From Terriglobia bacterium (lineage in GTDB: Bacteria > Acidobacteriota > Terriglobia > 20CM-2-55-15): 64,000 bases of DNA. Under the pieces are notes generated by a model, which was given only the letters and a program-made list of their open reading frames with translations, was not told the DNA's origin and did not search any database. The position numbers and the translations under genes were made by a program. This document shows, piece after piece, positions 1 to 64,000 of this stretch (positions within the stretch are counted from its first letter, which is position 1; each line of letters starts with the position of its first letter). Where the stretch lies: NCBI GenBank assembly GCA_965218585.1, contig CBDCLE010000019.1:32001-96000 (forward strand), in the 5' to 3' direction.

Positions 1-1589
1 CATCGGAAGCACGCGACACGGCTTCTGAACGACATTCTGAGGGGCGAACGGCCCCGACGGCAACCGCGCGGCCGGGTCCGTCGATACGGCCCCGCGGTGC
101 AGGCCGCCCTGATCGCGGCCTGGCGCACAGTCAATGATGTCTGTGGCAAACGGCTCGTTCCGTTTCTGCCGGAGCTGATCCCGACCATGGAGCGTCACGG
201 GCATCTGTCATTGTCTGATAAAACGCGGGCGGATCTGCTTGAGCTGAGCGCCGCCACGGCTGATCGGATCTTCCGTCAATTCCGATTCGATCATCGACCG
301 CACGGCAAGACCACCACCAAGTCCGGACAGTTACTCAAACACCGCGTTCCGATTCGCACATTCGCCGACTGGGCGGACACGCGGCCGGGATTCATGGAAG
401 CGGACTTGGTTGCACACTGCGGCGGGAACTCGGAAGGCCCTTTCCTCCACACCCTGGTACTGACCGACGTGGCGACCGGCTGGACCGAATGTCTGGCGTT
501 GCTACGGCGTACGGAGGCGGACATTCTGCAGGCGCTCACGACGGCACGGCAGATCCTTCCGTTTCAGCTTGTCGGCCTGGACACGGATAACGGTTCCGAG
601 TTCATGAACTACGGACTCCTCGCCTACTGCGAGCGTGAAACGATTCAATTCACCCGAGGCCGGGCGCGCCGGAAGAACGACCAGTGCTTCGTCGAACAGA
701 AGAACGGCTCGATCGTCCGCCAATTGGTCGGCTACGACCGCTACGAAGGCTCACTGGCATACAGGCAGCTTGCCGAGCTCTACCGAGTGGTCCGGCTCTA
801 CGTGAACTTCTTCCAGCCGTCCATGAAGCTCACGACGAAGACTCGCGATGGATCCCGGGTGACGAAACGCTACGATATCGCGCAAACACCCTATCAACGG
901 CTCTCGAATTCGGATGCGCTCGACCCGGAGGTTCGCGTTCGCCTTGCTGCGATTTATGAACGTTCGGATCCGGTCGATCTCCTACGACAGCTTGAGAAAC
1001 TCCAGGATGCATTCTGGAGACATGCGAAGGAACTGGCCTCTCCCACGCTAACGGACGACATCGTGCGCGCCGCCCTTGTGTCCCCGAACTGCGACGCAGA
1101 TGCAGACCGAGCCCCGATTGAGGCGGAACTCCCCGATCCCGGCTTCGAGCAACGAATCACGCGTCGGTATCGCAAAACACGGAAACAACCTGTGCCCCAC
1201 ATCTGGCGTACTCGCCCGGACCCGTTCGACGGCGTCTGGGAGGAGATGCGGTCATGGCTTGAATCCGATCCCGGGCGAACATCAAAGTCGCTGTTGCTTG
1301 AGCTTCAGCAGCGGCGCCCGGGACGTTACCCCAACGGTCAGTTACGGACCCTGCAGCGGCGCGTGCGCGAATGGCGGCGTCAGATTCTGGAGACTTTCGA
1401 TGGCGAGTGGCTCGAACTGGATCGGGTCCGCCCGGCTTCAGCATCTGCGGGCGACGGGGGCTGTGGAAAAGGCGGTCGCCCCACAGCCTCGACGGCGGGA
1501 AGAACTCTCCCGTTTGACCGGTCGTTCGGTAACATTTCTAATGAGGCAACAACCCTCAGTTCGGTAACATTTTTAAATGAGGCAATACG
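1..1589 (+). mobile_element. Right part of an ISNCY-like insertion sequence
   Basis: Transposase followed by two direct repeats GTTCGGTAACATTT..AATGAGGCAA (1524-1549, 1559-1585) ending ...GAGGCAATACG. Confidence 0.7.
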
Positions 1590-1616
1590 AGAAGGAATTC
1601 TGATTGACGTTGGACA

Positions 1617-2198
<582 letters not shown>

Positions 2199-2238
2199 GG
2201 CGATTACTCACTTCACACGCTCAAATCTGCATAGAGAT

Positions 2239-2287
2239 TTGCCACTAACTCCAGAAGCCCCTAGAATTATTACACTCTAGGGGCTTC
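2239..2287 (+). promoter_or_regulatory. Sigma70-type promoter of the tRNA, overlapped by a 12-bp inverted repeat
   Basis: TTGCCA(2239-2244)-17 bp-TAGAAT(2262-2267). IR GAAGCCCCTAGA(2254-2265)/TCTAGGGGCTTC(2276-2287). Confidence 0.7.
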
Positions 2288-2292
2288 ATTTT

Positions 2293-2378
2293 GGAGAGGT
2301 GGCTGAGAGGTTTAAAGCGGGTGACTTCTAATCACTTGTGGGCACAATCCACCGTGGGTTCGAATCCCACCCTCTCCT
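2293..2378 (+). tRNA. tRNA with serine-type body and long variable arm but anticodon TCT (Arg, AGA)
   Basis: Acceptor GGAGAGG/CCTCTCC. D-arm GCTG-AGAGGTTTA-AAGC. Anticodon arm GGTGA-CTTCTAA-TCACT (TCT at 2327-2329). Variable arm GTGGG-CACAA-TCCAC. T-arm GTGGG-TTCGAAT-CCCAC. Discriminator T, CCA not encoded. Confidence 0.92.
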
Positions 2379-2419
2379 CTAAGCTGCTCTCCCCAAATTC
2401 AATTTTAGTACGACTATCA

Positions 2420-3175
2420 TCACCGAAAGACTGTCATAGGGAAGGTCGAAAACATGAGGCCATCAAAGAATAATCCTATAGCACTTACCGGAGAATCACA
2501 GAACAATGTACCCCTCCTAATTATAAATTCATCCTCTGGAAGACTCAGTATCTCATCTATGAATAGAGTATGACTGCTCTTTGATCCAATAGAAAACTCA
2601 AAGAAGTATTCTTCTTTGTAGAATACTTCTATTGAGCAATTTGCATCTCTATTTTGGTCATTAGCAATTCCCACAGCCATACGCTGCCCAATCTCTACCC
2701 ACTGGTTAATCCACAATGTAAGAAATTCTCCTGGTTGGGAGGAAAAGACAGCTGCTATTCCATAGGGAAAATAGTTAGCGTCATAGAACCCATATTGTAT
2801 GAATGCTGCAACAGGAGCAGTACATTCCAAAGTAGCATATCCAGTCTCTATGTCACTACCAGCACCGGTAGTTCTTACCAACATATTTGGATTATTCTCT
2901 GGAAAAGTAAAAGCTGCCCCATCATCAATTATAGAGAATACCGGACTAGGAACAAGCCGATCTGAGCTTATCCCATAGAGAGTATAAGCACATCGAGGAT
3001 TGTTCGGATAGCTAGTATTGGTAAGGTATAAATGGGAGAAGAAGTGTGCCCCATCCCCAAACTCCCCATCTGCTATCACAGGAAATACATGATAGGTTTT
3101 GGATGTCTCATCTACGTTCTGTCCTAGCGCCGAAGCAGAAACCAACAGAAAAGATAACAAAGTTAGGAATTTCAT
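2420..3175 (-). CDS. Hypothetical secreted protein (transposon passenger)
   Basis: Intact ORF of about 251 aa. GGAG upstream of ATG 3175, signal peptide MKFLTLLSFLLVSASALG, four Cys. Confidence 0.75.
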   Translation of the reverse strand: MKFLTLLSFLLVSASALGQNVDETSKTYHVFPVIADGEFGDGAHFFSHLYLTNTSYPNNPRCAYTLYGISSDRLVPSPVFSIIDDGAAFTFPENNPNMLVRTTGAGSDIETGYATLECTAPVAAFIQYGFYDANYFPYGIAAVFSSQPGEFLTLWINQWVEIGQRMAVGIANDQNRDANCSIEVFYKEEYFFEFSIGSKSSHTLFIDEILSLPEDEFIIRRGTLFCDSPVSAIGLFFDGLMFSTFPMTVFR

Positions 3176-3361
3176 GGAAGGCTCCAATTGAAATCCTATG
3201 CTGAGGGAATGGTACAGAAGAAAGCTATCAGGTAAGATACCGTCTAGGCTAACTCTTCCTCAGCATAGGAGGGTTAGCTCAGAACCCGCTCGGTGACTGT
3301 AACACTGGGCGGGTTCGTCCCAATCCCCTCATAATATCACACATGAGGTTTGCTCAATGAC

Positions 3362-3390
3362 TTGACTTTCACGACAAATCGTGCTCTAAT
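3362..3390 (+). promoter_or_regulatory. Sigma70-type promoter upstream of the putative ncRNA
   Basis: TTGACT(3362-3367)-17 bp-TCTAAT(3385-3390) with a TG extended -10. CACGA/TCGTG palindrome in the spacer. Confidence 0.55.
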
Positions 3391-3405
3391 ACAAGCGGTG
3401 CGGTG

Positions 3406-3624
3406 CATGAATAGAATGAACCAGTCATATCACAAATTCTGAGAGAAAACAGCTCTCAGAAAAGGAGGTGCCATGTGAACGGATTTGGCGGACTACATGA
3501 ACCAACTCCTATAGTGTAGATGAGACGGACACAAGTGCAGGCATTTCTTAGGTTTGGTGGTTACTAATCAATGCCCTGTCCGCCTCATCAATCACCGAGA
3601 CATGACTGGTTCATTCTATTCATG
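3406..3624 (+). ncRNA. Putative structured non-coding RNA
   Basis: Perfect 23-bp terminal IR (3406-3428/3602-3624) encloses a short hairpin (3437-3461), AAAGGAGGTG-CC-ATG-TGA, and a long hairpin (3519-3589). No long ORF. Confidence 0.55.
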
Positions 3625-3714
3625 AATCCTACATAGCAAATTTTCCCCCTTGCAATTTTCGTCCTTCATGTGCTAAAATCAGGTATAGGAAACGACGTAA
3701 GGAGGAAAGAAAAA

Positions 3715-3936
3715 ATGCAAGTTGGACCATCTATCTTATTGCGTGAAATACCACCCGATGGGATTCGTCTGATTCTCCAAAGTACAAATCAACCCCACGA
3801 CATCCCAGGGAAACGTCTCCTTTCAAAAGCTGAGGCTGCTCTTTTAGCTTTTGGGCTTCTTCTGGAGTTAGGGCACACCACGGACAATCAGATTCTTGAT
3901 TCTTTTCATTGGGCTGAGAAATTTCTGCAGCAATAA
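3715..3936 (+). CDS. Small hypothetical protein (73 aa)
   Basis: Promoter TTGCAA-18 bp-TAAAAT (3650-3679), SD AAGGAGG, ATG at 3715. Confidence 0.6.
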   Translation: MQVGPSILLREIPPDGIRLILQSTNQPHDIPGKRLLSKAEAALLAFGLLLELGHTTDNQILDSFHWAEKFLQQ

Positions 3937-4009
3937 CCGAAGAGTGCGTCAAGTTAGTTGACATTTGCTTACCTCCAAGATAAGACGTTGGCAGTCAAGG
4001 AAAAGAGAA

Positions 4010-4228
4010 ATGCAATTCAGCATTGATCGCGTTCAAGGCTTAGTAAATAGAGTTGAACTTGCCGGATCGACTGGAAAGAACAAATTATTGTGCTTGAATT
4101 TTCACCTCGAACCACTACAGCTTCAGTATCTCCCCTTTCAACCTGAAGTCCTCCTTCTAATTGCACCCAACGAGGCACAGAAGCTATCCGACGATCTGCT
4201 AAAGCTTCTAATTCCGCATCAGAGGTAG
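4010..4228 (+). CDS. Small hypothetical protein (72 aa)
   Basis: TTGACA at 3958-3963, AAGGA upstream of ATG 4010. Stop codon abuts the right TIR. Confidence 0.55.
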   Translation: MQFSIDRVQGLVNRVELAGSTGKNKLLCLNFHLEPLQLQYLPFQPEVLLLIAPNEAQKLSDDLLKLLIPHQR

Positions 4229-4251
4229 AGCGTGTCAAGTGAGTAATCGCC

Positions 4252-4273
4252 GAATTTTCGTGTCGAGTTTCAT
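4252..4273 (-). pseudogene. sdhA: First seven codons of sdhA (MKLDTKI)
   Basis: ATG at 4273 just downstream of sdhC. Joins the 1617-2198 fragment in frame across the TSD. Confidence 0.85.
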
Positions 4274-4281
4274 CAGTTGAT

Positions 4282-4944
4282 TCAGCTCACTACGCCGATC
4301 AGCATGGCGATCGGGATGGATATGTAGCCCAGGACGATGAGGGAGCTGACGACGACCGATCCGTGCCGAATCAGCGGATCATATCTGGAGTGATTGAGGC
4401 CCAGGGACTGAAACATGCTCCAGATCCCATGTCCCATATGAAGTCCGAGGCTTCCCACGGCTGCTATATAAAATATCGCTACAGGCCACTCCTGGAATCC
4501 TGTGACTACGTTTCGATAAACACTTTCCGCGTTGAAGTTCGGGTACGACGGATGAACCGTGCCGAACGTAAAGTGCAATAGATGGTAAATCACGAAAAGT
4601 GCGATGATGGGCCCGCTCCAAACCATCGTGCGAGACGCGTAACTCGCGTCCCTGTATTTGTGGCGTTGGTAGGGCACAGGGCGGGCCGATCGGTTCCGAG
4701 TCGCAAGATGCACTGCGGCCAGGACGTGAAAGCCGACCGCGCTAACAAGGGAGATTCGGGCGGTCCAGAGGAACTGTGGCGTTCCCTTCAGCAGCTTTGC
4801 CCAAGCGTCGAGGGTTTCCGGACCTGCGAAGATCTGGAGATTTCCGGCCAGGTGCCCAATGATGAACCCGAAAAGGACAATGCCGGTCGCGACCACCACG
4901 ATCTTCTTGCCGAGGGATGAACGATAAAAGCCGGGAATCCACAT
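4282..4944 (-). CDS. sdhC: Succinate dehydrogenase cytochrome b subunit
   Basis: SSLGKK..ATG, GHLAGNL, YASRTM, HLLHFT, HMGHGIWSMFQSLG; five TM helices; upstream of sdhA. Confidence 0.9.
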   Translation of the reverse strand: MWIPGFYRSSLGKKIVVVATGIVLFGFIIGHLAGNLQIFAGPETLDAWAKLLKGTPQFLWTARISLVSAVGFHVLAAVHLATRNRSARPVPYQRHKYRDASYASRTMVWSGPIIALFVIYHLLHFTFGTVHPSYPNFNAESVYRNVVTGFQEWPVAIFYIAAVGSLGLHMGHGIWSMFQSLGLNHSRYDPLIRHGSVVVSSLIVLGYISIPIAMLIGVVS

Positions 4945-4952
4945 CGCGCTTT

Positions 4953-5453
4953 CTATTCCAGGAATGGCTGGCTGGTGTCTTCAGTTGCGGCTTCGAGATC
5001 GTGCTCAATGATAGTGCGCGCACAGGCGTTCCACCTCAGCAGCGCGTCGTCGTTGCCCGGAGGGCGGTTCTGCTCCGATTTCTCATACCAGTCCATGGCC
5101 TTACGGAGCCAATCGTAGGCTACGTATCCGGACCCATGGGACCCCTGCTTGAGATGAGCCCGGCCGCGTCTCTCAGAGACGAGGCCTGAATAATAGGTTC
5201 TTTCGTACTGGTCCCGAATCCTGGGAAGCAAGTCTCGAGCCCGGGTATATGTGTCCCGCTCACTGTGAGAGAACTCGTCCGTGAGTGCGAGAAGGAGTAC
5301 GACGAGCGCCTCCTGGTTTTCCGGGTCGATCTCGAGAATGTCCAGGCAGATGCTCTCCGCCTGCTCGGGTTCGTTCAAGAGGCGGTACTTTTTCGCCCGT
5401 TCGAGAGCTCGGAGTAGGGTTTCTCCGGATAAAGGCTTGAATTGAAACTGCAT
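4953..5453 (-). CDS. Conserved hypothetical protein, TPR-like
   Basis: Helical 166-aa ORF (YRLLNEPEQAESICLDIL, DDALLRWNAC), apparently co-transcribed with sdhC. Confidence 0.75.
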   Translation of the reverse strand: MQFQFKPLSGETLLRALERAKKYRLLNEPEQAESICLDILEIDPENQEALVVLLLALTDEFSHSERDTYTRARDLLPRIRDQYERTYYSGLVSERRGRAHLKQGSHGSGYVAYDWLRKAMDWYEKSEQNRPPGNDDALLRWNACARTIIEHDLEAATEDTSQPFLE

Positions 5454-5674
5454 CTGTGGTTTTTAGCCGAATGCCGAAGGGCTCATCGAATAGAGATGAG
5501 CATAGCGACGAACTCCCAGAATGTTCCGAAAAAGACGGGATCTTTTGTCTAGCATCTGCACAAGGCTTTGTCGGGTTTGTCAACAGGTCCTCGTGGAGTT
5601 CTTTTGACCTGTGGCCTGCGAAGCCAGGGAGAGCGGACCGCAGAGGAAGAGGTGCTGGGGTGCCCATCGCGTCT

Positions 5675-5705
5675 ACGGACTGTCAGCTTCATTGCTTTGT
5701 TATGC
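5675..5705 (-). other. Truncated attC-like site
   Basis: Minus strand GCATAACAAAGCAATGAAGCTGACAGTCCGT begins at the stop codon. Near-identical copy at 8812-8841. Confidence 0.6.
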
Positions 5706-6509
5706 CTCACTTGAACTCAGGTCACCTTGACTAATTTCTTCGTATTCTCGCCGAATGACCTCTGCGCCGTATTTTCGCTCCAAGCGTCTGACGGTGAAAT
5801 GGCCGCATGCCATATCTTGAAAATGATTGATAAATACGAGATTGATCGCTGCGCCTCCAGCTCCGCCTATTGCGGGTACGGCTTGTGCAGCGAACTTCTC
5901 GGACACCGGCACACTGAATCGAGTGGCAACCTTCGTAATTAGTCGAACAATCGCGGGGGCACCTTCTGTGGCGAGCCCTTTTTTGGCTATGTATTTTGCG
6001 GCTTCAGAAACAGCTCGAGCTAGCGCGGCGCGTGTGGCGTAGTATCCGGTTTCTGCACCATCGTCGGCTTGTGAGTGCCCTCCAAGCGCGAACACCTCGA
6101 TGCACGCGAGCTGAGTGTCCGCCATACGAATATTCTCGCCCTCGCCACGAGCGATATCCGCTATCGAACGGAGCATGATGGTTGTCGACACGGGTAGCTC
6201 AATCGCCAATGCAGGAAGACCAAACGCACCACCAACTGCGCCACTCAGTGTCGTAAGTATCTTATGCGTGAGGTTGGACGGTCTTAGATCACGCTCGTTG
6301 TTCATAGTGGCAACGGCCAGTCGCAAGGAAGATTCGAGGGCGTTACGTGTAGCGTCCCCGATACGTCGGGAGACGGAATCGGGGAGTTTATCCACGGCAT
6401 GTTCGATCGGCTTTCCGATAAGGTTCGTGACCTCAATGGCGAAACCGGGATCCTCAAGGATGCCGACCGCATCTTTGAGAGCTTGAAGGTCATCGGCTTC
6501 AAGTTTCAT
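5700..6509 (-). CDS. EcsC family protein
   Basis: GAVGGAFGLPALAIELPVSTTIMLRSIADIAR, AQAVPAIGGAGGAAIN, GHFTVRRLERKYG. Confidence 0.85.
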   Translation of the reverse strand: MKLEADDLQALKDAVGILEDPGFAIEVTNLIGKPIEHAVDKLPDSVSRRIGDATRNALESSLRLAVATMNNERDLRPSNLTHKILTTLSGAVGGAFGLPALAIELPVSTTIMLRSIADIARGEGENIRMADTQLACIEVFALGGHSQADDGAETGYYATRAALARAVSEAAKYIAKKGLATEGAPAIVRLITKVATRFSVPVSEKFAAQAVPAIGGAGGAAINLVFINHFQDMACGHFTVRRLERKYGAEVIRREYEEISQGDLSSSEA

Positions 6510-6533
6510 GGCGTTCCTTGCCCTGGTTTGGTG

Positions 6534-6590
6534 GCGTAACGGATTCGGAATTCTGTTGGCGGACCACGATGCCGACTCCCGAAGTTAGAA
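6534..6590 (-). other. Degenerate attC-like site
   Basis: Minus strand TTCTAAC-TTCGGGA...TTCCGAA-TCC-GTTACGC between two co-oriented genes. Confidence 0.4.
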
Positions 6591-6597
6591 AATATTG

Positions 6598-7098
6598 TCA
6601 GGTTTCGTTTTCGGTTGTGGCCCGGTCGATCCACTTCTTTGCGAGGCCGTGATGATCCTTCCATGCACTCCATGTGGAATCCGCCCACTCCCTGACCCGC
6701 TTGACGTGTTCTTCGGGATCGGCGGCGCCGTGCACATGAATAATCGTCAGCTCACCCCGCCGGCCGAGGGCAGGCCCATCAGGTTTCTCAATGGCCTTCG
6801 CGCCATTCAACCATCGTTGTAAGGACTGATTGATGGCATCGGTCTCCTTGCTTTCGAGGGCCACCCACATGCCAGTGAGGTGCGCAGCAAACGATTTCCC
6901 CGACCGCATGTATCGTGGATGTTGCAAGGCGTACGTGTCTACGGTCAGGCGAAGAAGTTTTCCGTATCGGTAGTCTTCAAATTCCCGGGCGAGGACCTCG
7001 TCGAAAAGCGTCTGACAGCTTGGGTTGCCTTCAGACACTAGTGCGCCGCAATCTTCGCATTGGCGACCCGATGTCGCCTGAGGGTCAGGGTTCGGCAT
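6598..7098 (-). CDS. DUF5946-like hypothetical protein
   Basis: CEDCG, TVDTYALQHP, SFAAHL, WADSTWSAW. TAATG overlap with the upstream gene. Confidence 0.7.
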   Translation of the reverse strand: MPNPDPQATSGRQCEDCGALVSEGNPSCQTLFDEVLAREFEDYRYGKLLRLTVDTYALQHPRYMRSGKSFAAHLTGMWVALESKETDAINQSLQRWLNGAKAIEKPDGPALGRRGELTIIHVHGAADPEEHVKRVREWADSTWSAWKDHHGLAKKWIDRATTENET

Positions 7099-7646
7099 TA
7101 TGAGTCGGCGGCATTGCCCGTCCAGCCGTTTCGTTCGATCGTACTGGTGATGTGTGCAAGATGGTGTCGCCCGTGCCATGTATAGCTTCCCACGTTCCAC
7201 CGCAGCTCGGTTGGTCCCGAAACCGGGTGTACAAATCGTCGGGACAACTGATCGGGCGATAGAGCACGAAGCAGAACTACCCATCTTTCGTGGAGTGCTG
7301 CCAGAAACTTCAGGCTCGTCTGAACAGGAGTGTCGCCATAATCAGCCAGCTCAGCCCAACGTTGCTCGTCATAAACCTTGATCAGTGGCTCCTCTTCGGT
7401 CAGCGCCCACTTGAATCGGACGTAGCTGTGGAGGTGACTGTCCCCGACGTGGTGGACAACCTGGCGGAGCGTCCAGCCACCCGGCCGGTACGCTGTGTTC
7501 AGTTGATCGTCGCTCAAGACGTTTACCGCCTTGAGCATCTGCTCAGGGAGCGCCTGGATTTGCCCGATCCAGAGATCAAGATCATCATCGGCCACGGGCC
7601 CGTCATGTTCGAACAGGCCAATCGGGTAGCGAAGGTCTTTCATCAC
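7098..7646 (-). CDS. YfiT/DinB-superfamily metal-dependent hydrolase or thiol transferase
   Basis: DLRYPIG, YRPGGWTLRQVVHHVGDSH, WHGRHHLAHI. Confidence 0.88.
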   Translation of the reverse strand: MMKDLRYPIGLFEHDGPVADDDLDLWIGQIQALPEQMLKAVNVLSDDQLNTAYRPGGWTLRQVVHHVGDSHLHSYVRFKWALTEEEPLIKVYDEQRWAELADYGDTPVQTSLKFLAALHERWVVLLRALSPDQLSRRFVHPVSGPTELRWNVGSYTWHGRHHLAHITSTIERNGWTGNAADS

Positions 7647-7647
7647 T

Positions 7648-8133
7648 TCAGTTCGCTGTTTCCCACTCTTCGTCCGTTGCCGGCTGCTTCTGGTATTCCA
7701 TCACCATGAGCCAAGCCCCGCCTTTCCGTACAAGCAGCCCTTCGAAATGGACCGTGGCGACTGTCTGATTCCCATCCTCCGGTTTCAGCGTGTACCGGAA
7801 GATCCCGGTCTCGTGTGCTGTCGTCTCGTCGTGAAGCCGCTCGGTGAATCGGAACGTGACGCTGGCCTGGGCCTTTCCGTCGCGGGTGTCAAGGAAACCC
7901 TGCTCCCATCCCGCGAATGCCTGCTCAATTGGATAGCTGGTCCCCGACTGCAAGTTGACCAGGATCGCATCGGGATGATAGAGTCGGCTGTAATCCTCGA
8001 AATCGCCTTCCTCGACAGTCCGAGCTACCTCGACCCAGTAGTCGTCGAGCTCGGCGATGACCTGGGCTTCGACAACTGAGGGAGAGAGAAGGATCAGACC
8101 GTTGATTGAGAGCCGAATCAAAGTTGACTTCAT
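7648..8133 (-). CDS. Secreted NTF2/SnoaL-like (DUF4440) protein
   Basis: Signal peptide, EGDFEDYSRLYHPDA, TAHETGIFRY, WLMVMEYQ. Confidence 0.75.
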   Translation of the reverse strand: MKSTLIRLSINGLILLSPSVVEAQVIAELDDYWVEVARTVEEGDFEDYSRLYHPDAILVNLQSGTSYPIEQAFAGWEQGFLDTRDGKAQASVTFRFTERLHDETTAHETGIFRYTLKPEDGNQTVATVHFEGLLVRKGGAWLMVMEYQKQPATDEEWETAN

Positions 8134-8167
8134 TAGAGCCTCCGAAAGTCGTGACGAAGTTGCTGGT

Positions 8168-8779
8168 TCAACCGTTTTGGTCATACGCCGCTCGCAGCAA
8201 ATGCTCCACCTCACCAGTGATTTCCTCCACGGATGTCAAGGAGAGCTTGTGCGTTGCCTGTCCGGGCACCTTTGCTGGGATCAGTAGCTTGGAGTCGGGC
8301 GGATCCGTGTAGCGCAACCCAACGTCCAACCGGGTGCGAGTTGCGGCGGCCACTGCCGCAAACTGTCGACGTCGCACAAATGGAGTGTAGGTTGCGCGAC
8401 CTTCCAATCTGATATCGTTTCCGAACGCCTCTACGATCTTAAGTAAGCGATCAAAGATAGGGCTCAACGTCGTCTTTGCGCCGGCGTACTGCTGATCGAC
8501 ATACTCCTTGGTGCTAGGCCGCTGCCACCCCGCGGCTCGCGCAGCCGCATCGGCGATGGTCCACTGTGAGTTCTGCCCCACCCCGTGTTCGGCCTTCAAC
8601 CAACGGCGTACGGCCTTCTGGTCCAACGAATCGATCGGGCCAGAGTCAACGATGGCCACCCACTCCTGCAATGTGCGTCCCGTGCGCTCTCGCATGGACT
8701 CGGCAACTGCGGCCATCATGTCTCGTGGGTTCTTGGACTTCACCGATGGATTGCCCCCGGAACACTGATTGTCGAACAA
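8168..8779 (-). CDS. DUF4287/DUF5655-like protein
   Basis: ERTGRTLQEW, WLKAEHG, YVDQQYAG, RRRQFAA, LLRAAY. Start uncertain. Confidence 0.75.
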   Translation of the reverse strand: MFDNQCSGGNPSVKSKNPRDMMAAVAESMRERTGRTLQEWVAIVDSGPIDSLDQKAVRRWLKAEHGVGQNSQWTIADAAARAAGWQRPSTKEYVDQQYAGAKTTLSPIFDRLLKIVEAFGNDIRLEGRATYTPFVRRRQFAAVAAATRTRLDVGLRYTDPPDSKLLIPAKVPGQATHKLSLTSVEEITGEVEHLLRAAYDQNG

Positions 8780-8793
8780 TCGACTGCTCGTCC

Positions 8794-8841
8794 GCCCAAC
8801 GGACCGGCATCACGGACTGCCAGCTTCATGCTTTGTTATGC
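8794..8841 (-). other. Internally deleted attC-like site
   Basis: Minus strand GCATAAC-AAAGCATGAAGCTGGCAGTCCGTGATGCCGGTCC-GTTGGGC has an inverse core at the stop codon and a GTTRRRY core. Confidence 0.6.
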
Positions 8842-9210
8842 GCCGTTCCATTGCGCAAGGTGTAGTAGCACACCTGAAGGGTCCCACACGTATGTCACCA
8901 GCGCTCCGTACGACTCCTGTTTCGGTGCTCTGACGCGTACGTCAGGAAATGTGTTCGACTCGACAAGAGATGCCACTCGATCATAGCAGGCCTGAGCATC
9001 AGCTACGGTCACATGAAGCATGAAGTTTTCAGCCCATTCTTTCGCGTAGTAGTTCTGCAGATAGAAACGTTGGTCCGCCACCTCTAAGAGGGCAAGATTG
9101 TCATCTCCCCATTTCACCGTCCAGCCGAGCGATTCGTAGAACGCCTTCGATATCGAGAAGTCCTTTGCAGGCACGAAGACCCTGACGTCTGTGATCTCCA
9201 GGTTGGTCAC
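8836..9210 (-). CDS. VOC/glyoxalase family protein
   Basis: FVPAKDFSISKAFY, FYLQNYY..WAENFM, WDPSGVLLH. Confidence 0.85.
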   Translation of the reverse strand: MTNLEITDVRVFVPAKDFSISKAFYESLGWTVKWGDDNLALLEVADQRFYLQNYYAKEWAENFMLHVTVADAQACYDRVASLVESNTFPDVRVRAPKQESYGALVTYVWDPSGVLLHLAQWNGA

Positions 9211-9273
9211 TTCATTCCCTCGTGTGCCATGATCGGCCACGGTTGTTTCATGCGCTTCTCCTTGGGCAGGGGA

Positions 9274-9294
9274 GGCTGGAGCGAATTGTTAGCC
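9274..9294 (-). other. attC-like 5' remnant
   Basis: Minus strand GGCTAACAATTCGCTCCAGCC starts at the TAA stop. Confidence 0.5.
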
Positions 9295-9621
9295 TCCGAT
9301 CTTTGTGCCCTCGGCCACGAGGACTAATTCATCACGATGAAGCTGCACTTCCCCCGCGGCAAATAAATCTTTCCCCTTTTGCCTAAGACGAGAAGCGTGC
9401 TTTTCATAATAGTTCTGAAGTGATTGCATCGTCTCGAAAAGATAATGGGTTTCGAATTCGGTTTCCGATTTCCTAAACACGCGACATTCAATGCAGCCTG
9501 GCACTTCAAGAAGATCGTCTCCGTGCTCATTCAACATCCAGGAATAGAATCTCTCACCCGCTTCTTTGGATTGCGCGGTTGCGCTCACGCGGTACAAGAC
9601 CGTTTGCTTGATAGCTTTCAT
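9289..9621 (-). CDS. DUF4286-like dimeric alpha-beta barrel protein
   Basis: VLYRV, WMLNEHGDDLLEVPG, LQNYYEKHASRLR. Confidence 0.7.
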   Translation of the reverse strand: MKAIKQTVLYRVSATAQSKEAGERFYSWMLNEHGDDLLEVPGCIECRVFRKSETEFETHYLFETMQSLQNYYEKHASRLRQKGKDLFAAGEVQLHRDELVLVAEGTKIGG

Positions 9622-9685
9622 TCGATTTCCCTGCGGACAGCCCCGGAATCTAACATCTAAGTCGACTGCAAAGCCCCCACGTACA

Positions 9686-11242
9686 ACGCTATAAGGAAGG
9701 ACGCCCCTTTGTCGGCTGTTGCCAGGAGGAAAATCTCCCGACAACAACCCATTCAACGTAGCTGCGTTGAATTCAAAGACAAAGGAGCACGTAAATGAAA
9801 CAGGCCAAGTATATCGGCATGGATGTGCACCAGGCAACGACGGTGGTGATGGTCTTAAACGCAGACGGCAAACTGGTCTGGGAAAAGATCGTAGAGACCC
9901 AGGCCGGGCCAATCATTGATTTGCTGGAGAGTCTGAGTGGTGAGCTGCACGTGACGTTTGAAGAAACCACGCAGGCCGAATGGCTCTACAACGTGGTCCG
10001 GGGATATGTGAGCGAAGTGATCGTGTGTGATCCCAGACGGAACAAACTGCTCAGTGACGGGTCCAAGACCGACCGGGTGGATGCCCTGAAACTGGCCGAG
10101 CTGCTCCGGGCCGGATGGCTGCGGTCGGTCTACCACGGGCACGATGCGACGCGGACGTTGAAAGAACTGGTCCGCGGATATGAGACCTTGACCCTGGATA
10201 CGCAGCGGACGATGGTTCGGATCAAGGCAATGTATCGAGGACGTGGGATCCGGACGCCGGGCCACGGCGTCTACCTCCCATCGCAGCGGGAACACTGGAT
10301 CGAACAGCTCGCCAATACCGGTGCACGGCGGCGTACCGGATGGTTGTATGAGGAGCTGGATCATCTGAGAGGGTTAAGAAAAAAAGCGAAGCTGGCGATG
10401 TTAACCGAGAGCTGCAAGCATCGTGCGGTGGGGATATTGCAGACGATTCCCCAGTTGGGACCGATACGTTGCGCCTTGATTGTAGCGACGGGGGACACCC
10501 CGCATCGATTTCGAACCAAACGCCAGCTCTGGAACTACAGCGGTCTGGCCGTGGCAATGCACATGAGTGCGGAGTATGAGCAGGAAGGGAGTCGTGTGGT
10601 ACGTCGTCGAAAGCCGATCGCCACGCGGGGACTGAACCGCAACGGCAACCGACGTTTGAAAGATGTGTTCATCGGGGCGGCGACCGGAGGCATGGGGGCC
10701 GAACCTTGGAAAAGCTACCTGGAGGGGCTCCAGAAAGACGGCAAGCGTAAGGAGATGGCTCGGCTGACACTGGCGAGGAAGATTGCAGCGACCGCACTGA
10801 AGATGTGGAAGAAAGGAGACACGTTTAACGCAAAGAAACTGAACTTGGCGACATAGCCGTTTCCAGACTTCTGCCGACAGCGCGAGGCATTCGACCGCTC
10901 GTCGTCGGTGAGGCGTCGGAACGGTAGGGTCGAGGGTGAGGATCCGATACGCGGTTGGCACACAGCGCTTGCTGAAGGCCCATGTAATACTCTATCCCCC
11001 CTCGCACGACCTGGAAAAGCGATAGCCCTCGAGGCTCAGATAGAACCGTGGTCGGCAATCACGACCCCTTTGCGCTTTTCAGTTTCTCGAAACCACACCA
11101 CGTTGTGATGAGTGATCGACTTCTCTGCGATGCCGGATCAACAGTTCGTCTCAACGGAGACAGGGGCTGGCTGCCACGACAGTGTTGGGTCCGGTGGTCC
11201 GCTCGGCGGGGACGTGTTTCTCTTGACAGCCCCTTCCATAGA
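9686..11242 (+). mobile_element. IS110 family element, IS1111-like (ends approximate)
   Basis: Subterminal IR-like AAGGAAGG(9693)/CCTTCCAT(11232-11239). TTGACA at the right end and TATAAG at the left end. Long 3' non-coding end. Confidence 0.7.
9795..10856 (+). CDS. IS110 family DEDD transposase/recombinase
   Basis: YIGMDVH, TFEE, KTDRVDA, TIPQLGPI, ARKIA. SD AAGGAG. Confidence 0.92.
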   Translation: MKQAKYIGMDVHQATTVVMVLNADGKLVWEKIVETQAGPIIDLLESLSGELHVTFEETTQAEWLYNVVRGYVSEVIVCDPRRNKLLSDGSKTDRVDALKLAELLRAGWLRSVYHGHDATRTLKELVRGYETLTLDTQRTMVRIKAMYRGRGIRTPGHGVYLPSQREHWIEQLANTGARRRTGWLYEELDHLRGLRKKAKLAMLTESCKHRAVGILQTIPQLGPIRCALIVATGDTPHRFRTKRQLWNYSGLAVAMHMSAEYEQEGSRVVRRRKPIATRGLNRNGNRRLKDVFIGAATGGMGAEPWKSYLEGLQKDGKRKEMARLTLARKIAATALKMWKKGDTFNAKKLNLAT

Positions 11243-11487
11243 ACCGCGTTTTCGTCGCAATTTTTTGTACGAGCTGGTTGAGCCGACTGATGCTTTAAGT
11301 GATTAACAGGGCTTAGCTTACACCTGTTCAGTCCGGTTGGGGCAATGTAATTATGCGGCTGGATTGGAGGCACAAGTCCCTAACTGATGATGCGACTTGC
11401 GTGGCCGGGCTCACCTACTGCCAGTCCCAAAGGGCTCTAGGTTAGGGGTTGCACAGGGGAGTGACGTATCCATTACCATGGAGGCCC

Positions 11488-13446
11488 ATGCGCATCGGTA
11501 TCGATACGGGCGGGACGTTCACGGACTTCGTGTCGATTCGCGACAATCGGATCCAGATACTGAAGGAACCGTCCACTCCTCAATCACCCGAGCAGGCTAT
11601 CCTGACGGGTCTGGGACGACTTGACGCGTCCGTTGATACAGGCCTGGACGTTGTTCATGGATCCACCGTCGCGACCAATGCGTTGCTCGAACGCAAGGGT
11701 GCTCGGACAGCACTGATCACAACGGCTGGCTTCGAAGACGTGTTGGTTATCGGTCGACAGACTCGTCCCAATCTCTACGACATCTTTACGACACGGCTGC
11801 CGCCTCTGGTCGGAGACCGGCTTCGAGTAAGTGTCTCCCAACGTACTCTTCACGACGGTACTGCAGCGGTTCCGTTGGATCGAGCCGAACTGAAAGAGCT
11901 GGTATACGGACTTCAGCGCGACGGTGTGGAGTCGATTGCGGTGTCTCTCCTGTTTAGTTTCCAGAATCCTTCCGACGAGCTTGAGATACGGAAGGCGTGT
12001 ACCACACTCGACATTCCGGTGTCCCTGTCTTCGGACATTCTTCCCGAATATCGTGAGTACGAACGGACCTCGACGACAGTGGTGAACGCTTATCTCGCGC
12101 CTGTCATGAATCGTTACCTCGGTCGGTTGGAGAGTGCGCTTTCCGGTTCCCGATTGCGCGTGATGCAGTCCAATGGGGGTGCGGTCAGGACAGGGACTGC
12201 AGCCGCCGAACCGGTGCGAACAATTTTGTCCGGTCCGGCCGGCGGTGTAGTCGGGGCCTTGTCCCTGGCCAATCGAGCTGGATTTTCGAAGATCATCACT
12301 TTTGACATGGGAGGAACGTCGACCGACGTGGCTCTGTTGGACGGCGAGATACGGTTGACGCATGAGAACGAAGTCGGAGAGATGCCGATCGGTATCCCGA
12401 TGATGGACATCCATACTGTCGGTGCCGGCGGCGGTTCGATCGCGCGAGTGGACGCAGGAGGAGCTCTCCGAGTCGGTCCTGAAAGTGCAGGTGCCCAACC
12501 GGGTCCGATCTGTTATGGGAAGGGATCCGACCTCACCGTGACCGACGCCAATGTCCTGCTCGGACGTCTGCGGCCCGAGTTCTTCCTCGGGGGCGAAATG
12601 AAACTGCAGACGGAAAGGATTGGAACCGTTCTAGGGAGCAATCGATGGGTTCGCAAGTGGCGAAACATGGAGAGCATGGCGGCTGGCGTCATTGACGTCG
12701 TGAACAACAACATGGAGCAGGCCATCCGTTTGATTTCGGTTGAGCGCGGTCATGACGTTCGGGAGTTTACGCTTGTCTGCTTCGGCGGCGGCGGCGCACT
12801 CCATGCCGCGACATTGGCCGCAAACCTCGGCATTCCGCGTGTTGTCGTGCCGCCGTATCCGGGAGCTCTATCGGCCTTGGGTCTCCTGCTGGCCGATGCG
12901 CGAAAGGACTATTCGAAGACGCTGCTCGGAGTGCGCCCGACGCGTTCGAATATTCGAAAGTTTCTGGCCTCGTTGCATCGGGAAGGGATGGCCGATCTCG
13001 GGGACGAGGGTTTCCGCCGCCGCGATATTGCGGTCATCGATTTTCTGGACGTTCGGTATATGGGTCAGTCCTATGAATTGACGATCCCGTACTCCACCGA
13101 TTGGCAAGTGTCGTTCCATCGAGCGCATGAGAAGCGCTACGGCCATTCGAATCCCGACGGTTCCCTCGAAGTTGTCAACGTGCGGTCGACCCTTCTGGGG
13201 AGAACCACTAAACCGGAACTTCCCCGCTCTCGCCGAAGCCGCCGGCGCCCAATTCCCGTCGAAACGGTTCGTGTCTGGTCTGGTCGATGGATAAAGGCTG
13301 ACGTGTATGACAGACAGATGTTGAAATACGGAAACGTCGTTCGGGGACCGGCGATAGTCGGCGAGTACAGCTCGACAACTTTTGTGTCACCCGGATTCCG
13401 TTGCGATGTGGATAGGTTTGGAAATTTGGTACTTACAAAAGGATGA
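11488..13446 (+). CDS. Hydantoinase A/5-oxoprolinase family, ATP-binding subunit
   Basis: IGIDTGGTFTD, HGSTVATNALLE, SGPAGG, DMGGTSTD, GAGGGSIA. Confidence 0.93.
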   Translation: MRIGIDTGGTFTDFVSIRDNRIQILKEPSTPQSPEQAILTGLGRLDASVDTGLDVVHGSTVATNALLERKGARTALITTAGFEDVLVIGRQTRPNLYDIFTTRLPPLVGDRLRVSVSQRTLHDGTAAVPLDRAELKELVYGLQRDGVESIAVSLLFSFQNPSDELEIRKACTTLDIPVSLSSDILPEYREYERTSTTVVNAYLAPVMNRYLGRLESALSGSRLRVMQSNGGAVRTGTAAAEPVRTILSGPAGGVVGALSLANRAGFSKIITFDMGGTSTDVALLDGEIRLTHENEVGEMPIGIPMMDIHTVGAGGGSIARVDAGGALRVGPESAGAQPGPICYGKGSDLTVTDANVLLGRLRPEFFLGGEMKLQTERIGTVLGSNRWVRKWRNMESMAAGVIDVVNNNMEQAIRLISVERGHDVREFTLVCFGGGGALHAATLAANLGIPRVVVPPYPGALSALGLLLADARKDYSKTLLGVRPTRSNIRKFLASLHREGMADLGDEGFRRRDIAVIDFLDVRYMGQSYELTIPYSTDWQVSFHRAHEKRYGHSNPDGSLEVVNVRSTLLGRTTKPELPRSRRSRRRPIPVETVRVWSGRWIKADVYDRQMLKYGNVVRGPAIVGEYSSTTFVSPGFRCDVDRFGNLVLTKG

Positions 13447-13483
13447 AGAAGATCATTCATCACAGAGGCGCAGAGAACTGAAG

Positions 13484-15067
13484 ATGAAAGTCGACCCGGT
13501 AAAACTGGAGATATTCAAGAGCCTCTTCCACTCTATCGCAGAGGAAATGGGAGCGACGCTCAGGCGGACTGCGTATTCTCCCAACATCAAGGAAAGGCGC
13601 GACTATTCCTGTGCAGTTTTTGACAACCAGGGACGGATGGTCGCCCAGGGAGATCATATGCCGGTCCATCTGGGTTCTATGCCACTGTCGGTTGCTGCAG
13701 CGATCGGTAATCGGGACATCGGACCGGGCGACATGGTCATGTTGAACGATCCCTACGCGGGAGGGACCCACCTGCCCGACATCACGCTTGTCTCGGGTGT
13801 TTTCGATAAGAAGAGATTGCTCTTCTACGTTGCGTGCCGGGCCCATCATTCCGACGTGGGAGGAATGTCTCCGGGCTCGATGCCGCTGGCCGAGGAAATC
13901 TACCAGGAAGGACTGCGCATCCCACCCGTCAAACTGCTTTCCGGCGGGAAGCTCAATCCGGACGTCTGGGATCTGGTCCTGGCGAATGTCCGAACGCCGG
14001 AGGAGCGCAAGGGGGATCTGGCCGCCATGTTGGCTGCGAATCGGACCGGGGAGAGCCGGTTGCTCGAGATCGTCCGGAAGAATGGACTGAGGGAGGTGCG
14101 AAGCTACGTTTCGGAATTGCTGAACTACACGGAACGGATGACACGGCACGTCATATCTCAGATCCCGAACGGCACATACAAAGCCGAGGACGTCCTCGAC
14201 GACGACGGGTTATCCGAAGGCCCGATAAGCATAAGAGTTCAAATTGACATCCGCGGCAATCGCGCGCGAATCGATTTTTCAGGTTCCGATCCGCAAGCGT
14301 CGGGAAGTGTCAATGCGGTCTACGCGATTACGGCATCCGTAGTCTTCTACGTGTTCCGCACGCTGGTTCCGGTATCGATTCCCTCGACAGAAGGCGGCAT
14401 GCGCCCACTGGAAATCATCGCGCCCGAGGGCACGATCGTGAACGCGCGCCCGCCGGCAGCTGTATCGGGGGGTAACGTCGAAACCTCTCAGCGCATTGTG
14501 GACGTTCTCTACAAGTGCCTCGCCAAGGCCCTTCCGGATAGAGTTCCGGCAGCCAGTCAGGGAACGATGAACAACGTGACCTTTGGAGGAACGAATCCCA
14601 GCGGACAACCGTTTGCTTATTACGAGACGATCGCAGGAGGGATGGGAGCGCGGCCTGGGATGGACGGGATGTCCGGTGTCCATACTCACATGACCAACTC
14701 GATGAACACGCCGATCGAGGCGATCGAGTATGTCTATCCTGTGCAGATTGAACGGTACGGGTTACGTCCCGACTCGGGTGGAGACGGTCGATGGCGTGGA
14801 GGCGACGGCATCGTTCGCGAAATTCGTTTTCTGACGCCAGCCGAGGTGACAGTCCTGTCTGAACGTCGAAGTTCACCTCCCTACGGTTTGAGCGGTGGCG
14901 ATCCTGGCCTGACGGGACGAAACCGCGTGATTCGTCGGGACGGGTCGGTCGAAGAATTTGGATCGAAGTTCACCACACGCGCTGCGGTCGGGGATATTCT
15001 TTCTGTCGAGACACCTGGAGGCGGAGGATGGGGTCGAAAGCAACCGAAGAGGGTTGAAAAGGTTTAG
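13484..15067 (+). CDS. Hydantoinase B/5-oxoprolinase family subunit
   Basis: SPNIKERRDYSCA, PVHLGSM, NDPYAGGTHLPD, ETPGGGGWG. Confidence 0.93.
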   Translation: MKVDPVKLEIFKSLFHSIAEEMGATLRRTAYSPNIKERRDYSCAVFDNQGRMVAQGDHMPVHLGSMPLSVAAAIGNRDIGPGDMVMLNDPYAGGTHLPDITLVSGVFDKKRLLFYVACRAHHSDVGGMSPGSMPLAEEIYQEGLRIPPVKLLSGGKLNPDVWDLVLANVRTPEERKGDLAAMLAANRTGESRLLEIVRKNGLREVRSYVSELLNYTERMTRHVISQIPNGTYKAEDVLDDDGLSEGPISIRVQIDIRGNRARIDFSGSDPQASGSVNAVYAITASVVFYVFRTLVPVSIPSTEGGMRPLEIIAPEGTIVNARPPAAVSGGNVETSQRIVDVLYKCLAKALPDRVPAASQGTMNNVTFGGTNPSGQPFAYYETIAGGMGARPGMDGMSGVHTHMTNSMNTPIEAIEYVYPVQIERYGLRPDSGGDGRWRGGDGIVREIRFLTPAEVTVLSERRSSPPYGLSGGDPGLTGRNRVIRRDGSVEEFGSKFTTRAAVGDILSVETPGGGGWGRKQPKRVEKV

Positions 15068-15119
15068 TGAGGCGGACTTTTTGGTCCGCCTCACGTACGG
15101 CCTGCCGGAAGGAGTGAGA

Positions 15120-15719
15120 TCAGCTCGCCTCGATCTGCAAGTTGTTAATGACCTCGAACGCCGCTGTTGCTGCGAGGACACTGTTCTCGGCAAGTATCCG
15201 GTCCATCTCGTTTCGGACTACACCTTCGAGACGAACCCGTCTGTTGGTCACGATGACGTGGATCGGTGGTCTGACCAGTCGGGAAAGAATGGGTAGCGTT
15301 TCCTCGCTGTAAATTGCGTTGACAGCCGCCAGACGGATCTGGTCGTCCCATGTGGACTGGGGCAGCACTTCGAGGTTGTTGATAACCCTCGCGACATCTG
15401 ACACGCGCGCCACTGTAGCTTCGTAGCCGCCCCTCTGGAAAGGCTCACGGACTACTCCGTTCAATGTTACGACGCCATCTTCGACTGTGGCCGTGACCCA
15501 GCCGTAGATATCGAAATGAGAGTACCGCCGAATTGAGCTGGCGACGGTTTCAGCAAGTGTCCGATCGAATTCGGTAACGTCAGCCGCCTGTCCGACATCA
15601 ATGTCGGAGACAACTGCGGGTGCTGAATCTGCCGGTGCCGCATCGAGCGCAGGAACCAACGCGCTTAAGCTGAAAAGCATGACGAACACAGCAACTGAGA
15701 GCAGAGATTTTGTCATCAC
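15120..15719 (-). CDS. BON domain-containing secreted protein
   Basis: Signal peptide and two BON-like repeats (GVVTLNGVV...VINNLEV; VRLEGVV...VINNLQI). Confidence 0.85.
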   Translation of the reverse strand: MMTKSLLSVAVFVMLFSLSALVPALDAAPADSAPAVVSDIDVGQAADVTEFDRTLAETVASSIRRYSHFDIYGWVTATVEDGVVTLNGVVREPFQRGGYEATVARVSDVARVINNLEVLPQSTWDDQIRLAAVNAIYSEETLPILSRLVRPPIHVIVTNRRVRLEGVVRNEMDRILAENSVLAATAAFEVINNLQIEAS

Positions 15720-15909
15720 AAGTCCTCCTTGAACTTACCCATGTTTGACGGGAGGATGGTGATTTGGTGAGCGCGACAGGGAAGCGTTTGATGTCGACTA
15801 TGGAATCAAAGTTCGGAACTGGGGGTCGTGTTGTTGCCTTCAAGCGACGACTGTGTACAGAAATCTCTCTTCTGGTTCACAGGGCGTGGTAGGTAGCGTC
15901 AGTCTGTGG

Positions 15910-16533
15910 TTAATCCGCTGCCGGATGCTGGGTCAACCCCTCCCAGCTACCCTTTATATCCCCCCCGTGCAACTCGCACTTGTGCGGGAAGTCCAGATCG
16001 CACTGAGGAATCGGTTTACGCAACTTTGGGTCCATGAGCTCGTGGATATCCAGCCGCATGGCTTCTCTCGAGTAAGCGGCCAGATCGAGAATTCCGGTGT
16101 CCATCCGGATGGCATCCTCAGGGCAGACCTCGACACAGTACCCGCAATAGACGCAGACTCCCAGGTCGATGTCGAAGCGCACCGGGTACTTCTCGACGTT
16201 CGGATCGGGGTGCTCCCCGGCCACGATGGTAATGCACCTGGCGGGGCAAACCGTTTCGCAGAGCATGCACCCCACGCAGCGTGGCGTGTTGTTGTCGCGC
16301 ACGGTCAGCCGATGCCTGCTTCGGTAACGGGACATCAGTGGCCGGAGTTCTTCAGGGTACTGGATGGTGGCCGCGGCAGAAACGTTCTTGAAACGGCCCA
16401 GTTGGTGGGCCGCATGGAGAAAAAGATTTCGGAAGAAGTGTTTCGAAGTGATTCTGAAGCCAGAGATGATCTGGGGGATGTAAAGCCTTTCCCAGAAAGT
16501 CAGTTCCGGTCTCTGGACAACTCTGACGGCCAC
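15910..16533 (-). CDS. nuoI: NADH-quinone oxidoreductase subunit I
   Basis: TIQYPE, CVGCMLCETVCP, CVYCGYCVEVCP. Confidence 0.93.
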   Translation of the reverse strand: MAVRVVQRPELTFWERLYIPQIISGFRITSKHFFRNLFLHAAHQLGRFKNVSAAATIQYPEELRPLMSRYRSRHRLTVRDNNTPRCVGCMLCETVCPARCITIVAGEHPDPNVEKYPVRFDIDLGVCVYCGYCVEVCPEDAIRMDTGILDLAAYSREAMRLDIHELMDPKLRKPIPQCDLDFPHKCELHGGDIKGSWEGLTQHPAAD

Positions 16534-17624
16534 TAGGATCCCTCTCCAAAAAACATCAGCACGCCGGCTGTGACTACAATGTTAACCACCGCGATCGGAA
16601 ACAATCCCCGCCAGCCCAATTTCATGAGCTGGTCATAACGGAAGCGCGGCAGGGTCCAACGGAGTTGCATGAACACCCAGCAAAAAATCACGACCTTGGT
16701 CGAAAAGCTCGCCACACCAAGGAGCACGTAGACCCAGTTGGAAAGGAGGATCTCCCCTCCCCAGGGGAAGTGAAAACCGTCCGGCATGAGAAAGGGCACC
16801 TGCCACCCACCGAAAAAGAGCGTGGTCGACAAGCTGGCCACCATGATGGTCTCCAGGAAGTCCGTGAGGAAGAACATCCCGAACTTCATTCCGCTGTACT
16901 CGACGAAATACCCGATGATCTCCGATTCGCCTTCAGGCATGTCGAAGGGCATCCGCTTGGTTTCGGCCAGCGCGGCTGTCAGAAAGACGACAAAGGCCAC
17001 CGGTTGGGCGACGATGCCCCAGAAAGGGATCCAACCGCCGATCATCCGCCCCTGGGCTCGCACCAGCTCCGTCAGATCCATGGTTCCGTAAACCATGACC
17101 ACGCCAACGATGGCGACACCCAGAGCGATCTCATAGGAGATCATCTGCGCGGTGGCCCTCAATGCTCCCAGGATCGCGTAATTGCTGCGCGAGGCAAGGC
17201 CGGCGAGGATTACCCCGTAGACCCCGAGGGAGAGCATGGCAAAAATGTAGAGGAGCGCCACATCGATTTTGGCGACCTGGAGTTCAATGACCCTGTCTCC
17301 CAGTATAAGTGTGTCGCCGAAAGGAATCGCGGCGAACGCCACCAAGGCAAAGAACACTGAAAAGAATGGGGCGAGAGTATGGAGGGTCCTGTCTGCTCCG
17401 CTCGGGACGATGTCCTCTTTGGTGAACAGCTTGACCGCGTCGGCCAGACCGTGAAAGAGTCCCAGCAACCGAAAACCAAAAATGTCCGCCCGGTTGGCCC
17501 CTATCCGATCCTGGATCAGGGCGGACTGTTTCCGCTCTGCCCAGGTATGAAGTCCCGCGAAGTTCAGGACCGCGAAAAACACGATCCCTGCCAGCACAAG
17601 CTTGATGACCAGAACTTCTATCAC
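16533..17624 (-). CDS. nuoH: NADH-quinone oxidoreductase subunit H
   Basis: ERK..ALIQDRIG, ADAVKLFTKE, PFDMPEGESE, RWTLPRFRYDQLM. Confidence 0.95.
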   Translation of the reverse strand: MIEVLVIKLVLAGIVFFAVLNFAGLHTWAERKQSALIQDRIGANRADIFGFRLLGLFHGLADAVKLFTKEDIVPSGADRTLHTLAPFFSVFFALVAFAAIPFGDTLILGDRVIELQVAKIDVALLYIFAMLSLGVYGVILAGLASRSNYAILGALRATAQMISYEIALGVAIVGVVMVYGTMDLTELVRAQGRMIGGWIPFWGIVAQPVAFVVFLTAALAETKRMPFDMPEGESEIIGYFVEYSGMKFGMFFLTDFLETIMVASLSTTLFFGGWQVPFLMPDGFHFPWGGEILLSNWVYVLLGVASFSTKVVIFCWVFMQLRWTLPRFRYDQLMKLGWRGLFPIAVVNIVVTAGVLMFFGEGS

Positions 17625-19255
17625 GGAATTGACACCGTTTCAGCAGGCTCGGTTGGCCGGACTTGAACCCCTTGATCGCCGATCGTCTCGTAGCTCAATC
17701 CTCGGAAAGGCGCTTCCGCCCGAGCAAGGCCCACGAAGATTTCTTCGGGCTGTCGCCAGTCCAGTTCGAGCCCGAGCAACCGGGCCAATTCCAGGAGAAC
17801 GCGCCAATCCTCGCGAGAGTCGCCAAGCGGAGGAAACGCCTGGCCGATTCGCTGGACACGTCCGTGGCAATTGACGAAGGTTCCGTCCTTTTCGACATAG
17901 GCCGCGCTGGGCAAGACCCAATGGGCAAATTGTGCGGTCGGATTCTCGTTCGTTCCGGAGAAAACGAAGAGACCCACCTTCTCTCGGAGCTCGGAGACTT
18001 TCTCTTCCCCGAAGAGTTCCACCAGGTCGTGTCCGGTGACCCACAGGACGTCAAGTTTACCTGCGAGCGCGTCGTCCAGGATCTGTTCTGCATCCGGGGT
18101 GTCGGGACCGGATAAGCCCAACAAGCTTGCTCCCATAGTGTTGGGGTTCTTATCCGCCTTGATGAGGAAATCGTCCGTAGAACCCGGCTGTTCAGGAACA
18201 GACGTAGTGACTCGGGAGTCCAGAGCGCGCTCGAAAATCTCCCGGACCAGAAACAGTTCTTCGTTGCTGAGCTGGGCCGAGGCGATCACCCCAATGCGTC
18301 CTCTGGGCAAGCCTCGGACGGCGGTAGAGATCGTGTCAAGAGCCTGATCCCAGGTGTGATCCTCGGTGTTGGGAGCGTCGGCCTTGTCGGCTGATGGTCC
18401 GTACACTTTCAAAAGGCGATTCTGATCGATCCAGCCGAGGCCATAGCGCCCTTCATCGCACAGCCACCATTGGTTCACGTCCGGGTTCTGGCGTGGCTTG
18501 ACACGCACGAGCCGTGCGCTGTCGTTTAGATGGGGTCTGTCCAGAACGTAGTGCAAGTCCATATTGCAGCCCTGGCTGCATCCGTTGCAAACGGTGGGGG
18601 CGCTGGAGAGGTACCAGACCCGTGTCTTGAAACGAAATCTCCGCTCGGTCAGCGCACCGACCGGACAGATGTCCACGACGTTGGCTGAATACGGATTATT
18701 GAGTTCATCGCCAGGATACAACCCCAGCTCGCTGCGGTCCCCACGATTGAAGATGCCGAATTCGCCGGTTTTCGTGATCTCGTCAGTGAAGCGCACGCAA
18801 CGGGAACAAAGGATACAGCGCTCCTGGTCCAGCATCACGTTCGGGCCAAGTGTCACCGCTTTCTGCTTCTTGACTTTGTGCTCCCTGAAGCGAGGATTGT
18901 AGAGCCCGAAGTTCAGGTAGAAGTTCTGCAAGTCGCACTCGCCGGACTGGTCGCAGACCGAGCAGTCGAGCGGGTGGTTCGCCAGGAGAAACTCCAGTAC
19001 CGCGCGCCGTCCGTCCTGGGCTGTGTCACTCTCTGTGTGAACAACCATCCCATCGGTCACCGGAGTGTTGCAGGCGATCTGAAGCTTGGGTGCCTTCTCC
19101 ACCTCCACAAGGCAGATGCGGCAGTTGCCCGCGATAGAAAGTCCGGGATGGTAGCAATAGCGCGGAATGAAAATTCCCAGGGTTTCCGCGGCTTGGATGA
19201 CTGTGGTTCCCTCCTCTACGCTGACCTCCCGGCCGTCAATCGTCAGGTTAGGCAT
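17621..19255 (-). CDS. nuoG: NADH-quinone oxidoreductase subunit G (short form)
   Basis: CYHPGLSIAGNCRICLVE, HPLDCSVCDQSGECDLQ, CILCSRC, CNGCSQGC. Start MPNLTIDG. Confidence 0.92.
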   Translation of the reverse strand: MPNLTIDGREVSVEEGTTVIQAAETLGIFIPRYCYHPGLSIAGNCRICLVEVEKAPKLQIACNTPVTDGMVVHTESDTAQDGRRAVLEFLLANHPLDCSVCDQSGECDLQNFYLNFGLYNPRFREHKVKKQKAVTLGPNVMLDQERCILCSRCVRFTDEITKTGEFGIFNRGDRSELGLYPGDELNNPYSANVVDICPVGALTERRFRFKTRVWYLSSAPTVCNGCSQGCNMDLHYVLDRPHLNDSARLVRVKPRQNPDVNQWWLCDEGRYGLGWIDQNRLLKVYGPSADKADAPNTEDHTWDQALDTISTAVRGLPRGRIGVIASAQLSNEELFLVREIFERALDSRVTTSVPEQPGSTDDFLIKADKNPNTMGASLLGLSGPDTPDAEQILDDALAGKLDVLWVTGHDLVELFGEEKVSELREKVGLFVFSGTNENPTAQFAHWVLPSAAYVEKDGTFVNCHGRVQRIGQAFPPLGDSREDWRVLLELARLLGLELDWRQPEEIFVGLARAEAPFRGLSYETIGDQGVQVRPTEPAETVSIP

Positions 19256-21050
19256 GGGCGGCTTCCTTCCCCGGAACGCGCTGACCGGAACGGATGAAAT
19301 CTTCGAACTCGTCTCTGAATTTCGTGATGTATGACTGGACAGGCCAGGCCGCCGCGTCCGCAAAAACGCAGATCGTATTGCCTTCCATATCACCGGCGAT
19401 CGCCAGAAGGTCGTCCAGATCCCTGGGACTTCCCTGCCCCTGGGTGATGCGGCCGACGATGCGATGGACCCAGCCGGTTCCCTCACGGCAAGGTGAACAC
19501 TGGCCGCAGGACTCGTCTGCGAAGAATCGCGACGCGGACCTCAACGCCTCGACCATGGAGGTGGATTCATCCATGACGATGACGCCCCCGGATCCGGCCA
19601 TGGTTCCGGCATCCCTGAGCGAGTCGAAATCCATTTTCACGTCGATCTCATCAGCTCGCAGGATCTTGGCTGAGATACCCCCGGGAATGACGGCCTTGAG
19701 CTTGTTGCCATCGCGCACGCCCCCGGCATAATCCTCGCTCTCGATCAATTCCCGCAGGGTGATGCCGACCGACGCCTCGTAGACGCCGGGCCGGACCACG
19801 GGCCCGCTCACACAGAACAGGCGTGTTCCACCCTGGGTGTCGGAACCGATACCGGCGAAGCGCGCGGCGCCGTGGCGCATGACGAATGGAACGGCCGCGA
19901 GAGTCTCCACGTTGTTAACGATGGTGGGGCATCCGAAGAGACCCGAAATAGCCGGAAAAGGAGGTTTGAGCCTTGGAAAGCCTTTTCCTCCCTCAAGCGA
20001 GGTCAGGAGCGCGGTTTCTTCACCACAGATATAAGCGCCGGCACCACGGTGGATGACCACGTCGAGGTCAAAGTCCGTCCCCTGGATGTCTTTGCCAAGC
20101 CAGTTCTCGCTGTAAGCCTCATCTATGGCGCGCTGCAAACGCTTCGCCGACCTGAAATACTCGCCCCGAATGTAGACGTAGGCCTTATGACTGCCAATGG
20201 CATAGGCTGAGATGATCATGCCCTCGACGAGGGCGTGCGGGTCCCGCTCCAAAATGTAGCGGTCCTTGAAAGTCCCGGGCTCACCCTCGTCCGCATTAAC
20301 CACGAGGTATTTGGGCTGGGTCGTGTCCTTGGGAATAAAGGACCACTTCCTGCCAGCCGGAAAGCCCGCTCCGCCGAGACCACGCAGGTTGGCGTTGGAG
20401 ACTTCTTCGATCACCTGGGACGGGGTCATGGAGGTCAATACCTTCCCGGCCGCAGTGTATCCCGCATCGCCAACGTAGCTTTCGAACCAAGTTCCCTCGG
20501 GATCTATGAAGCGGGTGGAGAGCACGGGTCCATCCGAGGAAATATAGGGTTCGGGCTCTGGTGTCGATTCCGGGCTACCGGGTTCGGTGAAGGCGTCCTG
20601 GATGAGAGTGCCCACGGCCTCACTGTTGAGAGGACCCACAAAGCGTTCGTCGAGCTGCGCCATTGGCGCCATCTCGCACGCACACAGGCACTCAACTTCC
20701 GTGAGAGTGACCTCCCCACCCGGGGTGGTCTCACCCGGGTTGATCTTCAATCCATTCCTGATCCGGTCCAGCAGATCTTCGGCCCCTCCGAGGAGGCACG
20801 GCAGACTCGTGCAGACCCGAAGCTCCCGCCGCCCTACGGGCCGGGTATGAAACATGTTGTAAAAGGAGACTGCTTCACGCACCTGGGCGATAGATACGCC
20901 AAAAAGGCGTCCGACCCAGGCTTCCGCCTCGCCAGAAACGTAACCCTGATTCTGCTGGACGAGCCACAGGAGGGGAAGCATTGCCGCCTTCGGGTACTCG
21001 TACCGTTGGAGGATCTCCTTCGCCTTGCCTTCGAGTTCTGAGAGGTTCAC
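19248..21050 (-). CDS. nuoF: Fused NADH-quinone oxidoreductase subunits E and F
   Basis: N-terminal NuoE (CTSLPC, ECLCAC) fused to NuoF (GLGGAGF, NADEGEPGTFKD, GAYICGEE, SCGQCSPCREG). Confidence 0.92.
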   Translation of the reverse strand: MNLSELEGKAKEILQRYEYPKAAMLPLLWLVQQNQGYVSGEAEAWVGRLFGVSIAQVREAVSFYNMFHTRPVGRRELRVCTSLPCLLGGAEDLLDRIRNGLKINPGETTPGGEVTLTEVECLCACEMAPMAQLDERFVGPLNSEAVGTLIQDAFTEPGSPESTPEPEPYISSDGPVLSTRFIDPEGTWFESYVGDAGYTAAGKVLTSMTPSQVIEEVSNANLRGLGGAGFPAGRKWSFIPKDTTQPKYLVVNADEGEPGTFKDRYILERDPHALVEGMIISAYAIGSHKAYVYIRGEYFRSAKRLQRAIDEAYSENWLGKDIQGTDFDLDVVIHRGAGAYICGEETALLTSLEGGKGFPRLKPPFPAISGLFGCPTIVNNVETLAAVPFVMRHGAARFAGIGSDTQGGTRLFCVSGPVVRPGVYEASVGITLRELIESEDYAGGVRDGNKLKAVIPGGISAKILRADEIDVKMDFDSLRDAGTMAGSGGVIVMDESTSMVEALRSASRFFADESCGQCSPCREGTGWVHRIVGRITQGQGSPRDLDDLLAIAGDMEGNTICVFADAAAWPVQSYITKFRDEFEDFIRSGQRVPGKEAAHA

Positions 21051-22429
21051 CGGTCGAGTTCTCCGCCGATCATGTTGACTGACCCAAAAGTGGGGACCAT
21101 ATCGGCCATCATGTCCCCGATGAGGAGCGTGGGCAGTGCCGACATAATAGCGAAGCAGGGCGGGCGGACCCGGACCCGGTAGGCACGTTCGGCGCCGTCG
21201 CTTACAACGTAGAATCCGAGTTCTCCGTTTGCGCCCTCCACCGGGAAATAAACTTCTCCCTCGGGCGGTCGCACGCCGTGGCCGAACATGACCAGCTTGA
21301 AGTGGTTCATGAGCCCCTCGATGTTGCCGTAGGTATCCTCTTTAGGGGGTAGGGAGACGCGTTTCTCATCTGTGGCAATGGACGGATGTTCCCCGCGACT
21401 CGCTCCCTCGAGAGTGGGTCCGACCACGGCCCGTCCATCTGAAATGGCCTCGATGTTGCCGATCTTGGCCAGGTCCACCATCTCGGCGGCGGGGATCGCC
21501 CGACCCGTCTCAGGGTCGACCAGAATCGGACCGGGCGGTATGTCGGCAAGCGCCGTTTCCACGATACGCATGGACTGTTCCATTTCTTCCATGCGTACCA
21601 GATAGCGATCCATGTTGTCGCCCCGGCTTCCGACCGGCACGTCGAAAGGTATCCGGTCGTAGACGGCGTACGGGCAGTCTTTGCGCACGTCGTAGTCCGA
21701 TCCGGTGGCACGCAGGAACGGTCCTGTGATCCCATAGGCGATCGCGTCGTCTGTGGAAATTACACCTGTTCCGTTCATGCGGTCGGTGAAAATACGGTTA
21801 CGCGTGAGGAGCCCATCGGCCTCGGCGAGGACCTTGCGGGTCTCCCGAAAGGCCTCGTGGCAAGGCTCGGCGAAGTCATCGGGAAGGTCGGCTTTAACAC
21901 CGCCCACGCGGCAGTAAGTGACCGTCAACCGCGCGCCGGTGACCTTCTCGATCAATTCCCACAGATACTCACGGGCCTTGATCATGTACAGAAAGACGCT
22001 GAACGCGCCCAACTCCATAGCGGTGGCGCCGACGCAGGTCAGGTGATCCGAGATCCTTGAAATCTCGGAGAGAATAACCCGGATGTAGTGGCAACGCTCG
22101 GGGACCGAGATCCCGAGGAGCTTCTCCACCGCCATGCAGTAGCCCATGTTGTTGATAAGTGGCGACACATAGTTGAGCCGGTCGGTGTAAGGCATGACGC
22201 CGTTGTAGTCCACCGTTTCAGCCATCTTCTCGAATCCGCGGTGCAGGTAGCCAATCTCCACTTCGGCGTCCTCGATCTGCTCCCCGTCGAGCTTGGCGAC
22301 GATCCGGACAATCCCGTGCATGGCGGGGTGTGCGGGGCCCACGTTGAGAAGCATGTCGCGCGTTTCGAGTTCTGCTGGCTCGCTTCCAGACGTCGGTGTC
22401 GCTCCGTGGAATGGGATATTTTTTGCCAT
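21047..22429 (-). CDS. nuoD: NADH-quinone oxidoreductase subunit D
   Basis: GPAHPAMHG, GYLHRGFEK, DRLNY, C-terminal GELDR. Confidence 0.95.
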   Translation of the reverse strand: MAKNIPFHGATPTSGSEPAELETRDMLLNVGPAHPAMHGIVRIVAKLDGEQIEDAEVEIGYLHRGFEKMAETVDYNGVMPYTDRLNYVSPLINNMGYCMAVEKLLGISVPERCHYIRVILSEISRISDHLTCVGATAMELGAFSVFLYMIKAREYLWELIEKVTGARLTVTYCRVGGVKADLPDDFAEPCHEAFRETRKVLAEADGLLTRNRIFTDRMNGTGVISTDDAIAYGITGPFLRATGSDYDVRKDCPYAVYDRIPFDVPVGSRGDNMDRYLVRMEEMEQSMRIVETALADIPPGPILVDPETGRAIPAAEMVDLAKIGNIEAISDGRAVVGPTLEGASRGEHPSIATDEKRVSLPPKEDTYGNIEGLMNHFKLVMFGHGVRPPEGEVYFPVEGANGELGFYVVSDGAERAYRVRVRPPCFAIMSALPTLLIGDMMADMVPTFGSVNMIGGELDR

Positions 22430-22439
22430 GGGCTGCGGC

Positions 22440-23021
22440 TTAGTTGGTTGGTCCGATCAGCGGCTGACGCTTTTTGACGGGATAGTCCTTCCGTAGAGGA
22501 TGCCCTTCGAACCCTTCGTACAAGAGAATGCGCTTCAAATTGGGATGCCCTTTAAAGCGGATCCCGAACATGTCCCAGACCTCACGCTCAAGCCAGTCGG
22601 CGCCTGGCCATAACGAGGTCAGGGAATCCAACTCGGCAGCGGTCTCTTCCACCGGGACAACCAGCCGCAGTCGGTGCTTGTGGACTGTCGAGAAGAAGTG
22701 GTACACGACCCCGAACCGCCCTTGCTCCGGAGGGCCGGGCCAGGATTCTTCATCAGGGATCTGGGAAGACGGCCTTACCTTCACTCCCGAAGAAGCGAAG
22801 AAGGCGGGCGTTGCCTGTTTCCCGAAAGCGGAGTAGTCGACGGCCGTCAGATCCATGAGTGCGTTCAATTGTAAGGCTGGCTCTTCCTTGAGAAATTCCG
22901 CCACGTCGAGCAAAAAATTCGAACGAAGAACCAGCGTGGCATCGCCCCTGTAAGTATGGGAGGTTGCTACTGCAGCGGGCCAACGGTCTTGGACGGACTG
23001 GATCAGAGAGGCGGCGTTCAT
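22440..23021 (-). CDS. nuoC: NADH-quinone oxidoreductase subunit C
   Basis: DLTAVDY, EREVWDMFGI, GHPLRKDYP. Confidence 0.95.
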   Translation of the reverse strand: MNAASLIQSVQDRWPAAVATSHTYRGDATLVLRSNFLLDVAEFLKEEPALQLNALMDLTAVDYSAFGKQATPAFFASSGVKVRPSSQIPDEESWPGPPEQGRFGVVYHFFSTVHKHRLRLVVPVEETAAELDSLTSLWPGADWLEREVWDMFGIRFKGHPNLKRILLYEGFEGHPLRKDYPVKKRQPLIGPTN

Positions 23022-23521
23022 GCTTCAAAGATGTCCGGGCGAGGTTCAGCTGCGGCGCGCACGCCGGTTATTCCATGGTCCTGAATCTTGTCCTGGAGTT
23101 TTATCAGACCATCGAGGACCATTTCGGGCCGCGGTGGGCATCCGGGTATGTAGACATCCACCGGGATGATGGTATCGATGCCCATCACAGTCGCGTAGTT
23201 GTCGTAAAACCCGCCCGTGCACGTGCAGACGCCAAAAGCGACTACCCACTTGGGATCCGCCATCTGCTCATGGATACGATTGAGGACAGGCGCCATCTTG
23301 TGGCTGATCGTGCCCACGACGAAAAGTACGTCGGCCTGTCGCGGAGAAAACCTCGGGAAGCCGGCTCCGAAGCGGTCCACGTCGTAGTGAGAGCAGGCCG
23401 TTGCCATGTATTCCATCCCGCAGCACGCCGTGACAAACGGGTACTGGAAGATCGAGTATTTTCGGGCCCAACCGATTGCGTCATCAAGCCGGCTTGTGAG
23501 AAACGATGTGTCGTTGAACAT
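23018..23521 (-). CDS. nuoB: NADH-quinone oxidoreductase subunit B
   Basis: TACCGME, SPRQAD, PVDVYIPGCPPRPE. Confidence 0.95.
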   Translation of the reverse strand: MFNDTSFLTSRLDDAIGWARKYSIFQYPFVTACCGMEYMATACSHYDVDRFGAGFPRFSPRQADVLFVVGTISHKMAPVLNRIHEQMADPKWVVAFGVCTCTGGFYDNYATVMGIDTIIPVDVYIPGCPPRPEMVLDGLIKLQDKIQDHGITGVRAAAEPRPDIFEA

Positions 23522-23544
23522 AGTTTATTGATCTAATCGCCAGT

Positions 23545-23898
23545 TCATTCCCAGTCAAGAGCGCCGTTATCCCAGGCATAAACGTAGCCCGCCATCAGGA
23601 TGCCCAGAAAGATTCCCATTTCGACCAGACCCAACAGCCCCAGCTGGCGGTAAAGTACGGCCCATGGATAGAGGAAGACAAGCTCGACGTCAAACGGGAT
23701 GAACAGAATAGCAGTCAGATAGAACTTGATCGCCAACTTACCTATCGGGAGGGAAAACGGATCCATCCCGGACTCGAACGGCGACAATTTTACGGGCGTC
23801 GGATTCTTCTTTCCCAGCGTGGAACTCAAGAAGACCATTGCGCCCGCGATCCCAGCAGCCAGAACGAAGCTGACGGCGATCCCTATGTATTCGTTCAT
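23545..23898 (-). CDS. nuoA: NADH-quinone oxidoreductase subunit A
   Basis: PFESG, KFYLTAILF, FDVE, LYPWA. Confidence 0.95.
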   Translation of the reverse strand: MNEYIGIAVSFVLAAGIAGAMVFLSSTLGKKNPTPVKLSPFESGMDPFSLPIGKLAIKFYLTAILFIPFDVELVFLYPWAVLYRQLGLLGLVEMGIFLGILMAGYVYAWDNGALDWE

Positions 23899-24025
23899 AA
23901 GTCGCTATCCCGGACCCGACCATTTGCCAAGCCGTAGAAACTCCTCTGATGGAGCTTGTGCTTCGCAGAGACGATGCTGCCAGAGAGTTTTCGAGCAGAC
24001 TTGCTAGTGTACATCATAGCAGCCA

Positions 24026-25447
24026 TCACGGCGACACCGCCCAGAGCGTCACACTCCCCGGGGAAATTCCGCCAATCAAGGTGACCAGAGCGGCCAGGGC
24101 GAGTGCCGCCGACACCGCTACCGGGAAGGGCTTGGGCGCAGATTCTTCGGGTTCCCTCATGTACATGAGGACGGCTACCCGCATGTAGACAAACGCTGAA
24201 ATCACGCTGCAAGCCAGGGCCAGCACGGCCAGTGCAATGTAGCCTGAGCCGACAGCGCTCAAGATTACAATGAACTTGGCGGCGAACCCAGCAGTCGGAG
24301 GAATGCCGGTCAGAGACAAAAGAAACAGCAGCATGAGGGCAGCTACACCGGGTCGCTGCCGAGCCAGACCCCGGTAGCCGTCCAGGGTCTGGCCGCGCTC
24401 ACCCAGTGCGATGACCACGCCAAAGGTCCCTAGCGTCATGAAGACGTAGAAGAAGGCATAGGTCATTGTTGCGGAAGTCCCTTCGGGGGTACTGGCGATC
24501 AGGCCCAGGAGGGCGTAACCCGCATGCGCGATTGAAGAATAGGCCAGCAGACGCTTCATGTCGGTCTGGGCCAGAGCCACTATGCTGCCGACGACAATCG
24601 AGAGGGCGGCGAACCCCGCCAGAATAAGGGATAGGACGTAGGCCTGGGAGCCGAACGCGATCAGGGAGACCCGTCCCAGAGCAGCCAGGCCGACCGCCTT
24701 GGAGCCGGCTGCCAGGAAGCCCGCGACGGGTGTTGTCGCACCTTGGTAAGCGTCCGGAGCCCAGGCATGGAACGGCACTGCCGCAACCTTGAAGGCAAGC
24801 CCGCCGGCCACCAGCCCGCCGGCCATCAACAGAAGCGGGCTGTCCCCCAGACCTTGATCGGAAATAGCCGAGGCAATGGAGGGAAAGTCCGTGGCGCCGG
24901 TAACGCCGTAAGTCAGGGCAATTCCGTAGAGAAGCAGGGCCGAGGCGAAAGAACCCAGAAGGAAATACTTGATCGCGGCCTCGTTTGACGCCGGCCTGTC
25001 GACCGCGATCCCGACCAGGATGTAGGAGCAGAGCGTCATAAGTTCCAGGCCCAGATAGAGGGTCAGCAGATCCAGCGATGAAACTGCAAGCATCATTCCC
25101 GTCGAAGCTAACAGGAGCAGGGCATGGTACTCCCCAGGCGGAACCCGTTCGGTCTCGTGGCTCCTCACGGAGAGAAGAGCGACAAGAGCCAATGTGCCGG
25201 CGATGAGCACCTTGAAGAATTGAGAATAGCTGTCCAGGGTGAGCATTCCACCAAATCCGACCTGGGTGCCTCCAGACAAAGCCCAGGCCGAGGCCAGGCC
25301 AGCCGACAACGCAGCAAGTACTGTTCCGATTGCGGCAGCCTGCGTTTTCTGGATCCGACGCGCGACTAGAATCAGCACCAGGGCCATGCCGACCAGAATC
25401 AGCTCCGGGACCAACAAGGCGAGGTCAGACAGGGTCGCACCGTTCAT
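24026..25447 (-). CDS. nuoN: NADH-quinone oxidoreductase subunit N
   Basis: EAAIKYFLLG, FKVAAVPFHAWAPDAYQG, KRLLAYSSIAH, GIPPTAGF. Confidence 0.93.
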   Translation of the reverse strand: MNGATLSDLALLVPELILVGMALVLILVARRIQKTQAAAIGTVLAALSAGLASAWALSGGTQVGFGGMLTLDSYSQFFKVLIAGTLALVALLSVRSHETERVPPGEYHALLLLASTGMMLAVSSLDLLTLYLGLELMTLCSYILVGIAVDRPASNEAAIKYFLLGSFASALLLYGIALTYGVTGATDFPSIASAISDQGLGDSPLLLMAGGLVAGGLAFKVAAVPFHAWAPDAYQGATTPVAGFLAAGSKAVGLAALGRVSLIAFGSQAYVLSLILAGFAALSIVVGSIVALAQTDMKRLLAYSSIAHAGYALLGLIASTPEGTSATMTYAFFYVFMTLGTFGVVIALGERGQTLDGYRGLARQRPGVAALMLLFLLSLTGIPPTAGFAAKFIVILSAVGSGYIALAVLALACSVISAFVYMRVAVLMYMREPEESAPKPFPVAVSAALALAALVTLIGGISPGSVTLWAVSP

Positions 25448-26910
25448 GGTGTGACTCCGATAGCAAGGAGTTCGGCCACGGGAGCGTGCAGATAAGACAG
25501 GACCAGATCAGGGTAGACGCCGAGACACACTGCGAAAAAGACCAGAGGGGCAAGGGTTGCCACTTCCCGGACGTTGAGCTCGAGCCGGAGCCCCTGGAGA
25601 GCGGGGTTGATCTCGCCCATGACTACGCGATAATAGAGCCAGACGAGGTAGGCCGTTCCAAGGACCACGCCCCAGACTGCCGCGGCCCCCAGCCAAACCT
25701 CGGTCCTGAAAGCCCCACCGATGATGAGAAACTCTCCTACGAACGAATTCAGACCTGGGAATCCCGCGCCGGCCAGGCAGAAGAGCGCCAGGAGGGTGGA
25801 GTAGACCGGTGCGGTTTTGGCAACCCCCCCATAATCCTTGATCTCGCGCGTGTGGGTACGCTCGTAGATCATGCCGACGCACAAGAAGAGCGCTGCCGAG
25901 ATAATCCCGTGGTTGATCATCTGGAGGATCGCGCCTTCGACCCCGCTGCGGTCGAGCGTAAAAATGCCCAGCGTGACGAAACCCATGTGGCTGATGCTTG
26001 AGAAGGCGATGAGCCGTTTGACGTCCGTCTGGACAAGCGTCACGTACGCGCCATAAACGATCGCCACGACGGAGATGACGAGCATCGGCGTCAAGAAAAG
26101 ATCCACGGCATCGGGGAGAATGGGCAGCGAGACGCGCAGGAAACCGTAGGCTCCCATCTTGAGAAGGATCCCGGCCAGGATCACGCTGCCCGCGGTGGGG
26201 GCTTCGGTGTGGGCGTCCGGGAGCCAGGTATGCACCGGAAACATGGGCACCTTGACCGCGAAGGCGGCCAGAAAAGCTGCGAAGAGCCAGGCTTGCTGCC
26301 CCGGTTCGAGGCTCTCCCGGGCCAGGGTGAGGGCCCTGAAGTCCAGTGTGCCCAATGCGTTGTAAAGCGCGATCATACCCACGAGCATGAAAACGCTTCC
26401 GGCGAGAGTGAAGAGCAGAAACTTGATTGATGCGTAGACGCGCCGAGGCCCTCCCCAGACGCCGATCAGTAGAAAGACGGGAACGAGGATGAGTTCCCAG
26501 AAGACAAAGAAGAGAAAAAGATTCGAGGCCGCAAAAAGGCCGATCATCGCTGTTTCCGCTACCAGGAGCGCCGCGTAGAACTCTCGAACCCGCGTTTGGA
26601 TGGCTGACCATGAGGCACCGATGCAAAGGATGCCGAGGAGCGAGGCGAGGAAGATGAAGGGAAGGCTGATGCCATCAACTCCCATGCTGTAAGCGATGTT
26701 CCATGCCGGGATCCAGGCCCGCGACTCGACGAACTGCAGGGCGCTTGAGGCCTTGTCAAACCCCAAGTACAGTGGGGTCGAGACGGCCAGCGTCGCTAGT
26801 GTAGCGGTGAGGGCGACCCAGCGCGCAAGTCGCTCGCTGCCCAGGAGCAGGATAAGGACCGCACCGGCGAGAGGCAGAAATGTGGTGACTGTGAGGACTG
26901 GATAGCTCAT
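25444..26910 (-). CDS. nuoM: NADH-quinone oxidoreductase subunit M
   Basis: GVDGIS, FFVFWE, KVPMFPVHTWLPDAHTEAP, NSFVGEF. Confidence 0.93.
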   Translation of the reverse strand: MSYPVLTVTTFLPLAGAVLILLLGSERLARWVALTATLATLAVSTPLYLGFDKASSALQFVESRAWIPAWNIAYSMGVDGISLPFIFLASLLGILCIGASWSAIQTRVREFYAALLVAETAMIGLFAASNLFLFFVFWELILVPVFLLIGVWGGPRRVYASIKFLLFTLAGSVFMLVGMIALYNALGTLDFRALTLARESLEPGQQAWLFAAFLAAFAVKVPMFPVHTWLPDAHTEAPTAGSVILAGILLKMGAYGFLRVSLPILPDAVDLFLTPMLVISVVAIVYGAYVTLVQTDVKRLIAFSSISHMGFVTLGIFTLDRSGVEGAILQMINHGIISAALFLCVGMIYERTHTREIKDYGGVAKTAPVYSTLLALFCLAGAGFPGLNSFVGEFLIIGGAFRTEVWLGAAAVWGVVLGTAYLVWLYYRVVMGEINPALQGLRLELNVREVATLAPLVFFAVCLGVYPDLVLSYLHAPVAELLAIGVTP

Positions 26911-28673
26911 TAAAAGAACACTGCCAGGGCCAGAAGTGCGAGAATTCCCGCAGCCATGATCAACCCGTAATACTGGATGTGGCCGTTTCCTACAATCTTC
27001 AAAACTTGGCTCAAGGTCTCGGTCGAGCGGCCCACTCCAACGATTGTGGAATCAACGACGAGGCTGTCAAGCCGGTTTAACAGATTTGCCACTCCCAACA
27101 CGGGCCGACGGACCACAAACTCATAGATCTCTCCGATAAAGCCGTACTCAAGGCGCGCCAGCGGTTCGGGGACGAGAGTTCGAAAGCTGGCCGAGGGACG
27201 GCGGTAGAACCAATCCGTGTCGAGGCTGACCTTGGGTTCCGGATCGAGGTGCTTAAGGAGTAAGAAAAACCCCAGCGCAGTAAAGCCCAACATTCCAAGC
27301 GTGCTGGTGACGTGCGTCAAGGTATATGGAATATAATCCGCCGGGTTCGGGAGGTAACCGTACAAGAGTCCGGGAAACACTCCAATCAAAACGCAGGCGA
27401 ATGCAGCCAAGCCCATGGCTACGAGCATGTTTGCCGGCGGCTCCTCGGCGCGCAGCCCGGAGTCTTTCCCGAAGAACATGTAATACGGCAGCTTAAGGCC
27501 CGTGTGCAGGAACGTGCCGGCCGAGGCCAGAGTGAGCATTAGAAAAACTAGCGTTAGGTGTTCCTCCCCCGCGGCGGAGACCACCATGGACTTGCTCACG
27601 AAACCGCTGAAGAGTGGGAATGCCGAAATAGCAAAGGCGCCGATCATGTAGAGACCGAGCGTTACGGGCATCGTCTTGTAGAGTCCCCCCATTTCGCTGA
27701 GCTTTCTCACGCCCGCCATCTGGATGACGGCGCCGGCTCCCATAAAGAGAAGTGCCTTGTAAATGATGTGAGCGAAGGCGTGGGCCGTGGCACCGTTTAT
27801 GGCCAGCGCGGTGCCGATTCCTACCCCACAGACCATGTAGCCTACCTGGCTGATGATGTGGTAGGCCAGCAACCGGCGCGCATCGTTTTCAAGCACCGCG
27901 TAGACGACGCCGTAAATCGCCATCGCCGCTCCCAACCAAATCAGGATGTCCGTCCCTGCGAAGCCTCGGATCAAGACATAGACTGCGGATTTGGTTGTGA
28001 AAGCGGTCATGAAGACTGCGCCTGTAACCGTTGCCTCGGGGTAGGCGTCGGGAAGCCACGCCCCCAGAGGAGGAACGGCTGCGTTGAGAAGGAAAGCAAC
28101 GAGGATCAGGGTCCAGGCCGCGCCGCCGGAAAATCCCCCCATGTCCTCGAAAGCAAGCGACCCGGTCTGGGACCAGTGAATTACAATCCCTGCCAGGAGG
28201 ACGAGTCCTCCGACAATGTGGACGAGAAGGTAACGGAAACCGGCGGCCACTGCAGACGGTTCCCTTCTGAGCCACACCAGGAGCACGGACGAAATTGCCA
28301 TGAGCTCCCAGAAGAGGTACAGGGAAAGGAAGTCCCCGGCAAAAGTCACTCCCAGGGCGCCCCCTGCATAAGTCAGCGCGCTGATATGCTGGAAGTCGTC
28401 CTTGACATGAAGAGCGTAGACCATGCCCAGGAAGGCCATGAGCGAGAAAACATAGGAAAACACGAGGCTCAAACTGTCCACCCGGCCGAGCACCAGGTCC
28501 TGCCCCAGGAACGTTACGGCACCATAGGTTCCGGGCGACATCCACAGACAATCGATCAGCGCGGCCCCAGGTACGACCAGCATGGCCACGCGTTTGACCG
28601 GGCCTTTGAGGAATACTATGACCCAGGCGCCGCCGATGAGCAGGAGCCCAGGGTGGATCCACTCAAGAGTCAT
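26910..28673 (-). CDS. Mrp-type Na+/H+ antiporter subunit D-like protein in the NuoL position
   Basis: AWLPDAYPEATVTG, FTTKSAVY, RRLLAYHIISQVG, PLFSGFVSK, SLDTDWFYR. Confidence 0.85.
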   Translation of the reverse strand: MTLEWIHPGLLLIGGAWVIVFLKGPVKRVAMLVVPGAALIDCLWMSPGTYGAVTFLGQDLVLGRVDSLSLVFSYVFSLMAFLGMVYALHVKDDFQHISALTYAGGALGVTFAGDFLSLYLFWELMAISSVLLVWLRREPSAVAAGFRYLLVHIVGGLVLLAGIVIHWSQTGSLAFEDMGGFSGGAAWTLILVAFLLNAAVPPLGAWLPDAYPEATVTGAVFMTAFTTKSAVYVLIRGFAGTDILIWLGAAMAIYGVVYAVLENDARRLLAYHIISQVGYMVCGVGIGTALAINGATAHAFAHIIYKALLFMGAGAVIQMAGVRKLSEMGGLYKTMPVTLGLYMIGAFAISAFPLFSGFVSKSMVVSAAGEEHLTLVFLMLTLASAGTFLHTGLKLPYYMFFGKDSGLRAEEPPANMLVAMGLAAFACVLIGVFPGLLYGYLPNPADYIPYTLTHVTSTLGMLGFTALGFFLLLKHLDPEPKVSLDTDWFYRRPSASFRTLVPEPLARLEYGFIGEIYEFVVRRPVLGVANLLNRLDSLVVDSTIVGVGRSTETLSQVLKIVGNGHIQYYGLIMAAGILALLALAVFF

Positions 28674-28926
28674 AGTAATTCTCGCGGCGCATGAGCCACG
28701 CCTTTCCGATCAGTTTGGATATGACGATGATCGCCACGCATGAGATCAGCCCGTAGATCGAGCCCCATGCCGGGAAGCCCTCGAATCCAAAGTGGTGATC
28801 GCCGCCATCGAAGATGAGCGGCAGAACGATTTCGGCGACGGCTATGACACACAGGACGAGGTAGAAAACGCGCTTTATGCGGGTAAAACGAACCTTGTCT
28901 TCCAACTGTCTTTCCAGAAAGTTCAC
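28663..28926 (-). CDS. Small two-TM protein between the antiporter-like subunits
   Basis: GTG start overlaps the upstream TGA. HFGFEGFP..YGLISC, LMRRENYY. Confidence 0.75.
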   Translation of the reverse strand: MNFLERQLEDKVRFTRIKRVFYLVLCVIAVAEIVLPLIFDGGDHHFGFEGFPAWGSIYGLISCVAIIVISKLIGKAWLMRRENYYDS

Positions 28927-30389
28927 TGCAGCACTCTCCCGGCGAGTTCCAGAACCGGAACTGGGTAGAGTCCCAGCAGCAGGCTTATTGCCGCGCAAAT
29001 CGTCAACGGCGCAACCATCCACGGCACCTCGCGGATTTCTTCGCTGGTCGACGTCTCCTGTTCGAAGTAAGCCTTGTACACAATCGAACCGAGGTAAACC
29101 GCGTTCAGGAGCGAGCTCACCAGAAGTACACCCAACAGAATAAAGCGCCCCTCATCCACGGTGCCGAGCGCAAGGTACCACTTGGAGACAAATCCGCTGG
29201 TCAGAGGAATGCCCACCACGCTCAAGGAAGCCAACACAAAGGCGGCCATAGTCCACGGCATGCGTTTGGCCAGGCCGGACATCTGGCTGATTTCGGTCTT
29301 ATGAGCGGAAACGTAGATCGAACCGGCGCACAAGAAGAGCGTGATCTTCGATACGGCGTGGTTGGTGATATGGGCGACCCCACCCAGCACCCCGCTGGAG
29401 TTCAGGAGTGCCGCTCCCAGGATTATGTAGGAGAGCTGGCTGACCGTGGAGAATGCCAGCCTGGCTTTGAGGTTGTCCTGGCTGAGGGCCAGAAGCGATC
29501 CCGCCAGAATCGTCACTGCGGCAAAGCCCAGAGCCAGTTGGTCTGCGCCGATTTCGCGCATGGCCTCGGGACCGAAGACGAAGAGAAACACCCGAACCGT
29601 GGAGAAAACGCCGGTCTTGACGACGGCCACTGCATGCAGAAGCGCGCTCACCGGTGTCGGGGCCACCATAGCTGCAGGCAGCCAGCTATGCAGCGGCATC
29701 AATGCGTTCTTGGCGAATCCAAACAGGAACAGAGCAAAGATCATTAAGAGAAGCGTAGGTCGCTCGCTGATTTGCTCGGCAGGCAGAATTCCGCCACTGC
29801 GGAATTCCAGGGTCCCGGCTACGTTGTAGGTCAGAACGATGGCGGCCACCAGGAAGACCTTGGCCGCACCTAAAAGATAGATCACGTACTTGCGCGCGCC
29901 AGCTCTGGCCTCGGCTGTCTCGTTGTGCCCCACCAGCGGATAGGTGACCAGGGTCAAGGCCTCGTAAAACACGAACAGCGTGAAGAGGTTGGCAGAGAAA
30001 GCCACTCCGATCGTAGCCGTAAGAGCCAGCGCGAAGCACGAAAAATAGCGAGTTTGTGCGTGCTCTTTGAGAGAACGCATATAGCCGATCGAGTAGAACG
30101 AGGTCAGGATCCAGAGCAGCGACGCCCCCGAGGCAAAAAGAACACCGAAGGCGTCCGCTCGAAAGGCGAGTTCGATACCCGGGAGGATCCTGAAGAGCAC
30201 AAATTCCACCGTTCCACCGGCTAGAACCTCTGGGATCATGCTCGCGATAAGAGCGAACATCACGACACCCGTTGCAATGGACCAGAATTCCCTTAGATTG
30301 GCCCGGCGCTGGCCGGTCCATGCGATGAGGAGCGCACCGAGGGCCGAGACGAGCACCGCTAACAGCGGTATGACCGAAAACGTCACCAT
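28923..30389 (-). CDS. Monovalent cation/H+ antiporter subunit D (MrpD-like)
   Basis: HSWLPAAMVAPTPVSALLHAVAVVK, DNLKARLAFSTVSQLSY. Confidence 0.87.
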   Translation of the reverse strand: MVTFSVIPLLAVLVSALGALLIAWTGQRRANLREFWSIATGVVMFALIASMIPEVLAGGTVEFVLFRILPGIELAFRADAFGVLFASGASLLWILTSFYSIGYMRSLKEHAQTRYFSCFALALTATIGVAFSANLFTLFVFYEALTLVTYPLVGHNETAEARAGARKYVIYLLGAAKVFLVAAIVLTYNVAGTLEFRSGGILPAEQISERPTLLLMIFALFLFGFAKNALMPLHSWLPAAMVAPTPVSALLHAVAVVKTGVFSTVRVFLFVFGPEAMREIGADQLALGFAAVTILAGSLLALSQDNLKARLAFSTVSQLSYIILGAALLNSSGVLGGVAHITNHAVSKITLFLCAGSIYVSAHKTEISQMSGLAKRMPWTMAAFVLASLSVVGIPLTSGFVSKWYLALGTVDEGRFILLGVLLVSSLLNAVYLGSIVYKAYFEQETSTSEEIREVPWMVAPLTICAAISLLLGLYPVPVLELAGRVLQ

Positions 30390-30688
30390 TTGAGTTGGGT
30401 CAGGTCTCCTACGGTGACGCCAGGTTTGTTCCGGTTCAGGGCGATCACAAGCCCCAGACCGATGCCTGCCTCGGCAGCTGCCACAGCGATTACAAAAAGG
30501 GCCATGACCTGGCCTCGCGGATTCTCGAAGTATCGGCTGAAGCCGACCAGAGCAACATTGATGGCATTGAGCATGACCTCAACCGAGACGAGCATCAGGA
30601 TAATGTTGCGCCTGGCCAGGAACCCGAATACACCGATTCCAAACAGGACGGCACTCAATCCCAGAACTGCACCCACGGGCACAATCAT
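30383..30688 (-). CDS. nuoK: NADH-quinone oxidoreductase subunit K
   Basis: RRNII..EVMLNA, GQV, AAAEAGIG. Confidence 0.93.
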   Translation of the reverse strand: MIVPVGAVLGLSAVLFGIGVFGFLARRNIILMLVSVEVMLNAINVALVGFSRYFENPRGQVMALFVIAVAAAEAGIGLGLVIALNRNKPGVTVGDLTQLKW

Positions 30689-31206
30689 GGCCGTAGCGCC
30701 CTCCTTCTTGCAAGGACGACAGCGCCGACGATTGCGGCCAGAAGCACTAGGGAGGCCATCTCGAACGGCAGCGCAAACGGGCCGAAGAGCTCCATACCGA
30801 TCTCGGCAAGGCCCCCTTGTAGTGGACCTCCCGTCGAGGGTGCGCTCCTAGCTCCACCCGGGTCGAGCGGTTCCAGTTGGGCGATAAAGGCTAAGGCTGC
30901 AAAGGGGAGTCCGGCGGCCGCAGCGAACGGCCAATGTTTGCCGAACCGGGGCCGGGTGTCCTCGTCCGACAGGTCGAGCAGCATCACGACGAAGAGGTAG
31001 AAAATCAAGATAGCACCCGCATACACGATGACCTGCACCGCCGCCAGAAACTCCGCGCCGAGCAGCAGGAAGATGCCCGCGACGTGCCCGAAGAGAGCGA
31101 GCACCCAGAGGAGGCTGTGCAGGGGATTTTTCCGTGTCACGGCCAGTAGAGCACTCGCGACCGAGGCGGCCGCCATGTAGTAGAAAGTTGCGGTAAGCAA
31201 GGTCAT
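30685..31206 (-). CDS. nuoJ: NADH-quinone oxidoreductase subunit J
   Basis: AEFLAAVQVIVYAGAI, PFEMAS..LLAAIVGA. Confidence 0.93.
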   Translation of the reverse strand: MTLLTATFYYMAAASVASALLAVTRKNPLHSLLWVLALFGHVAGIFLLLGAEFLAAVQVIVYAGAILIFYLFVVMLLDLSDEDTRPRFGKHWPFAAAAGLPFAALAFIAQLEPLDPGGARSAPSTGGPLQGGLAEIGMELFGPFALPFEMASLVLLAAIVGAVVLARRRALRP

Positions 31207-31430
31207 TCGCCGTCGTAACTAACTGAACTCTTTATACTCCAGATCGCAGATCGTGAGGTCCTGAGGGATGACCAGTCGAAAACGTCGTCGAACGACAGCA
31301 CATTCGTGGTTTCGACCGATCGATAATCAAACCACAACGAGTATGTCGCACGCAAGAGAGCGAAAGCCTTATCGTTGGGCTGGTCAAACCAGACCCGCTA
31401 GCTTGCAGGCGGCGATGCGAGTCGGCTTGT

Positions 31431-31859
31431 TCAACTGGTGATGTATTTTGTCAGTTGCTCGATCTGGGATTGGCTATCTTCGATGATGCCCCGCACCACA
31501 TCCCCGATCGAGATCACACCGACAACTTTTTCATCGGCCACGACCGGCAGGTGTCGGACGCGTTTTTCGGTCATGAGGGCCATCGTCTGTTCGACGGTCG
31601 ATTCGGGATTGACGCAGATAACCGGATGGGACATGATCTCGTGGATCTGGGTTTCCCGGGACGCTTTCCCCTTTAGAATCACCTTGCGAGCGTAATCCCG
31701 TTCGGAGACGATGCCGACAAGTTTTTCTCCCTCCATCACCAGCAGCGCTCCGATCCCCCTCTGGGCCATCTGATCGATGGCTTCGTAGACCGAGGCGTCG
31801 GGGGACAAGGACCAAACGTCCCGCCCCTTGTTGTTTAGGAGATGCAACACCATTGTCAT
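31431..31859 (-). CDS. CBS domain pair protein
   Basis: GIGALLV, GIVSERDYARKV, RHLPV, SIGDVV. SD GGAGG. Confidence 0.9.
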   Translation of the reverse strand: MTMVLHLLNNKGRDVWSLSPDASVYEAIDQMAQRGIGALLVMEGEKLVGIVSERDYARKVILKGKASRETQIHEIMSHPVICVNPESTVEQTMALMTEKRVRHLPVVADEKVVGVISIGDVVRGIIEDSQSQIEQLTKYITS

Positions 31860-32098
31860 GGAGAACCTCCATTGTCTTATCGTGCAGACTAGCATTGTCA
31901 GCTGTGTTGTCACAGGCAAAAGGGGGGGCCGGTGCGCTTCATGAATTTCGGGTTCTGGTGCCCGGACTCGGGCGACCATCCTGGCAGGGCGAAGCCGAGT
32001 ACGTCGAAGGAGTTCTGCGGAAGTTCACAATGAGTGACGCTGCTGGAGATATCCTTATCGATTGAGACGTCCGGAGACGGCGGGGGGGGGCAGATCCG

Positions 32099-32767
32099 AT
32101 GAAGTGGCCACGCATCGACTTCAGTCGACGTAATCTCTTAATTGGTTTTGTAGTGATGGTGGTCGGCGCGGGGATCGCCTATCTACTGATTCCGGAATTA
32201 TTGGTTTGGTCAGGCACCTTGTTGATTGCCGAAGTCGAACCGTTTCCGGCCGATGCAATCGTGGTCCTGGGTGGCGGCGGACCCGACCGGGCCCGCGAAG
32301 CGGCGGACCTTTTCAACGATCGTTTCGCACCCAGGGTTGTGGTGACAACCGAAGAACCGCCGGATAACTATCGCGAGCTGGCCGCGTTGGGCATTGAGCT
32401 GGTCTTGCCCCATGAGAACTATCTTCGGGTTCTCAGAGGGTTCGGAGTCAGAGACCAGGATATCGTCCGGATCGAAGACACCAGCAGCGAATCGATGGAT
32501 GAGTTGATCGGGGTGCGTGAGTTCGCCGCAGGACAGGGCTGGCGCCGACTTATCATCGTGACATCAAACTATCATTCGCGCCGCGCGCTTCTGATAAGCG
32601 AATACGTTTTTGGCGACGACTGGCAGACTGCCGTAATCGGTTCCCGCTACAGCGAGTTCCGGCCCAATGGATGGTGGCAGGAGGTCCGTCACGTTCGTAC
32701 GTTTCTGATCGAGTTCCAGAAGCTCCTCGCCTACGAACTCTACCTGCGGCCCAGACTCTTGTTCTGA
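32099..32767 (+). CDS. YdcF/DUF218 family protein
   Basis: ADAIVVLGGG, IIVTSNYHSRRA, N-terminal TM helix. Confidence 0.85.
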   Translation: MKWPRIDFSRRNLLIGFVVMVVGAGIAYLLIPELLVWSGTLLIAEVEPFPADAIVVLGGGGPDRAREAADLFNDRFAPRVVVTTEEPPDNYRELAALGIELVLPHENYLRVLRGFGVRDQDIVRIEDTSSESMDELIGVREFAAGQGWRRLIIVTSNYHSRRALLISEYVFGDDWQTAVIGSRYSEFRPNGWWQEVRHVRTFLIEFQKLLAYELYLRPRLLF

Positions 32768-32793
32768 TTTTTCTTTACAAACACGGCCCCGCT

Positions 32794-34158
32794 GAGGTCG
32801 TTCCAATCGGTGTGTAAAAAGAGAAGGCGGTGTACGCTTTCGGTGAATTCGAAACCGTAAGCAATCCCGGCAGCAATCGGGAGAAAGGTACACCACCCAT
32901 GAAGAAGAAGAACATACCGGCATCAGTGGCGTCAACGAACGCGTATGAAGGTTTGGAGGACTGGGCGCGATCCCGGGTCCAAGTCTGGCTACAGGAGCTG
33001 CTCGAGGACGAAGTCACTCAATTTCTGGGTCGGGAAAAGTTGGAGCGGAGTCCGAATCGACGAGGATACCGGAACGGTCACGGGAAACCGCGACGCTTCG
33101 CAATGATGAACGGTACGATGGAGGTTCGACGACCTCGGGTTTGAAACACCGCCGAGCGGTTCGAGAGTCAGATCCTGCCGTATTTTCGACGGAAATCGAA
33201 ACAGCTGGGCGAGCTACTTCCCGATCTCTACCTCCACGGTCTGGCCACAGGGGACTTCGAGCAGGCCATGCGCGGACTGCTTGGCGCTGGCGCTCCGTTG
33301 TCGCGAGCATCGATCCAACGACTGAAATCGACCTGGCAGTTGGAGTATGACGAGTGGGTCCAGCAGGACCTGTCCGGCCTCGAGGTCGTGTACCAGTGGG
33401 CAGACGGCTTGTACGTGAAAGCGGGGATCGCGAAAGAGCGAGCGGCATTGCTGGTGATCATCGGAGCCTTGTCAGACGGGCGCAAAGTGGTGTTGGCCTG
33501 TGAGAGCGGGCAGCGGGAAAGCAAGGAGTCCTGGAGCCGCATTCTGCGCAATCTCCAGAGACGGGGCCTGAAGCTGGGACGGCTGACTGTCGCGGACGGT
33601 CACCTGGGCATCTGGTCCGCGCTGGCCGAGCAACAGCCCCAGGGCCAGGAACAACGCTGCTGGCACCACAAGTCGATCAACGTGGTCGATCATCTGCCGA
33701 AGACCGAGCAGCCCGCGGCCAGACAGCTGCTTCATGGGATGGCCTTCGCGAACTCCCGCGCGGTCTGCGAACGAAAGCGGGATCAGTTCGTCCGCCGATA
33801 TGAGAAGAACTATCCCAAAGCGGGTGAGACGCTGTTGCGGGACTGGGACCGGATGATTACTTTCTATGAGTTCCCGAAACAACACTGGGTGCATCTTAGA
33901 ACGACCAACATCGTCGAATCGCCCTTCGACATGGTTCGCCTCCGCACCAACGCCGCTCGCCGATTCAAGCGTGTCGAGAATGCAACGGCAATGATCTGGA
34001 AGCTACTACGTGTCGCTGAGAAGGCTTGGCGACACTTAAAAGGATCCGAACTCTTACAAGAGGTCTATGATGGTCAGCAATTCGCTGACAGCATCAGAGT
34101 CGTGATGAAATCGAAGGCCGCCGCCTGATGACTTTTACACACCTTTTGTAATGACCTC
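32794..34158 (+). mobile_element. IS256 family insertion sequence
   Basis: IRL GAGGTCGTTCCAATCGGTGTGTAAAA, IRR reverse complement GAGGTCATTACAAAAGGTGTGTAAAA. 8-bp TSD GCCCCGCT at 32786-32793 and 34159-34166. Confidence 0.93.
32899..34128 (+). pseudogene. IS256 transposase with a single in-frame TGA
   Basis: YRNG, RPRV*NTAERFES, WADG, DGHLG, QRCWHH, LRTTNIVES. TGA at 33142-33144 with the same frame on both sides. Confidence 0.88.
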
Positions 34159-34229
34159 GCCCCGCTGTATAATTCAGCTACTGGCAGATGAAAGACATGT
34201 GTGGGGAACGCTTTCTTGAAGGAGCGGCC

Positions 34230-35243
34230 ATGTCTGAACTGCGCTTCAATCGCATCACCGGGGACTGGGTGATTATTGCCACCGAGCGGTCCCACAAACC
34301 CGAAGAATTCATTACAGAGCAAGATACGTCGGACCCGCCTGTCCGGGTAGACAAATGTCCTTTCTGTCCTGGCAACGAAAGCAGCTCGGAAACGCTGTCC
34401 CGGACGGACAGAGGCGAATCCTGGGGGGTTCGGCTTGTCCGCAACAAATTTCCTGCGCTGTCGCCCTCGGAGATCAAGCGGAAGAGCGGGAGCAACATGC
34501 GGAGGTCCATGACAGGCTTCGGTCACCACGATGTCGTGATCGAACACCCCGAACACAATCGGTGGCTCTGAAGACAACCGGTGAGTGGTATATCCGAAGT
34601 CTTCGAGACGATTCGGAAGCGTTATGCCGAACTCGGACAGGATCCCCGAATCGAACTGGTCGTCCCCTTCAAGAACCACGGCCGATCGTCCGGGACCTCG
34701 ATATTACACCCGCACTCTCAGGTGGTTGGAACACCGATCATGCCCGCCGATGTCCGTCGACGCGTTTGGGATGCTGTCCGGTATTTCGACGAGAACTCAC
34801 AGTGCCTGTTCTGTTCCGTTATCGAAGACGAGTGTGAATTTGGAGAGCGTGTCGTCCATAAGACTCGTGGATTCGTGAGTTTCATTCCGTACGCAGCACT
34901 ATCACCTTTTCACATCATGTTGTTCTCGACCGAGCACTCTCCGGACTTCGGGCAGCTATCGGAAACGAATCTTTCGGATCTGGCCGAGCATCTGAAAGCC
35001 GTGCTGTCCAAGATCGAACTCGCCCTGCTGGGTCCGGATTTCAATTTCGTCGTCCGCTCCGTGTTCGCCGATCGCACCGATCCGCGAAGTTACCACTGGT
35101 ACCTCTCGATCATTCCACATGTTTCTCGTGTGGCGGGGTTTGAGATGGGTTCGGGGATGTTTATCAACCCCTCGATTCCGGAGGAGACCGCCAGGTTTTT
35201 GCGTGAAGTACCGATTGCCGCGACTGCTCAGGGGGTTGTATAG
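34230..35243 (+). pseudogene. galT: Galactose-1-phosphate uridylyltransferase with an in-frame stop
   Basis: CPFCPGNE, NKFPAL, HPHSQ, CLFC, AGFEMGSG. TGA at 34569-34571. Confidence 0.85.
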
Positions 35244-36217
35244 CCGCTGCGTGTCCGGACTGAGTAGTTGTTCCGATCGCGAATGCGAACCCGAATCTCG
35301 CGGAAGCCCGCCTCGGAAGGATTCGAAGGATAGTATCCGAGAGAGTACTGGTTTCGAAGCTCAGCGGACACTTCATCGAGTACTACGTCGATGTCGTCGC
35401 TGGTGCCCCCTGCCCACGTGCGGGTTACCTTGAAGGCCTGACCTCCACTGGCTTCGGCGAAATCGTTCAGGACGTCCATGTCCACAGGGCCTTCTCTGGG
35501 CGGTCTTCGAAGGATGTTTGCTGAACCGGGAAGGGATGTGCCGGGCCAATCGAAGCGAACGTGTTCTGCGGGGTTTCCAAACCGCATGGCGTCGATACCG
35601 AGTCCGTAAACAAGAACTTCAGTTTCTTCGACCGCGTCGAGTGCATCCCCCAGGCCGAATTCGCTTGCTGTATCCGACCCATCCGTAAGTACGAGAATCG
35701 CCCTTTTGTCGTGGCGTCCCTTTTCCACGGTGTCGAGGCTTGATACCAGCGCATCATAAAGAGACGTACCGCCCCATGGGCGGGCCTCAAGTAACGCTCT
35801 GGAAAGCTGTCTTCGATCGCTCGTCAGGTCCTGGATCAATGAAACACGATCGGAAAAGGTCATGAAAAATACGTCGTCATCCTCGTGCAGCGTTCCCACA
35901 AAGCGTTCGACTGCAGCCAAGGCTGTGTTGATCCGCTTCAACATACTGGCGCTCGTGTCCAGAACGATGCCGATGCTCAAAGGGACGTCACGATCCTGGG
36001 TAAAGTGGACGATCTGTTGAGAAACACCCTCGTCTTCGACGATGAAATCTTCCGGGCCGAGTCCCGTCACATAACGGCCTTCCTCATCGGTGACTGTCGC
36101 CACTACGTTGACCAGTTCCACATCTACTCGAAAAGTGGCTTGTCCACTAGCTGTTGTCGTTGTGAGGATCGATAATGCCGTGAGAATCGATCCTACGACC
36201 TTGAGTTGGGTGTTCAT
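35228..36217 (-). CDS. VWA domain-containing secreted protein (acidobacterial VWFA-related type)
   Basis: FRVDVELVNV, MIDAS DTSAS, TSLYDAL, LTDG, ELRNQYSLGY. Confidence 0.88.
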   Translation of the reverse strand: MNTQLKVVGSILTALSILTTTTASGQATFRVDVELVNVVATVTDEEGRYVTGLGPEDFIVEDEGVSQQIVHFTQDRDVPLSIGIVLDTSASMLKRINTALAAVERFVGTLHEDDDVFFMTFSDRVSLIQDLTSDRRQLSRALLEARPWGGTSLYDALVSSLDTVEKGRHDKRAILVLTDGSDTASEFGLGDALDAVEETEVLVYGLGIDAMRFGNPAEHVRFDWPGTSLPGSANILRRPPREGPVDMDVLNDFAEASGGQAFKVTRTWAGGTSDDIDVVLDEVSAELRNQYSLGYYPSNPSEAGFREIRVRIRDRNNYSVRTRSGYTTP

Positions 36218-36965
36218 CAGTGCGTCATCGCGTAAACGACGAAATTGATACCCATTCGGAAGGCTTCGGTTGAAGGCCGGAGAGGGTAGCGCGCCTGGTC
36301 AATCCAATCCCAGAAATTCGCGAGGTCGTTGTTATAGCAGGCGATGACGGCAACGTCGCCTTCATCGTTCAGCAATCCGTAGTAGAAGGAGTCTCCACCG
36401 GGAACGTACGGGGCCATGACGTTCAGGTCTTCGAGATCGAAGAACGCGTGGAATATCGGATGGCTTATCGTCAGCGAGACGAACTCCTTGTCTGGAAAGG
36501 CTCGTCGGAATTGCTGACGCATCGTCGCGAACTGGTCGGGCCCGTCAAAATCGTCGATGAGTACGAACCTCCCCGGTTGACGTACTGTCGAAGGTTTTCA
36601 ACTTCCAGGTCGGTGAGTGCCATCTCTCCCGGTTCTGAAACATACGTGAAAGGGTGATCGAAAACCCCATCGGTACCCAGATCTACGATCTGGTAGGACG
36701 TTGAACTTACATTCACGCCCGTGGTTTCTGAAATCAACTGGGCAATGTGTTGCTCCGAGTACGGATAGTTATGGGACCAGCCCATGTTTCCAAAGCGGCC
36801 GTTGCCTTGGAATCTCCATCGGGCGATGACCAGTTCGGTTGCCGGCGGGTTGTTCTGATCGATAAAGGTTCTCCCGAAGCGGCCGAACCTCTGTCCGTAA
36901 ACGAGAAGCGAGCCAATCAGGACTAACACGCCGACGAGCAGCGTTATTAGTTTCGGATGTCGCAT
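36217..36965 (-). pseudogene. DUF4159-like protein, frameshifted near 36566
   Basis: WSHNYP, YVSEPG, GG(F)VLVDDF restored by a 1-bp shift, HPIFH, GINFVVYAMTH. Confidence 0.78.
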
Positions 36966-37043
36966 GGGTGCGTCAGGTAAAGCTTAGCCCGATTGGGATT
37001 GGAGGGGGAAAGATTCGAGGTAATCTTTCCAGCGAACTCGAAA

Positions 37044-38177
37044 TCAGGTCAGCCGGCGTTCCAGAAGCGGATTGATACGCGACAGAACTTCGTAAGCGAT
37101 CGTGCCGGTCTTTTCTGCTAGTTCCTCTGCGGTGATTTCACTCGTTCCCTGACGTCCTATGAGGACGACCTCGTCGTCCAGGTTGGTATCCACGTCTGTC
37201 ACGTCCAGTACGGTCATGTTCATGGCCACTCGCCCAACAACTGGAACCGACCCTCCACCGACGAGCGCACGTCCGGAATTCGAGAGCGCGCGATCATAGC
37301 CTTCGTAGTAACCGACGGGAACAACGGCGAGCGTCGTTGGGCGTGTGGCTTGGAAAGATAATCCGTATCCCACGTACTCTCCCGTTTCGATCTTTTTCAG
37401 CTGGGCGATTCGTGTCTTCCAGGTCAGGACGGGTTCGAGGTTGATCCCCCGCCCGCGCTCTCTTGCCGCGACCTGAGTTTCACGTGAAGGCCACACTCCG
37501 TAAGCGCCTATACCCAGGCGGACCAGCGTGAAATGGGTTTCCGGGTAAAGAAGGCCACCTGCCGTTGCGTTGGTGTGGATCTGGGGTGGTGAAGCCCCGC
37601 TATCCCTCAGTTGGGCAATTGCATTCTGGAAACGCTCCAGCTGCAAATTTGCAAACGAGGGATCGAGGGTGTCCTCAATGTTGGCGAAGTGTGTATATAC
37701 GCCTTCGATCTCGATTTGGGAAAGATTCTTCACAAACCGGCCAAAAGTTCCGACTTCATCCAAAGGAATCCCTTGCCTGTTCGTGCCGGTTTCTATCTTC
37801 AGGTGGACTCTTGCAGTCTTTTTCGCCCTCTGGGCGGCTTCCGACAGGGCTTCGGCGACGTCCTGACGGTAGACGACCTGCCGGAAGTCGTTCGCCACTA
37901 TCTGGTCTGCGTCCTCGACCTTGGAATAGCCCAGGATCAGCACGGGTTTTCCGGGGGCCACCTCGCGGACTTCGATGGCCTCGGTGAGTGAGTCGACACC
38001 GAACCAGTCGACGTCGTTCTTGATGGCGTCGGAGACAACACGGAGTCCGTGTCCGTATGCGTTGGATTTGACCACGACCATGAGATTCGTGCCTGAGGAA
38101 AGGACACTTCGAAATGATTCCAGGTTGTTCCGGAGCCGACTGCCGCTGATCTCGATCCAGGATTCGTTCAAACTCAA
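37044..38177 (-). CDS. alr: Alanine racemase
   Basis: VVKSNAYGHG (PLP lysine), HLKIETG, THFA, VGYG, GRVAMN, TIAYE. Confidence 0.95.
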   Translation of the reverse strand: MSLNESWIEISGSRLRNNLESFRSVLSSGTNLMVVVKSNAYGHGLRVVSDAIKNDVDWFGVDSLTEAIEVREVAPGKPVLILGYSKVEDADQIVANDFRQVVYRQDVAEALSEAAQRAKKTARVHLKIETGTNRQGIPLDEVGTFGRFVKNLSQIEIEGVYTHFANIEDTLDPSFANLQLERFQNAIAQLRDSGASPPQIHTNATAGGLLYPETHFTLVRLGIGAYGVWPSRETQVAARERGRGINLEPVLTWKTRIAQLKKIETGEYVGYGLSFQATRPTTLAVVPVGYYEGYDRALSNSGRALVGGGSVPVVGRVAMNMTVLDVTDVDTNLDDEVVLIGRQGTSEITAEELAEKTGTIAYEVLSRINPLLERRLT

Positions 38178-38259
38178 ACGACACTCAACCTTCGGTAGGA
38201 AATTCCCAGCCCCATGCTCACCAGATGCGGATCAATTATACGGTATGCTTAGGGGCCCA

Positions 38260-39009
38260 ATGTCTCAGGGTCACAATCCACCTGCCAGTATCGAATTTCA
38301 AGATGTGAACTACAGGCTGGAGTCCGGGAAGTCCATCGTTGAAGGCCTCAACCTTCGGATTGCGCCGGGTACCTCAGTGGTTCTTCTCGGTCGTAGTGGG
38401 TCGGGTAAGACGACGACGTTGAAGCTGGTGAACCGATTGCTCGAGCCCTCGAATGGCCGGATCGCCGTGGATGGCACTTCAACTCTTGAATGGGATCCGA
38501 TCCGTTTACGCCGGCATATCGGGTACGTGATCCAGGAAGTCGGCCTCTTTCCCCATTTTACTGTTTCTGAGAATGTAGCTCTCGTGCCGTCGCTCGAAGG
38601 CTGGAGTCTGGAGAGGACCGGCCAGCGCGTCCGGGAAATGCTGGGATTGGTGGGTCTCGACCCGCACGATTTCGGCAGCCGCTATCCTGACGAGTTATCG
38701 GGAGGACAACGCCAGAGGGTCGGCGTGGCGCGAGCCCTCGCGGTCGATCCCACGGTGCTGCTTCTGGATGAACCATTCGGGGCGCTCGATCCGATCACCC
38801 GGGCCGAGATCCGGCAGGAGTTTCGAAGCTTACAGGGCCGTTTGAAAAAGACCATGGTGTTCGTGACTCATGATGTGAGCGAAGCCTTCGTTCTGGCCGA
38901 CCTCATTGGGCTCATGAAAGAGGGGAGGCTTCTTGCTCTCGTGCCGCCTGAAGACTTCAGAGAGCTTGACGAGCCTGAAGCGCGACAGTTTATGAGGTCG
39001 CGGACATGA
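38260..39009 (+). CDS. Osmoprotectant (glycine betaine/choline) ABC transporter ATPase
   Basis: GRSGSGKTT, LSGGQRQR, DEPFGALDP. Confidence 0.92.
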   Translation: MSQGHNPPASIEFQDVNYRLESGKSIVEGLNLRIAPGTSVVLLGRSGSGKTTTLKLVNRLLEPSNGRIAVDGTSTLEWDPIRLRRHIGYVIQEVGLFPHFTVSENVALVPSLEGWSLERTGQRVREMLGLVGLDPHDFGSRYPDELSGGQRQRVGVARALAVDPTVLLLDEPFGALDPITRAEIRQEFRSLQGRLKKTMVFVTHDVSEAFVLADLIGLMKEGRLLALVPPEDFRELDEPEARQFMRSRT

Positions 39010-39656
39010 ACATCTTCGAATACATGCTCAGGAATTGGGCCGAGGTCGCCGAACTGACACTGGAACACCTCGTTCTTGTCGGAATATCGACCTCGCTGGC
39101 GATTCTGATCGGTTTTCCACTCGGCGTGATAATGACGCGCCGTGAAAGTTTGAGCCGGCCGATCCTGACGTTTGCCAACATAATGCAGACCATTCCCAGT
39201 CTGGCGCTCTTCGGTTTTCTCATACCGATTCCTTTTATCGGTGGTATCGGTGCGAGGACTGCTATTGTTGCGTTGTTGCTGTACTCGTTGCTGCCCATCA
39301 TTCGCAACACCTACACCGGCATTACGCATGTGGACCCAGCCGTTCGCGAAGCGGCGCTGGGAATGGGAATGACCGACCGGCAGCTCTTGATGCGAGTCGA
39401 GATCCCGCTGGCTATGGGCGTGATCTTTGCGGGGATCCGGGTCGCCACCGTTATCGCGGTCGGTTTGGCGACGATCGCCGCTGCAATCGGAGCCGGCGGT
39501 TTGGGCACCTACATATTCAGAGGGGTCTCGATGGTCGATTCACAACTGATTCTGGCAGGCGCCGTACCCGCGGCGGTGATGGCCCTGCTCGCAGATTTCG
39601 GTTTGGGCCGCGTCGAGCGCCACTGGAGCCGGCACCGCAGGAGGAGTGAGGGTTGA
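39006..39656 (+). CDS. Osmoprotectant ABC transporter permease
   Basis: QTIPSLAL, LLPIIRNT, EAALGMGMT, GAGGLG. Confidence 0.92.
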   Translation: MNIFEYMLRNWAEVAELTLEHLVLVGISTSLAILIGFPLGVIMTRRESLSRPILTFANIMQTIPSLALFGFLIPIPFIGGIGARTAIVALLLYSLLPIIRNTYTGITHVDPAVREAALGMGMTDRQLLMRVEIPLAMGVIFAGIRVATVIAVGLATIAAAIGAGGLGTYIFRGVSMVDSQLILAGAVPAAVMALLADFGLGRVERHWSRHRRRSEG

Positions 39657-40558
39657 GTCGGCAAATCTTAGGGCTTTCGCCCATTCCGCTATCGCGGATT
39701 CTTTGGATCGTCCTCGGACTGAAACTGATCGCAGGGTGTTCTGGCTCGAACCAGATCGTGATCGGGTCCAAGAACTTCACCGAACAGATCATCCTGGGTG
39801 AAATGATTGCCCAGCACCTGGAGAATCAAACCGAACTCTCAGTTGAAAGAAGGTTTAACCTGGGAGGTTCGTTTGTCTGCCATCAGGGCTTGATCGCAGG
39901 ACAGCTGGACATTTATGTCGAATACACTGGGACCGCACTGGCTGCGATCCTAGAAGAGCCACTCCTGACCGATCCAGAGGCTGTGCTGACGCGAGTTCGA
40001 CAGGTTTACCGCGAGAATTTTGACGTCGAGTGGATGGAACCGCTCGGGTTTAACAACACCTTTGCGATCCTTGTCCGCGGAGAAGACGCCCGGCGGCTCG
40101 ACCTCTCGAGCATTTCCGACGTCGCTCCCTACACTTCCGAGTGGACAGCGGGCTTCGGTTTCGAATTCGCTCAGCGCGAGGATGGCTATCCCGGATTGGC
40201 CCAGATCTACGGCTTGCAGTTTCCGGAAACACCACGTGTGATGGAATTGGGCCTAACATACCAGGCTCTGGCTGACGGGCAGGTCGATTTGATCGCAGGA
40301 AACTCAACCGACGGGCTGATCGACGTACTCGACCTGGCCATGCTTGCCGACGACCTGCAATATTTTCCGCCATACGACGCGGTGCCTATCGTTCGACAGG
40401 AAACCCTGGAACAGCATCCTGAAGTCGAGGAGGCTCTCCGGTTTCTCGGTGACCTCATTTCCGAGGCTGAAATGCGACAGCTCAACTACCGTGTCGATGG
40501 CGAACGCGAAGACGTTGCCGTGGTTGTCAGCGAGTTTCTTGCCTCGAAGAGACCTTGA
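39653..40558 (+). CDS. Osmoprotectant ABC transporter substrate-binding lipoprotein
   Basis: Lipobox IAGC, GSKNFTEQ, YVEYTGT, GFNNT, FPPYD. Confidence 0.92.
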   Translation: MSRQILGLSPIPLSRILWIVLGLKLIAGCSGSNQIVIGSKNFTEQIILGEMIAQHLENQTELSVERRFNLGGSFVCHQGLIAGQLDIYVEYTGTALAAILEEPLLTDPEAVLTRVRQVYRENFDVEWMEPLGFNNTFAILVRGEDARRLDLSSISDVAPYTSEWTAGFGFEFAQREDGYPGLAQIYGLQFPETPRVMELGLTYQALADGQVDLIAGNSTDGLIDVLDLAMLADDLQYFPPYDAVPIVRQETLEQHPEVEEALRFLGDLISEAEMRQLNYRVDGEREDVAVVVSEFLASKRP

Positions 40559-40601
40559 TTCAGTATCGGCTGACGGCTGGAAAATTCAGGGTGACCTTTT
40601 A

Positions 40602-41867
40602 CTAAAACGCATTCACGACGTCCTGAACGGCGATCACAGCGAAGAAGACGAGGACCGTTATGAGCAGCACGTTCGTAATCCGACTGTTCTTCTTGATCGG
40701 CGAATCCCATGCGACCTTGTTGTTCAGGTAGAGCAGCGTCGCTGCCAGAAACGGGAAGAAGAAGCTGCCGACGACCGTGTAGGTGATCAGGAGTAAGAGA
40801 GGCCGGTTGAGAAAAGCGAAAGGAATCGGTATCAGGACTATGGCAAGGAGTGCGATCCGATAGGGTGTGCTGTTTGCTTCTTTGAGCCGATCCCGCACGT
40901 CCTGAGGATACTTACGAACGATTCCGTAAATATCGGCGAACATGTAGGGAACGCCCTGCCAGACTCCCAGTAGAGAAGACGCGACAGCCCCCCAGAAACC
41001 GATCGAATAGGCCAGGGATCCGAACGGCCCGAGAGTTGTTCCGAGCATAGCGGCCATTTGCGGGACTGCGGTAGCGCTGTCGAGTTCAACGCCGCTCGTA
41101 AAGAAAGCGCGGTTGGCCATCATGAGAACCGCTATAGCAAGCGCCGCGGTCATCGTGTATGCGATCAGAAGGTCGATTCGTACGTATCGCAACGAACCGG
41201 CGCCCGTTATCTTCTCTTCCCGCATCCAGTAGTTGTAGTTGATCACTGTAATCGTCCCGCCGACGCCGCCGATCAGTGCCAGCAGTGACGTTGTGCTGCC
41301 CGGAGGAACGGTGGGAACCACAAGGCCCCTGACGGCCCCTCCAAGATCCTGGAAGGTCAGTACCGCGCAAGCGACAATTCCGACGACCATGATGCCTATC
41401 AACGCCCGCATCAGTTTTTCAAACCCCTGGAAACCCCCTATCCACACCAACGCTCCTCCGAGAAGGCTATGGATTACGGCTCCCCACGACGTGGGAATTG
41501 CACCTCCCGTCAGATTAGAAATTCCCAATCCGCATGCATTGGCCATAGCAGCACTCACCGCGACTGTCCAGAGGAGCAGATAGGCGCCGAAATAGACCTG
41601 AACCCAACCGGGAAGATATTCAGCCCAACCTTCCAGAATCGTTTTGTCCGTTGCGAGTTGCCAGCGTGCGAGTCCTTCGTTGAGAACGAACTTGAAAAAC
41701 GCGCCCAGGACGACTGCCCAGATCAGTACGAGGCCGTATCTGGCCCCACCCACCGTCGCCGCCGTCAGATCTCCTGCGCCGATGCCCGTAGCGGCCACCA
41801 TCATGCCCGGACCGACCAGGGTCGCTAATCCGAACTTACGTCCCACACCTGTTGTCGTTGTTGACAT
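40602..41867 (-). CDS. NRAMP-like (APC superfamily) membrane transporter
   Basis: GPG..AATGIGAGD, EGLARWQLAT, about 11 TM helices. Confidence 0.8.
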   Translation of the reverse strand: MSTTTTGVGRKFGLATLVGPGMMVAATGIGAGDLTAATVGGARYGLVLIWAVVLGAFFKFVLNEGLARWQLATDKTILEGWAEYLPGWVQVYFGAYLLLWTVAVSAAMANACGLGISNLTGGAIPTSWGAVIHSLLGGALVWIGGFQGFEKLMRALIGIMVVGIVACAVLTFQDLGGAVRGLVVPTVPPGSTTSLLALIGGVGGTITVINYNYWMREEKITGAGSLRYVRIDLLIAYTMTAALAIAVLMMANRAFFTSGVELDSATAVPQMAAMLGTTLGPFGSLAYSIGFWGAVASSLLGVWQGVPYMFADIYGIVRKYPQDVRDRLKEANSTPYRIALLAIVLIPIPFAFLNRPLLLLITYTVVGSFFFPFLAATLLYLNNKVAWDSPIKKNSRITNVLLITVLVFFAVIAVQDVVNAF

Positions 41868-42235
41868 TCGATTGGATCAGAAACGGCCACTCCCGAAGAC
41901 GGGCCCGTGCTGAAAGCTTCTCATGTTCTGACTACTCCGACTCCCCGACCGCCGTCTTGGTCTTCGCCTCTGCCTCTATTTGCGCCAGGCGAGTGACGCT
42001 AGAGAACGGTTCCGCTTGCCCACAGATTGGCAGGATGAGACTGGTTGGATCGGACGGGATCCGTCTCGCCCAGCCCGGAGCGTTCATCCTTCCAATAGGT
42101 GTCCCCATAGGGATTGAATCGGAGATAATCGACGACCCGGATCAGTAAACTCGGGCCGGGGAACACAACGCGCGTATGCTAGCATGAGTGGCTTTTCCTG
42201 GACTGCGGAATCCTGGTAAGTTGTTGGATTAGACA

Positions 42236-44914
42236 GTGATGACAACGCGAATTGAAATTTCCGGAGAACCCGTACATTCCATATCGGATGCATGGTTTCT
42301 GGAAAGGCTGGACGAGTGGGCCGACAAGGACCCCACACGCTTCGCCTTTGCTGTCGATCATTCCGATCGTCTAGAGGAGTACTCGTACGAGGATGTCTCC
42401 CAACATTCTCGACGCGTAGCAGCGAGTCTTGCGGCGAAGGGGATCGGCGCCGGAGACCGGGTCGGGATACTCATGGAAAACTGTCCCCATTGGGTGTTCG
42501 CCCTCCTCGGGATTCTCCGTGTCGGAGGTGTTGGTGTACCGTTGTCGACACTCTTGCCAGCTCCGTCCGTTCGGAGGCTGGTTGACCACGCCGAATGCCG
42601 TCTTGTGTTTGCTGACGAGTCGAATCTTGACACGATCCTGGAGGCGCTCAAGGGAAGCCCGATTCCGGTTGTTGCAACCGCGACGGATCCGGCAGTCCAG
42701 AACTGGGAGTCGTTCCTCGAGAAAGGTGAGGGAACAGAGTGGACGCCTGCCCTCTCTCCTGATGGTACTGCAGTGTTGATGTACACGTCGGGAACGACTG
42801 GAGATCCTAAAGGTGTGCGGATATCCACGAAAGGTATTTCACAGGACATCTACGGCATCGTAGAGTTGCTCGAACTTTCGCCGGATCATCGCATTCTGTC
42901 CGTTCTGCCTTTTTCCCATGTCCTGCCGCTTGTGGCTAACGGGCTCGGTGCTCTGGCCGCGGGTTGTGGTGTTGTCTTTCTAACTGCGATTTCACCTCAA
43001 CGTATCGTGGATGCTTTCAAACGTTACCGAATCAGTTTTTTCGTTTGCGTGCCCCAGTTTTTCTATGCCGTTCACAAGAAGATCTTTGGTCAGGTCGCAG
43101 AACTCGGATGGGTTCAGCGAAAGCTGTTCAAGCTGCTGCTGGGTCTATCCAGAAGGGTCAACAACCCGAGACTGAGCCGCCGGTTATTTTCCAAGATCCA
43201 TCAGTCCGTTGGCCCTGACCTTGATCTTCTTGTTACAGGCGGTTCGCGTTTCGAACCTGCCGTGGCCGAGGATTTCCAGGCTCTGGGCTACACGATGGTG
43301 CAGGCGTACGGACTGACAGAAACCAGCGCAGCTGCCACGATCACACCGGTGAGTCGCAATGCAGTTGGAACCGTTGGCCTCCCTCTCAGAGGTGTCAGCG
43401 TTCGCATCGACCATCCCAACGACACAGGTGTCGGCGAGGTGTGTATTGCGGGTGCCGTTCTGATGCAGGGGTACTACCGCAATCCCGAAGCTACGGATGA
43501 AGCTGTGAAGAACGGGTGGTTGCACACGGGTGACCTCGGAAAGTTGGACAAAGAGGGCAACCTGACTCTTACTGGGCGAAGCAAGGACGTGATCGTTCTC
43601 TCAAACGGAAAGAACATCTATCCGGAAGAGGTCGAGGAGCACCTCGAAAAATGCCCCTACATCAAGGAAATGTGCGTGATGGGAATGCCCGACACCTCGG
43701 GACCCGGAGACACGCTTCACGCTGTCGTGGTTCCTGATCTGGATGAATTCCGCAGGCTCAACCAGACTTCGATTGCCGAAATGATCCGTTACGAGTTGGA
43801 AAATCGTTCGAAAGAGTTGGCGTCTTTCATGCGAGTCCATTCCATGACGGTTCGGAACGAACCCCTTCCACGCACCTTGACGCGGAAGCTCAAGAGGTTC
43901 GAGATCTACGAAGAGGAGACCGCGCAGTCCCGGTCCGAGAGAACCCCTGAGGGAGGCGTCACTGACCACGAACAGTTAGCCGAAGGCATCGGAAAGGCCG
44001 TGGCCGAAGCTATCCATGACGCGAAACAAGATGTCGGGGCCCTGGAACCTGATATGAACTTCGATCTCGACCTGGGATTCGACTCCCTGGGCCGGGTCGA
44101 ACTTTTAGCCGAGATCGAGGCCGAGCTAGGCGTCGAGATTCCGGAAGATAGGTTGAACCAAATCCTCACGATTGGAGAGCTTGTACAGGCTCTCGAAGAT
44201 GCTGGACGGATCGATGGCGATGGCCCGAGGGGTTGGAAAGGGAAGCTTACCGGCGATGGAGACGAGGAGCTTGCGCGCCAGTACATAAAGCAATCGCGCG
44301 CGAGTCTTACGTTCTTCGGTTTCCCGACGATCCGGTTGCTTGGGATGATCGCCAAAATCCCGTTCCGTACGAAGACAAGGGGACTGGAAAAACTTCCCGC
44401 TACTGGACCCTACCTTATTTGTCCAAACCACGTGTCCTACCTCGACCCGTTCCTGCTGTGCTCGGTCCTTCCATTCCGTGTGATTCGGGACATATTCATC
44501 CTGGGATATACCGATTATTTCGAAGGACCAATCAGCAGCAGACTGGGAAGTAGTGTCAACATCGTACCCGTCGACCCAAACGCCAATCTCACACGCGCCA
44601 TGCGAATTGCAGCCGTTGGCCTTCGGAAGAATAGAATCCTGCTGGTGTTTCCTGAGGGTGAGCGTAGCATCGACGGTAATTTGGCGGAGTTCAAAAAGGG
44701 CGCGTCGATTCTTTCTGTGGAATTGAGCGTACCGATCGTTCCTGTGGGAATAAGCGGGACGTTTGAAGCCTGGCCACGGGGTGGCGAACTTCACGCGCAT
44801 CCCGTCGAGATCAGGATCGGAGATCCAATTTATCCAGACGGAAGCGAGCCGGGTGACCGGTACGAGGTGCTCAACGACACACTAAAAGACGCGATTGGCC
44901 GGCTTCTGAAATAG
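42236..44914 (+). CDS. Long-chain acyl-CoA/ACP synthetase fused to an acyl carrier domain and a PlsC-type acyltransferase
   Basis: YTSGTTGDPKG, YGLTE, TGDLG; ACP motif DLGFDSL; PlsC motifs NHVSYLD and FPEGERS. Confidence 0.9.
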   Translation: MMTTRIEISGEPVHSISDAWFLERLDEWADKDPTRFAFAVDHSDRLEEYSYEDVSQHSRRVAASLAAKGIGAGDRVGILMENCPHWVFALLGILRVGGVGVPLSTLLPAPSVRRLVDHAECRLVFADESNLDTILEALKGSPIPVVATATDPAVQNWESFLEKGEGTEWTPALSPDGTAVLMYTSGTTGDPKGVRISTKGISQDIYGIVELLELSPDHRILSVLPFSHVLPLVANGLGALAAGCGVVFLTAISPQRIVDAFKRYRISFFVCVPQFFYAVHKKIFGQVAELGWVQRKLFKLLLGLSRRVNNPRLSRRLFSKIHQSVGPDLDLLVTGGSRFEPAVAEDFQALGYTMVQAYGLTETSAAATITPVSRNAVGTVGLPLRGVSVRIDHPNDTGVGEVCIAGAVLMQGYYRNPEATDEAVKNGWLHTGDLGKLDKEGNLTLTGRSKDVIVLSNGKNIYPEEVEEHLEKCPYIKEMCVMGMPDTSGPGDTLHAVVVPDLDEFRRLNQTSIAEMIRYELENRSKELASFMRVHSMTVRNEPLPRTLTRKLKRFEIYEEETAQSRSERTPEGGVTDHEQLAEGIGKAVAEAIHDAKQDVGALEPDMNFDLDLGFDSLGRVELLAEIEAELGVEIPEDRLNQILTIGELVQALEDAGRIDGDGPRGWKGKLTGDGDEELARQYIKQSRASLTFFGFPTIRLLGMIAKIPFRTKTRGLEKLPATGPYLICPNHVSYLDPFLLCSVLPFRVIRDIFILGYTDYFEGPISSRLGSSVNIVPVDPNANLTRAMRIAAVGLRKNRILLVFPEGERSIDGNLAEFKKGASILSVELSVPIVPVGISGTFEAWPRGGELHAHPVEIRIGDPIYPDGSEPGDRYEVLNDTLKDAIGRLLK

Positions 44915-44978
44915 GGATGGTGTTTTGACGATTGAGGTGCCGGGCGCAGGAATCGAGGGAAGGTTGTTTCCTGCAGAG

Positions 44979-47132
44979 CTATGTAACCCTGGAGATCGCT
45001 CGCATGGCGTTAAGAAGCTTCCAACTTTCATCAGCGGCGTTCAGGTCTGGAGAAGCGGGGTCGTACAGGGCTCGTGTAGCCAGTCCGCTGATTCCACGAA
45101 ACGTATTCGGCACCGGTAGGCCTTGCGATTCGAGTTTCGTGATGTAATCCACAGGGCTCTCATGCACTTGCCTTACGGGATATCCTCTAAGCTTCATAAG
45201 ATTCAAGGCCTTCAGATAATCTCGCACCACCTTGCCACGTGAAGGTCCGGCAAGCGATCCATATCCCCCAACGCGTCCCTTGGGCGGTCGTCTTCGCCGG
45301 AGTTTTACAAAGAACGCCCACAGCGCTGCAAACACGACGGAAGCCGAGAGGATGGCCATGAATACCGGCAGCTCGTTAAAGGTGGTTACTGCTGCGACAG
45401 TCCCAATCGCAACGCCAGGCATTCCGAACAACCAACTTGCGAATTGAGTGCGCATGACGTCCTGGGCCGTCCGGGTAGCACCTATAGAACCGGCGTCCAG
45501 AGCCCATGGTGAATCAGGACGGGGAGTAGGAGCGAAAGCGACCCACCCATGCTCGATGAACTTTATTTCCACCCACGCGTGGGCATCTTGAAATCTTACA
45601 GTGTGAGCGCCAGTCAGACTACTGTAGACGCCCGGGACGTAACCTGTTGCCACACGAGCGGGCAATCCCACCAATCTTGCCATCACCGCCATCGCGGTTG
45701 CGAACTGAGCGCAATAGCCAGCCTGTCGCCCGAAAAGAAAGTCGTCAACTACATCGCCGAACGGCGAGAGTGGGGGAACACTCAGGTCATATCGAAAGTT
45801 GATGAGAAGGTACTGCTCAAGACGAGCCGCCTTTTGGAAATCCGATGTGGATTCTGCAACGATGTCGTTGGCGAGGTTCTCAACCCGCTGAGGAACAACA
45901 AGCGGTTCCTGCCTCTCCAGGTAGCCAAAGTCGACGGAATCAAGAATCAACTGGTCCGGCGTTAGATCGGGAACGGCGGAAGTTACGCTGTAGCTATTGG
46001 CTGCGCGTAATCGCTCGAAGTTCCGAGGGAGGCTGGATGAGAAACCTACGGTTCCGGTTGCGTCCAAGATGGCGACATATCCGGGGCTGTATCCCGTGAA
46101 GATGGCGTTCGGTTGTATCACTTGAGGGGAGAAGGTTTGTACGTAGCGTCCGAATCCCAGTCCTCTTAGTGAGGCATCGCTAAACCTCAGTCGTCCAAAT
46201 CGGTCCACCTCGATTTGCGACATCGTGTCGACGCTCCTCCAGCCTCTTCCGTCGTATTCTTCGAGGACTTGGCCACGCCAGAAACTAGCCAGGGGACTCC
46301 GAACGTACATCACGATGTCGTCTTCGCGTTCACCGGTGTACCCCAATGTGGCGTAACCGGAGGAAGGACTCATGCCAACTGTCCCCATGGCGCCAGCGTT
46401 ATTTGCCAAGTCTGAAGGCAGGAATCCGCTGGACTCGACTGTGTCGCCCGCAGCCAATGGAGCCGGTGTTGTGGGTCGGCCCACGGTCAGGTCCAGGCGA
46501 CTGGGGAGTGGAGAGGCGTCCTGGAGTAAGTAGGATTGAGGAACAACAAGAAAGACCCCGATGCTCACTATCAGCGTAATCGGGATGAGTCCTGTAATGG
46601 CGATTGCTAGACCTTCCATCCGGATCGAGCTCAGACGCTCAATCTGAATTGATTCGTTGGTGGAGTTTGCTGCAACAAAAAAGATCAGTGCGACAAGGCT
46701 AAACGCGAATATGAACACGAGAAACAAGGGTGTTAAGGCTGCCTCACTTGCCAGCAGAAGCACTGCCATGCTCAGAAGAAAAGAATCGTAAAGGCTGCGT
46801 AACGTGCGTAAGGTAAAGCTCGTCATCACTTGGAAGACGGCGAGTAGTTTTGCCATCAAGAAGAGCGAGCCACCTGTGACGATAATTATGAACTCGGCCC
46901 ACGTTGCCGAGATCAGCAAGAGCGCAATTGCGAAAATAGCCAGATCGAGCCGGAACTTTTTAGGTCGGACGGAAACGAGGTGTCCCACTCCTACAACAAG
47001 TATGAAGAGGATGTAGAGGGGGTTGCCCCCGGATGCCCATGAGACTGCGCCCAGTGCCAGAGCCGTTCCAGCGAAAGTAAGAATGTGTAGAAGAAATCTG
47101 GCTTGCCCCTCGAGAGTTCGTTCACCCTGCAC
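44979..47132 (-). CDS. TgpA-like membrane transglutaminase-domain protein
   Basis: N-terminal TM helices, FWRG, GYCAQFATAM, ARVATGY, AHAWVE. The usual FDPT reads FAPT. Confidence 0.82.
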   Translation of the reverse strand: MQGERTLEGQARFLLHILTFAGTALALGAVSWASGGNPLYILFILVVGVGHLVSVRPKKFRLDLAIFAIALLLISATWAEFIIIVTGGSLFLMAKLLAVFQVMTSFTLRTLRSLYDSFLLSMAVLLLASEAALTPLFLVFIFAFSLVALIFFVAANSTNESIQIERLSSIRMEGLAIAITGLIPITLIVSIGVFLVVPQSYLLQDASPLPSRLDLTVGRPTTPAPLAAGDTVESSGFLPSDLANNAGAMGTVGMSPSSGYATLGYTGEREDDIVMYVRSPLASFWRGQVLEEYDGRGWRSVDTMSQIEVDRFGRLRFSDASLRGLGFGRYVQTFSPQVIQPNAIFTGYSPGYVAILDATGTVGFSSSLPRNFERLRAANSYSVTSAVPDLTPDQLILDSVDFGYLERQEPLVVPQRVENLANDIVAESTSDFQKAARLEQYLLINFRYDLSVPPLSPFGDVVDDFLFGRQAGYCAQFATAMAVMARLVGLPARVATGYVPGVYSSLTGAHTVRFQDAHAWVEIKFIEHGWVAFAPTPRPDSPWALDAGSIGATRTAQDVMRTQFASWLFGMPGVAIGTVAAVTTFNELPVFMAILSASVVFAALWAFFVKLRRRRPPKGRVGGYGSLAGPSRGKVVRDYLKALNLMKLRGYPVRQVHESPVDYITKLESQGLPVPNTFRGISGLATRALYDPASPDLNAADESWKLLNAMRAISRVT

Positions 47133-47873
47133 AGGACTACTGTCAGACCATGATTCGAGAGTTCGTGGCGAGCTTGCATGTCTTCTCGCGAATCAAACCC
47201 TTCCATCATAACGACTACGATGTCCTGAGGATACTGAACCCCCAAAAGCTGCTGTAAGGCGGCTTGGTCGGCAGCGGAAATGGCCATAATTGAGATCCCT
47301 TTCGGATCCCTATAACTGAGCAACTCGCTTACCGATGGTTGCGGCTCGGCCTGTATGCGCGCCAGATGTTCGAGTACGTTATGCCAGTTTGTGAGGTCCG
47401 TCTTTGTGCCGCCCGGCCACATTCGAAACGGTCGTCCATCGTTGAAGGCGTAACGGGCAAGGCTCGCTGCAATTTTTATCGCGTATTCCAGTGTCGTCTC
47501 CCGGCCCGTTCCGAGGTTTACTCCCGGATTGAACGCCATTCTCAGTTCTACCCGAGGCGTCTGGTCAAACTGTTTCACCATGAGTCGTCCACTTCTTGCG
47601 GAGTTCTTCCAATGGATGTGTCGGAGATCGTCTGATTGTTGAAATTCCCGGGAGCTTCTCACCTCCCCGGCGTAAGTTGGCCGACTAAACCTTGGCGAAT
47701 CACCCTGAAGAGCACCTTGGTTGACGGCGATATCTAGGGGCAACACCTTCGGATACACAGTCACTTCCATTGGGGCGGCGAGAGAGCGGACTGCCTGAAA
47801 GAATCCAAACGGGGCTGAGCTCTGCACGCGAAGCGGGGGGAACGAGTACACGCCCCGGCGGTAACAGGTTCGC
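47133..47873 (-). pseudogene. DUF58 family protein, 5' part removed at the IS21 junction
   Basis: RRG, PFG, VYP, REFQQSDDLRHIHWKNSAR..LMVKQF. Confidence 0.8.
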
Positions 47874-48072
47874 TTTGACAACGTAAAAAGAGCCCACCCC
47901 GATCGAGTAAAAAGGACCCACCCCCCGGGTTAATGGTTTGTAAGTAAATCCGCCGTCGGGGTTGCGGGAAGTGTGGAAGCCGAAAGCTTCCAAGCCGCGG
48001 TGGTAACGCGCCGGCTTTGCAGCGGGTTTCCACGGTGGCGGCACTTTCCACAGCCGCTCGCTCGCGTGTGTT

Positions 48073-48864
48073 TCACGCGGAGCCTTCGGCGGACCGGGGT
48101 TTCTTCTTCCGCTTGTTGGCGGCACCGAGACTCTCGGTGAACCGGATGCTTTCCCAATCGAACTGATGAATCGCGCAGTGATGGGTCAATCGGTCCAACA
48201 GGGCCGCGGTCAGGGCGGCATCGCCGAACACGCTGGTCCACTGCGCAAACGGCAGGTTCGACGTCACGATGAGGGAACCCTTTTCGTACCGGTCCGAGAA
48301 GACCTGAAACAGCAACTGGGCACCCTCGGCCGAGAACGGGATATAGCCGACCTCGTCGACGATGAGCAGCTCGAAGCGGGACAACTTCGCCAGTTGCTGC
48401 TTCAACTGTCGCTCCTCACGGGACTCGATCAGCGAATTGACCCGCCCCGCGGCCGTGGTGAACCCGACGCGGTAGCCCCTCCGGCAGGCTTCCACGCCCC
48501 ACACCGTCGCGGCGTGAGTCTTGCCGGTGCCGTGCTTGCCCAACAACACAACGTTCTCGCACCGGGTGATGGTGTCGCACTCGGCATAGTCGCGCACCTG
48601 GACCGCATCCAGTGCCGGCCACTTGTTCAGGTCGGTCGTTTCCAGGGTTTTCAACCGTGGGAACCGGGCCGTGCGCAACCGGCGCTGGATCTGATTGGCT
48701 TGCCGCTGTTCCAACTCACGACTGGCCAGAGCCAGCAGAAAGCCGGGGTACCCCTCGCCGGCTTCCTTGGCCTGCCGGCCGTATTCCCGCCAGGCACGGA
48801 CCATGGCCGGCAACCGGAGCTGCCGCAATGCGTCGTCCAGGACCACCTCCTGACCCGGAGTCAT
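48073..48864 (-). CDS. istB: IS21 helper ATPase
   Basis: [32 protein letters not shown]. Confidence 0.92.
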   Translation of the reverse strand: MTPGQEVVLDDALRQLRLPAMVRAWREYGRQAKEAGEGYPGFLLALASRELEQRQANQIQRRLRTARFPRLKTLETTDLNKWPALDAVQVRDYAECDTITRCENVVLLGKHGTGKTHAATVWGVEACRRGYRVGFTTAAGRVNSLIESREERQLKQQLAKLSRFELLIVDEVGYIPFSAEGAQLLFQVFSDRYEKGSLIVTSNLPFAQWTSVFGDAALTAALLDRLTHHCAIHQFDWESIRFTESLGAANKRKKKPRSAEGSA

Positions 48865-50390
48865 CGCACACCTCCAGCCAACAGGTCGTATCGATTCAGA
48901 TCGGTTCCGGCAATCGCCCGGTCCGTGATCCCGGGCATCAGTCCGGACTCAAGCGGGGCATGGGATCGGGCGGGCGCGTCCTCCCGCATCAGAATGTGCC
49001 GCACCGCTTCCAGTTCGGCGCAGTGGGCATCGAGCGCATCCTGGACGGCGGCCGACACCCGGCCCAGATCCCAGTCCTGGTGGAGTTGCAGGATGCTGAT
49101 GAACTCCCGGGTGCCCCGGCTGTACCCATGCCGGTCCCGCAACCGCTCCAGCACCGTCTCGTAATGGGCCGGCCACTGGGGCCGCCACTGCCGGATCGGG
49201 CGGGCACTCTCAAACGAGGCCACCTTCCGCCGGATCAACTCCAGGTAGTGCAACGGATCGGTCCGCCAGTCGCTATGACCGAAGGCGCGGGCATGTTCGG
49301 CCACCTTCTTCTGGTCCGCGTAAAAGCTCACCCGGTCACAGCCGATATGGGCCCAGAGCCGGCGTCCCACATACGCGGTCGGCACCGAGTAGCGGTTCGA
49401 ATCCACCTGGGCGGCCTGGTACCGGCTGATCCGCACGCCCACCACCTTCGTGTTTTCGAATGGCGTCTCGGGCAGCGCCAACAGGCGCTCTTTCTCGACC
49501 GCGTGCCGTTCCCCGATCGTGCGGGCGTCGGCCCGGCCGCCGATCCGGCGCTGCTCGTCGGTCGCGCAGCGTTCCAGCAGCTGCGCGTTCAGTTCCTCGA
49601 AGTCGGCCACCTCGGGAATCGGCACCAGGAAATTCCGGCGTGCGAAACCGATCAGGCCCTCGACACCACCTTTCTCCTGGCCCCGGGCCGGATTACAGAA
49701 CCGCGCTTCAAAGGTGTAGTGGGCTCGTAACGCCGTGAACCGGTCCTGCTCGATCCGGGCCTTCCCCCTCAGAATCCGCCTCACAGCTGTCTTCAGGTTA
49801 TCGAAGACCACGGCCGGGAATACGCCGCCGTACCAGCCGAACGCCCGGATGTGACCGTCCAGGAACATCGCCTGCCGTTCCCGCGGATACGCCCGCACGA
49901 ACGACTTGCCCGAGTACCGGCTCCGCATGCAGAACAGTTTGACCTGAACGTCTTCACCCTTCATCCGGACCCAGCCCGTCCCCCAGTCCACTTCCGCTTC
50001 CCGCGCCTGTTCCGGATCCAGCGGCACCACCGCCCCCGGCCGGTGCCAGCCCAAACGCATCTTCCGCTCCCGGACCCATCGCCGCACCGTCGGCTCGGCT
50101 CCGGTGAACCCATGTTCATCGACCAGGCGCCGCCATACCCGGTGCGCCGTGTGCCGCTGCTTGACCGGCTGCTCCCGATCGGCCCGCAGCCAGCCCTCCA
50201 CGATCCCGGCCACCGGGTCCATCACCGGACAGGCCGGCTCCTTCTCCCGCCGATACTTCGGCTCCTGGCCGGCCAATACTTTCCGGACCGTCCGTCTCGT
50301 GTGCCCGGTCTCCCGGGCGATCTGTCGAATGCTTTTCTTGTAAACTCGATGTGCGGTCCTGACCATCTCGTACTGATCCATCCCTAACAA
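48861..50390 (-). CDS. istA: IS21 transposase
   Basis: HTH SIRQIARETG, EVDWG, FDNLKTAV, EKGGVE, NRYSVP. Confidence 0.92.
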   Translation of the reverse strand: MLGMDQYEMVRTAHRVYKKSIRQIARETGHTRRTVRKVLAGQEPKYRREKEPACPVMDPVAGIVEGWLRADREQPVKQRHTAHRVWRRLVDEHGFTGAEPTVRRWVRERKMRLGWHRPGAVVPLDPEQAREAEVDWGTGWVRMKGEDVQVKLFCMRSRYSGKSFVRAYPRERQAMFLDGHIRAFGWYGGVFPAVVFDNLKTAVRRILRGKARIEQDRFTALRAHYTFEARFCNPARGQEKGGVEGLIGFARRNFLVPIPEVADFEELNAQLLERCATDEQRRIGGRADARTIGERHAVEKERLLALPETPFENTKVVGVRISRYQAAQVDSNRYSVPTAYVGRRLWAHIGCDRVSFYADQKKVAEHARAFGHSDWRTDPLHYLELIRRKVASFESARPIRQWRPQWPAHYETVLERLRDRHGYSRGTREFISILQLHQDWDLGRVSAAVQDALDAHCAELEAVRHILMREDAPARSHAPLESGLMPGITDRAIAGTDLNRYDLLAGGVR

Positions 50391-50473
50391 CTCCTTATCC
50401 TCCCTCCGCCATGCCGGTTCATCCAGGCACTCGCCGGGGGAGGCTATCAGGGTGAGTCCTTTTTACGTTATCG

Positions 50474-50727
50474 AAATCAGGGGAGAACACCGGATTCTCG
50501 AAAATCGCGCGCTCCCCGACTGTGGTCACGAAATTTCCTTGGCGGTCGAATACGGTGAGTACTCGAGCGTTGGCCTCAAACTGTTGCGCATTCCGTATGG
50601 CATTGGCCTCGTCGTCGGCGTTGGCTGGGGTCGGCACCTGGGCCATGGCGGGCACAGGAGCCATGAGCAGGGCAGCAGACAGAGCAGCCCCCGTGATCAC
50701 GATCGCAACCTGGTCAGCATTCCTCAT
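50474..50727 (-). pseudogene. N-terminal fragment of a secreted protein cut by IS21
   Basis: Signal peptide, VFDRQG and PVFSPD (TolB/WD-like repeat), then IS end. Confidence 0.6.
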
Positions 50728-50778
50728 GAGGAACCCTCCTTGCGGGGGTCGGCACCCGCCACACTCTTTACTCAGATT

Positions 50779-51138
50779 TCAACAGTTTTGCGGACACAAC
50801 GACACAACCTGGCCCTCGGGCAGGGTGATCATGCGAATGAGCCCAGAGAGAGAGCCGTCCCTGGCGCGACTGGCTTCCACCGTCACAGTCTCGCCGATGG
50901 CGTTCTCGAAATCGCTCTTATCGGCGCCCGCGAACGACCACGTTTCCACCAGCCCCTGGTCGCTCGTCACGTCGACGAACAAGTAGATGTGCGGATTCCT
51001 CCAGTCGAGCTCGGTGAGCGTGCCGATCCGTGTGAATCGCTGGTCAAAGTCGAAGACTACCGACATATTGTGGTGCGCCCATGCCGATCCCGTGACAATG
51101 ACGGCAAGAGCAATGGAAGCAAACATGCGCTTTTTCAT
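50779..51138 (-). CDS. DUF6152-like secreted protein
   Basis: AWAHH..VVFD, WRNPH, ARDG. Confidence 0.75.
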   Translation of the reverse strand: MKKRMFASIALAVIVTGSAWAHHNMSVVFDFDQRFTRIGTLTELDWRNPHIYLFVDVTSDQGLVETWSFAGADKSDFENAIGETVTVEASRARDGSLSGLIRMITLPEGQVVSLCPQNC

Positions 51139-51652
51139 GCGGTGCTCCTGTGCCTATGCCACGCTCCTCGGCCCAGATTCTTCCATAGCACCCGCACCTA
51201 GCTGCTCGTGGATCTCATAGGGACCGAGTTTGGTGCCGATTCCATCGTTTTGGTGTGTCGTTAACTGGACCGTGAAATTCTCTGTAAATTCAACTACAGG
51301 TGGGGTTTATTAGCAAGAAAACTGTCAACGCTTGGTAATTCGCGCAATTCTCAACGTCCGACAAGATGATTTATCAGGACTTGAGGATGGATTCGTACGG
51401 ATAGCCGGTTATACAGGCAAGTGACTCGCATCGGGACTGGGATTTCCAGAAACCGCTTCTGGCCCCTTGAGTTGCACGAATCCTAAACACTAGGCGACAT
51501 TTCGTTACCGAATCGTTGCGGACTTCAAACAAGAAGGTTTGCGGGCGGAGTGCCACCCACTAAAGGCACCAACACCCGTACCAAAACCAGTTTGATGCCT
51601 TCGTAGTAAATTGCGAATTGTCCAGACCGATCAGACTCTGGACGTGTTTCGA

Positions 51653-53278
51653 CTAGAAATTGAACAGGTTCGTGAACTTGACGATCAACGCTCGCTCGAC
51701 GACCTGCCCGTTGTCGGCCGAACGTCGGTCGTTGTAGTATGTTGAAGCGGAGATTGGAGCTCACCTCGTCCCGTTCGGCGTTGTACTGGATAAAGGCATT
51801 AAAAAATGCACGTGCCGTGAACGCATATACGAACCGCAGGCCCAACGGGTCGGTTGTAAAGCTTCCGCGGGTCAAATCCACCTGGTTGCGTGCGTAATTC
51901 ACGTCAACGTTGACGCGATAGTTCGGTTTTACGCTTAAATTGGCCGTAAATGATTCGCTCTCCCCGTCCCAGAACTTGCCCCACTCGACGCTGCCGCCTC
52001 CACTGATCTTCCTGCTCGAATCGCTCGAGGCACTGACCCTCTGCCTCCGGTACACATAGTCCCCCTCGGGAATGAGAATCCCCGGACGGATCCGAAACAC
52101 ACGGTTCAATCGTTCGAACCTTTCGGTTAACGTGTAATTGATCGAGGCGCCGTTCTGAAAGCGAATCCCCAGGTTCAGGTTCTGGGTTCGCGTTTCGACC
52201 TGTTCGGTCGTACCGTCTTCAAAATACTCCAGAGTCGTCCCGAAGATCAGATTTCGAACCGAGCGACTGCTTCGGATGAGCGGATTGAAAGAAAACTCTC
52301 CCGTGTACTTGGTTGCGTTCGGACGACGGACGAAACCGACTTCTGGATTGAAGTTCGTCTGGATAGCGTCGTAGGCTCCGGCAATGACCAGTTCGTCGTC
52401 GCGCCAGCCCGCAGCGAACTTCCGGGCCTGATCCTTCCCTCCAGACCCGGCGTGTCGGTCTTAAGAACGTATGCATCGAAATTGAGCCGGTTCGAGAACT
52501 GAAAAAATGCATCGACGCCGAAGAGCCGATTGTAGTCGCCTGTTACGGTGGAGTCGCGGTTGGTAACAATGCCCCCGACCCAGGAGTTCCTCAGGAGGTT
52601 CTGCTTCACCCGACCGACCGTATAGGTGTTCGACGGCGTCGACCCGGTCGACGCCGTCTTCATCGTCAGGAACCCGACGTCGTAACGGCCCACCTGACCC
52701 GTGACCCGTGCTCCGCCTACAATCGGAATCGGAGTTCCCTGGGCACTGAGACCGATCCGCCGGCTGAAGAAGGGAACGAGATCGTTTCGGAAGCTCCGAC
52801 CCTGGCCACCTCCCAGGTTGAAGGTACCGGCGTTCTCAAGAAAGAACTCTCTTTTTTCTGGGAAGAAGAGGTTGAAGCGGGTGAGATTGACCTGCTGCTG
52901 GTCCACCTCGACCTGTGCGAAATCGGTCCGATACGTCGCATCCAGCGTCAACGACTGAGTTAACCCGTATTTGACGTCCACTCCCCCGTCGTAATCCTGA
53001 TCTGTAACCCAATCCCCGAACGGATTACCGCCGGATCGCGTCTGGGTAAATCCCGCTATTGCGAACGGCTTTACTTTCAGATTCCGGCCCGGCCGGATGT
53101 TTTCAATACCTCTCAACGTACCCGCCATCGAGACGCGCGTGGTCTGAAAGCGTCGCGGTATGGGTGACCAGTTGCTCTCATCATTAATGCGCCGAACAGT
53201 CCGCAGCATGTTGAGACCCCATTCCTGCGACGACGCGTTGGAGAATCGCAACGTGTTGAACGGGATCTGGAACTCGAC
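51653..53278 (-). pseudogene. DUF5916-like outer-membrane protein, 5'-truncated and frameshifted
   Basis: EFQIPF, TDFAQVEVD, NLTRFNLFFPEKREFFLE, FFSRRIG, C-terminal KFTNLFNF spread over several frames. Confidence 0.82.
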
Positions 53279-53385
53279 TGTTGATTTGCACCCAAAACTG
53301 ATCCACTTAAAGCGGGTATTTGCATCGAAATTTGACCCACGTGTATACCCATTCCTGCCGATTAACAGAGCAGGAGGGCAAAGGA

Positions 53386-54777
53386 GTGATAGACGTGGCG
53401 ATATTGAGTGTGATCAGACGCTGGCATGTACGAGAGGGCGTATCGATTCGAGAGATCAGCAGGCGAACGAAGCTGTCGCGCAATACGATCCGGAAGCACT
53501 TGGCGAGCGGCGCTCTGGAGGCGGTCTATCCGAAGCGCAGGAGCCGGAGCAAAGTGGACGGCTACGCCGAGTTGCTGGCGTCGTGGCTGAAGCGGGAATC
53601 GGCCCGGGGTCGCAAGGAGCGGCGTAATCTCAAACAGCTGCACGGCGAGTTGATGAAGCTTGGCTACACGGGGTCCTATGACCGTGTGGCGGCGTTTGCG
53701 CGGGTATGGCGGCGCCAACAGCAAGAAGCCTCGAAGGTGAGCCGGGACACGTTCGTGCCGCTGGTGTTTGCGCCCGGCGAAGCGTTCCAGTTCGACTGGA
53801 GCGAGGACTGGGTGGTCATCGGCGGTGAACGCACGAAGCTGATGGTGGCGCAGTTCAAACTCTGCCACAGCCGGGCGTTCATGCTGCCCCAGGTGGTCAA
53901 CGCCCGGTTCAAGGCGATGGTGAGCCATTTCCTGTTCGAAGCGGAGTTCTGCACGCCTGGCGCCGGATGGGAGAAAGGCCAGATCGAGAAGAACGTCCGG
54001 GACGCGCGGCCCCGTCTGTTCCATGACGCGCCTGAGTTTGCTGGCTTCCGTGACGTGAACGTGTGGCTTGAGCGGCGATGCCGGGGTCTCTGGGACGAGA
54101 TCCATCACCCGGAGCAGCCCCAGCGTACAGTCGCCGAGGTCTGGGCCGATGAGCACGCGCATCTGATGCGCATGCCGACGCCGTTCGATGGCTTTGTCGA
54201 GCACACCAAGCGTGTTTCTCCGGCCTGCCTTATCGCCTTCGCGCGTAATCGCTACAGCGTGCCGGCCGCGTTTGCCAACCGGCCGGTCAGTGTCCGCGTC
54301 TACGCCGAACGCATCGTGATTGCCGCCGAAGGCCAGGTCATCGCTGAGCATCCGCGGGTGATCGCGCGCGGGCGCGACTGCCGGTCAGGGCGAACCGTCT
54401 ACGACTGGCGCCACTACCTGAGCGTCCTCCAACGAAAACCGGGCGCGTTGAGGAACGGCGCTCCCTTCGCCGAGCTTCCCCAACCTTTCAAGCGCCTCCA
54501 GGCGGCGCGGCTCAAGCGACCTGGCGGGGACCGGGAGATGGTGGAGATCCTGGCGCTGGTGCTGCACCACGATGAGCCGGCGGTGCTGCGTGCCGCCGAG
54601 ATCGCACTCGCAGCCGGGGCCGCCTCCAAGCAACATGTGCTCAATATCCTGAGCCGGTTACTGGAAGCCTCGCCGCCCAGCCTCATCGATATACCCGATG
54701 CGTTGACACTGCTCAATGAACCGAAGGCCGATGTTCATCGCTACGACCGCTTGAGAGGAGATGGCCATGTCATCTGA
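53386..54777 (+). pseudogene. istA: IS21 transposase with an apparent in-frame internal deletion
   Basis: FQFDWS and EKGQIE are present, but HSRAFML joins directly to VNARF; the segment with the second catalytic Asp (DN..TAV) is missing. Confidence 0.75.
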
Positions 54778-55540
54778 ATCTCTGGTCAGCGCGCTGAGGT
54801 CGCTCAAACTCCATGGCATGGCGCAAGCGGTCGATGAACTCGCGCGGCAAGGCGCTCCGGCTTTCTCAAACATAGAGCCCATGCTCCACACCTTAACCGA
54901 GGCCGAGGTCGCCGAGCGCGAGGTCCGCTCCATCAACTACCAGATGAGGACCGCCCGCTTCCCAGCCTATCGCGACCTCTCCAACTTCGACTTCAATGAA
55001 AGCCCCGTTGATGAGGCACTGCTCAGCTCACTGTATCGATGTGACTTCGTCGCCGACGCTCACAACATCGTGATGATCGGCGGACCGGGCACCGGCAAGA
55101 CCCATCTCGCCACGGCCATCGGCGTGCAGGCCATCACTCACCATCGCCTCAGAGTCCGGTTCTTCTCCACTATCGAACTCGTCAACACGCTGGAACAGGA
55201 GAAAGCCAAGGGTAAGACTGGGCAGATCGCCAACCGGCTCCTGCAAGTCGATTTGGTCATTCTCGATGAACTCGGCTATCTGCCGTTCTCGCAGGCCGGC
55301 GGCGCCTTGCTGTTCCACCTGCTGAGCAAACTCTACGAGCGCACCCGCAGGGTCCTCACCACCAACCTTGCCTTCGGTGAATGGCCCCGGGTCTTCAACG
55401 ACACGAAGATGACCGCCGCGCTGCTCGACCGCCTCACCCACCATTGCCACATCGTCGAAACCGGCAATGACAGTTACCGTTTTAGAAACAGTTCCACACA
55501 CACAAAGGAGACTAAACCCCGGAAAAACCCCAACCCATGA
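54767..55540 (+). CDS. istB: IS21 helper ATPase
   Basis: [26 protein letters not shown]. Confidence 0.9.
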
Positions 55541-55613
55541 GCCATAATCCGGCTCTCTAACCCGGGTCAATTTTCAATGCAAAACCCGGATCACTTTTCC
55601 GTGCAAATTAACA

Positions 55614-55755
55614 AAGCCGGGATAGGAAGGGGTCGTGGGCGCGGATTCCTGTCTCCACTCTCCGGCAACCACGTCGAGAGTTGAAAAAAAACCAATCAGA
55701 AATAGGGACACGCCGAGGACGGCGCCGCCAAAAAGCAAGGTTTTGGAGTATCTCA
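55614..55755 (-). pseudogene. N-terminal fragment of an exported protein cut by IS21
   Basis: MRYSKTLLFGGAVLGVSLFLIG signal or anchor, then IS end. Confidence 0.5.
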
Positions 55756-55778
55756 TTGAGCGTTCCGCCCGCAATATA

Positions 55779-58006
55779 TCAGAAAGTCAGTTCAGCCTCG
55801 AAGAAGGTCGATATCAAAGATTTCGACGTATAAATGTCGCGGAACCCCTTACCTGGTATCAGGGTCGCGACGCCTCCTGTAAAGATGATGTTGTTGTTCA
55901 ACCAGGGGCGGTATTCAGCTCCGATGCTGAACTCCGGCCCGATGAAGCGTTCGATGTCCGATTGAAAAAGCACTGCTTCGAAGACTTCGGTGTGAACGAA
56001 CGAAAGGACGTTCAGATTCGCCGAGGCCTTCCATTTGGGCGTCAATTCGGCATCGATTCCAGCGTTGAAGATCATCAGCCCGGGATTGACGAAATTGGCC
56101 TGCCCTTCGTCTTTCGAACTCCTGAGACTGGGGTTCAGACTGAAGCGCTGATTGAGAGCCACGGCGGTACCCGTGAGCCGGATCTCCTGACGGTTCCACA
56201 AGCTCACGCCTCCGCCGGCAAAGAAAGGGACATCGACGATGCTGTCGAAGCCACGGGAGCGATTGTCGCGAAGATTGTCGTCACCGGAGGCAAAGTAGAA
56301 GGAACCCTTGTACCTCCTCCAGTCGCGGTCTATGGACACCTCCAACGCCACCATCTGTGCATTGATGTCGGAGTCGACGGGTCCAAAGAAATCCCCAGCG
56401 ATCTGATTGGGCCGCTCCTTCCCCAGGACCTGGTAAAACGCGTGGTTTACGTTCCAAACGCCGAAATGTCCGTCACCTGCCCACCCCAGATACGCAGCGT
56501 TGATGCTTTTGGGAACGACGTTCGAAATCGGGGCCGGCCGGACCAGGAGATCGTTCTCGTTGAAATGAACGCTGGGGAGATCGTTGTTGAAGTGAACGCT
56601 GAACTGGGCGGTGTAACCCTCCTTGACGAAATCCTGGATGTAGTAGTTGGCAACCATGACGTGTTGACGGCGCCAGTCGAATGTGTTGAGAAGGCTGTTG
56701 GTGTCCTTCTCCATCATGTAGAAGTAGGCGAGGTTGTACTGGTGCTTGTTCGACTTGAGGTTGCCGAAGAAACGGATACCGGGCTGATTGTCGAGAAACA
56801 CGAAGCCTCTGAAATCGCTGTTGAAGAACTGGGTGCCGGCTCGGACGGATAGAAAATCGAAGAAAGGACTGGTTTCGGCCAGCCTGACTTCGACGAAAGC
56901 CTCTTCGAGGGAACTGTGGACGTCATTTCGGGTTGTGCCTCTCCTGATGTCAACGTTGACCAGCCCAAGTTCCTCGACGTTCAGGTAGTTGTAATTCACG
57001 GCCGGTGTGAAACGAAAGCGCAGATCGAACGGTCTGAACTGCGTATAGCCGCGAAACAGATCCGCCGTAAACTCAAACTGCTGCACCAACTGGAACTGAT
57101 CGCCGCGACTGAAAAACCCGGGCTCACCGGGACGCTGGGAGCTGGGGGGCCGGCCACCGGAAGGCTTCGATATTCGGCTATGGTTTCGCTCCGGCCCTCG
57201 AGGGCCAGGAACCAGTTGCTCCCCAGAATCGGGTAGTCGCCTTTGAGGACGTTTAAATTGTAAGGGTCGATGGGACTTCCGGTAACGAAAGGATACGTCT
57301 CGCTGAGCGAGGTCCCATAGCGGTCCCATCTCGGAAAACCGATACGCCAGCGATCGTCCACGAGGACGAAGTCCAGACTGGCTATGCTCGTCGCCGCTCC
57401 GCCTCCGGCATTACCCAGCGGCAGAAACCGAGGCGCCACTCCAGGGAGACTGCGCGTAGCTTCCAGGGGCACTTCCTCTGGCCTCGGGCGAACGGCCGGA
57501 GTGGGAGGAAAGGACTCGGGATCCTCCAATACGGCGGGGCTATCCGCTGGCTGCCGGCGCCTTGGACGGGGCGTGAGTCCGACTGTGTCGGGTGTCGGGA
57601 TTTCTACGCTCAGAGTCAGTTCCTGTCCTGCCTCCAGGCGGAATCGTTGAGGCAAGCTCTGCCGTGCCGGTCCCTCGAGGATGGATGCGACCAGCAGGTA
57701 CTCGCCAGCGGGAAGTCCGGTAATCAGAAACTGGCCGTCCCTATCAGAGACCGTCCCAAAAGTAAGCTCTGTGGCTTCCAGGCTGGCGATCAACTGAACC
57801 CGCGCGAGGGGACGCCCGACCTGGTCTGTGACCTGGCCGGCAACGTTCCCAAGTAGGGAAGCCGGCGCCTGTTCGGGTCTTCGAATCTGGGCCGTGGATT
57901 CTGTCGGCAACCAGACGCACCCCCACACACACCCTGCCAAGAGCAGACAGAACAAGGCCGGGCTTACCCTTTTCCGGCACAGGAACCCAATCATTGAGCT
58001 TTTCAC
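55779..58006 (-). pseudogene. Outer-membrane beta-barrel protein with N-terminal carboxypeptidase-regulatory-like domain; frameshift near 57145
   Basis: GQVTDQ..GQFLITGLPAGEY, DPYNLNVLKGDYPI, FNSDFRGF, C-terminal ELTF. Two overlapping ORFs join at a G6 run. Confidence 0.75.
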
Positions 58007-59794
58007 CTACTCGGATTGCGATTGAACTTCAGATAGGGGAGTCTTGCCCTGTCTATGATTACCCGATCTGCCAGGATTTCGGCGGGTGCCTCAAAGCCGG
58101 TGGCTCCACCCGCCGAGACGACGTCATCCTGTTCCACCCCGTCCCCGCTGATTCCGAGTCCTCCGACCAGTTGGCCATTCTTGTAGAGCGGCACGCTTCC
58201 CGGAAAGAAGACTACGCCATTCGTGTTCGGCGGATTTCGATCGTCGAATCCCTGTGAGCAAGGGTTGGCCAGATCGTATACGAACAGATCGAAGAAAGGT
58301 CCGGCCGAACTGCCGCTGATACCGGGAGGGTATAAGGGTTGGCTGCCGAAATTGATGGTTCGGTTCGTGACCGCGGTAAGAGGAGGTACCTCGAGGAGAT
58401 CTCCTTCCTTCCCGTCTTCCCCCTCCTCCCCGGCCCTCGCCGCCCGTTCGGGACCACTGAAGTAGACCACGTTGCGGGACTTGGCCACGGCTACATCGAT
58501 GCTGAAGACGGTGGCATCCGGCATCCGGTACAGGCCTAGTAGATTACCGTCCAGGTCCGAGACCGCTATCACCATCCGGGTTCGACTTCCCAGAGGCAAC
58601 CGAATCGCCGCCCGCGTCTGTTCGGCCGTTCGAATGGACTGAAGGATGATCCGTTCGACTTCATCCGGACCGAGAAGCAGGCTGCCACGTGGTCGGTCCG
58701 GGCCTCCGACCAACCATCCTTCGGCAGCACCCTTTCCGGGACGAATGAATATATTTCCACCCGGGTCTTTGTCGAGGGCAAGATACTCTCCACCCAGACC
58801 GCCTGGTTGGGTGAACAGAGGCTGCCGCGTGTTCCGTACAAAGGGCAGGCGGATTCCGTCCACGAAAACGGCAAACGGCGGCCCCACGCAGGCTCCGGGA
58901 CCAAAAACCAACGTCCCCCGGGGAGCGATGCTGGCCACGAGAGCGGCGAATTCTGCATGATCGGGAGGAGGGCCAAAAACGCCAACGCCGCCGACCAGCC
59001 TGCAGTCCTTGAAAATGGGAATGCCGCCTCCATGAACCTGTGCGGGAAAGGAATCAGACTTCTCTTCCTCGGCTACGTCGACCAGTCGCCCGTCTTCAAA
59101 GCGACCCGTGTATTTGCCGGTATAGGGTCCCAGCCGCAACCCTCCCGTGATTCTCCATTGCAGGGCAAACGATCATCAGACTCGCCAGCAAGAAGGCCGG
59201 CATTGACCTGGTTTCTGACCTGGAGTTCCCGGAGAGACGTGGCGCGAGGAACACACTTACCGGGATTGAAAGCCACGTTGAAAGCACAGCCGCGGTTGGT
59301 GTTCTCGATGCCGTAGAGCGCTCCGTTGGGAAGGAAGTCGATGCCGGGCGGGAAGTTCTTCTGGCTGATGAAGCGAACCGTTCGTGAAGAAAGAGGCGCC
59401 TAATCGTTACTGAAAAAGCCACCGGTTCGAGCCAACGCAACAGCCCGCTCGGAATTCTCGAAAGTGGAGAGAGTCTTTTGCCAGACTGCCAGAATGTGCC
59501 CCGCGCGATCGGTGACTGCCACCGAAAACCCTTGAGAATCGAGAGCCCGAACTGCCGCCTGGATAATCGTATCGATCTCGTCGGTCGAAAGTCCCGCGGG
59601 GTCGTCGGGCGCATCGCAGAAATCATCAGACAGTATTTCGAGATTGGCGCGGAGAGACCGATCGGGATCGTTCACGCTCTGACCCGGACCTGGGCCGGCA
59701 GGGCTTGGCTCGCCAGAACCGGGAGAAAAGCGGTCGCAAGAATCAGGCATAGAAGTCGCGCGGATGGCAGCAAGGTCCGTCTGTGATTCGACAT
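58003..59794 (-). pseudogene. Secreted GlcG/HbpS-like heme-binding protein with two domains and several lesions
   Basis: VAVTDRAG, GGIPIFK..VGGVGV, IDVAVAKSR, PLYKNG..VGGLGISGDGVEQDD. Signal peptide from ATG 59794 is in another frame, TAG at 59400-59402, frameshift near 59140. Confidence 0.75.
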
Positions 59795-59811
59795 CGCGGT
59801 ATTATCTACCA

Positions 59812-61170
59812 ATGGTTCCACCCCCGCAAGAAGGTCGACTCGCCCAGTCGCGGCGATGTTTGAGGGTAGCCAACACCAGGCGATTCAGCCTATTTATCGT
59901 GCTGTTCGCGCTCTGGTCATCGCCCCGGGGCCTCGAGGCACAGCAACTGGATAACGTCCTGGGTGTCTCCAGTTGCGCCACCTCGGCGTGTCACGGGTCG
60001 GCCATTCCACGCACACAAACGAGAATCCTACGCAACGAGTTCCGCACCTGGCTGGAAGAAGACTCTCATTCGGATGCTTACGACGTACTGCTCGGGGAAG
60101 ATTCCAGGCAGATCATTCGGAACCTGCAAGGCTTCGGTTCGCCGATTGAATCCGCCGAGACCAGTGCGGTATGTCTGGACTGCCACGCCACCAGCCAGGA
60201 TCGGTCACACGTCACCGACGGTGTATCGTGCGAATCCTGTCACGGAGGGGCCCGAGCCTGGATCGATCGCCACGACGAAGTCTCTTCGCCGGAAGAGGCA
60301 TTGGCGTTGGGCATGGTCCCGACATGGGAACCGGAAACACGAGCCGATGTCTGCTTGTCGTGCCACCTTGGAACAGAGGAACAATTCGTGACTCACGAGA
60401 TCATGGCTGCAGGACATCCGCGACTTGCTTTCGAACTCGAGACCTTCACGTATCGCCAGCCAGCCCACTTCTCTGGCCCGGAAACCGGCTCATACTCAGA
60501 GAGAAAGCCGGAATCGGCTGACAGCGGCCGGGTCTGGGCCATCGGCCAGGGCGTCCACCTGAGAAACTATGCGCGCCTTCTAAGCTCTTCTCCGGGTGAA
60601 TCCAGGTGGCCCGAGTTCGCCAAGTTCGATTGCTTCAGCTGCCACCAGGCTGTGGAGCGGGACCAGGGACCGCCCGAACCCCCAACTGTCGGTTCGGGGC
60701 TTCTTGCTCTGAATCGTTCGAGCGCGCTGATGTTCCGCGAGGTGATCGCCGTTCTGGACCCGGAACATCTCGAGAGTCTCGATGTTCAGATGGACAGTCT
60801 TGATCAAGCTCTGGCCGAGCCAGGGAGCGAACTTCGCCGAGTCGGGGAAAGCATCGTCGAGATCGTCTCGGCCGATCTGGGGCACATCGCCACCCGGGAG
60901 TGGGACCGGAGTGACCTGCTGGCCCTTCTCGACCGTCTGACCTCTCCCCGGCTGGCAGCTACTTACCGAACGTACGCCGATGCGGAACAGGTCACGATGG
61001 CGGTTCAGGCCCTTGTGGCGGGACTAGAGAACGATCAGGTACCGGACCAGTTGAACCCGGCCCTGAGGTCTTTGACGTCCCTGTTCGAGGCAACCACCGA
61101 CGAGTTTGCTTTTCGAATAGGGGCTTTTCGGGAAAACCTCGCAGATTTCCGTCGATCTCTACCTCCCTAG
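59812..61170 (+). CDS. Multiheme cytochrome c (c554-like)
   Basis: CATSACH, CLDCH, CESCH, CLSCH, CFSCH, AAGHPRL. Start uncertain. Confidence 0.85.
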   Translation: MVPPPQEGRLAQSRRCLRVANTRRFSLFIVLFALWSSPRGLEAQQLDNVLGVSSCATSACHGSAIPRTQTRILRNEFRTWLEEDSHSDAYDVLLGEDSRQIIRNLQGFGSPIESAETSAVCLDCHATSQDRSHVTDGVSCESCHGGARAWIDRHDEVSSPEEALALGMVPTWEPETRADVCLSCHLGTEEQFVTHEIMAAGHPRLAFELETFTYRQPAHFSGPETGSYSERKPESADSGRVWAIGQGVHLRNYARLLSSSPGESRWPEFAKFDCFSCHQAVERDQGPPEPPTVGSGLLALNRSSALMFREVIAVLDPEHLESLDVQMDSLDQALAEPGSELRRVGESIVEIVSADLGHIATREWDRSDLLALLDRLTSPRLAATYRTYADAEQVTMAVQALVAGLENDQVPDQLNPALRSLTSLFEATTDEFAFRIGAFRENLADFRRSLPP

Positions 61171-61209
61171 GACCGAGGAGGGCCAAGCTCAAAGAACCGC
61201 ACGTGCGAA

Positions 61210-63236
61210 TTACTCGGAGCGGAGAAGGCCGTATCTGGGCCGATGAAAGCTATGGCAGAGTACGCACGGGGAAGTCACGCGCTGTGCGCTGGGTGTGGCG
61301 CCAGTGTGGCATTCCAGGCAAAGTTGGATCTGGGGCAACAGCAGGGCGGAATCAGCTTCGGCCTCACTCACACCGCTGTGGCAATCCTCGCATTCCGAGA
61401 TTGAATCGTGGGCCTGGTGGCTGAAGACGGCGGCCGGCATCCAGCCGATGCCTTCGGTAGAGGGCACCGGGGTGAGGCGCTCGACTTCGGCGATTTCGCC
61501 GGTCCCACTGACGGTGTGACATTCCACGCACACGCCTTCGCTTCCCAGCAGCCTGTCCAGCGCGCGAGCGGTTCGTTCTTCGGCCCAGGCCACCAGACCC
61601 AGCCTCTCCACTTCGCTGATCTCTCGACCCGGTCGACGGCGAGCGGGTAGCGGCGCCTCCGGGTCGCGTGCTTCGCCTTCCAGGGCCAGTGCCGAATAGA
61701 ACTGGAACGTGCTTGCCGATACGAGGACGACTTCTTCATGAGGAGCCTCGTCATCTTCATGGAGGGCGTCAAACGCGAGCGAATGACAGCTCTGGCAGTC
61801 TCTCTCAAAAAGAGTCGGCATCATGGTGGTCCCGGCAGGTTCCGGCCGGTGGCAGTCTCGACACTCCAACTGGATGTCCTGGTCCCGGGCATCCTTGATC
61901 GGCCATCAAGGTGAGACTCGTGCGCGAATGGGACACCGGATCGGACCAGAGGGAGGTCTCCTCCCTGCGGAACGCGTTCACGCTGCCCGCTGTCCACATC
62001 GATTGTTGCCGAGGGACGGAATGCAGGGTGACTGGTGGCAAAGTCGCCGGCGTCGAGCAGATCGGTCGCAGCAAACACCGAAGCCAGACCGGAGTGACAG
62101 CCCTCACACGTGGTGTCGCTGACCGAGGCCAGGGCACGAATCTCGTTGTGCTCCAGATGGCAGGACGTGCATTGCTGTTCCGCTAAGATTTCCACAACCT
62201 CGTTCGCGCGCGAGGAATGCGTACCGATACTCGGATGGCAGTCTAGACATGCAACCTCTGGGACTGACCGAAAAACGTTGATGTGACATGTTTCGCAATC
62301 ATCTGCGAAGTACTGATGCGAAGGAGCCAGTGGACCCGGATTCCAGCTTCGAGTCAGGGAGTTGTTCCCGAGGAAGTTGCCGCTCGATCCACTCTGGCTC
62401 AAAGGCAGCACCAGGAAACCCCAAAACACAGCAAGGCCCAACACCCAGGACAGCCGTCTCCGCGTCAGCAGGAGGCCCGAGATTCCCAGCTTCGTCCGCT
62501 TTTCGAGTTCTTCAGCCGCATGGCCCTGGGATTCGATCTTCTCGATTTCCAGCGCAAGATCCTCGCCCTTAGCGGGTTCAACGACACGGAGTTCGTGATG
62601 GCCGATGCGAACAAGTGTGCCCGGATTGAGGACTTGAGGCGCCGTCTTGAAATGACCGTTGACAGTGAAGTGATCGCCTTCCAGCAGATCCAGGCGCACC
62701 TGGCCCCGGAAGATCTCCATTTTGGCGTGATTGAGTGCGACCGACAGTTCCGGAATATATTCCTCGTCGATATCGGCGATATTCCCGAGGAGCGCGGCTA
62801 TCTTCTGACCGGACCGATTCTCGGTCATGGATTCCGGAATGAAGCTGTAGAAAAGAACCCCTCCTATACCCGAAAGAATCACCAGCGACATCAGAACATA
62901 GGCCAGCGTGTGGACGTTCCAGCCGAACTGGAAGCCGCTGTGAAGCGGCACCAACACCAGGAGCACTAGACCCAGGTAAACGTGAGCCGAGAGCCAGCCT
63001 CGTAGCGGCGCACTCGGAACCTTGTAGTAAGTGCGTTTTCGGACTCCGAACCACATGAGCCAGATCATCATGCCGAACGAAACCGTGCCCAGCAGATAGC
63101 CAAACCCCGTACCGCCGTTGTGTCCGCCGACTGGGGTATAGACCGCGTAACCTGCGAGCGCCACTCCAAGCAGCAGAAGCGCAGTCTTGAGATAGCGGAA
63201 TCCCCTGTATACCCAGAATGCCTCGTGCAGGATCAT
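61210..63236 (-). pseudogene. Fusion of a His-rich membrane protein N-terminus with an FHA-domain decaheme cytochrome c; frameshift near 61900
   Basis: HVYLG, HSGFQFGWNVH, partial FHA (ELSVALNHA, VNG, RIG). 4 CxxCH in the first frame and 6 in the second. Confidence 0.75.
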
Positions 63237-64000
63237 GTCTCGAGCGACTCCTCCATGACCTTCTCGACATACTCGGTAGGATCAACCCTCAGGACCGCTC
63301 CTGTTGGACAGGATTCTACGCATGCGGCCCGCTTACCGTTTGCACCGGGCCCTGCGGGAAGGTTCGAACAAAGGTCGCACTTTACGGTCAGTTTTTTTCT
63401 TCCTCGCTCCCCGCCGTTCGAGCCTCTCCAGCACCAAAGAAGAGACGCATGAGGAGATTGGGCGGGGGCGTCGGATCAACGGCGGCCATCTGGATCACGT
63501 CATAGGGACAGTTCGTCGCACAGTTTCCGCAACCAATGCAGTTGTCCATGATGTAGACTTCGCCGCTCGGTTTGCGACGGATCGCGTCGGGCGGGCAGTC
63601 CATCATGCACTTGGGATTCTCGCAGTGGCGACAGGAGGTCGGGATGTGCAGGGTGGCAAAAGTCGGCCCGGCCTCGCGGTCAAGACGTGACACACCACCA
63701 TGAGTCCCGGCGCAAGCCTTTTCGCAGTTGTCGCAACGGATGCAGAGCGACTCGTCTACGAGCAGAATGTCTGTGGCTTCACCGGCTCCCGCTTCCATCA
63801 GGAACTCGACGATGCCTCCGGCCCGCCGGTCGGAACTGCGAAGAGCGTTTTCGATCAAACGCTCGTTGGCCGTCTTCTTCTGCTCCCGATGGATTTCGGG
63901 GTGACGTTCATGAAAGCTGGCGATTGTGCGGGCAGGCAGACGGATGGTTTCGGTCAGGACGCTTGCCTGAACCGTCGCGTTTCTCCTGGCATCCGGAGCA
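63233..64000 (-). pseudogene. C-terminal part of a cyclic-nucleotide-binding/4Fe-4S dicluster protein; frameshift in an A7 run
   Basis: RNATV (end of cNMP domain), CIRCDNCEKAC, CRHCENPKC..CP, CIGCGNC..CP, then KCDLC and ACVESCPTG after a shift at 63392-63398. Confidence 0.8.

Follow-up and report, generated by a model that had tools for sequence, protein, structure and literature searches.

The stretch of DNA analysed here (the window) is 64,000 nucleotides long, and its positions 2199–4251 are occupied by an insertion of 2053 bp that splits sdhA about seven codons after the start. The sequence at 2191–2222 reads GAATTTTCGGCGATTACTCACTTCACACGCTC, the first 8 bp being the duplication and the other 24 nt the left end, and its reverse complement lies at 4228–4259, the sole mismatch being at position 16 of the end. 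The duplication is perfect, and six of its eight letters are A or T. Between the ends lie a tRNA gene, a gene for a secreted protein, a structured non-coding stretch and two small open reading frames (Table 1). The GC content of the insertion is 0.435, as against 0.55–0.64 in the flanks and 0.52–0.54 in the genome's other elements of IS1595 type; the insertion itself is single-copy in this genome. Its ends, its duplication and its composition bear out an earlier note on this DNA, which had described a bounded, AT-rich insertion of 2,053 bp with 24-bp terminal inverted repeats and an 8-bp target-site duplication. Inside the insertion, an 18-nt stretch at 3941–3958 agrees at 15 of 18 positions with the inner portion of the right end, possibly by chance.

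Table 1. Features of the insertion and its target gene, in window coordinates
Feature	Position	Strand	Remarks
sdhA remnant downstream of the insertion	1574–2198	-	about seven start codons at 4252–4273; cut at about 1573
Target-site duplication, left copy, 8 bp	2191–2198		identical to 4252–4259
Left terminal inverted repeat, 24 nt	2199–2222	+	23/24 complementary to 4228–4251
Sigma-70-like promoter upstream of the tRNA	2239–2267	+	10/12 consensus positions, 17-nt spacer; consensus match only
Perfect 12-bp inverted repeat, 10-nt spacer	2254–2287		overlaps the -10 hexamer and the expected start point
tRNA, 7/5 cloverleaf, long variable arm, anticodon UCU, U73	2293–2378	+	ARAGORN; Rfam
Secreted protein, 251 aa, two beta-sandwich halves	2420–3175	-	45% identity to P0002
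Highly structured non-coding stretch, about 450 nt	3185–3640		fold z-scores
Sigma-70-like promoter with TG extension, upstream of ORF1	3650–3679	+	consensus match
ORF1, 73 aa, orphan	3715–3936	+	AGGAGG ahead of the start
ORF2, 72 aa, orphan	4010–4228	+	stop codon abuts the right end
Right terminal inverted repeat, 24 nt	4228–4251	-	
Target-site duplication, right copy, 8 bp	4252–4259		

The insertion and its target site

Orthologous sdhA genes were found in three of four congeneric genomes (87–88% identity; the fourth, G004, gave no match), and all three hold an empty site, in which one uninterrupted 8-mer is followed by the sdhA start and sdhC. The comparison supports a gain of the insertion in this lineage after its split from the three site-holding congeners. 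When the insertion and one copy of the 8-mer were removed by script, an open sdhA start was recovered, in frame into an ORF at 1556–2086. The further claim that excision restores sdhA is correct for this reopened start but not for the gene as a whole, which is cut a second time, at about 1573, by an rve-type IS, the remaining gene not being adjacent.

Foreign AT-rich DNA misjoined into the contig during assembly or binning could account for a composition so sharply unlike that of the flanks, and the genome assembly consists of 26 contigs with an estimated contamination of 3.3%. Such an artefact is nevertheless hard to reconcile with the exact inverted ends, the exact 8-bp duplication and the single 8-mer at the same site in three congeners. 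Furthermore, four sequencing runs contain the insertion, all of them DNA-like contig sets from one study that is probably the source, and in three of these four metagenome runs separate contigs run across a junction, the left one for X1 and X2 and the right one for X3; thus the insertion is not an artefact of one assembly. We regard a misjoin as next to impossible. No contig joining across the empty site was found in those four runs, where depth is only 2–7, and a mixed population with and without the insertion may exist at the source.

Terminal repeats and IS1595 kinship

The genome contains 18 matches to PF12762, nine of which cover nearly the whole domain. Three resident types of IS1595 element (A, B and C) combine Pfam-confirmed transposases and similar ends with passenger genes. 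Perfect 8-bp duplications flank types B and C; in type A, the best-preserved copy agrees at seven of eight duplication positions, and the remaining copies have flanks that differ. AT-rich 8-bp repeats are also described for an IS1595-family IS in the available part of PMC12561309. The ends of the insertion match those of element C at 14 of 18 (left) and 15 of 18 (right) positions, and its left end matches that of element A at 13 of 18. Among 200,000 random 18-mers starting with GG, 32 reach 13 matches and none reaches 15. The terminal repeats are therefore related, at 13–15 of 18 positions, to those of PF12762-encoding elements that make AT-rich 8-bp duplications as the insertion has done, and the IS1595 assignment made in the earlier note is upheld. 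What the insertion lacks is the transposase of that family, in which PF12762 is joined by the PF12760 zinc ribbon: none of the cargo ORFs has a Pfam match, and a tblastn search of the insertion with the three resident transposases as queries revealed no remnant (best E 0.09), just as the note had stated that no transposase is encoded. Because three of the first 18 end positions differ, mobilisation by the nearest resident element is putative.

Neither another copy of the insertion nor an element with identical ends was found in its own genome, where the resident ends are related but none is identical. A 15-nt end pattern gave at least 119 matches in genome contigs, and extension to 40 nt added, among the matches listed, at most 13 of 25 further matching positions, which is the chance level. 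Neither JGI metagenome contigs nor viral contigs contained a match to patterns of 20–21 nt taken from the ends. With up to two mismatches allowed, the end pattern occurred once among 400 genomes of the class (G562), between genes and without a transposase nearby; a control pattern also occurred once in the same genomes, and the match was judged to be due to chance. When the whole insertion was used as query, no match was obtained against plasmids, the only match in phages was to the tRNA-Ser of Rhizobium phages (76.7% identity over 85 nt), and matches in 60 relatives were confined to query positions 90–199, i.e., the tRNA and its immediate flanks. Patterns taken from the tRNA D-arm/anticodon and from a hairpin arm were both absent from viral contigs.

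With the transporter ISs of the IS1595 family (Siguier, Gagnevin and Chandler 2009, as cited in the available parts of PMC3129680 and PMC12561309) and with elements A, B and C, the insertion shares GG-starting ends, 8-bp AT-rich duplications and passenger genes, but it differs from them in its missing transposase, its much lower GC content and its tRNA cargo, no tRNA having been found in A, B or C with ARAGORN. Mobile insertion cassettes, of which MIC231 of Bacillus cereus is an example (PMC3129680, in part), offer the other comparison. Like them, the insertion has IS-type ends flanking genes unrelated to transposition and no transposase, and its movement would need a related IS in the cell. 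Unlike MIC231, it is of IS1595 rather than IS231/IS4 type, is present in single copy, carries a tRNA and a structured RNA, and has no cognate IS with identical ends that we could find. MITEs are a few hundred bp long, noncoding and usually present in many copies; with 2053 bp, a single copy, a conserved 251-aa gene and a tRNA, the insertion was rejected as a member of that class. We consider it probable that the insertion is a non-autonomous cassette of the IS1595 lineage, that is, a mobile insertion cassette or a transporter IS minus its transposase.

The tRNA and the other cargo

The cassette tRNA scores 62.1 bits against the Rfam tRNA model (cut-off 29 bits), with every stem paired and no encoded CCA. 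The nearest host tRNAs are all serine tRNAs (80% for Ser(CGA), 76% for Ser(GCU), 71% for Ser(GGA)). It agrees with tRNA-Ser(CGA) in every base of the 7-bp acceptor stem and the T arm, and the variable arm is comparable. Its serine elements are G1-C72, G2-C71, A3-U70, C11-G24 and a 5-bp variable stem. The anticodon loop, CTTCTAA, is one base away from that of host tRNA-Ser(GCU), CTGCTAA, through a change of G34 to U, and the discriminator is U73, as against G73 in all four canonical host tRNA-Ser genes. A canonical tRNA-Ser has an NGA or GCU anticodon and G73, and the cassette tRNA departs from it in both respects. Nor is it a canonical tRNA-Arg(UCU), which has a short variable loop and, in the D loop, the A20 that ArgRS uses: the cassette tRNA is about 87 nt long, with a long arm and U at position 20, and the standard tRNA-Arg(UCU) of the host (C24:1345) is 74 nt long with a short variable loop. 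What the earlier note had called a mismatched tRNA is thus a serine-type body with an arginine anticodon. Close relatives of it were not found.

U73 is also present in two further long-arm tRNAs of the genome (on C4 and C22), whose anticodons are likewise not those of serine. They were considered as cargo of an IS1-like element and rejected; a second copy of that IS (C7) shares sequence only from just past the tRNA, and hence the two tRNAs lie beside the IS and not inside it.

The substitution of U73 for G73 would probably weaken charging and may prevent it, and a search for a second SerRS able to read U73 returned only one Seryl_tRNA_N match in the genome. Charging of the cassette tRNA with serine is a serious, if slightly doubtful, possibility. 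Since SerRS ignores the anticodon, the tRNA, if expressed and charged, would put serine at AGA/AGG codons in competition with host tRNA-Arg(UCU). A freely expressed Arg-to-Ser decoder would affect roughly 11 in every 1000 host codons, by a crude count, and should be harmful to the host.

Acidobacterial allo-tRNAs, as far as the available text of Mukai et al. 2017 (PMC5389517) describes them, are serine-type tRNAs with non-serine anticodons (AGA/AGG included), lie near transposon and toxin-antitoxin genes, and are defined by a 12-bp acceptor branch of 8/4 or 9/3 geometry, the AGA/AGG anticodons being among the 9/3 forms; some inserted serine at sense codons in Escherichia coli, among them allo-tRNAs with AGA/AGG anticodons (PMC5389517; PMC7609411, both in part). 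The cassette tRNA resembles them in its long variable arm, non-serine anticodon, transposon association and serine identity elements, except that G73 is replaced by U73. It differs in its branch, which Infernal and ARAGORN both resolve into a 7-bp acceptor and a 5-bp T stem, with positions 8 and 9, as read from the sequence, unable to pair with the 3' side, and it lies inside a bounded transposon, not merely near one. Among the tRNA-Ser variants treated in the consulted sections of PMC11415595, tRNA-Ser(CAG) of CUG-clade yeasts and engineered or human forms are charged by SerRS and mis-decode a sense codon, and G33 acts as a damping feature in one natural mistranslating tRNA-Ser. By analogy, U73 might be such a damping feature here. 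Those variants are chromosomal and eukaryotic, or engineered, unlike the cassette tRNA, which is bacterial and transposon-borne and whose activity is putative. Another genome of the phylum (G332) has a tRNA(UCU) of 87 nt that likewise has a long arm and, next to a gene for a serine recombinase, a mobile context, but it is unrelated in sequence, has G73, stands in tandem with an odd tRNA(UGA) and shows no IS1595-type ends. In the parts of the literature available to us, no described case of a tRNA passenger in an IS element was found. The earlier note's statement that no equivalent has been described is nevertheless too strong, as mobile insertion cassettes and transporter ISs (PMC3129680) and allo-tRNAs (PMC5389517) are known from the same partial sources; the parts are known in kind, including mismatched serine-type tRNAs near transposons, and it is their combination that is new.

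The secreted protein belongs, as judged from its sequence, to a widespread, phylum-wide and uncharacterised extracellular domain family, with 558 representative clusters at E<=1e-3. Its AF2 model has a pLDDT of 89.9 and an N-terminal helix at residues 2–16 (a model built from two sequences, with pLDDT 53.9, was discarded), and each of its two halves is similar in structure to TM1070 and to the Anabaena sensory rhodopsin transducer. Viral and metagenome contigs yielded no confirmed relative. At none of nine homologue loci was a tRNA, or ends of this kind, found, so that the cargo parts were not seen to co-occur.

The insertion contains three sigma-70 consensus sites, which is not above the 3.9 ± 2.1 of shuffled sequence. 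All parts of the five separately promoted units claimed earlier are present, but only two of the five promoters reach the consensus. A run of four T follows the inverted repeat at 2254–2287, which could be an operator or a read-in terminator.

In the structured stretch, hairpins lie at 3194–3270 and 3282–3316, and a 26-nt inverted repeat (3406–3431/3599–3624) encloses three hairpins and an SD-ATG-TGA at 3463–3478. Fold z-scores for the plus and minus strands are -4.3 and -4.8 at 3185–3400, and -7.3 and -8.7 at 3395–3640. No Rfam family was matched at E<=5. Three candidate identities were rejected: a nested MITE, in view of the absence of a flanking duplication and of further genomic copies; a retron RNA at 3406–3624, where the 26-nt repeats and a long inner hairpin are accompanied by neither a reverse transcriptase, the downstream ORFs being of 73 and 72 aa and without a family, nor an Rfam match; and a second tRNA-like gene at 3271–3330, detected by neither ARAGORN nor Rfam.

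Both small ORFs matched only themselves in protein searches, which for ORF1 was a word-index search of 5.8 billion proteins. ORF1 gave no family or atlas lead and has a fold z-score of about 0; ORF2, with a low atlas recognition of 1042, like that of shuffled sequence, may not be a real gene. Atlas look-alikes of the two yielded nothing usable. They were rejected as paralogues, as no alignment was obtained at E<=100 and the DNA alignment is unconvincing. For the five ORFs, no PADLOC match was obtained at E<=1 and no notable match in Pfam, NCBIfam or PHROG.

Origin, possible function and meaning

As a non-autonomous IS1595 cassette, the insertion would have had its two 24-nt ends recognised in trans by an IS1595-type DDE transposase, supplied by a resident element with similar ends or by a partner since lost. 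It would then have entered the AT-rich 8-mer about seven codons into sdhA and duplicated it, after the split from the three site-holding congeners. We infer this mobilisation in trans, and likewise any phenotype. Its low GC content points to a recent origin elsewhere, and the cargo is passenger DNA from a lower-GC source, probably one within the same phylum.

The cargo could be inert DNA that was merely carried along, a piece of the chromosome of a lower-GC relative trapped between two IS1595 ends, with a tRNA-Ser(GCU) disabled by G34U and G73U and left uncharged or unused. The single base that separates the two anticodon loops fits this reading, as do the loss of a SerRS identity element through U73, the ordinary membership of the secreted protein in a phylum-wide family, the failure to find the parts together at other loci, nine homologue loci having been inspected, and the position of the insertion in an already dead gene; some irregular acidobacterial tRNAs, moreover, were charged but unused, or inactive, in E. 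coli (PMC5389517, in part). Random decay, however, would be expected to look different, since both changes are at identity-bearing positions while all stems and conserved loop bases are intact. In addition, a near-consensus promoter is kept, and U73 in two further long-arm non-serine tRNAs hints at a tolerated class rather than three accidents. We consider inert cargo unlikely.

The earlier note had seen one RNA-centred module acting on translation, in addiction, antiphage defence or mistranslation. Spelt out, a regulated missense tRNA would be the effector, under the control of the structured RNA and the small proteins, and any mistranslation would be programmed; it could, e.g., poison AT-rich invaders, in which AGA/AGG are frequent, whereas the GC-rich host seldom uses them. 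The strongest promoter match does precede the tRNA and is overlapped by the perfect 12-bp palindrome, a possible operator; the stretch of about 450 nt is exceptionally structured; and AGA and AGG together make up only about 11 per 1000 host codons (a crude count). PDC-M38A/B, a candidate defence pair, is among the cargo of a sister IS1595 element of this genome, and allo-tRNAs adjoin toxin-antitoxin genes (PMC5389517, in part). At the four AGR codons of the secreted-protein gene, the alignment columns contain little Arg and 13, 18, 5 and 22% Ser (background 9.4%), and at three of its CGN codons they contain 17, 60 and 41% Arg (the fourth is the last residue and unaligned), but the AGR pattern comprises four codons only and would equally fit ordinary variable surface positions. 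The remaining evidence runs against such a module, and neither its action on translation nor the addiction or antiphage role found support: the secreted protein comes from a widespread extracellular family without a link to translation, none of nine homologue loci has a tRNA or such ends, no cargo protein has a match in the defence, toxin-antitoxin or phage families searched, ORF1 and ORF2 are orphans, the latter scoring as shuffled sequence does, and just two of the five claimed promoters reach consensus. We hold the module to be very unlikely. Highly improbable, too, is its boldest form, in which the cassette would spread a switchable, serine-charging tRNA(UCU) that re-reads AGA/AGG as a mobile mis-decoding weapon or addiction device, controlled by the palindrome, the structured RNA and the orphans, with its own AGR codons kept at serine-tolerant positions.

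To our knowledge, bacteria seldom have natural tRNAs in which the body and the anticodon point to different amino acids. The cassette tRNA, with its canonical cloverleaf, serine-type body and arginine anticodon, is the cleanest kind to test; the bounded 2-kb element can be cloned whole, and empty-site relatives are at hand for comparison. Were the tRNA found to be charged with serine, a simple transposon would be seen to take the re-reading of sense codons from one genome to another, which would bear on how genetic-code changes begin and on whether hosts and mobile DNA use mis-decoding against each other. Should it prove inert, the cassette would be an ordinary non-autonomous IS1595 derivative with odd cargo, and even then it would extend the idea of the mobile insertion cassette to the IS1595 family and to RNA-gene passengers.

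The insertion and the interrupted sdhA gene

The block (see the table below) has a GC content of 0.435, compared with 0.55-0.64 in its flanks and 0.52-0.54 in the IS1595-type elements found elsewhere in the genome. It breaks the minus-strand gene sdhA, located downstream of sdhC, about seven codons in. We calculate that chance would produce an inverted repeat of 24 nt with no more than one mismatch, bordered by an exact 8-bp direct repeat, far less than once per 64-kb window. Orthologous sdhA genes (87-88% identity) were found in three of the four congeneric genomes; the fourth, G004, gave no match. In all three congeners holding the gene, the 8-mer is single and is directly followed by the sdhA start and sdhC. 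Transposition is best proven by these empty orthologous sites. Furthermore, in three of the four metagenome runs, all from a single study, contigs bridge a junction (X1 and X2 on the left, X3 on the right), thus the join is not an artefact of one assembly. The precisely bounded, transposase-less insertion described in the earlier note is confirmed, and its reading as a transposon is supported.

The same note held that excision restores sdhA, which is true of the reading frame but not of the gene. Removing the block and one repeat copy in a script yields a stop-free frame that continues into the open reading frame at 1556-2086, but the gene is still cut at about 1573 by an rve-type IS, and its remaining part is not adjacent. 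This IS occupies positions 1-1573 and continues left of the window, with an integrase-core transposase ORF at 97-1845. Counted by its right end it has five copies in the genome, and metagenome reads cover it tens of times more deeply than the flanks.

Features of the insertion, the resident elements and the other odd tRNAs (plain coordinates are window positions; G000 is the genome under study, G332 another genome of the phylum, and C numbers are contigs)
Feature	Position	Strand	Details
Block	2199-4251		2053 bp; 24-nt inverted repeats at ends, one position differing
8-bp direct repeat	2191-2198 and 4252-4259		perfect; flanks block
tRNA	2293-2378		anticodon UCU; ARAGORN and Rfam agree, 62.1 bits against a cut-off of 29
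251-aa ORF	2420-3175	minus	45% identity to P0002, a homologue of the secreted protein
ORF1	3715-3936
ORF2	4010-4228
sdhC	4282-4944		Pfam Sdh_cyt
Element A	G000 C2:289964-292661		plus longer copies holding nested IS
Element B (L180)	G000 C8:49265-52305		3041 bp
Element C	G000 C25:137652-139761		ends GGTGATTATACACTTGACGAACC
Tandem tRNAs	G332 C42:198713-198898		locus L167, 1469-1654
Odd tRNAs	G000 C4:105179-105271 and C22:178573-178661		loci L168, L169

Relationship to resident IS1595 elements

No transposase match was found among the cargo ORFs with Pfam, and tblastn of three resident IS1595 transposases against the block gave a best E of 0.09. The genome itself holds 18 PF12762 matches, nine of them spanning nearly the whole domain. 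Using inverted repeats around IS1595 transposases, we identified three resident element types (A, B and C), all with passenger genes, whose transposases combine the Pfam domains DDE_Tnp_IS1595 and Zn_ribbon_IS1595. Perfect 8-bp duplications surround B and C; around the best-preserved copy of type A (C2:345671-349741) the two 8-mers share 7 of 8 positions, and the other copies have unlike flanks. Compared over 18 positions, the block's ends agree with those of C at 14-15, of A at 13 and of B at 11-12. Among 200,000 random GG-starting 18-mers from the genome, 32 gave at least 13 matches and none gave 15.

AT-rich 8-bp duplications have been reported for an IS1595-family IS (PMC12561309), and described classes include both “transporter ISs”, which carry passenger genes, and “mobile insertion cassettes”, which lack a transposase (PMC3129680). 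The similarity of the ends, the 8-bp duplication and the missing transposase, viewed against these classes, support a non-autonomous IS1595-type cassette. By its ends, its duplication and its lack of a transposase it ranks as a mobile insertion cassette, of IS1595 lineage, that would move in trans. The cassette is single-copy in its own genome, and the further copies or partner with the same ends that the earlier note proposed to look for did not appear there, in 400 genomes of the class, or in JGI metagenome and viral contigs; since no such element was found, its mobilisation by one of the resident elements is inferred.

The resident elements carry cargo of their own. Element A copies (C2:289964-292661, 345671-349741 and 534053-538123) have DUF2513, DUF4410 lipoprotein-like and membrane protein passengers, and two of the three contain a nested transposase gene. 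The 8-mers flanking copies 1 and 3 look exchanged, as expected from inversion between copies. Element B, a transporter IS of the IS1595 family, carries a candidate two-gene anti-phage system: an AbiLi-like AAA_15/AAA_21 ATPase (PADLOC PDC-M38A, E 8.9e-74) and a DUF3226 protein (PDC-M38B, E 3e-46).

A serine-type tRNA with an arginine anticodon

All stems of the cassette tRNA are paired (acceptor 7 bp, T 5 bp, D 3 bp), the T loop is canonical and the long variable arm has a 5-bp stem. It shares the exact acceptor stem and T arm of host tRNA-Ser(CGA), and its nearest host tRNAs overall are Ser(CGA) (80%), Ser(GCU) (76%) and Ser(GGA) (71%). The anticodon loop, CTTCTAA, differs by a single base from that of tRNA-Ser(GCU), CTGCTAA. 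The host tRNA-Arg(UCU), with a standard short variable loop, has nothing in common with it. G1-C72, G2-C71, A3-U70 and C11-G24 are retained; position 20 is U, not A, and position 73 is U, compared with G73 in all four canonical host tRNA-Ser genes. SerRS, of which the host genome has one, encoded on C1 near 4582-4890, recognises the long arm and acceptor rather than the anticodon, and ArgRS requires A20 and C35. Serine would therefore be the likeliest charge, with U73 probably making charging less efficient. The tRNA would then decode AGA and AGG, which together make up about 11 per 1000 host codons by a crude count over long open frames.

A near-consensus promoter match (10/12) lies 26 nt upstream of the tRNA, and a perfect 12-bp palindrome overlapping its -10 hexamer may act as an operator or terminate read-in transcription. 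That the tRNA is expressed, charged with serine and used in translation we consider slightly less than an even prospect. The promoter spacer (2245-2257) also forms a perfect 13-nt inverted match to a site inside ORF1 (3859-3871); we estimate about 0.03 such pairs by chance per 2 kb.

Known tRNAs offer two comparisons. Acidobacteria allo-tRNAs join a serine body to a non-serine anticodon, including those for AGA/AGG, lie near transposon and toxin-antitoxin genes, and are in some cases active in E. coli (PMC5389517, PMC7609411); PMC5389517 used a CAT Ser146 reporter. The cassette tRNA is like them in predicted mode. Membership of that family was rejected because their defining 8/4 or 9/3 acceptor branch is absent. 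The tRNA-Ser(CAG) of CUG-clade yeasts is also a parallel (PMC11415595).

Elsewhere in the phylum, a pattern for long-arm UCU-anticodon tRNAs matched 4 of 400 genomes, compared with three control matches, and it matched none of the 34 other genomes of the family. Of the four, ARAGORN recognises only the G332 match as a tRNA; that one is unrelated in sequence to the cassette tRNA and stands in tandem with another odd tRNA, adjoining a serine recombinase gene. The two long-arm tRNAs there (87 nt, UCU; 86 nt, UGA) are 14 nt apart. Two further odd long-arm tRNAs occur in the cassette's own genome. The first (93 nt, anticodon UAG) has an acceptor stem of 8 bp, and the second (89 nt, anticodon UGC) carries C at position 33. 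Both have U73, as in the cassette tRNA, and each adjoins, while sitting outside, an IS1-like transposase gene; the one on C4 also adjoins a small ribbon-helix-helix, antitoxin-like ORF.

The remaining cargo and its possible linkage

The 251-aa ORF is a real gene and encodes the secreted protein; its homologue P0002 is encoded on a 32-kb ENA contig, and P0005-P0011 are the closest members of the family. A profile search with its product found 558 representative clusters at E<=1e-3 (114 at E<=1e-30). Matches occur in 22 of 401 genomes of the phylum, its own included, the match in the unpublished G106 being weak. In relatives the domain is a single module within larger secreted proteins, preceding repeated domains in G192 and following a metalloprotease-like region in G074. 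The structure model (28 aligned sequences, pLDDT 89.9) has an N-terminal helix plus two halves that are both beta-sandwiches. With probability 1.0 and target TM-scores of 0.62-0.74, each half is similar to TM1070 and to the Anabaena sensory rhodopsin transducer. A GC-richer paralogue of this domain is present in the host at C25:1315-1983 (profile E 2.8e-21). A suggestive pattern is that the gene's four AGR codons fall in alignment columns where Arg is rare and Ser makes up 5-22%, with n=4 too few for a claim; three CGN codons fall in columns with 17, 60 and 41% Arg, and the fourth, the last residue, is unaligned.

The approximately 450 nt separating this gene from ORF1 are much more stably folded than shuffled sequence (z-scores on the two strands -4.3/-4.8 for 3185-3400 and -7.3/-8.7 for 3395-3640), compared with z-scores near 0 for the ORF1 and ORF2 stretches. 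A 26-nt inverted repeat encloses three hairpins and an SD-ATG-TGA, and no Rfam family matched the stretch at E<=5. Among 5.8 billion proteins, ORF1 and ORF2 hit only themselves; they belong to no family and are not alike, and ORF2 may not be a gene.

The earlier note read the cassette as a module acting on translation, a reading that is not supported and to which we give a low probability. None of the nine loci of secreted-protein homologues, searched with 1.5 kb of flank on each side, holds a tRNA or an IS1595-type end. In 60 related genomes, DNA relatives of the element were confined to the tRNA and its immediate flanks; plasmids gave none, and phages a tRNA-Ser match only. Nothing ties the secreted protein to translation, and no support was found for the cargo as a linked unit. 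No IS-derived cassette with a tRNA passenger was found described in the open-access text searched. What makes the cassette of interest is that a minimal mobile element carries a canonical serine-type tRNA with an arginine anticodon, a clean pairing that can be tested.

Follow-up and report, generated by a model that had tools for sequence, protein, structure and literature searches.

A serine-type class-II tRNA with a UCU anticodon on a transposed cassette in an acidobacterium, a candidate AGA missense tRNA

Natural tRNAs that join the identity elements of one amino acid to the anticodon of another are, to our knowledge, rare, the known bacterial cases being the allo-tRNAs and the tRNA-ProX of actinomycetes. 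The latter is accompanied by a dedicated synthetase. Acidobacterial allo-tRNAs with leucine anticodons insert serine at leucine codons in E. coli, and Mukai et al., who treat G73 or U73 together with a long variable arm as the serine signature, list individual allo-tRNAs and ‘irregular 7/5’ tRNAs in polycistrons in their supplement (PMC5389517). A non-serine anticodon on a tRNA-Ser body is possible because SerRS is blind to the anticodon; variants of this kind arise spontaneously, and in Ascoidea tRNA-Ser(CAG) coexists with the cognate tRNA, giving stochastic decoding (PMC11415595). SerRS recognition is described as depending importantly on G1:C72, G2:C71 and C11:G24, with G73 of ‘moderate importance’ and contributing to Ser identity in E. 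coli cells in vivo, whereas the main determinant of E. coli ArgRS is A20, to which C35 and U36 are added, with U73 appearing among the bacterial Arg elements in table 1 of the same source (PMC9976931).

The window, i.e. the whole stretch of 64,000 nucleotides analysed here, holds a single tRNA gene by ARAGORN (2293-2379, + strand, anticodon tct), and Rfam matches RF00005 at full length to 2293-2378 (+), scoring 62.1 bits where the gathering threshold is 29 (E 4.7e-11).

2293..2378, + strand: class-II 7/5 tRNA with a Ser-type body, anticodon UCU, U20, U73 and no encoded CCA (ARAGORN, Rfam, isotype models, Logan contigs)

By direct reading the acceptor stem GGAGAGG/CCUCUCC consists of seven Watson-Crick pairs, G1:C72, G2:C71 and A3:U70 among them, and is followed by U8 and G9, a 3-bp D stem (G10:C25, C11:G24, U12:A23) and an 11-nt D loop, GAGAGGUUUAA, that places U at 20, 20a and 20b. 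The anticodon stem GGUGA/UCACU (5 bp, one G:U) carries the loop CUUCUAA, with TCT at 2327-2329, the 17-nt variable region contains the arm GUGGG-CACAA-UCCAC (5 bp, one G:U) with C48 next to it, and the T arm is GUGGG-UUCGAAU-CCCAC. The discriminator is U at 2378 and CCA is absent from the gene, which is normal here, as CCA is encoded in 2/51 host tRNA genes. All stems are paired and all conserved tertiary bases are in place, and ARAGORN, Rfam and the direct reading agree with the 7/5 cloverleaf, U20, UCU and U73 described in the first-pass annotation. The 8/4 fold of an allo-tRNA is impossible, since its eighth pair would be U8:C. The same annotation had proposed a check of T2327 in reads, and Logan contigs from two runs (2006-2393 and 2130-2394) carry T at this position with no other letter. 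Depth is only ∼3-5x, and the three runs examined belong to one study and are possibly the assembly's own source, so that the agreement excludes a consensus slip and is not independent replication; a private sequencing error at 2327 is rejected as far as such data allow. In these three runs no contig covered the right junction or some parts of the cassette, and among the runs listed as holding the stretch none is recorded as RNA; neither point is counted as evidence.

Isotype models built from acidobacterial tRNAs, on which every control tRNA scored best with its own model, assign the window tRNA to serine (Ser 84.3, Tyr 58.3 and Leu 37.8 bits), in agreement with the serine-type body claimed earlier, with a Ser score that is somewhat inflated because the models derive from host relatives with which the acceptor and T arms are shared. 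The Tyr value is the ordinary cross-score of a tRNA-Ser, a genuine host tRNA-Ser scoring 58.5 bits on the Tyr model. The long variable arm and the D-arm layout of tRNA-Ser (3-bp D stem, inserted 20a and 20b) are present, the D arm aligns column for column with those of 12 acidobacterial tRNA-Ser, and G1:C72, G2:C71 and C11:G24, the SerRS elements, are all retained. Over positions 56-85 the gene is 100% identical to the host tRNA-Ser(CGA), with identical acceptor stem and T arm, and its exact D-arm block recurs in 28 metagenomic tRNAs, 26 of which are tRNA-Ser. Departures from tRNA-Ser are found at the discriminator, U73 in place of the G73 of all 12 aligned acidobacterial tRNA-Ser, and in the anticodon, UCU rather than NGA or GCU; one natural tRNA-Ser(GCU), at locus L159, likewise carries U73 and shares the acceptor and D arm. 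On the arginine side, C35 and U36 are present, whereas A20, found in 5/5 host tRNA-Arg and correctly reported missing at first pass, is replaced by U20, and the body is not of the class-I, short-variable-loop type of tRNA-Arg. Overall identity is 76.7% to host tRNA-Ser(CGA), 71.7% to tRNA-Ser(GCU) and 53.4% to tRNA-Arg(UCU). Thus, the earlier description of the gene as one base from tRNA-Ser(GCU) holds for the anticodon and fails for the body, for which no GCU progenitor was found, and an origin from the host tRNA-Ser(GCU) is rejected at an identity of only 71.7%.

The tRNA is foreign DNA, moved in as cargo of a transposed, low-GC cassette of 2,053 bp with 24-nt inverted ends and an 8-bp target duplication, which interrupts sdhA at codons 6-8. 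The features of the cassette and its flanks are as follows.

1618..2190, - strand: rest of the sdhA fragment, FAD_binding_2; likeness to relatives ends at 1618, beside an rve-type insertion sequence
2191..2198, no strand: target-site duplication, left copy GAATTTTC, 8 bp (9 with the adjoining G), present once at the empty site in two same-genus genomes
2199..2222, no strand: left terminal inverted repeat GGCGATTACTCACTTCACACGCTC; the 32-nt repeat pair that includes the duplication is 91% complementary
2239..2267, + strand: sigma-70-like promoter match TTGCCA-17 nt-TAGAAT, ending 26 nt 5′ of the tRNA, 10/12 positions
2254..2287, no strand: perfect 12-bp hairpin GAAGCCCCTAGA/TCTAGGGGCTTC followed by ATTTT, just 5′ of the tRNA and overlapping the -10 hexamer (inverted-repeat search)
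2420..3187, - strand: cargo ORF (255 aa), its N terminus resembling a signal peptide; no named family in family scans
3406..3624 (3406-3431 and 3599-3624), no strand: internal 26-nt inverted repeat, 96% complementary, no Rfam match
3715..3936, + strand: ORF of 73 aa with AAGGAGG upstream, no family match
4010..4228, + strand: ORF of 72 aa, unlike the 73-aa ORF, with an upstream site similar to AAGGAGG, no family match
4228..4251, no strand: right terminal inverted repeat, complementary to the left at 23/24 positions
4252..4259, no strand: target-site duplication, right copy GAATTTTC (junction comparison)
4260..4274, - strand: first five codons of sdhA (ATG AAA CTC GAC ACG), severed by the cassette (comparison with relatives)
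4282..4944, - strand: intact sdhC, succinate dehydrogenase cytochrome b subunit, in the host flank, 77-81% identical to same-genus proteins

The site is empty and uninterrupted in 3/3 same-genus genomes that hold an sdhC homologue, which together with the inverted ends and the target duplication points to a transposable, probably non-autonomous cassette. An island integrated in a resident tRNA gene is rejected, as the inverted ends enclose the tRNA and no tRNA separates sdhC from sdhA in relatives. The insertion looks recent, given the perfect duplication and ends that match at 23/24 positions, so that the absence of decay is weak evidence either way. The cassette is single copy, neither a second copy nor matching ends being found in the 95%-complete assembly, and its inverted-end pattern gave 0 stretches in viral contigs. 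Scans of the cassette ORFs with Pfam, NCBIfam, PADLOC and PHROGs gave no credible match, with no toxin-antitoxin, defence, phage or transposase family detected, and the 255-aa ORF has three metagenomic homologues at 31-33% identity. At a permissive E-value, Rfam returned for 2000-4400 the tRNA, noise and one sub-threshold match, an antisense Plastid-psbI-rps4 of 42 bits (gathering score 68).

The host itself reads AGA as arginine, as had been supposed at first pass: 14/20 aligned AGA sites are R and 1/20 is S, which rejects reassignment in the host, and a standard tRNA-Arg(UCU) with A20 is retained. With AGA at ∼4.9 per 1000 host codons by a crude ORF proxy, efficient mistranslation would be costly. 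The first-pass annotation had also expected AGA-rich foreign or phage genes to be hit harder than the GC-rich host; since the tRNA rides a foreign low-GC cassette, the idea of a host weapon turned on such invaders is reversed, and the cassette ORFs are in fact AGR-richer than the host, the 255-aa cargo ORF having 4 AGR among its 8 Arg codons. A serine meaning of AGA in the cassette donor was considered by aligning this ORF with its three homologues (AGA sites S/A/P and Q/A/A, AGG sites V/V/V and S/S/T) and was set aside, the sites being too few and the identity too low.

Judged from sequence, we see about an even chance that the gene came in by horizontal transfer and encodes an AGA missense tRNA which SerRS can charge and which causes low-level Arg-to-Ser substitution. 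On this model the non-autonomous cassette would have brought into sdhA of the acidobacterium a cargo tRNA that unites the SerRS-type shape and most SerRS sequence elements with the anticodon UCU. Transcription would start from the cassette's own promoter-like site, RNase P would cut the 5′ end, and CCA would be added post-transcriptionally, as for 49/51 host tRNA genes. Host SerRS would then attach serine, probably less efficiently than to a G73 tRNA, EF-Tu would deliver the Ser-charged tRNA, and AGA, and more weakly AGG, would be decoded against the resident A20-bearing tRNA-Arg(UCU). The predicted outcome, whatever benefit it may bring, is Arg-to-Ser substitution at a low level proteome-wide, with the genetic code unchanged. 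Against this reading stand U73 in place of G73, the presence of C35 and U36, the lack of any homologue by which conservation of UCU could be judged, the likely cost to a host that itself uses AGA, the use of AGA by one phage carrier of a similar tRNA (L258, below), and the promoter match, which is at chance level: sigma-70-like sites show no enrichment in the region (3 found versus 3.7 expected), so that 2239..2267 is a consensus match only.

It is unlikely, with an appreciable residual probability, that the gene is an inert passenger, i.e. an ordinary tRNA-Ser (GCU or other) from a low-GC donor whose UCU is recent and unselected, and which is silent or too weak to matter and will decay. Consistent with this are the single copy in one metagenome-derived genome at ∼3-5x coverage, the position among insertion sequences in an sdhA that is broken twice, the chance-level promoter and the spontaneous origin of tRNA-Ser anticodon variants under an anticodon-blind SerRS (PMC11415595). 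The lack of homologues points the same way: exact-block scans of genome and metagenome collections gave no close homologue with UCU or GCU, and the UCU-retaining homologues that the first-pass annotation had named as a check did not appear; the anticodon-arm block alone gave 3 stretches in genome contigs, none homologous, and 0 in metagenome contigs. A generic class-II UCU pattern run over 401 genomes of the phylum returned the genome itself and one non-tRNA chance match, the cassette had no match among plasmids, and the whole cassette matched five phage records, all through generic tRNA-Ser similarity. On the other hand, the stem pairing is complete and the tertiary bases are conserved, albeit in an insertion so recent that intactness says little in either direction, and the only GCU or UGA version found that shares the anticodon stem and body is a tRNA-Ser(UGA) of a Caldisericota metagenome-assembled genome, at 75.6% identity. 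Moreover, 7/5 Ser-type tRNA(UCU) genes are not unique to the window, as two more are present in unrelated phage records, one of them in a cultured phage of which two isolates retain the gene.

The first of these records is Pseudomonas phage inbricus (NC_054970, 68163-68253), where the gene is publicly annotated as tRNA-Arg, by anticodon only; at the level of titles and abstract openings, no paper was found that discusses it. Across the 76 CDS of that record there are 8 AGA and 16 AGG, 24 AGR in 21,843 codons, and such avoidance was not accepted as evidence for a weapon, since it may mirror the codon usage of the phage's host. The second, L258, is a predicted viral contig with the Ser-type tRNA(UCU) ∼90 nt downstream of an IS1595 transposase. 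AGA is the commonest Arg codon of the L258 locus (60/120), and of the 11 AGA codons in the transposase 9 fall at majority Arg sites, 5 of them at sites that are Arg in at least 118/119 homologues, which rejects a serine meaning of AGA in this carrier. Serine charging would therefore damage the L258 carrier and is less safe to assume for such tRNAs. A further case, L172, lies beside an ORF judged transposase-like by eye.

Such observations bear on an arginine or dual identity, in which ArgRS would charge the tRNA fully or partly through C35 and U36 without A20, making it a long-arm tRNA-Arg(UCU) that serves AGA-richer foreign genes, as thought for phage tRNA-Arg(UCU). Both anticodon determinants are present, the L258 carrier is AGA-heavy with AGA as Arg, the cassette ORFs exceed the host in AGR, the inbricus gene is named tRNA-Arg, and phage contigs commonly hold tRNA(UCU) genes with a long arm, 20 of them in 19/119 viral loci. 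However, 18/20 of these long phage tRNAs have A after G18G19 and none exceeds 55.4 bits on the Ser model, which marks them as a different, Arg-type class, whereas in the window tRNA positions 20, 20a and 20b are all U, without the A20 that is the main E. coli ArgRS determinant (PMC9976931) and is kept throughout the host tRNA-Arg. With a body that scores 84.3 bits as Ser and is only 53.4% identical to the host tRNA-Arg(UCU), we regard this identity as improbable; were the tRNA nevertheless Arg-charged, an ArgRS that accepts an A20-less, long-arm substrate would also be informative. A non-translational role in the service of the mobile element is very improbable; such an RNA might be regulatory or linked to a toxin-antitoxin system, serve as a processing signal or be targeted by recombination, functions suggested for the inactive allo-tRNA(UAU). 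In its favour, allo-tRNAs lie near toxin-antitoxin loci and transposon genes with several translationally inactive (PMC5389517), and 3/3 metagenomic or genomic cases here adjoin mobile-element features (the cassette, L258 and L172). Against it, the fold is fully canonical without the stem defects of inactive allo-tRNAs, the cassette showed no toxin-antitoxin, defence or phage family, and the adjacency comes from three cases in a sampling that is not unbiased.

Returning to the missense reading, a broader proposal, suggested by the cassette, L258 and inbricus, that mobile elements repeatedly carry canonical-fold Ser-identity tRNA(UCU) as deliberate Arg-to-Ser mistranslators, is in our view doubtful. 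If true, such a tRNA could degrade the proteome of a host or competitor while the element takes over, or could serve in addiction or exclusion, the AGR avoidance of inbricus would leave that carrier nearly immune, and public naming as tRNA-Arg from the anticodon would hide the class. More generally, phage genes labelled tRNA-Arg illustrate that anticodon-based annotation can hide Ser-type tRNAs. The conflict between identity and anticodon is seen here in an ordinary 7/5 tRNA-Ser fold carried by a transposable cassette, and a cassette-borne tRNA would be the simplest route to sudden codon ambiguity in a cell. The question is open to experiment, either in a phage that is in culture together with its host or with allo-tRNA reporter assays.

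In its inverted ends, target duplication, passengers and lack of a detected transposase, the cassette resembles what we take to be mobile insertion cassettes or related non-autonomous elements, from which it differs in being single copy, in that the assembly yielded no partner transposase, and in its tRNA passenger. Among tRNAs, the allo-tRNAs of Acidobacteria (Mukai et al. 2017, PMC5389517) share with the window tRNA an acidobacterial host, a long variable arm, G73 or U73, an inferred serine identity with non-serine anticodons that include AGA/AGG readers, and an association with DNA of mobile or toxin-antitoxin type. They are set apart by an 8/4 or 9/3 branch, a long Sec-like D stem closed by a tetraloop and a lengthened anticodon stem (PMC5389517), compared with the plain 7/5 branch, 3-bp D stem, 11-nt loop and 5-bp anticodon stem of the window tRNA; no 7/5 bacterial Ser-type tRNA(UCU) was found in the literature searched, although the supplement of Mukai et al. 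might list related 7/5 species. Metazoan mitochondrial tRNA-Ser(UCU) is likewise a serine tRNA for AGA/AGG, truncated and without a long variable arm, in an organellar code with AGR reassigned (PMC4615739; PMC9976931). tRNA-ProX of Streptomyces and Kitasatospora is also a natural bacterial tRNA with one identity and the anticodon of another, although its identity is proline, its anticodons are those of Ala, Asn and Thr, and its hosts are soil Actinomycetes (PMC11415595). The yeast tRNA-Ser(CAG) of the CUG-Ser clades and human tRNA-Ser variants, like the window tRNA, place a non-serine anticodon on a canonical tRNA-Ser body, and differ in being eukaryotic, chromosomal and vertically inherited, the yeast ones tied to codon reassignment (PMC11415595), whereas the window tRNA arrived on a mobile cassette with no reassignment. 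Similar in form is the tRNA of inbricus (NC_054970) and Achromobacter phage Axy13 (MK962632), annotated tRNA-Arg, which is likewise a 7/5 class-II tRNA with the loop CUUCUAA, a tRNA-Ser-like D arm without A20, a Ser score of 71.1 against 51.6 bits for Tyr, and a mobile carrier. It differs in G73, an encoded CCA, other acceptor, anticodon and variable stems (68.8% identity to the window tRNA), and a carrier that is a lytic N4-like phage with few AGR codons.

ARAGORN called a single tRNA gene in the 64-kb window (2293-2379 (+), anticodon tct), and 2293-2378 matches the Rfam tRNA model over its full length (62.1 bits, gathering score 29, E 4.7e-11). Its sequence gives a standard 7/5 cloverleaf, with the following elements.

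Elements of the window tRNA, 2293-2378 (+)
Acceptor stem: GGAGAGG/CCUCUCC
Linker bases: U8, G9
D stem: 3 bp, including C11:G24
D loop: GAGAGGUUUAA, with U at positions 20, 20a and 20b
Anticodon arm: stem GGUGA/UCACU, loop CUUCUAA
Variable arm: 5-bp stem, followed by C48
T arm: GUGGG-UUCGAAU-CCCAC
3' end: discriminator U, CCA not encoded

An 8/4 fold is ruled out, as it would require a U:C pair. The structural details given in the first-pass annotation are all found in the sequence, and T2327, the first anticodon base, is variant-free in independent Logan contigs from two of three metagenome runs (∼3-5x depth, in a single study whose runs are possibly the assembly's own source); these contigs also span the sdhA-to-tRNA junction. 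Antisense to the 3' half of the gene, window 2328-2378 (-) matches the Rfam Plastid-psbI-rps4 3'UTR family at 42 bits, below the gathering score of 68. Plastid trnS genes adjoin psbI and rps4, and if this family overlaps antisense trnS, the match would just reflect the likeness of the 3' half to plastid-type tRNA-Ser.

The host genome (4.55 Mb in 26 contigs, 57% GC), whose SdhC has named relatives in Silvibacterium, Bryobacteraceae and 'Acidobacteriia' (53-55% identity), holds 51 tRNA genes, among them a normal 74-nt tRNA-Arg(UCU), tRNA-Arg(CCU), and tRNA-Ser with GCU, UGA, GGA and CGA anticodons. In its acceptor stem and T arm the window tRNA is identical to host tRNA-Ser(CGA); over the whole gene its identity is 76.7% to tRNA-Ser(CGA), 71.7% to tRNA-Ser(GCU) and 53.4% to tRNA-Arg(UCU). 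Covariance models for Ser, Leu and Tyr, built on 12, 20 and 17 acidobacterial tRNA sequences respectively, gave the scores below.

Covariance model scores (bits)
Window tRNA: Ser 84.3, Tyr 58.3, Leu 37.8
Host tRNA-Ser(CGA): Ser 108.5, Tyr 58.5, Leu 17.2
Host tRNA-Tyr: Ser 67.5, Tyr 114.8, Leu 53.7
Host tRNA-Leu(CAG): Ser 50.3, Tyr 45.5, Leu 106.9

As had been proposed, the Ser model is the best for the window tRNA despite its arginine anticodon, so its body is serine-type; its Tyr score is the usual tRNA-Ser cross-score. The ArgRS element A20, present in all five host tRNA-Arg genes, is indeed missing, and the gene departs from tRNA-Arg in both A20 and class, and from the tRNA-Ser family in G73 and the serine anticodon. 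The absence of an encoded CCA is normal for this host, as just 2 of its 51 tRNA genes encode it.

The host code is normal, and the earlier assignment of AGA to arginine holds: once wrong-frame shadow ORFs had been taken out, the residues aligned in relatives with 20 AGA codons of 16 host ORFs were 14 R, 3 K, 2 Q and 1 S, similar to CGA (R at 33 of 50 sites). By a crude proxy, AGA amounts to ∼4.9 per 1000 codons in long host ORFs. In E. coli, SerRS takes no account of the anticodon and relies on the long arm, the tertiary shape, G1:C72 and G2:C71, with G73 of moderate weight in vivo; the main ArgRS determinant is A20, with C35 and U/G36; and acidobacterial allo-tRNAs bearing leucine anticodons show serine insertion (PMC9976931, PMC5389517). 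In light of these determinants and of such insertion, the most likely reading, to which we give an even chance, is that the window tRNA is a candidate AGA missense tRNA chargeable by SerRS. SerRS would charge it with serine, and it would compete with the resident tRNA-Arg(UCU) at AGA.

The gene lies at the margin of a 38-46% GC stretch in the 57% GC genome, on a 2,053-bp segment with the following features.

The 2,053-bp segment (window coordinates)
2191-2198 and 4252-4259: direct duplication GAATTTTC flanking the segment
2199-2222 and 4228-4251: inverted repeats forming its ends, agreeing at 23 of 24 positions
3406-3431 and 3599-3624: inverted repeat of 26 nt (arms 96% complementary) around 167 nt
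Signal-peptide ORF of 255 aa; three metagenomic homologues (31-33%)
Two short ORFs, each preceded by a good ribosome-binding site

Of four genomes of the same genus that were searched, three have a homologue of sdhC; in all three sdhA follows it directly, and the octamer GAATTTTC occurs once, within sdhA codons 6-8. Given this uninterrupted arrangement, the inverted ends and the duplication, the segment is a transposed cassette that interrupted sdhA. A second break in sdhA, at about 1618, is due to an rve-type insertion sequence, and the sdh operon of the window is probably dead. The cassette contains no transposase, its ORFs found no credible match in Pfam, NCBIfam, PADLOC or PHROGs, and its internal inverted repeat, which has no Rfam match, could represent a structured RNA or a miniature element nested in the cassette. 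It occurs once in the assembly, is absent from the plasmid collection searched, and drew only generic tRNA-Ser matches from the phage collection. A promoter-like TTGCCA-17-TAGAAT ends 26 nt 5' of the tRNA, such matches being at chance level in the region. The neighbourhood is an insertion hotspot (1-1845 (+), 1556-2293 (-), 9795-10856 (+)), where the truncated sdhA adjoins an rve-type transposase ORF, and 5.5 kb further along there is a transposase of the IS110 family (DEDD_Tnp_IS110 and Transposase_20). The idea of a host tRNA that hits AGA-rich invaders is not supported, since the gene belongs to the foreign, AGR-richer DNA and not to the host side.

Homologues keeping UCU, to which the first-pass annotation had looked, were not found by BLAST or exact blocks. 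The BLAST matches in 60 relatives were all ordinary tRNA-Ser, either full-length at 70-75% or confined to the common 30-nt 3' part. An exact 20-base block (3' side of the D stem plus anticodon arm, anticodon free) had no related match among 185,579 species genomes, its only tRNA matches being two tRNA-Ser(UGA) from two metagenome-assembled genomes (of Caldisericota and unclassified, respectively), and a similar block with an NCU anticodon had no match in the metagenome collection. Across 401 genomes of the phylum, a structural pattern for any long-arm UCU tRNA, from anticodon loop to T loop, hit only the window's own genome and one non-tRNA chance match. The D-arm block alone is common (30 stretches with 28 tRNA calls: 26 tRNA-Ser, one tRNA-Cys and one long tRNA with a CCA anticodon), and nearly all its contigs are of 20-41% GC, which would fit a low-GC donor. 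One of these, a tRNA-Ser(GCU) at contig locus L159:604-698 (-) with an encoded CCA and the acceptor stem 5' strand and D arm of the window tRNA, is a natural serine tRNA with U73; its contig (31% GC) also carries tRNA-Gln and two tRNA-Leu genes. That the window tRNA is an inert passenger whose anticodon changed recently we consider unlikely, if the foremost of the alternatives.

In viral contigs, the same long-arm UCU pattern recovered at least 20 long tRNA(UCU) genes, 83-96 nt in length and spread over 19 of 119 loci (within L031-L126, e.g. L044:1684-1769 and L066:1046-1130). Among the matches listed, 18 of 20 have A after G18G19 and the highest Ser-model score is 55.4 bits; these look like tRNAs of arginine type whose arms resemble those of class II, distinct from the window tRNA. 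To our knowledge, tRNA-Arg is seldom described with such arms. When the pattern had to include both CUUCUAA and a D arm of the tRNA-Ser type, two genuine parallels emerged in phage records.

Ser-type tRNA(UCU) parallels
L243, Pseudomonas phage inbricus (cultured, N4-like): Ser 71.1, Tyr 51.6 bits, Leu no match; C20, G73, CCA
L258, predicted viral contig, 34% GC: Ser 66.9, Tyr 47.0 bits, Leu no match; U20, G73, CCA

The inbricus gene, annotated tRNA-Arg, recurs in Achromobacter phage Axy13 (99.2% identical). AGA and AGG are so few in the 76 annotated CDS of inbricus (8 and 16 of 21,843 codons) that a serine-inserting tRNA(UCU) would hardly affect this phage; the low usage may be codon mimicry only. 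A second inbricus tRNA is irregular too (68442-68536, or L243:1148-1242; 95 nt, annotated Leu(CAA)): it reaches 41.7 bits on the Leu model, and its 26.6 bits on the Rfam tRNA model fall short of the gathering score. At L258, AGA is the commonest arginine codon (60 of 120), and ∼90 nt upstream of the tRNA lies an IS1595 transposase whose gene uses AGA 11 times. Arginine is the majority residue at 9 of these 11 sites and is found in at least 118 of 119 homologues at five, with serine in at most 11 of 119 at any site. AGA is read as arginine here, and a serine-charged UCU tRNA would damage the neighbouring transposase. At least one Ser-type tRNA(UCU) thus sits where serine charging looks harmful, which makes it more probable that such tRNAs are silent, weapons or charged by ArgRS. 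Arginine or dual charging of the window tRNA, which lacks A20, gains from this context and is nevertheless improbable. A non-translational role linked to the mobile element is the least plausible reading and very unlikely.

Other odd tRNAs were noticed. A second class-II gene in the host (G000:C22:178573-178661 (+), L236:6001-6089; 89 nt) has the alanine anticodon UGC, C33, U73 and C3:G70, so that the AlaRS signal G3:U70 is absent, and scores 50.4 bits on the Ser model. It has homologues in 2 of 40 relatives, G013 (UGC, 90% identity) and G004 (GGC, 79%), at L240:1498-1586 (-) and L241:1497-1584 (+), apparently forming a small family of tRNAs with long arms and alanine anticodons. A third (G000:C4:105179-105271 (-), L237:6003-6092; 93 nt, anticodon UAG for the Leu codon CUA) could have either an acceptor stem of 8 bp or G73 and a 7/5 fold, is weak on all three models (46.0, 34.4 and 30.0 bits) and has no homologue among the 40 relatives. 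An 81-nt ARAGORN 'tRNA-Gly(ccc)' (G000:C2:158469-158549 (+)) has mismatches in its stems and a T arm of irregular form; it is probably either a false positive or the remains of a gene. On a 66% GC metagenome contig, L172:1661-1753 (+) is a Ser-type long-arm tRNA with G73 and the Trp anticodon CCA that scores 74.6 bits on the Ser model; a putative transposase-like ORF (604-1500, judged by eye) lies ∼160 nt upstream of it.

The literature text searched holds no description of a bacterial or phage tRNA-Ser body of canonical fold with UCU; irregular 7/5 species may be among those listed in the supplements of Mukai et al. The window tRNA, a single copy, offers a clean and testable case, for which one parallel (L258) urges caution. 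It is predicted to work like an allo-tRNA, but is rejected as a member of that class because it lacks all three defining features, namely the 8/4 or 9/3 branch, the long D stem and the extended anticodon stem.

Follow-up and report, generated by a model that had tools for sequence, protein, structure and literature searches.

The window analysed here, a stretch of 64,000 nucleotides of acidobacterial DNA, carries near its left end a mobile cassette that includes a tRNA gene, the gene orf251, a structured non-coding region and the two small ORFs orf73 and orf72 (Table 1). Between the divergently oriented orf251 (minus strand) and orf73 (plus strand) lies a non-coding control region of 450 bp, in which a long perfect inverted repeat encloses a strongly folding element. 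This element is described below together with the cassette, the tRNA and the alternative explanations of its origin.

Table 1. Features of the cassette and of the hairpin element within it (positions in the window).
Feature	Position	Strand	Description
Target-site duplication, left copy	2191..2198	+	GAATTTTC; 8 bp
Mobile cassette, transposase-less	2199..4251		2,053 bp; tRNA, orf251, structured non-coding region, orf73, orf72
Left terminal inverted repeat	2199..2222	+	GGCGATTACTCACTTCACACGCTC
Class II serine-like tRNA	2293..2378	+	Long variable arm; anticodon UCU; discriminator U; canonical 7/5 fold
orf251	2420..3175	-	Secreted all-beta protein with a signal peptide; domain family uncharacterised, found in Acidobacteriota
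Three further strong hairpins (H-A, H-B, H-C)	3194..3348		H-A 3194-3270; H-B core 3282-3316 (two G.U pairs on the plus strand); H-C 3327-3348; same non-coding region
Promoter-like site	3362..3397	+	TTGACT-17-TCTAAT, not scan-listed; small palindrome CACGAcaaaTCGTG in the spacer
Hairpin element	3406..3624		219 bp; perfect 23-bp closing stem 3406-3428 / 3602-3624
P2	3437..3461		Perfect 9-bp hairpin, 7-nt loop
P3	3463..3510	+	SD AAGGAGGUG (3462-3470) paired with ACUCCU (3505-3510)
P4	3514..3595		Long hairpin; core arms 3519-3531 / 3577-3589
Possible promoter	3627..3656	-	TTGCAA-18-TAGGAT; points into the hairpin element; read by eye, not scan-listed
orf73	3715..3936	+	Orphan small ORF, 73 aa; strong ribosome-binding site; scan-listed promoter TTGCAA-18-TAAAAT (3650-3679)
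orf72	4010..4228	+	Orphan small ORF, 72 aa; stop codon runs into the first base of the right terminal repeat
Right terminal inverted repeat	4228..4251	-	24 bp; 23/24 identical to the left repeat
Target-site duplication, right copy	4252..4259	+	GAATTTTC; 8 bp
First 14 nt of the disrupted sdhA-like gene	4260..4273	-	Start codon 4273-4271; gene resumes at 2190

The cassette is a real mobile unit, as seen from its terminal repeats, the target duplication that flanks it and the empty site in related genomes. The repeat finder reported the ends as a 32-nt inverted pair (2191-2222 / 4228-4259), and the insertion point falls in codons 6-8 of an sdhA-like gene, which reads ATGAAACTCGACAC-GAAAATTC-(2,053 bp)-GAAAATTC-CGTCAGGCCC on the minus strand of the window; Pfam assigned FAD_binding_2 and Sdh_cyt to the neighbours. 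The sdhC-like gene was located in 9 genomes out of 13 (host included). In the four closest loci (L021-L024) we then read the beginning of the gene that follows it, which a motif filter found in three of them. In all three same-genus genomes in which the start of sdhA was thus located (L021, L022 and L023), the site is empty (ACGAAAATTCC, with a single GAATTTTC copy) and the start reads ATGATAAAACTCGAxACGAAAATTCCxTCxGGCCC, which corresponds to MIKL(D/E)TKIPSGPLEKKW. Since the empty sites have one copy of GAATTTTC and the cassette is flanked by two, this octamer is an 8-bp target-site duplication. Hence, it was the 5' end of sdhA, a respiratory gene of this soil acidobacterium, that received the cassette by transposition; further along, a second interruption of this gene comes from a 1.86-kb rve-type insertion sequence, which is multi-copy and ends at position 1616.

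The cassette also differs from its surroundings in base composition, with a GC content of about 43-45% against a genome mean of 57.2%; along the window, GC falls from ~58% to ~43% across roughly 2400-4280. Contigs from four runs of one study carry the cassette identically, without variants or joints, and possibly represent the window's own source, so that they do not count as independent support. Among them, the left junction is bridged by X1 record 2 and X2 record 10, the hairpin by X1 record 6, and the stretch from the hairpin through the right junction by X3 record 24. X1 record 2, X1 record 6 and X3 record 24 have 0 differences from the window, while X2 record 10 has no base differences and one 3-nt gap.

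Neither a transposase nor any other known family was assigned to the cassette ORFs by Pfam, PHROGs, PADLOC or NCBIfam, and no relaxase, Rep or recombinase gene was found on the cassette. A sequence similar to the terminal repeat was not found elsewhere in the host genome, and an exact search of viral contigs gave 0 matches; in 400 other Terriglobia genomes a single match at 3 mismatches was obtained, equal to the number from the reversed-pattern control and without an inverted partner. Insertion sequences of the IS256 type make 8-bp duplications; IS256 was nevertheless rejected as the mobiliser of the cassette because the ends of the host IS256 subfamilies are unlike the cassette ends.

Relatives were found for orf251. 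Three distant metagenome homologues are 31-33% identical to its product and share 45 invariant columns with it, its atlas look-alikes are unnamed acidobacterial clusters at 0.97, and its profile matches 40 of 401 phylum genomes (a count that includes genome G106) as well as a host paralogue that is 25% identical. The predicted structure has a mean pLDDT of 59.8, which is insufficient for a fold search. For orf73, orf72 and an antisense ORF no homologues were found, and orf73 and orf72 show no mutual similarity; their ribosome-binding sites are strong or moderate. Although its GC content is low, the cassette carries two passengers that point to an acidobacterial origin, namely the tRNA and orf251.

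The tRNA gene has its own scan-listed promoter (TTGCCA-17-TAGAAT at 2239-2267). Its product folds with a 7-bp acceptor stem and a 5-bp T stem, not in the 8/4 or 9/3 form. Of the four tRNA-Ser genes of the host, three are 69-71% identical to it and one 62%; its acceptor and T arms are the same as those of tRNA-Ser(CGA). The serine identity elements considered were the long variable arm, G1-C72, G2-C71 and A3-U70. All of them occur in this tRNA, which thus combines a serine-like body with a non-serine anticodon. The host also keeps an ordinary 74-nt tRNA-Arg(UCU), and AGA is its rarest arginine codon (5.0 per 1000 codons). A generic scan for class II tRNA(UCU) genes yielded 89 loci, none of which has cassette-like flanks according to blastn, tblastn and the covariance model, and an exact 22-mer of the tRNA had 0 matches in metagenome and viral contigs. 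We considered recoding of AGA/AGG in orf251 itself, but the four positions align with S/P/P, Q/A/A, V/V/V and S/S/T in the three homologues and give no clear signal. The accessible part of the literature describes allo-tRNAs with AGA/AGG anticodons in Acidobacteria, with transposons and toxin-antitoxin genes close by (Mukai et al. 2017, PMC5389517; review PMC7609411).

The hairpin element is predicted to fold as a four-way junction that consists of the closing stem and three arms. One arm of the closing stem, CATGAATAGAATGAACCAGTCAT, has its exact reverse complement at the other end of the element, and both arms begin with ATG AAT AGA. According to the repeat finder, the pairing lengthens to 26 nt at 96% through one position that is A.C on the plus strand or G.U on the minus strand. 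Dinucleotide shuffling of the window, repeated 100 times, never produced two matches, even with up to 3 mismatches permitted. The arms of P2 are TTCTGAGAG (3437-3445) and CTCTCAGAA (3453-3461); on the minus strand this hairpin is followed by UUUGUGAUAU, which gives it a terminator-like look. P3 contains an ATG-TGA start-stop pair and most of a 14-codon GTG ORF. The core of P4 pairs GATGAGACGGACA with TGTCCGCCTCATC in 13-bp arms that have one mismatch, again A.C on the plus strand and G.U on the minus strand. All three non-Watson-Crick positions of the element are transitions, and a G.U pairing is kept on one strand. The earlier note on this DNA had listed the 23-bp stem, the inner hairpins and the SD-ATG-TGA arrangement, and all of these sequence statements proved to be right.

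The folding energy of the whole element is -92.8 kcal/mol on the plus strand (z -7.7 against shuffles) and -102.5 kcal/mol on the minus strand (z -10.3). The interior alone (3432-3598), with the closing stem removed, is stable as well, with z-scores of -3.1 and -5.0 on the plus and minus strands, respectively. The remainder of the intergenic region, with H-A, H-B and H-C, is also strongly structured (z -6.1), and within the non-coding region a low-threshold ARAGORN run on the cassette revealed no other credible candidate for a tRNA or tmRNA. Altogether, the 219-bp element is a genuine structured element and a single-copy orphan.

Several potential expression signals were found in and around the element. 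The 9-nt perfect SD AAGGAGGTG at 3462-3470 precedes the ATG-TGA pair (3473-3478), with only 4 nt between GGAGG and ATG, and stands 6 nt ahead of the GTG start at 3475. The GTG ORF (3475-3519) encodes the hydrophilic 14-aa peptide MNGFGGLHEPTPIV; the codons after its start are AAC GGA TTT GGC GGA CTA CAT GAA CCA ACT CCT ATA GTG, with no AGA and no consecutive rare codons. This is the only SD-served ORF of the element, and no hydrophobic ORF of 25-60 aa was found on either strand. Likewise, no well-spaced SD was found for the ORFs that begin with ATG AAT AGA in the arms of the closing stem. The earlier note had placed a promoter at 3362. Its hexamers do match the consensus at 10 of 12 positions, but the -10 hexamer has no A at position 2 and the site is absent from the consensus-scan list. 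The possible minus-strand promoter shares its palindromic -35 hexamer with the promoter of orf73.

The element gives conflicting signals as to its strand. The SD and H-B, with its two G.U pairs, speak for the plus strand; the folding energies and the three G.U/A.C positions speak for the minus strand. No intrinsic terminator was found beyond the closing stem on either strand, and for this reason a leader (of orf73 on the plus strand or of orf251 on the minus strand) is as likely as a discrete small RNA.

Homologues of the hairpin were found neither in the host genome, nor in ~860 other acidobacterial genomes, nor in 185,579 species genomes, nor in metagenome or viral contigs. The 185,579 species genomes, the IMG/VR viral contigs and the JGI metagenome contigs were searched for exact matches of the 23-mer arm, with 0 found. 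A second copy in the host was sought by BLAST, by a fuzzy search (up to 5 mismatches in 23, which returned only the two arms themselves) and with a covariance model, and none was detected. BLAST of the cassette or of its right half against 60 relatives gave only tRNA-like or chance-level short matches; against 400 phylum genomes, 7 of 401 had short matches at E-values of 1e-4 to 6e-3, again tRNA-like or at chance level. The covariance model, R1, was built from the single sequence as two identical rows. It recovered only the element itself in the host genome and one 66-nt match in 100 relatives (19.7 bits, E 0.024 per genome, which is chance level). It had 0 matches in the regions upstream of 29 loci of the orf251 family, and consequently the element is no conserved leader of that family. 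Exact searches of viral contigs with the arms of P4 gave 0 matches, the plasmid collection had no match, and five records of the phage collection matched the tRNA part only (76.7% to tRNA-Ser).

The Rfam/Infernal search that the earlier note had proposed was run and returned no family for the element: with Rfam 15 at gathering scores, the tRNA is the sole match in the window. A permissive search over 3406-3624 gave as its best match a plant miRNA model at 15.4 bits, compared with a gathering score of 245 (E 1.5). The same note had allowed for the possibility that the inverted repeat is formed by the ends of a MITE with copies in unrelated contexts; no copy was found in the host, in the phylum genomes or in the public contig collections.

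We tentatively interpret the element as a putative transcribed structured leader or small RNA of the cassette, on either strand. The cassette would transcribe it as a highly structured RNA, namely a small RNA or a 5' leader, and the long perfect closing stem would make such an RNA suited to stabilisation or to processing by RNase III. P3, by hiding a full-strength ribosome-binding site, may gate the access of ribosomes to the 14-codon or the start-stop mini-ORF. Transcription of the element, its strand and any regulatory effect are inferred. The RNA interpretation is favoured because shuffles fold far less stably than the whole element or its interior alone, because the fold is a multi-branched four-way junction and not a simple foldback, and because the 9-nt SD is well spaced for the GTG start and paired to an anti-SD-like sequence in P3. 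It is further favoured because promoter-like hexamers face the element from both sides, because every non-Watson-Crick position is a transition with G.U kept on one strand, and because the rest of the intergenic region is strongly structured too. The setting adds to this, since the cassette is genuinely mobile, with an empty site in 3/3 same-genus genomes and since the contigs of the four runs bridge both junctions and the hairpin with 0 base differences. On the other hand, the interpretation as an RNA is weakened because the plus-strand promoter lacks the A2 of the -10 hexamer and is not scan-listed, because no intrinsic terminator follows the closing stem, because no homologue was found in the collections searched and because the strand signals conflict. 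It is also weakened because a 23-bp stem without any G.U resembles a young DNA-level repeat more than an old RNA helix.

The main rival explanation regards the element as a DNA-level by-product without function, namely a nested single-copy MITE or foldback relic that landed in the cassette before the cassette reached this genome. A length of 219 bp, perfect 23-bp terminal inverted repeats and the lack of a convincing ORF would all be typical of such a relic, and the host is rich in insertion sequences, with 111 IS256-type transposase matches (PF00872). The flanks GCGGTG and AATCCT share nothing, which leaves as the only candidate for a target duplication the outermost CATG of the repeat; as this tetramer is palindromic, a 4-bp duplication could hide inside the repeat. 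We consider a MITE origin somewhat less likely than an RNA. The host has only one copy of the element, exact searches with the 23-mer gave 0 matches in genome, viral and metagenome contigs, BLAST found nothing in the 60 relatives or the 400 phylum genomes, and the covariance model had no credible match in 100 relatives; the absence of a second copy in any collection searched argues against a proliferating MITE. In addition, no host insertion sequence has similar ends (judged from the host search at up to 5 mismatches and from the ends of the IS256 subfamilies), and a MITE needs neither the branched interior nor the full SD. Another DNA-level explanation, which we regard as improbable, is a cis-acting DNA site of the cassette, for example an origin (of transfer or of the single-strand type), a recombination site or a cruciform that binds protein. 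As DNA, the perfect repeats can fold on either strand equally well, and the element is located within the non-coding hub of a mobile element. Nonetheless, the DDE signature of the cassette (terminal repeats plus a target duplication, by cut-and-paste or copy-paste) requires no internal site, the cassette encodes no relaxase, Rep or recombinase, and arms 173 bp apart are unusual for known origins of transfer.

The remaining explanations assume an RNA with a particular activity. The earlier note had proposed a ribosome-binding regulatory or toxic RNA of the SD-minigene type, similar to lambda bar or CreT, that is partnered with the tRNA of the cassette. A strong SD followed by ATG-TGA and by stable stem-loops downstream would fit this proposal, as would the facts that both arms of the closing stem open with ATG AAT AGA and that the tRNA of the same cassette should read AGA, the rarest arginine codon of the host. 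Moreover, in the part of the source available to us, the CreT of Haloarcula acts on tRNA-Arg(UCU) and its toxicity requires two consecutive minor codons directly after the start (PMC8501985). By that measure ribosome poisoning of the CreT/bar type is not borne out here, since consecutive rare codons after the start are absent: the ATG meets TGA at once, and the GTG ORF lacks both AGA and consecutive rare codons. P3 sequesters the SD, just 4 nt separate GGAGG from ATG, and the ATG AAT AGA ORFs of the arms have no well-spaced SD. As for the proposed partnership, the tRNA and the hairpin do share one 2,053-bp unit, but the link extends only to co-carriage: the two lie ~1 kb apart, beyond a gene of the opposite strand, and when the hairpin was searched for RNA duplexes with the tRNA and the three ribosome-binding regions, the structures were diffuse and uninformative and no specific hairpin-tRNA complementarity was seen. 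T-box-like sensing of a tRNA by the motif UGGUGGU in the loop of P4 was rejected, given that Rfam found no T-box match and that the motif would pair with an A discriminator, not U. We therefore consider a toxic or regulatory SD-minigene RNA that is functionally paired with tRNA(UCU) to be quite improbable. The broader proposal that the hairpin RNA, as a ribosome-binding RNA or as an SD/anti-SD mimic, and the tRNA(UCU), competing with the host's rare tRNA-Arg(UCU) at AGA, form one translation-manipulating addiction, exclusion or stress-mistranslation module is highly improbable. The layout of the plus strand, with a promoter-like site upstream, the 5' arm, two small hairpins and a long hairpin beside the 3' arm, would also suit an orphan retron-type msr-msd RNA that is served by a reverse transcriptase encoded elsewhere, and a retron kinship had been suggested for the closing stem. 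The observation that no reverse transcriptase lies in the window was confirmed, as none of the 13 RVT_1 matches of the host genome is on the window's contig (C19); these matches are multi-copy frames of ~450 aa that look like group II introns. With no such gene adjacent, on the cassette or on the contig, with downstream ORFs of 73 and 72 aa that belong to no family, and with no Rfam or other match, this kinship did not hold up, and a retron RNA appears extremely improbable. The same grade applies to a type I toxin mRNA of the hok type closed by 5'-3' pairing, which had been raised as well. Long-range 5'-3' pairing and a sequestered SD are present, but the required hydrophobic toxin ORF (25-60 aa) is absent from both strands and the only SD-served ORF encodes a hydrophilic peptide of 14 aa.

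The significance of the locus depends in part on which explanation is correct. If the hairpin is an RNA, as we tentatively propose, it would be an orphan structured RNA of ~220 nt without an Rfam family, carried by a passenger-only transposon; if it also formed a module with the tRNA, the two would make up a new kind of selfish module, built of RNA alone and free of protein. If it is a nested MITE only, the finding shrinks to routine mobile-element wear in an eroding genome. The passenger-only transposon with a serine-like tRNA(UCU) is a more solid and more interesting result than the hairpin. Its canonical-fold, serine-type tRNA should read the arginine codon AGA, which extends the allo-tRNA story of missense-suppressor-like tRNAs on acidobacterial mobile DNA, as far as it is told in the available part of the original report (PMC5389517), to a 7/5 tRNA with clean transposition scars. 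The clean borders make a 2-kb construct directly testable.

When compared with known systems, the element and the cassette show partial likenesses to several of them. Bacterial MITEs are similar to the element in size, perfect terminal inverted repeats, non-coding content and strong folding, whereas the element is single-copy, has no relatives, no partner insertion sequence and no clear target duplication, and possesses a branched interior with an SD. It shares with retron msr-msd RNAs the complementary 5' and 3' ends that enclose small hairpins and then one long hairpin, but not the adjacent reverse transcriptase, and its 23-bp closing stem is longer than the usual a1/a2 repeats. Mobile insertion cassettes (MICs), for instance MIC231 of Bacillus cereus, are a named class of transposase-less units. 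The present cassette resembles them in its IS-like terminal inverted repeats, target-site duplication, passenger genes and lack of a transposase; it differs in that neither the host nor 400 Terriglobia genomes nor the viral contigs yielded a cognate insertion sequence whose ends match, and in that a tRNA gene and a large structured non-coding stretch are among its passengers. CreT and lambda bar, as described in the part of the source available to us (PMC8501985), resemble the element in combining a strong SD and a start codon with a very short UGA-terminated ORF and a stable stem-loop downstream; in contrast, the element has no consecutive rare codons and its SD is paired. The available portion of the acidobacterial allo-tRNA paper (PMC5389517) describes nothing that resembles the hairpin. 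The tRNA of the cassette agrees with the allo-tRNAs of that paper in its context, as a serine-like molecule with a long variable arm and a non-serine anticodon (UCU, for AGA/AGG) on mobile DNA of an acidobacterium; it differs in its canonical 7/5 form, instead of 8/4 or 9/3, and its U discriminator. The cassette tRNA(UCU) thus fits the allo-tRNA concept, though not the allo-tRNA fold.

The transposase-less cassette inserted in the sdhA-like gene bears, on its transposon sequence, a serine-like tRNA gene with its own promoter and with the anticodon UCU, which belongs to arginine. The host, a soil acidobacterium, also has an ordinary tRNA-Arg(UCU) gene, as well as four genes for tRNA-Ser. The cassette tRNA is likely a candidate AGA-to-Ser missense suppressor. 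A hairpin ends 5 nt upstream of the tRNA and may either shield the tRNA from transcription that enters across the cassette border or regulate its expression.

Features of the cassette and of the insertion sequence beside it
Feature	Window position	Description
Multi-copy IS	1-1616 (genome C19:31761-33616)	1.86 kb; rve-domain transposase; ~93-bp terminal inverted repeats
Hairpin ahead of tRNA	2254-2287	Perfect 12 bp, then AUUUU; overlaps -10 hexamer of tRNA promoter
Serine-like tRNA	2293-2378	Anticodon UCU (arginine); canonical 7/5; long variable arm; discriminator U
H-A	within 3194-3348	15 bp
H-B	within 3194-3348	14 bp; two G.U pairs on plus strand
H-C	within 3194-3348	6 bp
TAGGAT	3632-3627	Putative minus-strand promoter element
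TTGCAA	3651-3656	Palindromic hexamer

The non-coding region that holds the 219-bp structured element contains three further strong hairpins (H-A to H-C; z -6.1 for 3194-3348). One portion of H-B looks like the T-loop of a tRNA (GGUUCGUCCC), but ARAGORN made no call there even at 75% thresholds. On the other side of the structured element, TTGCAA could act as the -35 of a plus-strand promoter for orf73, an orphan small ORF of the cassette, and could also be the -35 of a putative minus-strand promoter with TAGGAT, from which transcription would start at the edge of the element.

The sdhA-like gene is broken by the rve-type IS as well as by the cassette, and thus two different mobile elements struck it. 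The query used gave a single SdhC-type match across the genome. A contig from the sequencing-run set (X1 record 1) is ~88% identical to the sdhA fragment; its alignment stops at 2190, immediately ahead of the target duplication, and from there on it is unlike the window. Such a contig would fit a related strain, present in that sample too, whose site is uninterrupted.

When 185,579 species genomes were scanned with a pattern for long-variable-arm tRNAs with anticodon UCU, 89 loci came up, none of which has flanks in common with the cassette. About a dozen are bacterial (L050, L061, L063, L072, L081, L086, L089, L090, L107, L109, L130 and L132), with hosts including Patescibacteria, Saccharibacteria, Amycolatopsis, Bdellovibrionales, Alphaproteobacteria, Bacteroidales and Pseudomonadales, while the rest are mostly archaeal tRNA-Arg genes with introns. 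Four loci in acidobacterial MAGs (L059, L069, L093 and L110) share a conserved sequence, called by neither ARAGORN nor Rfam, that is preceded by CTTCTAA and whose end corresponds to the 3' half of the T-arm and acceptor of tRNA-Ser (…GGGTTCGAATCCCACTCTCTCCGCC). Probably it is the attachment-site repeat, derived from a tRNA, that belongs to a related integrated element.
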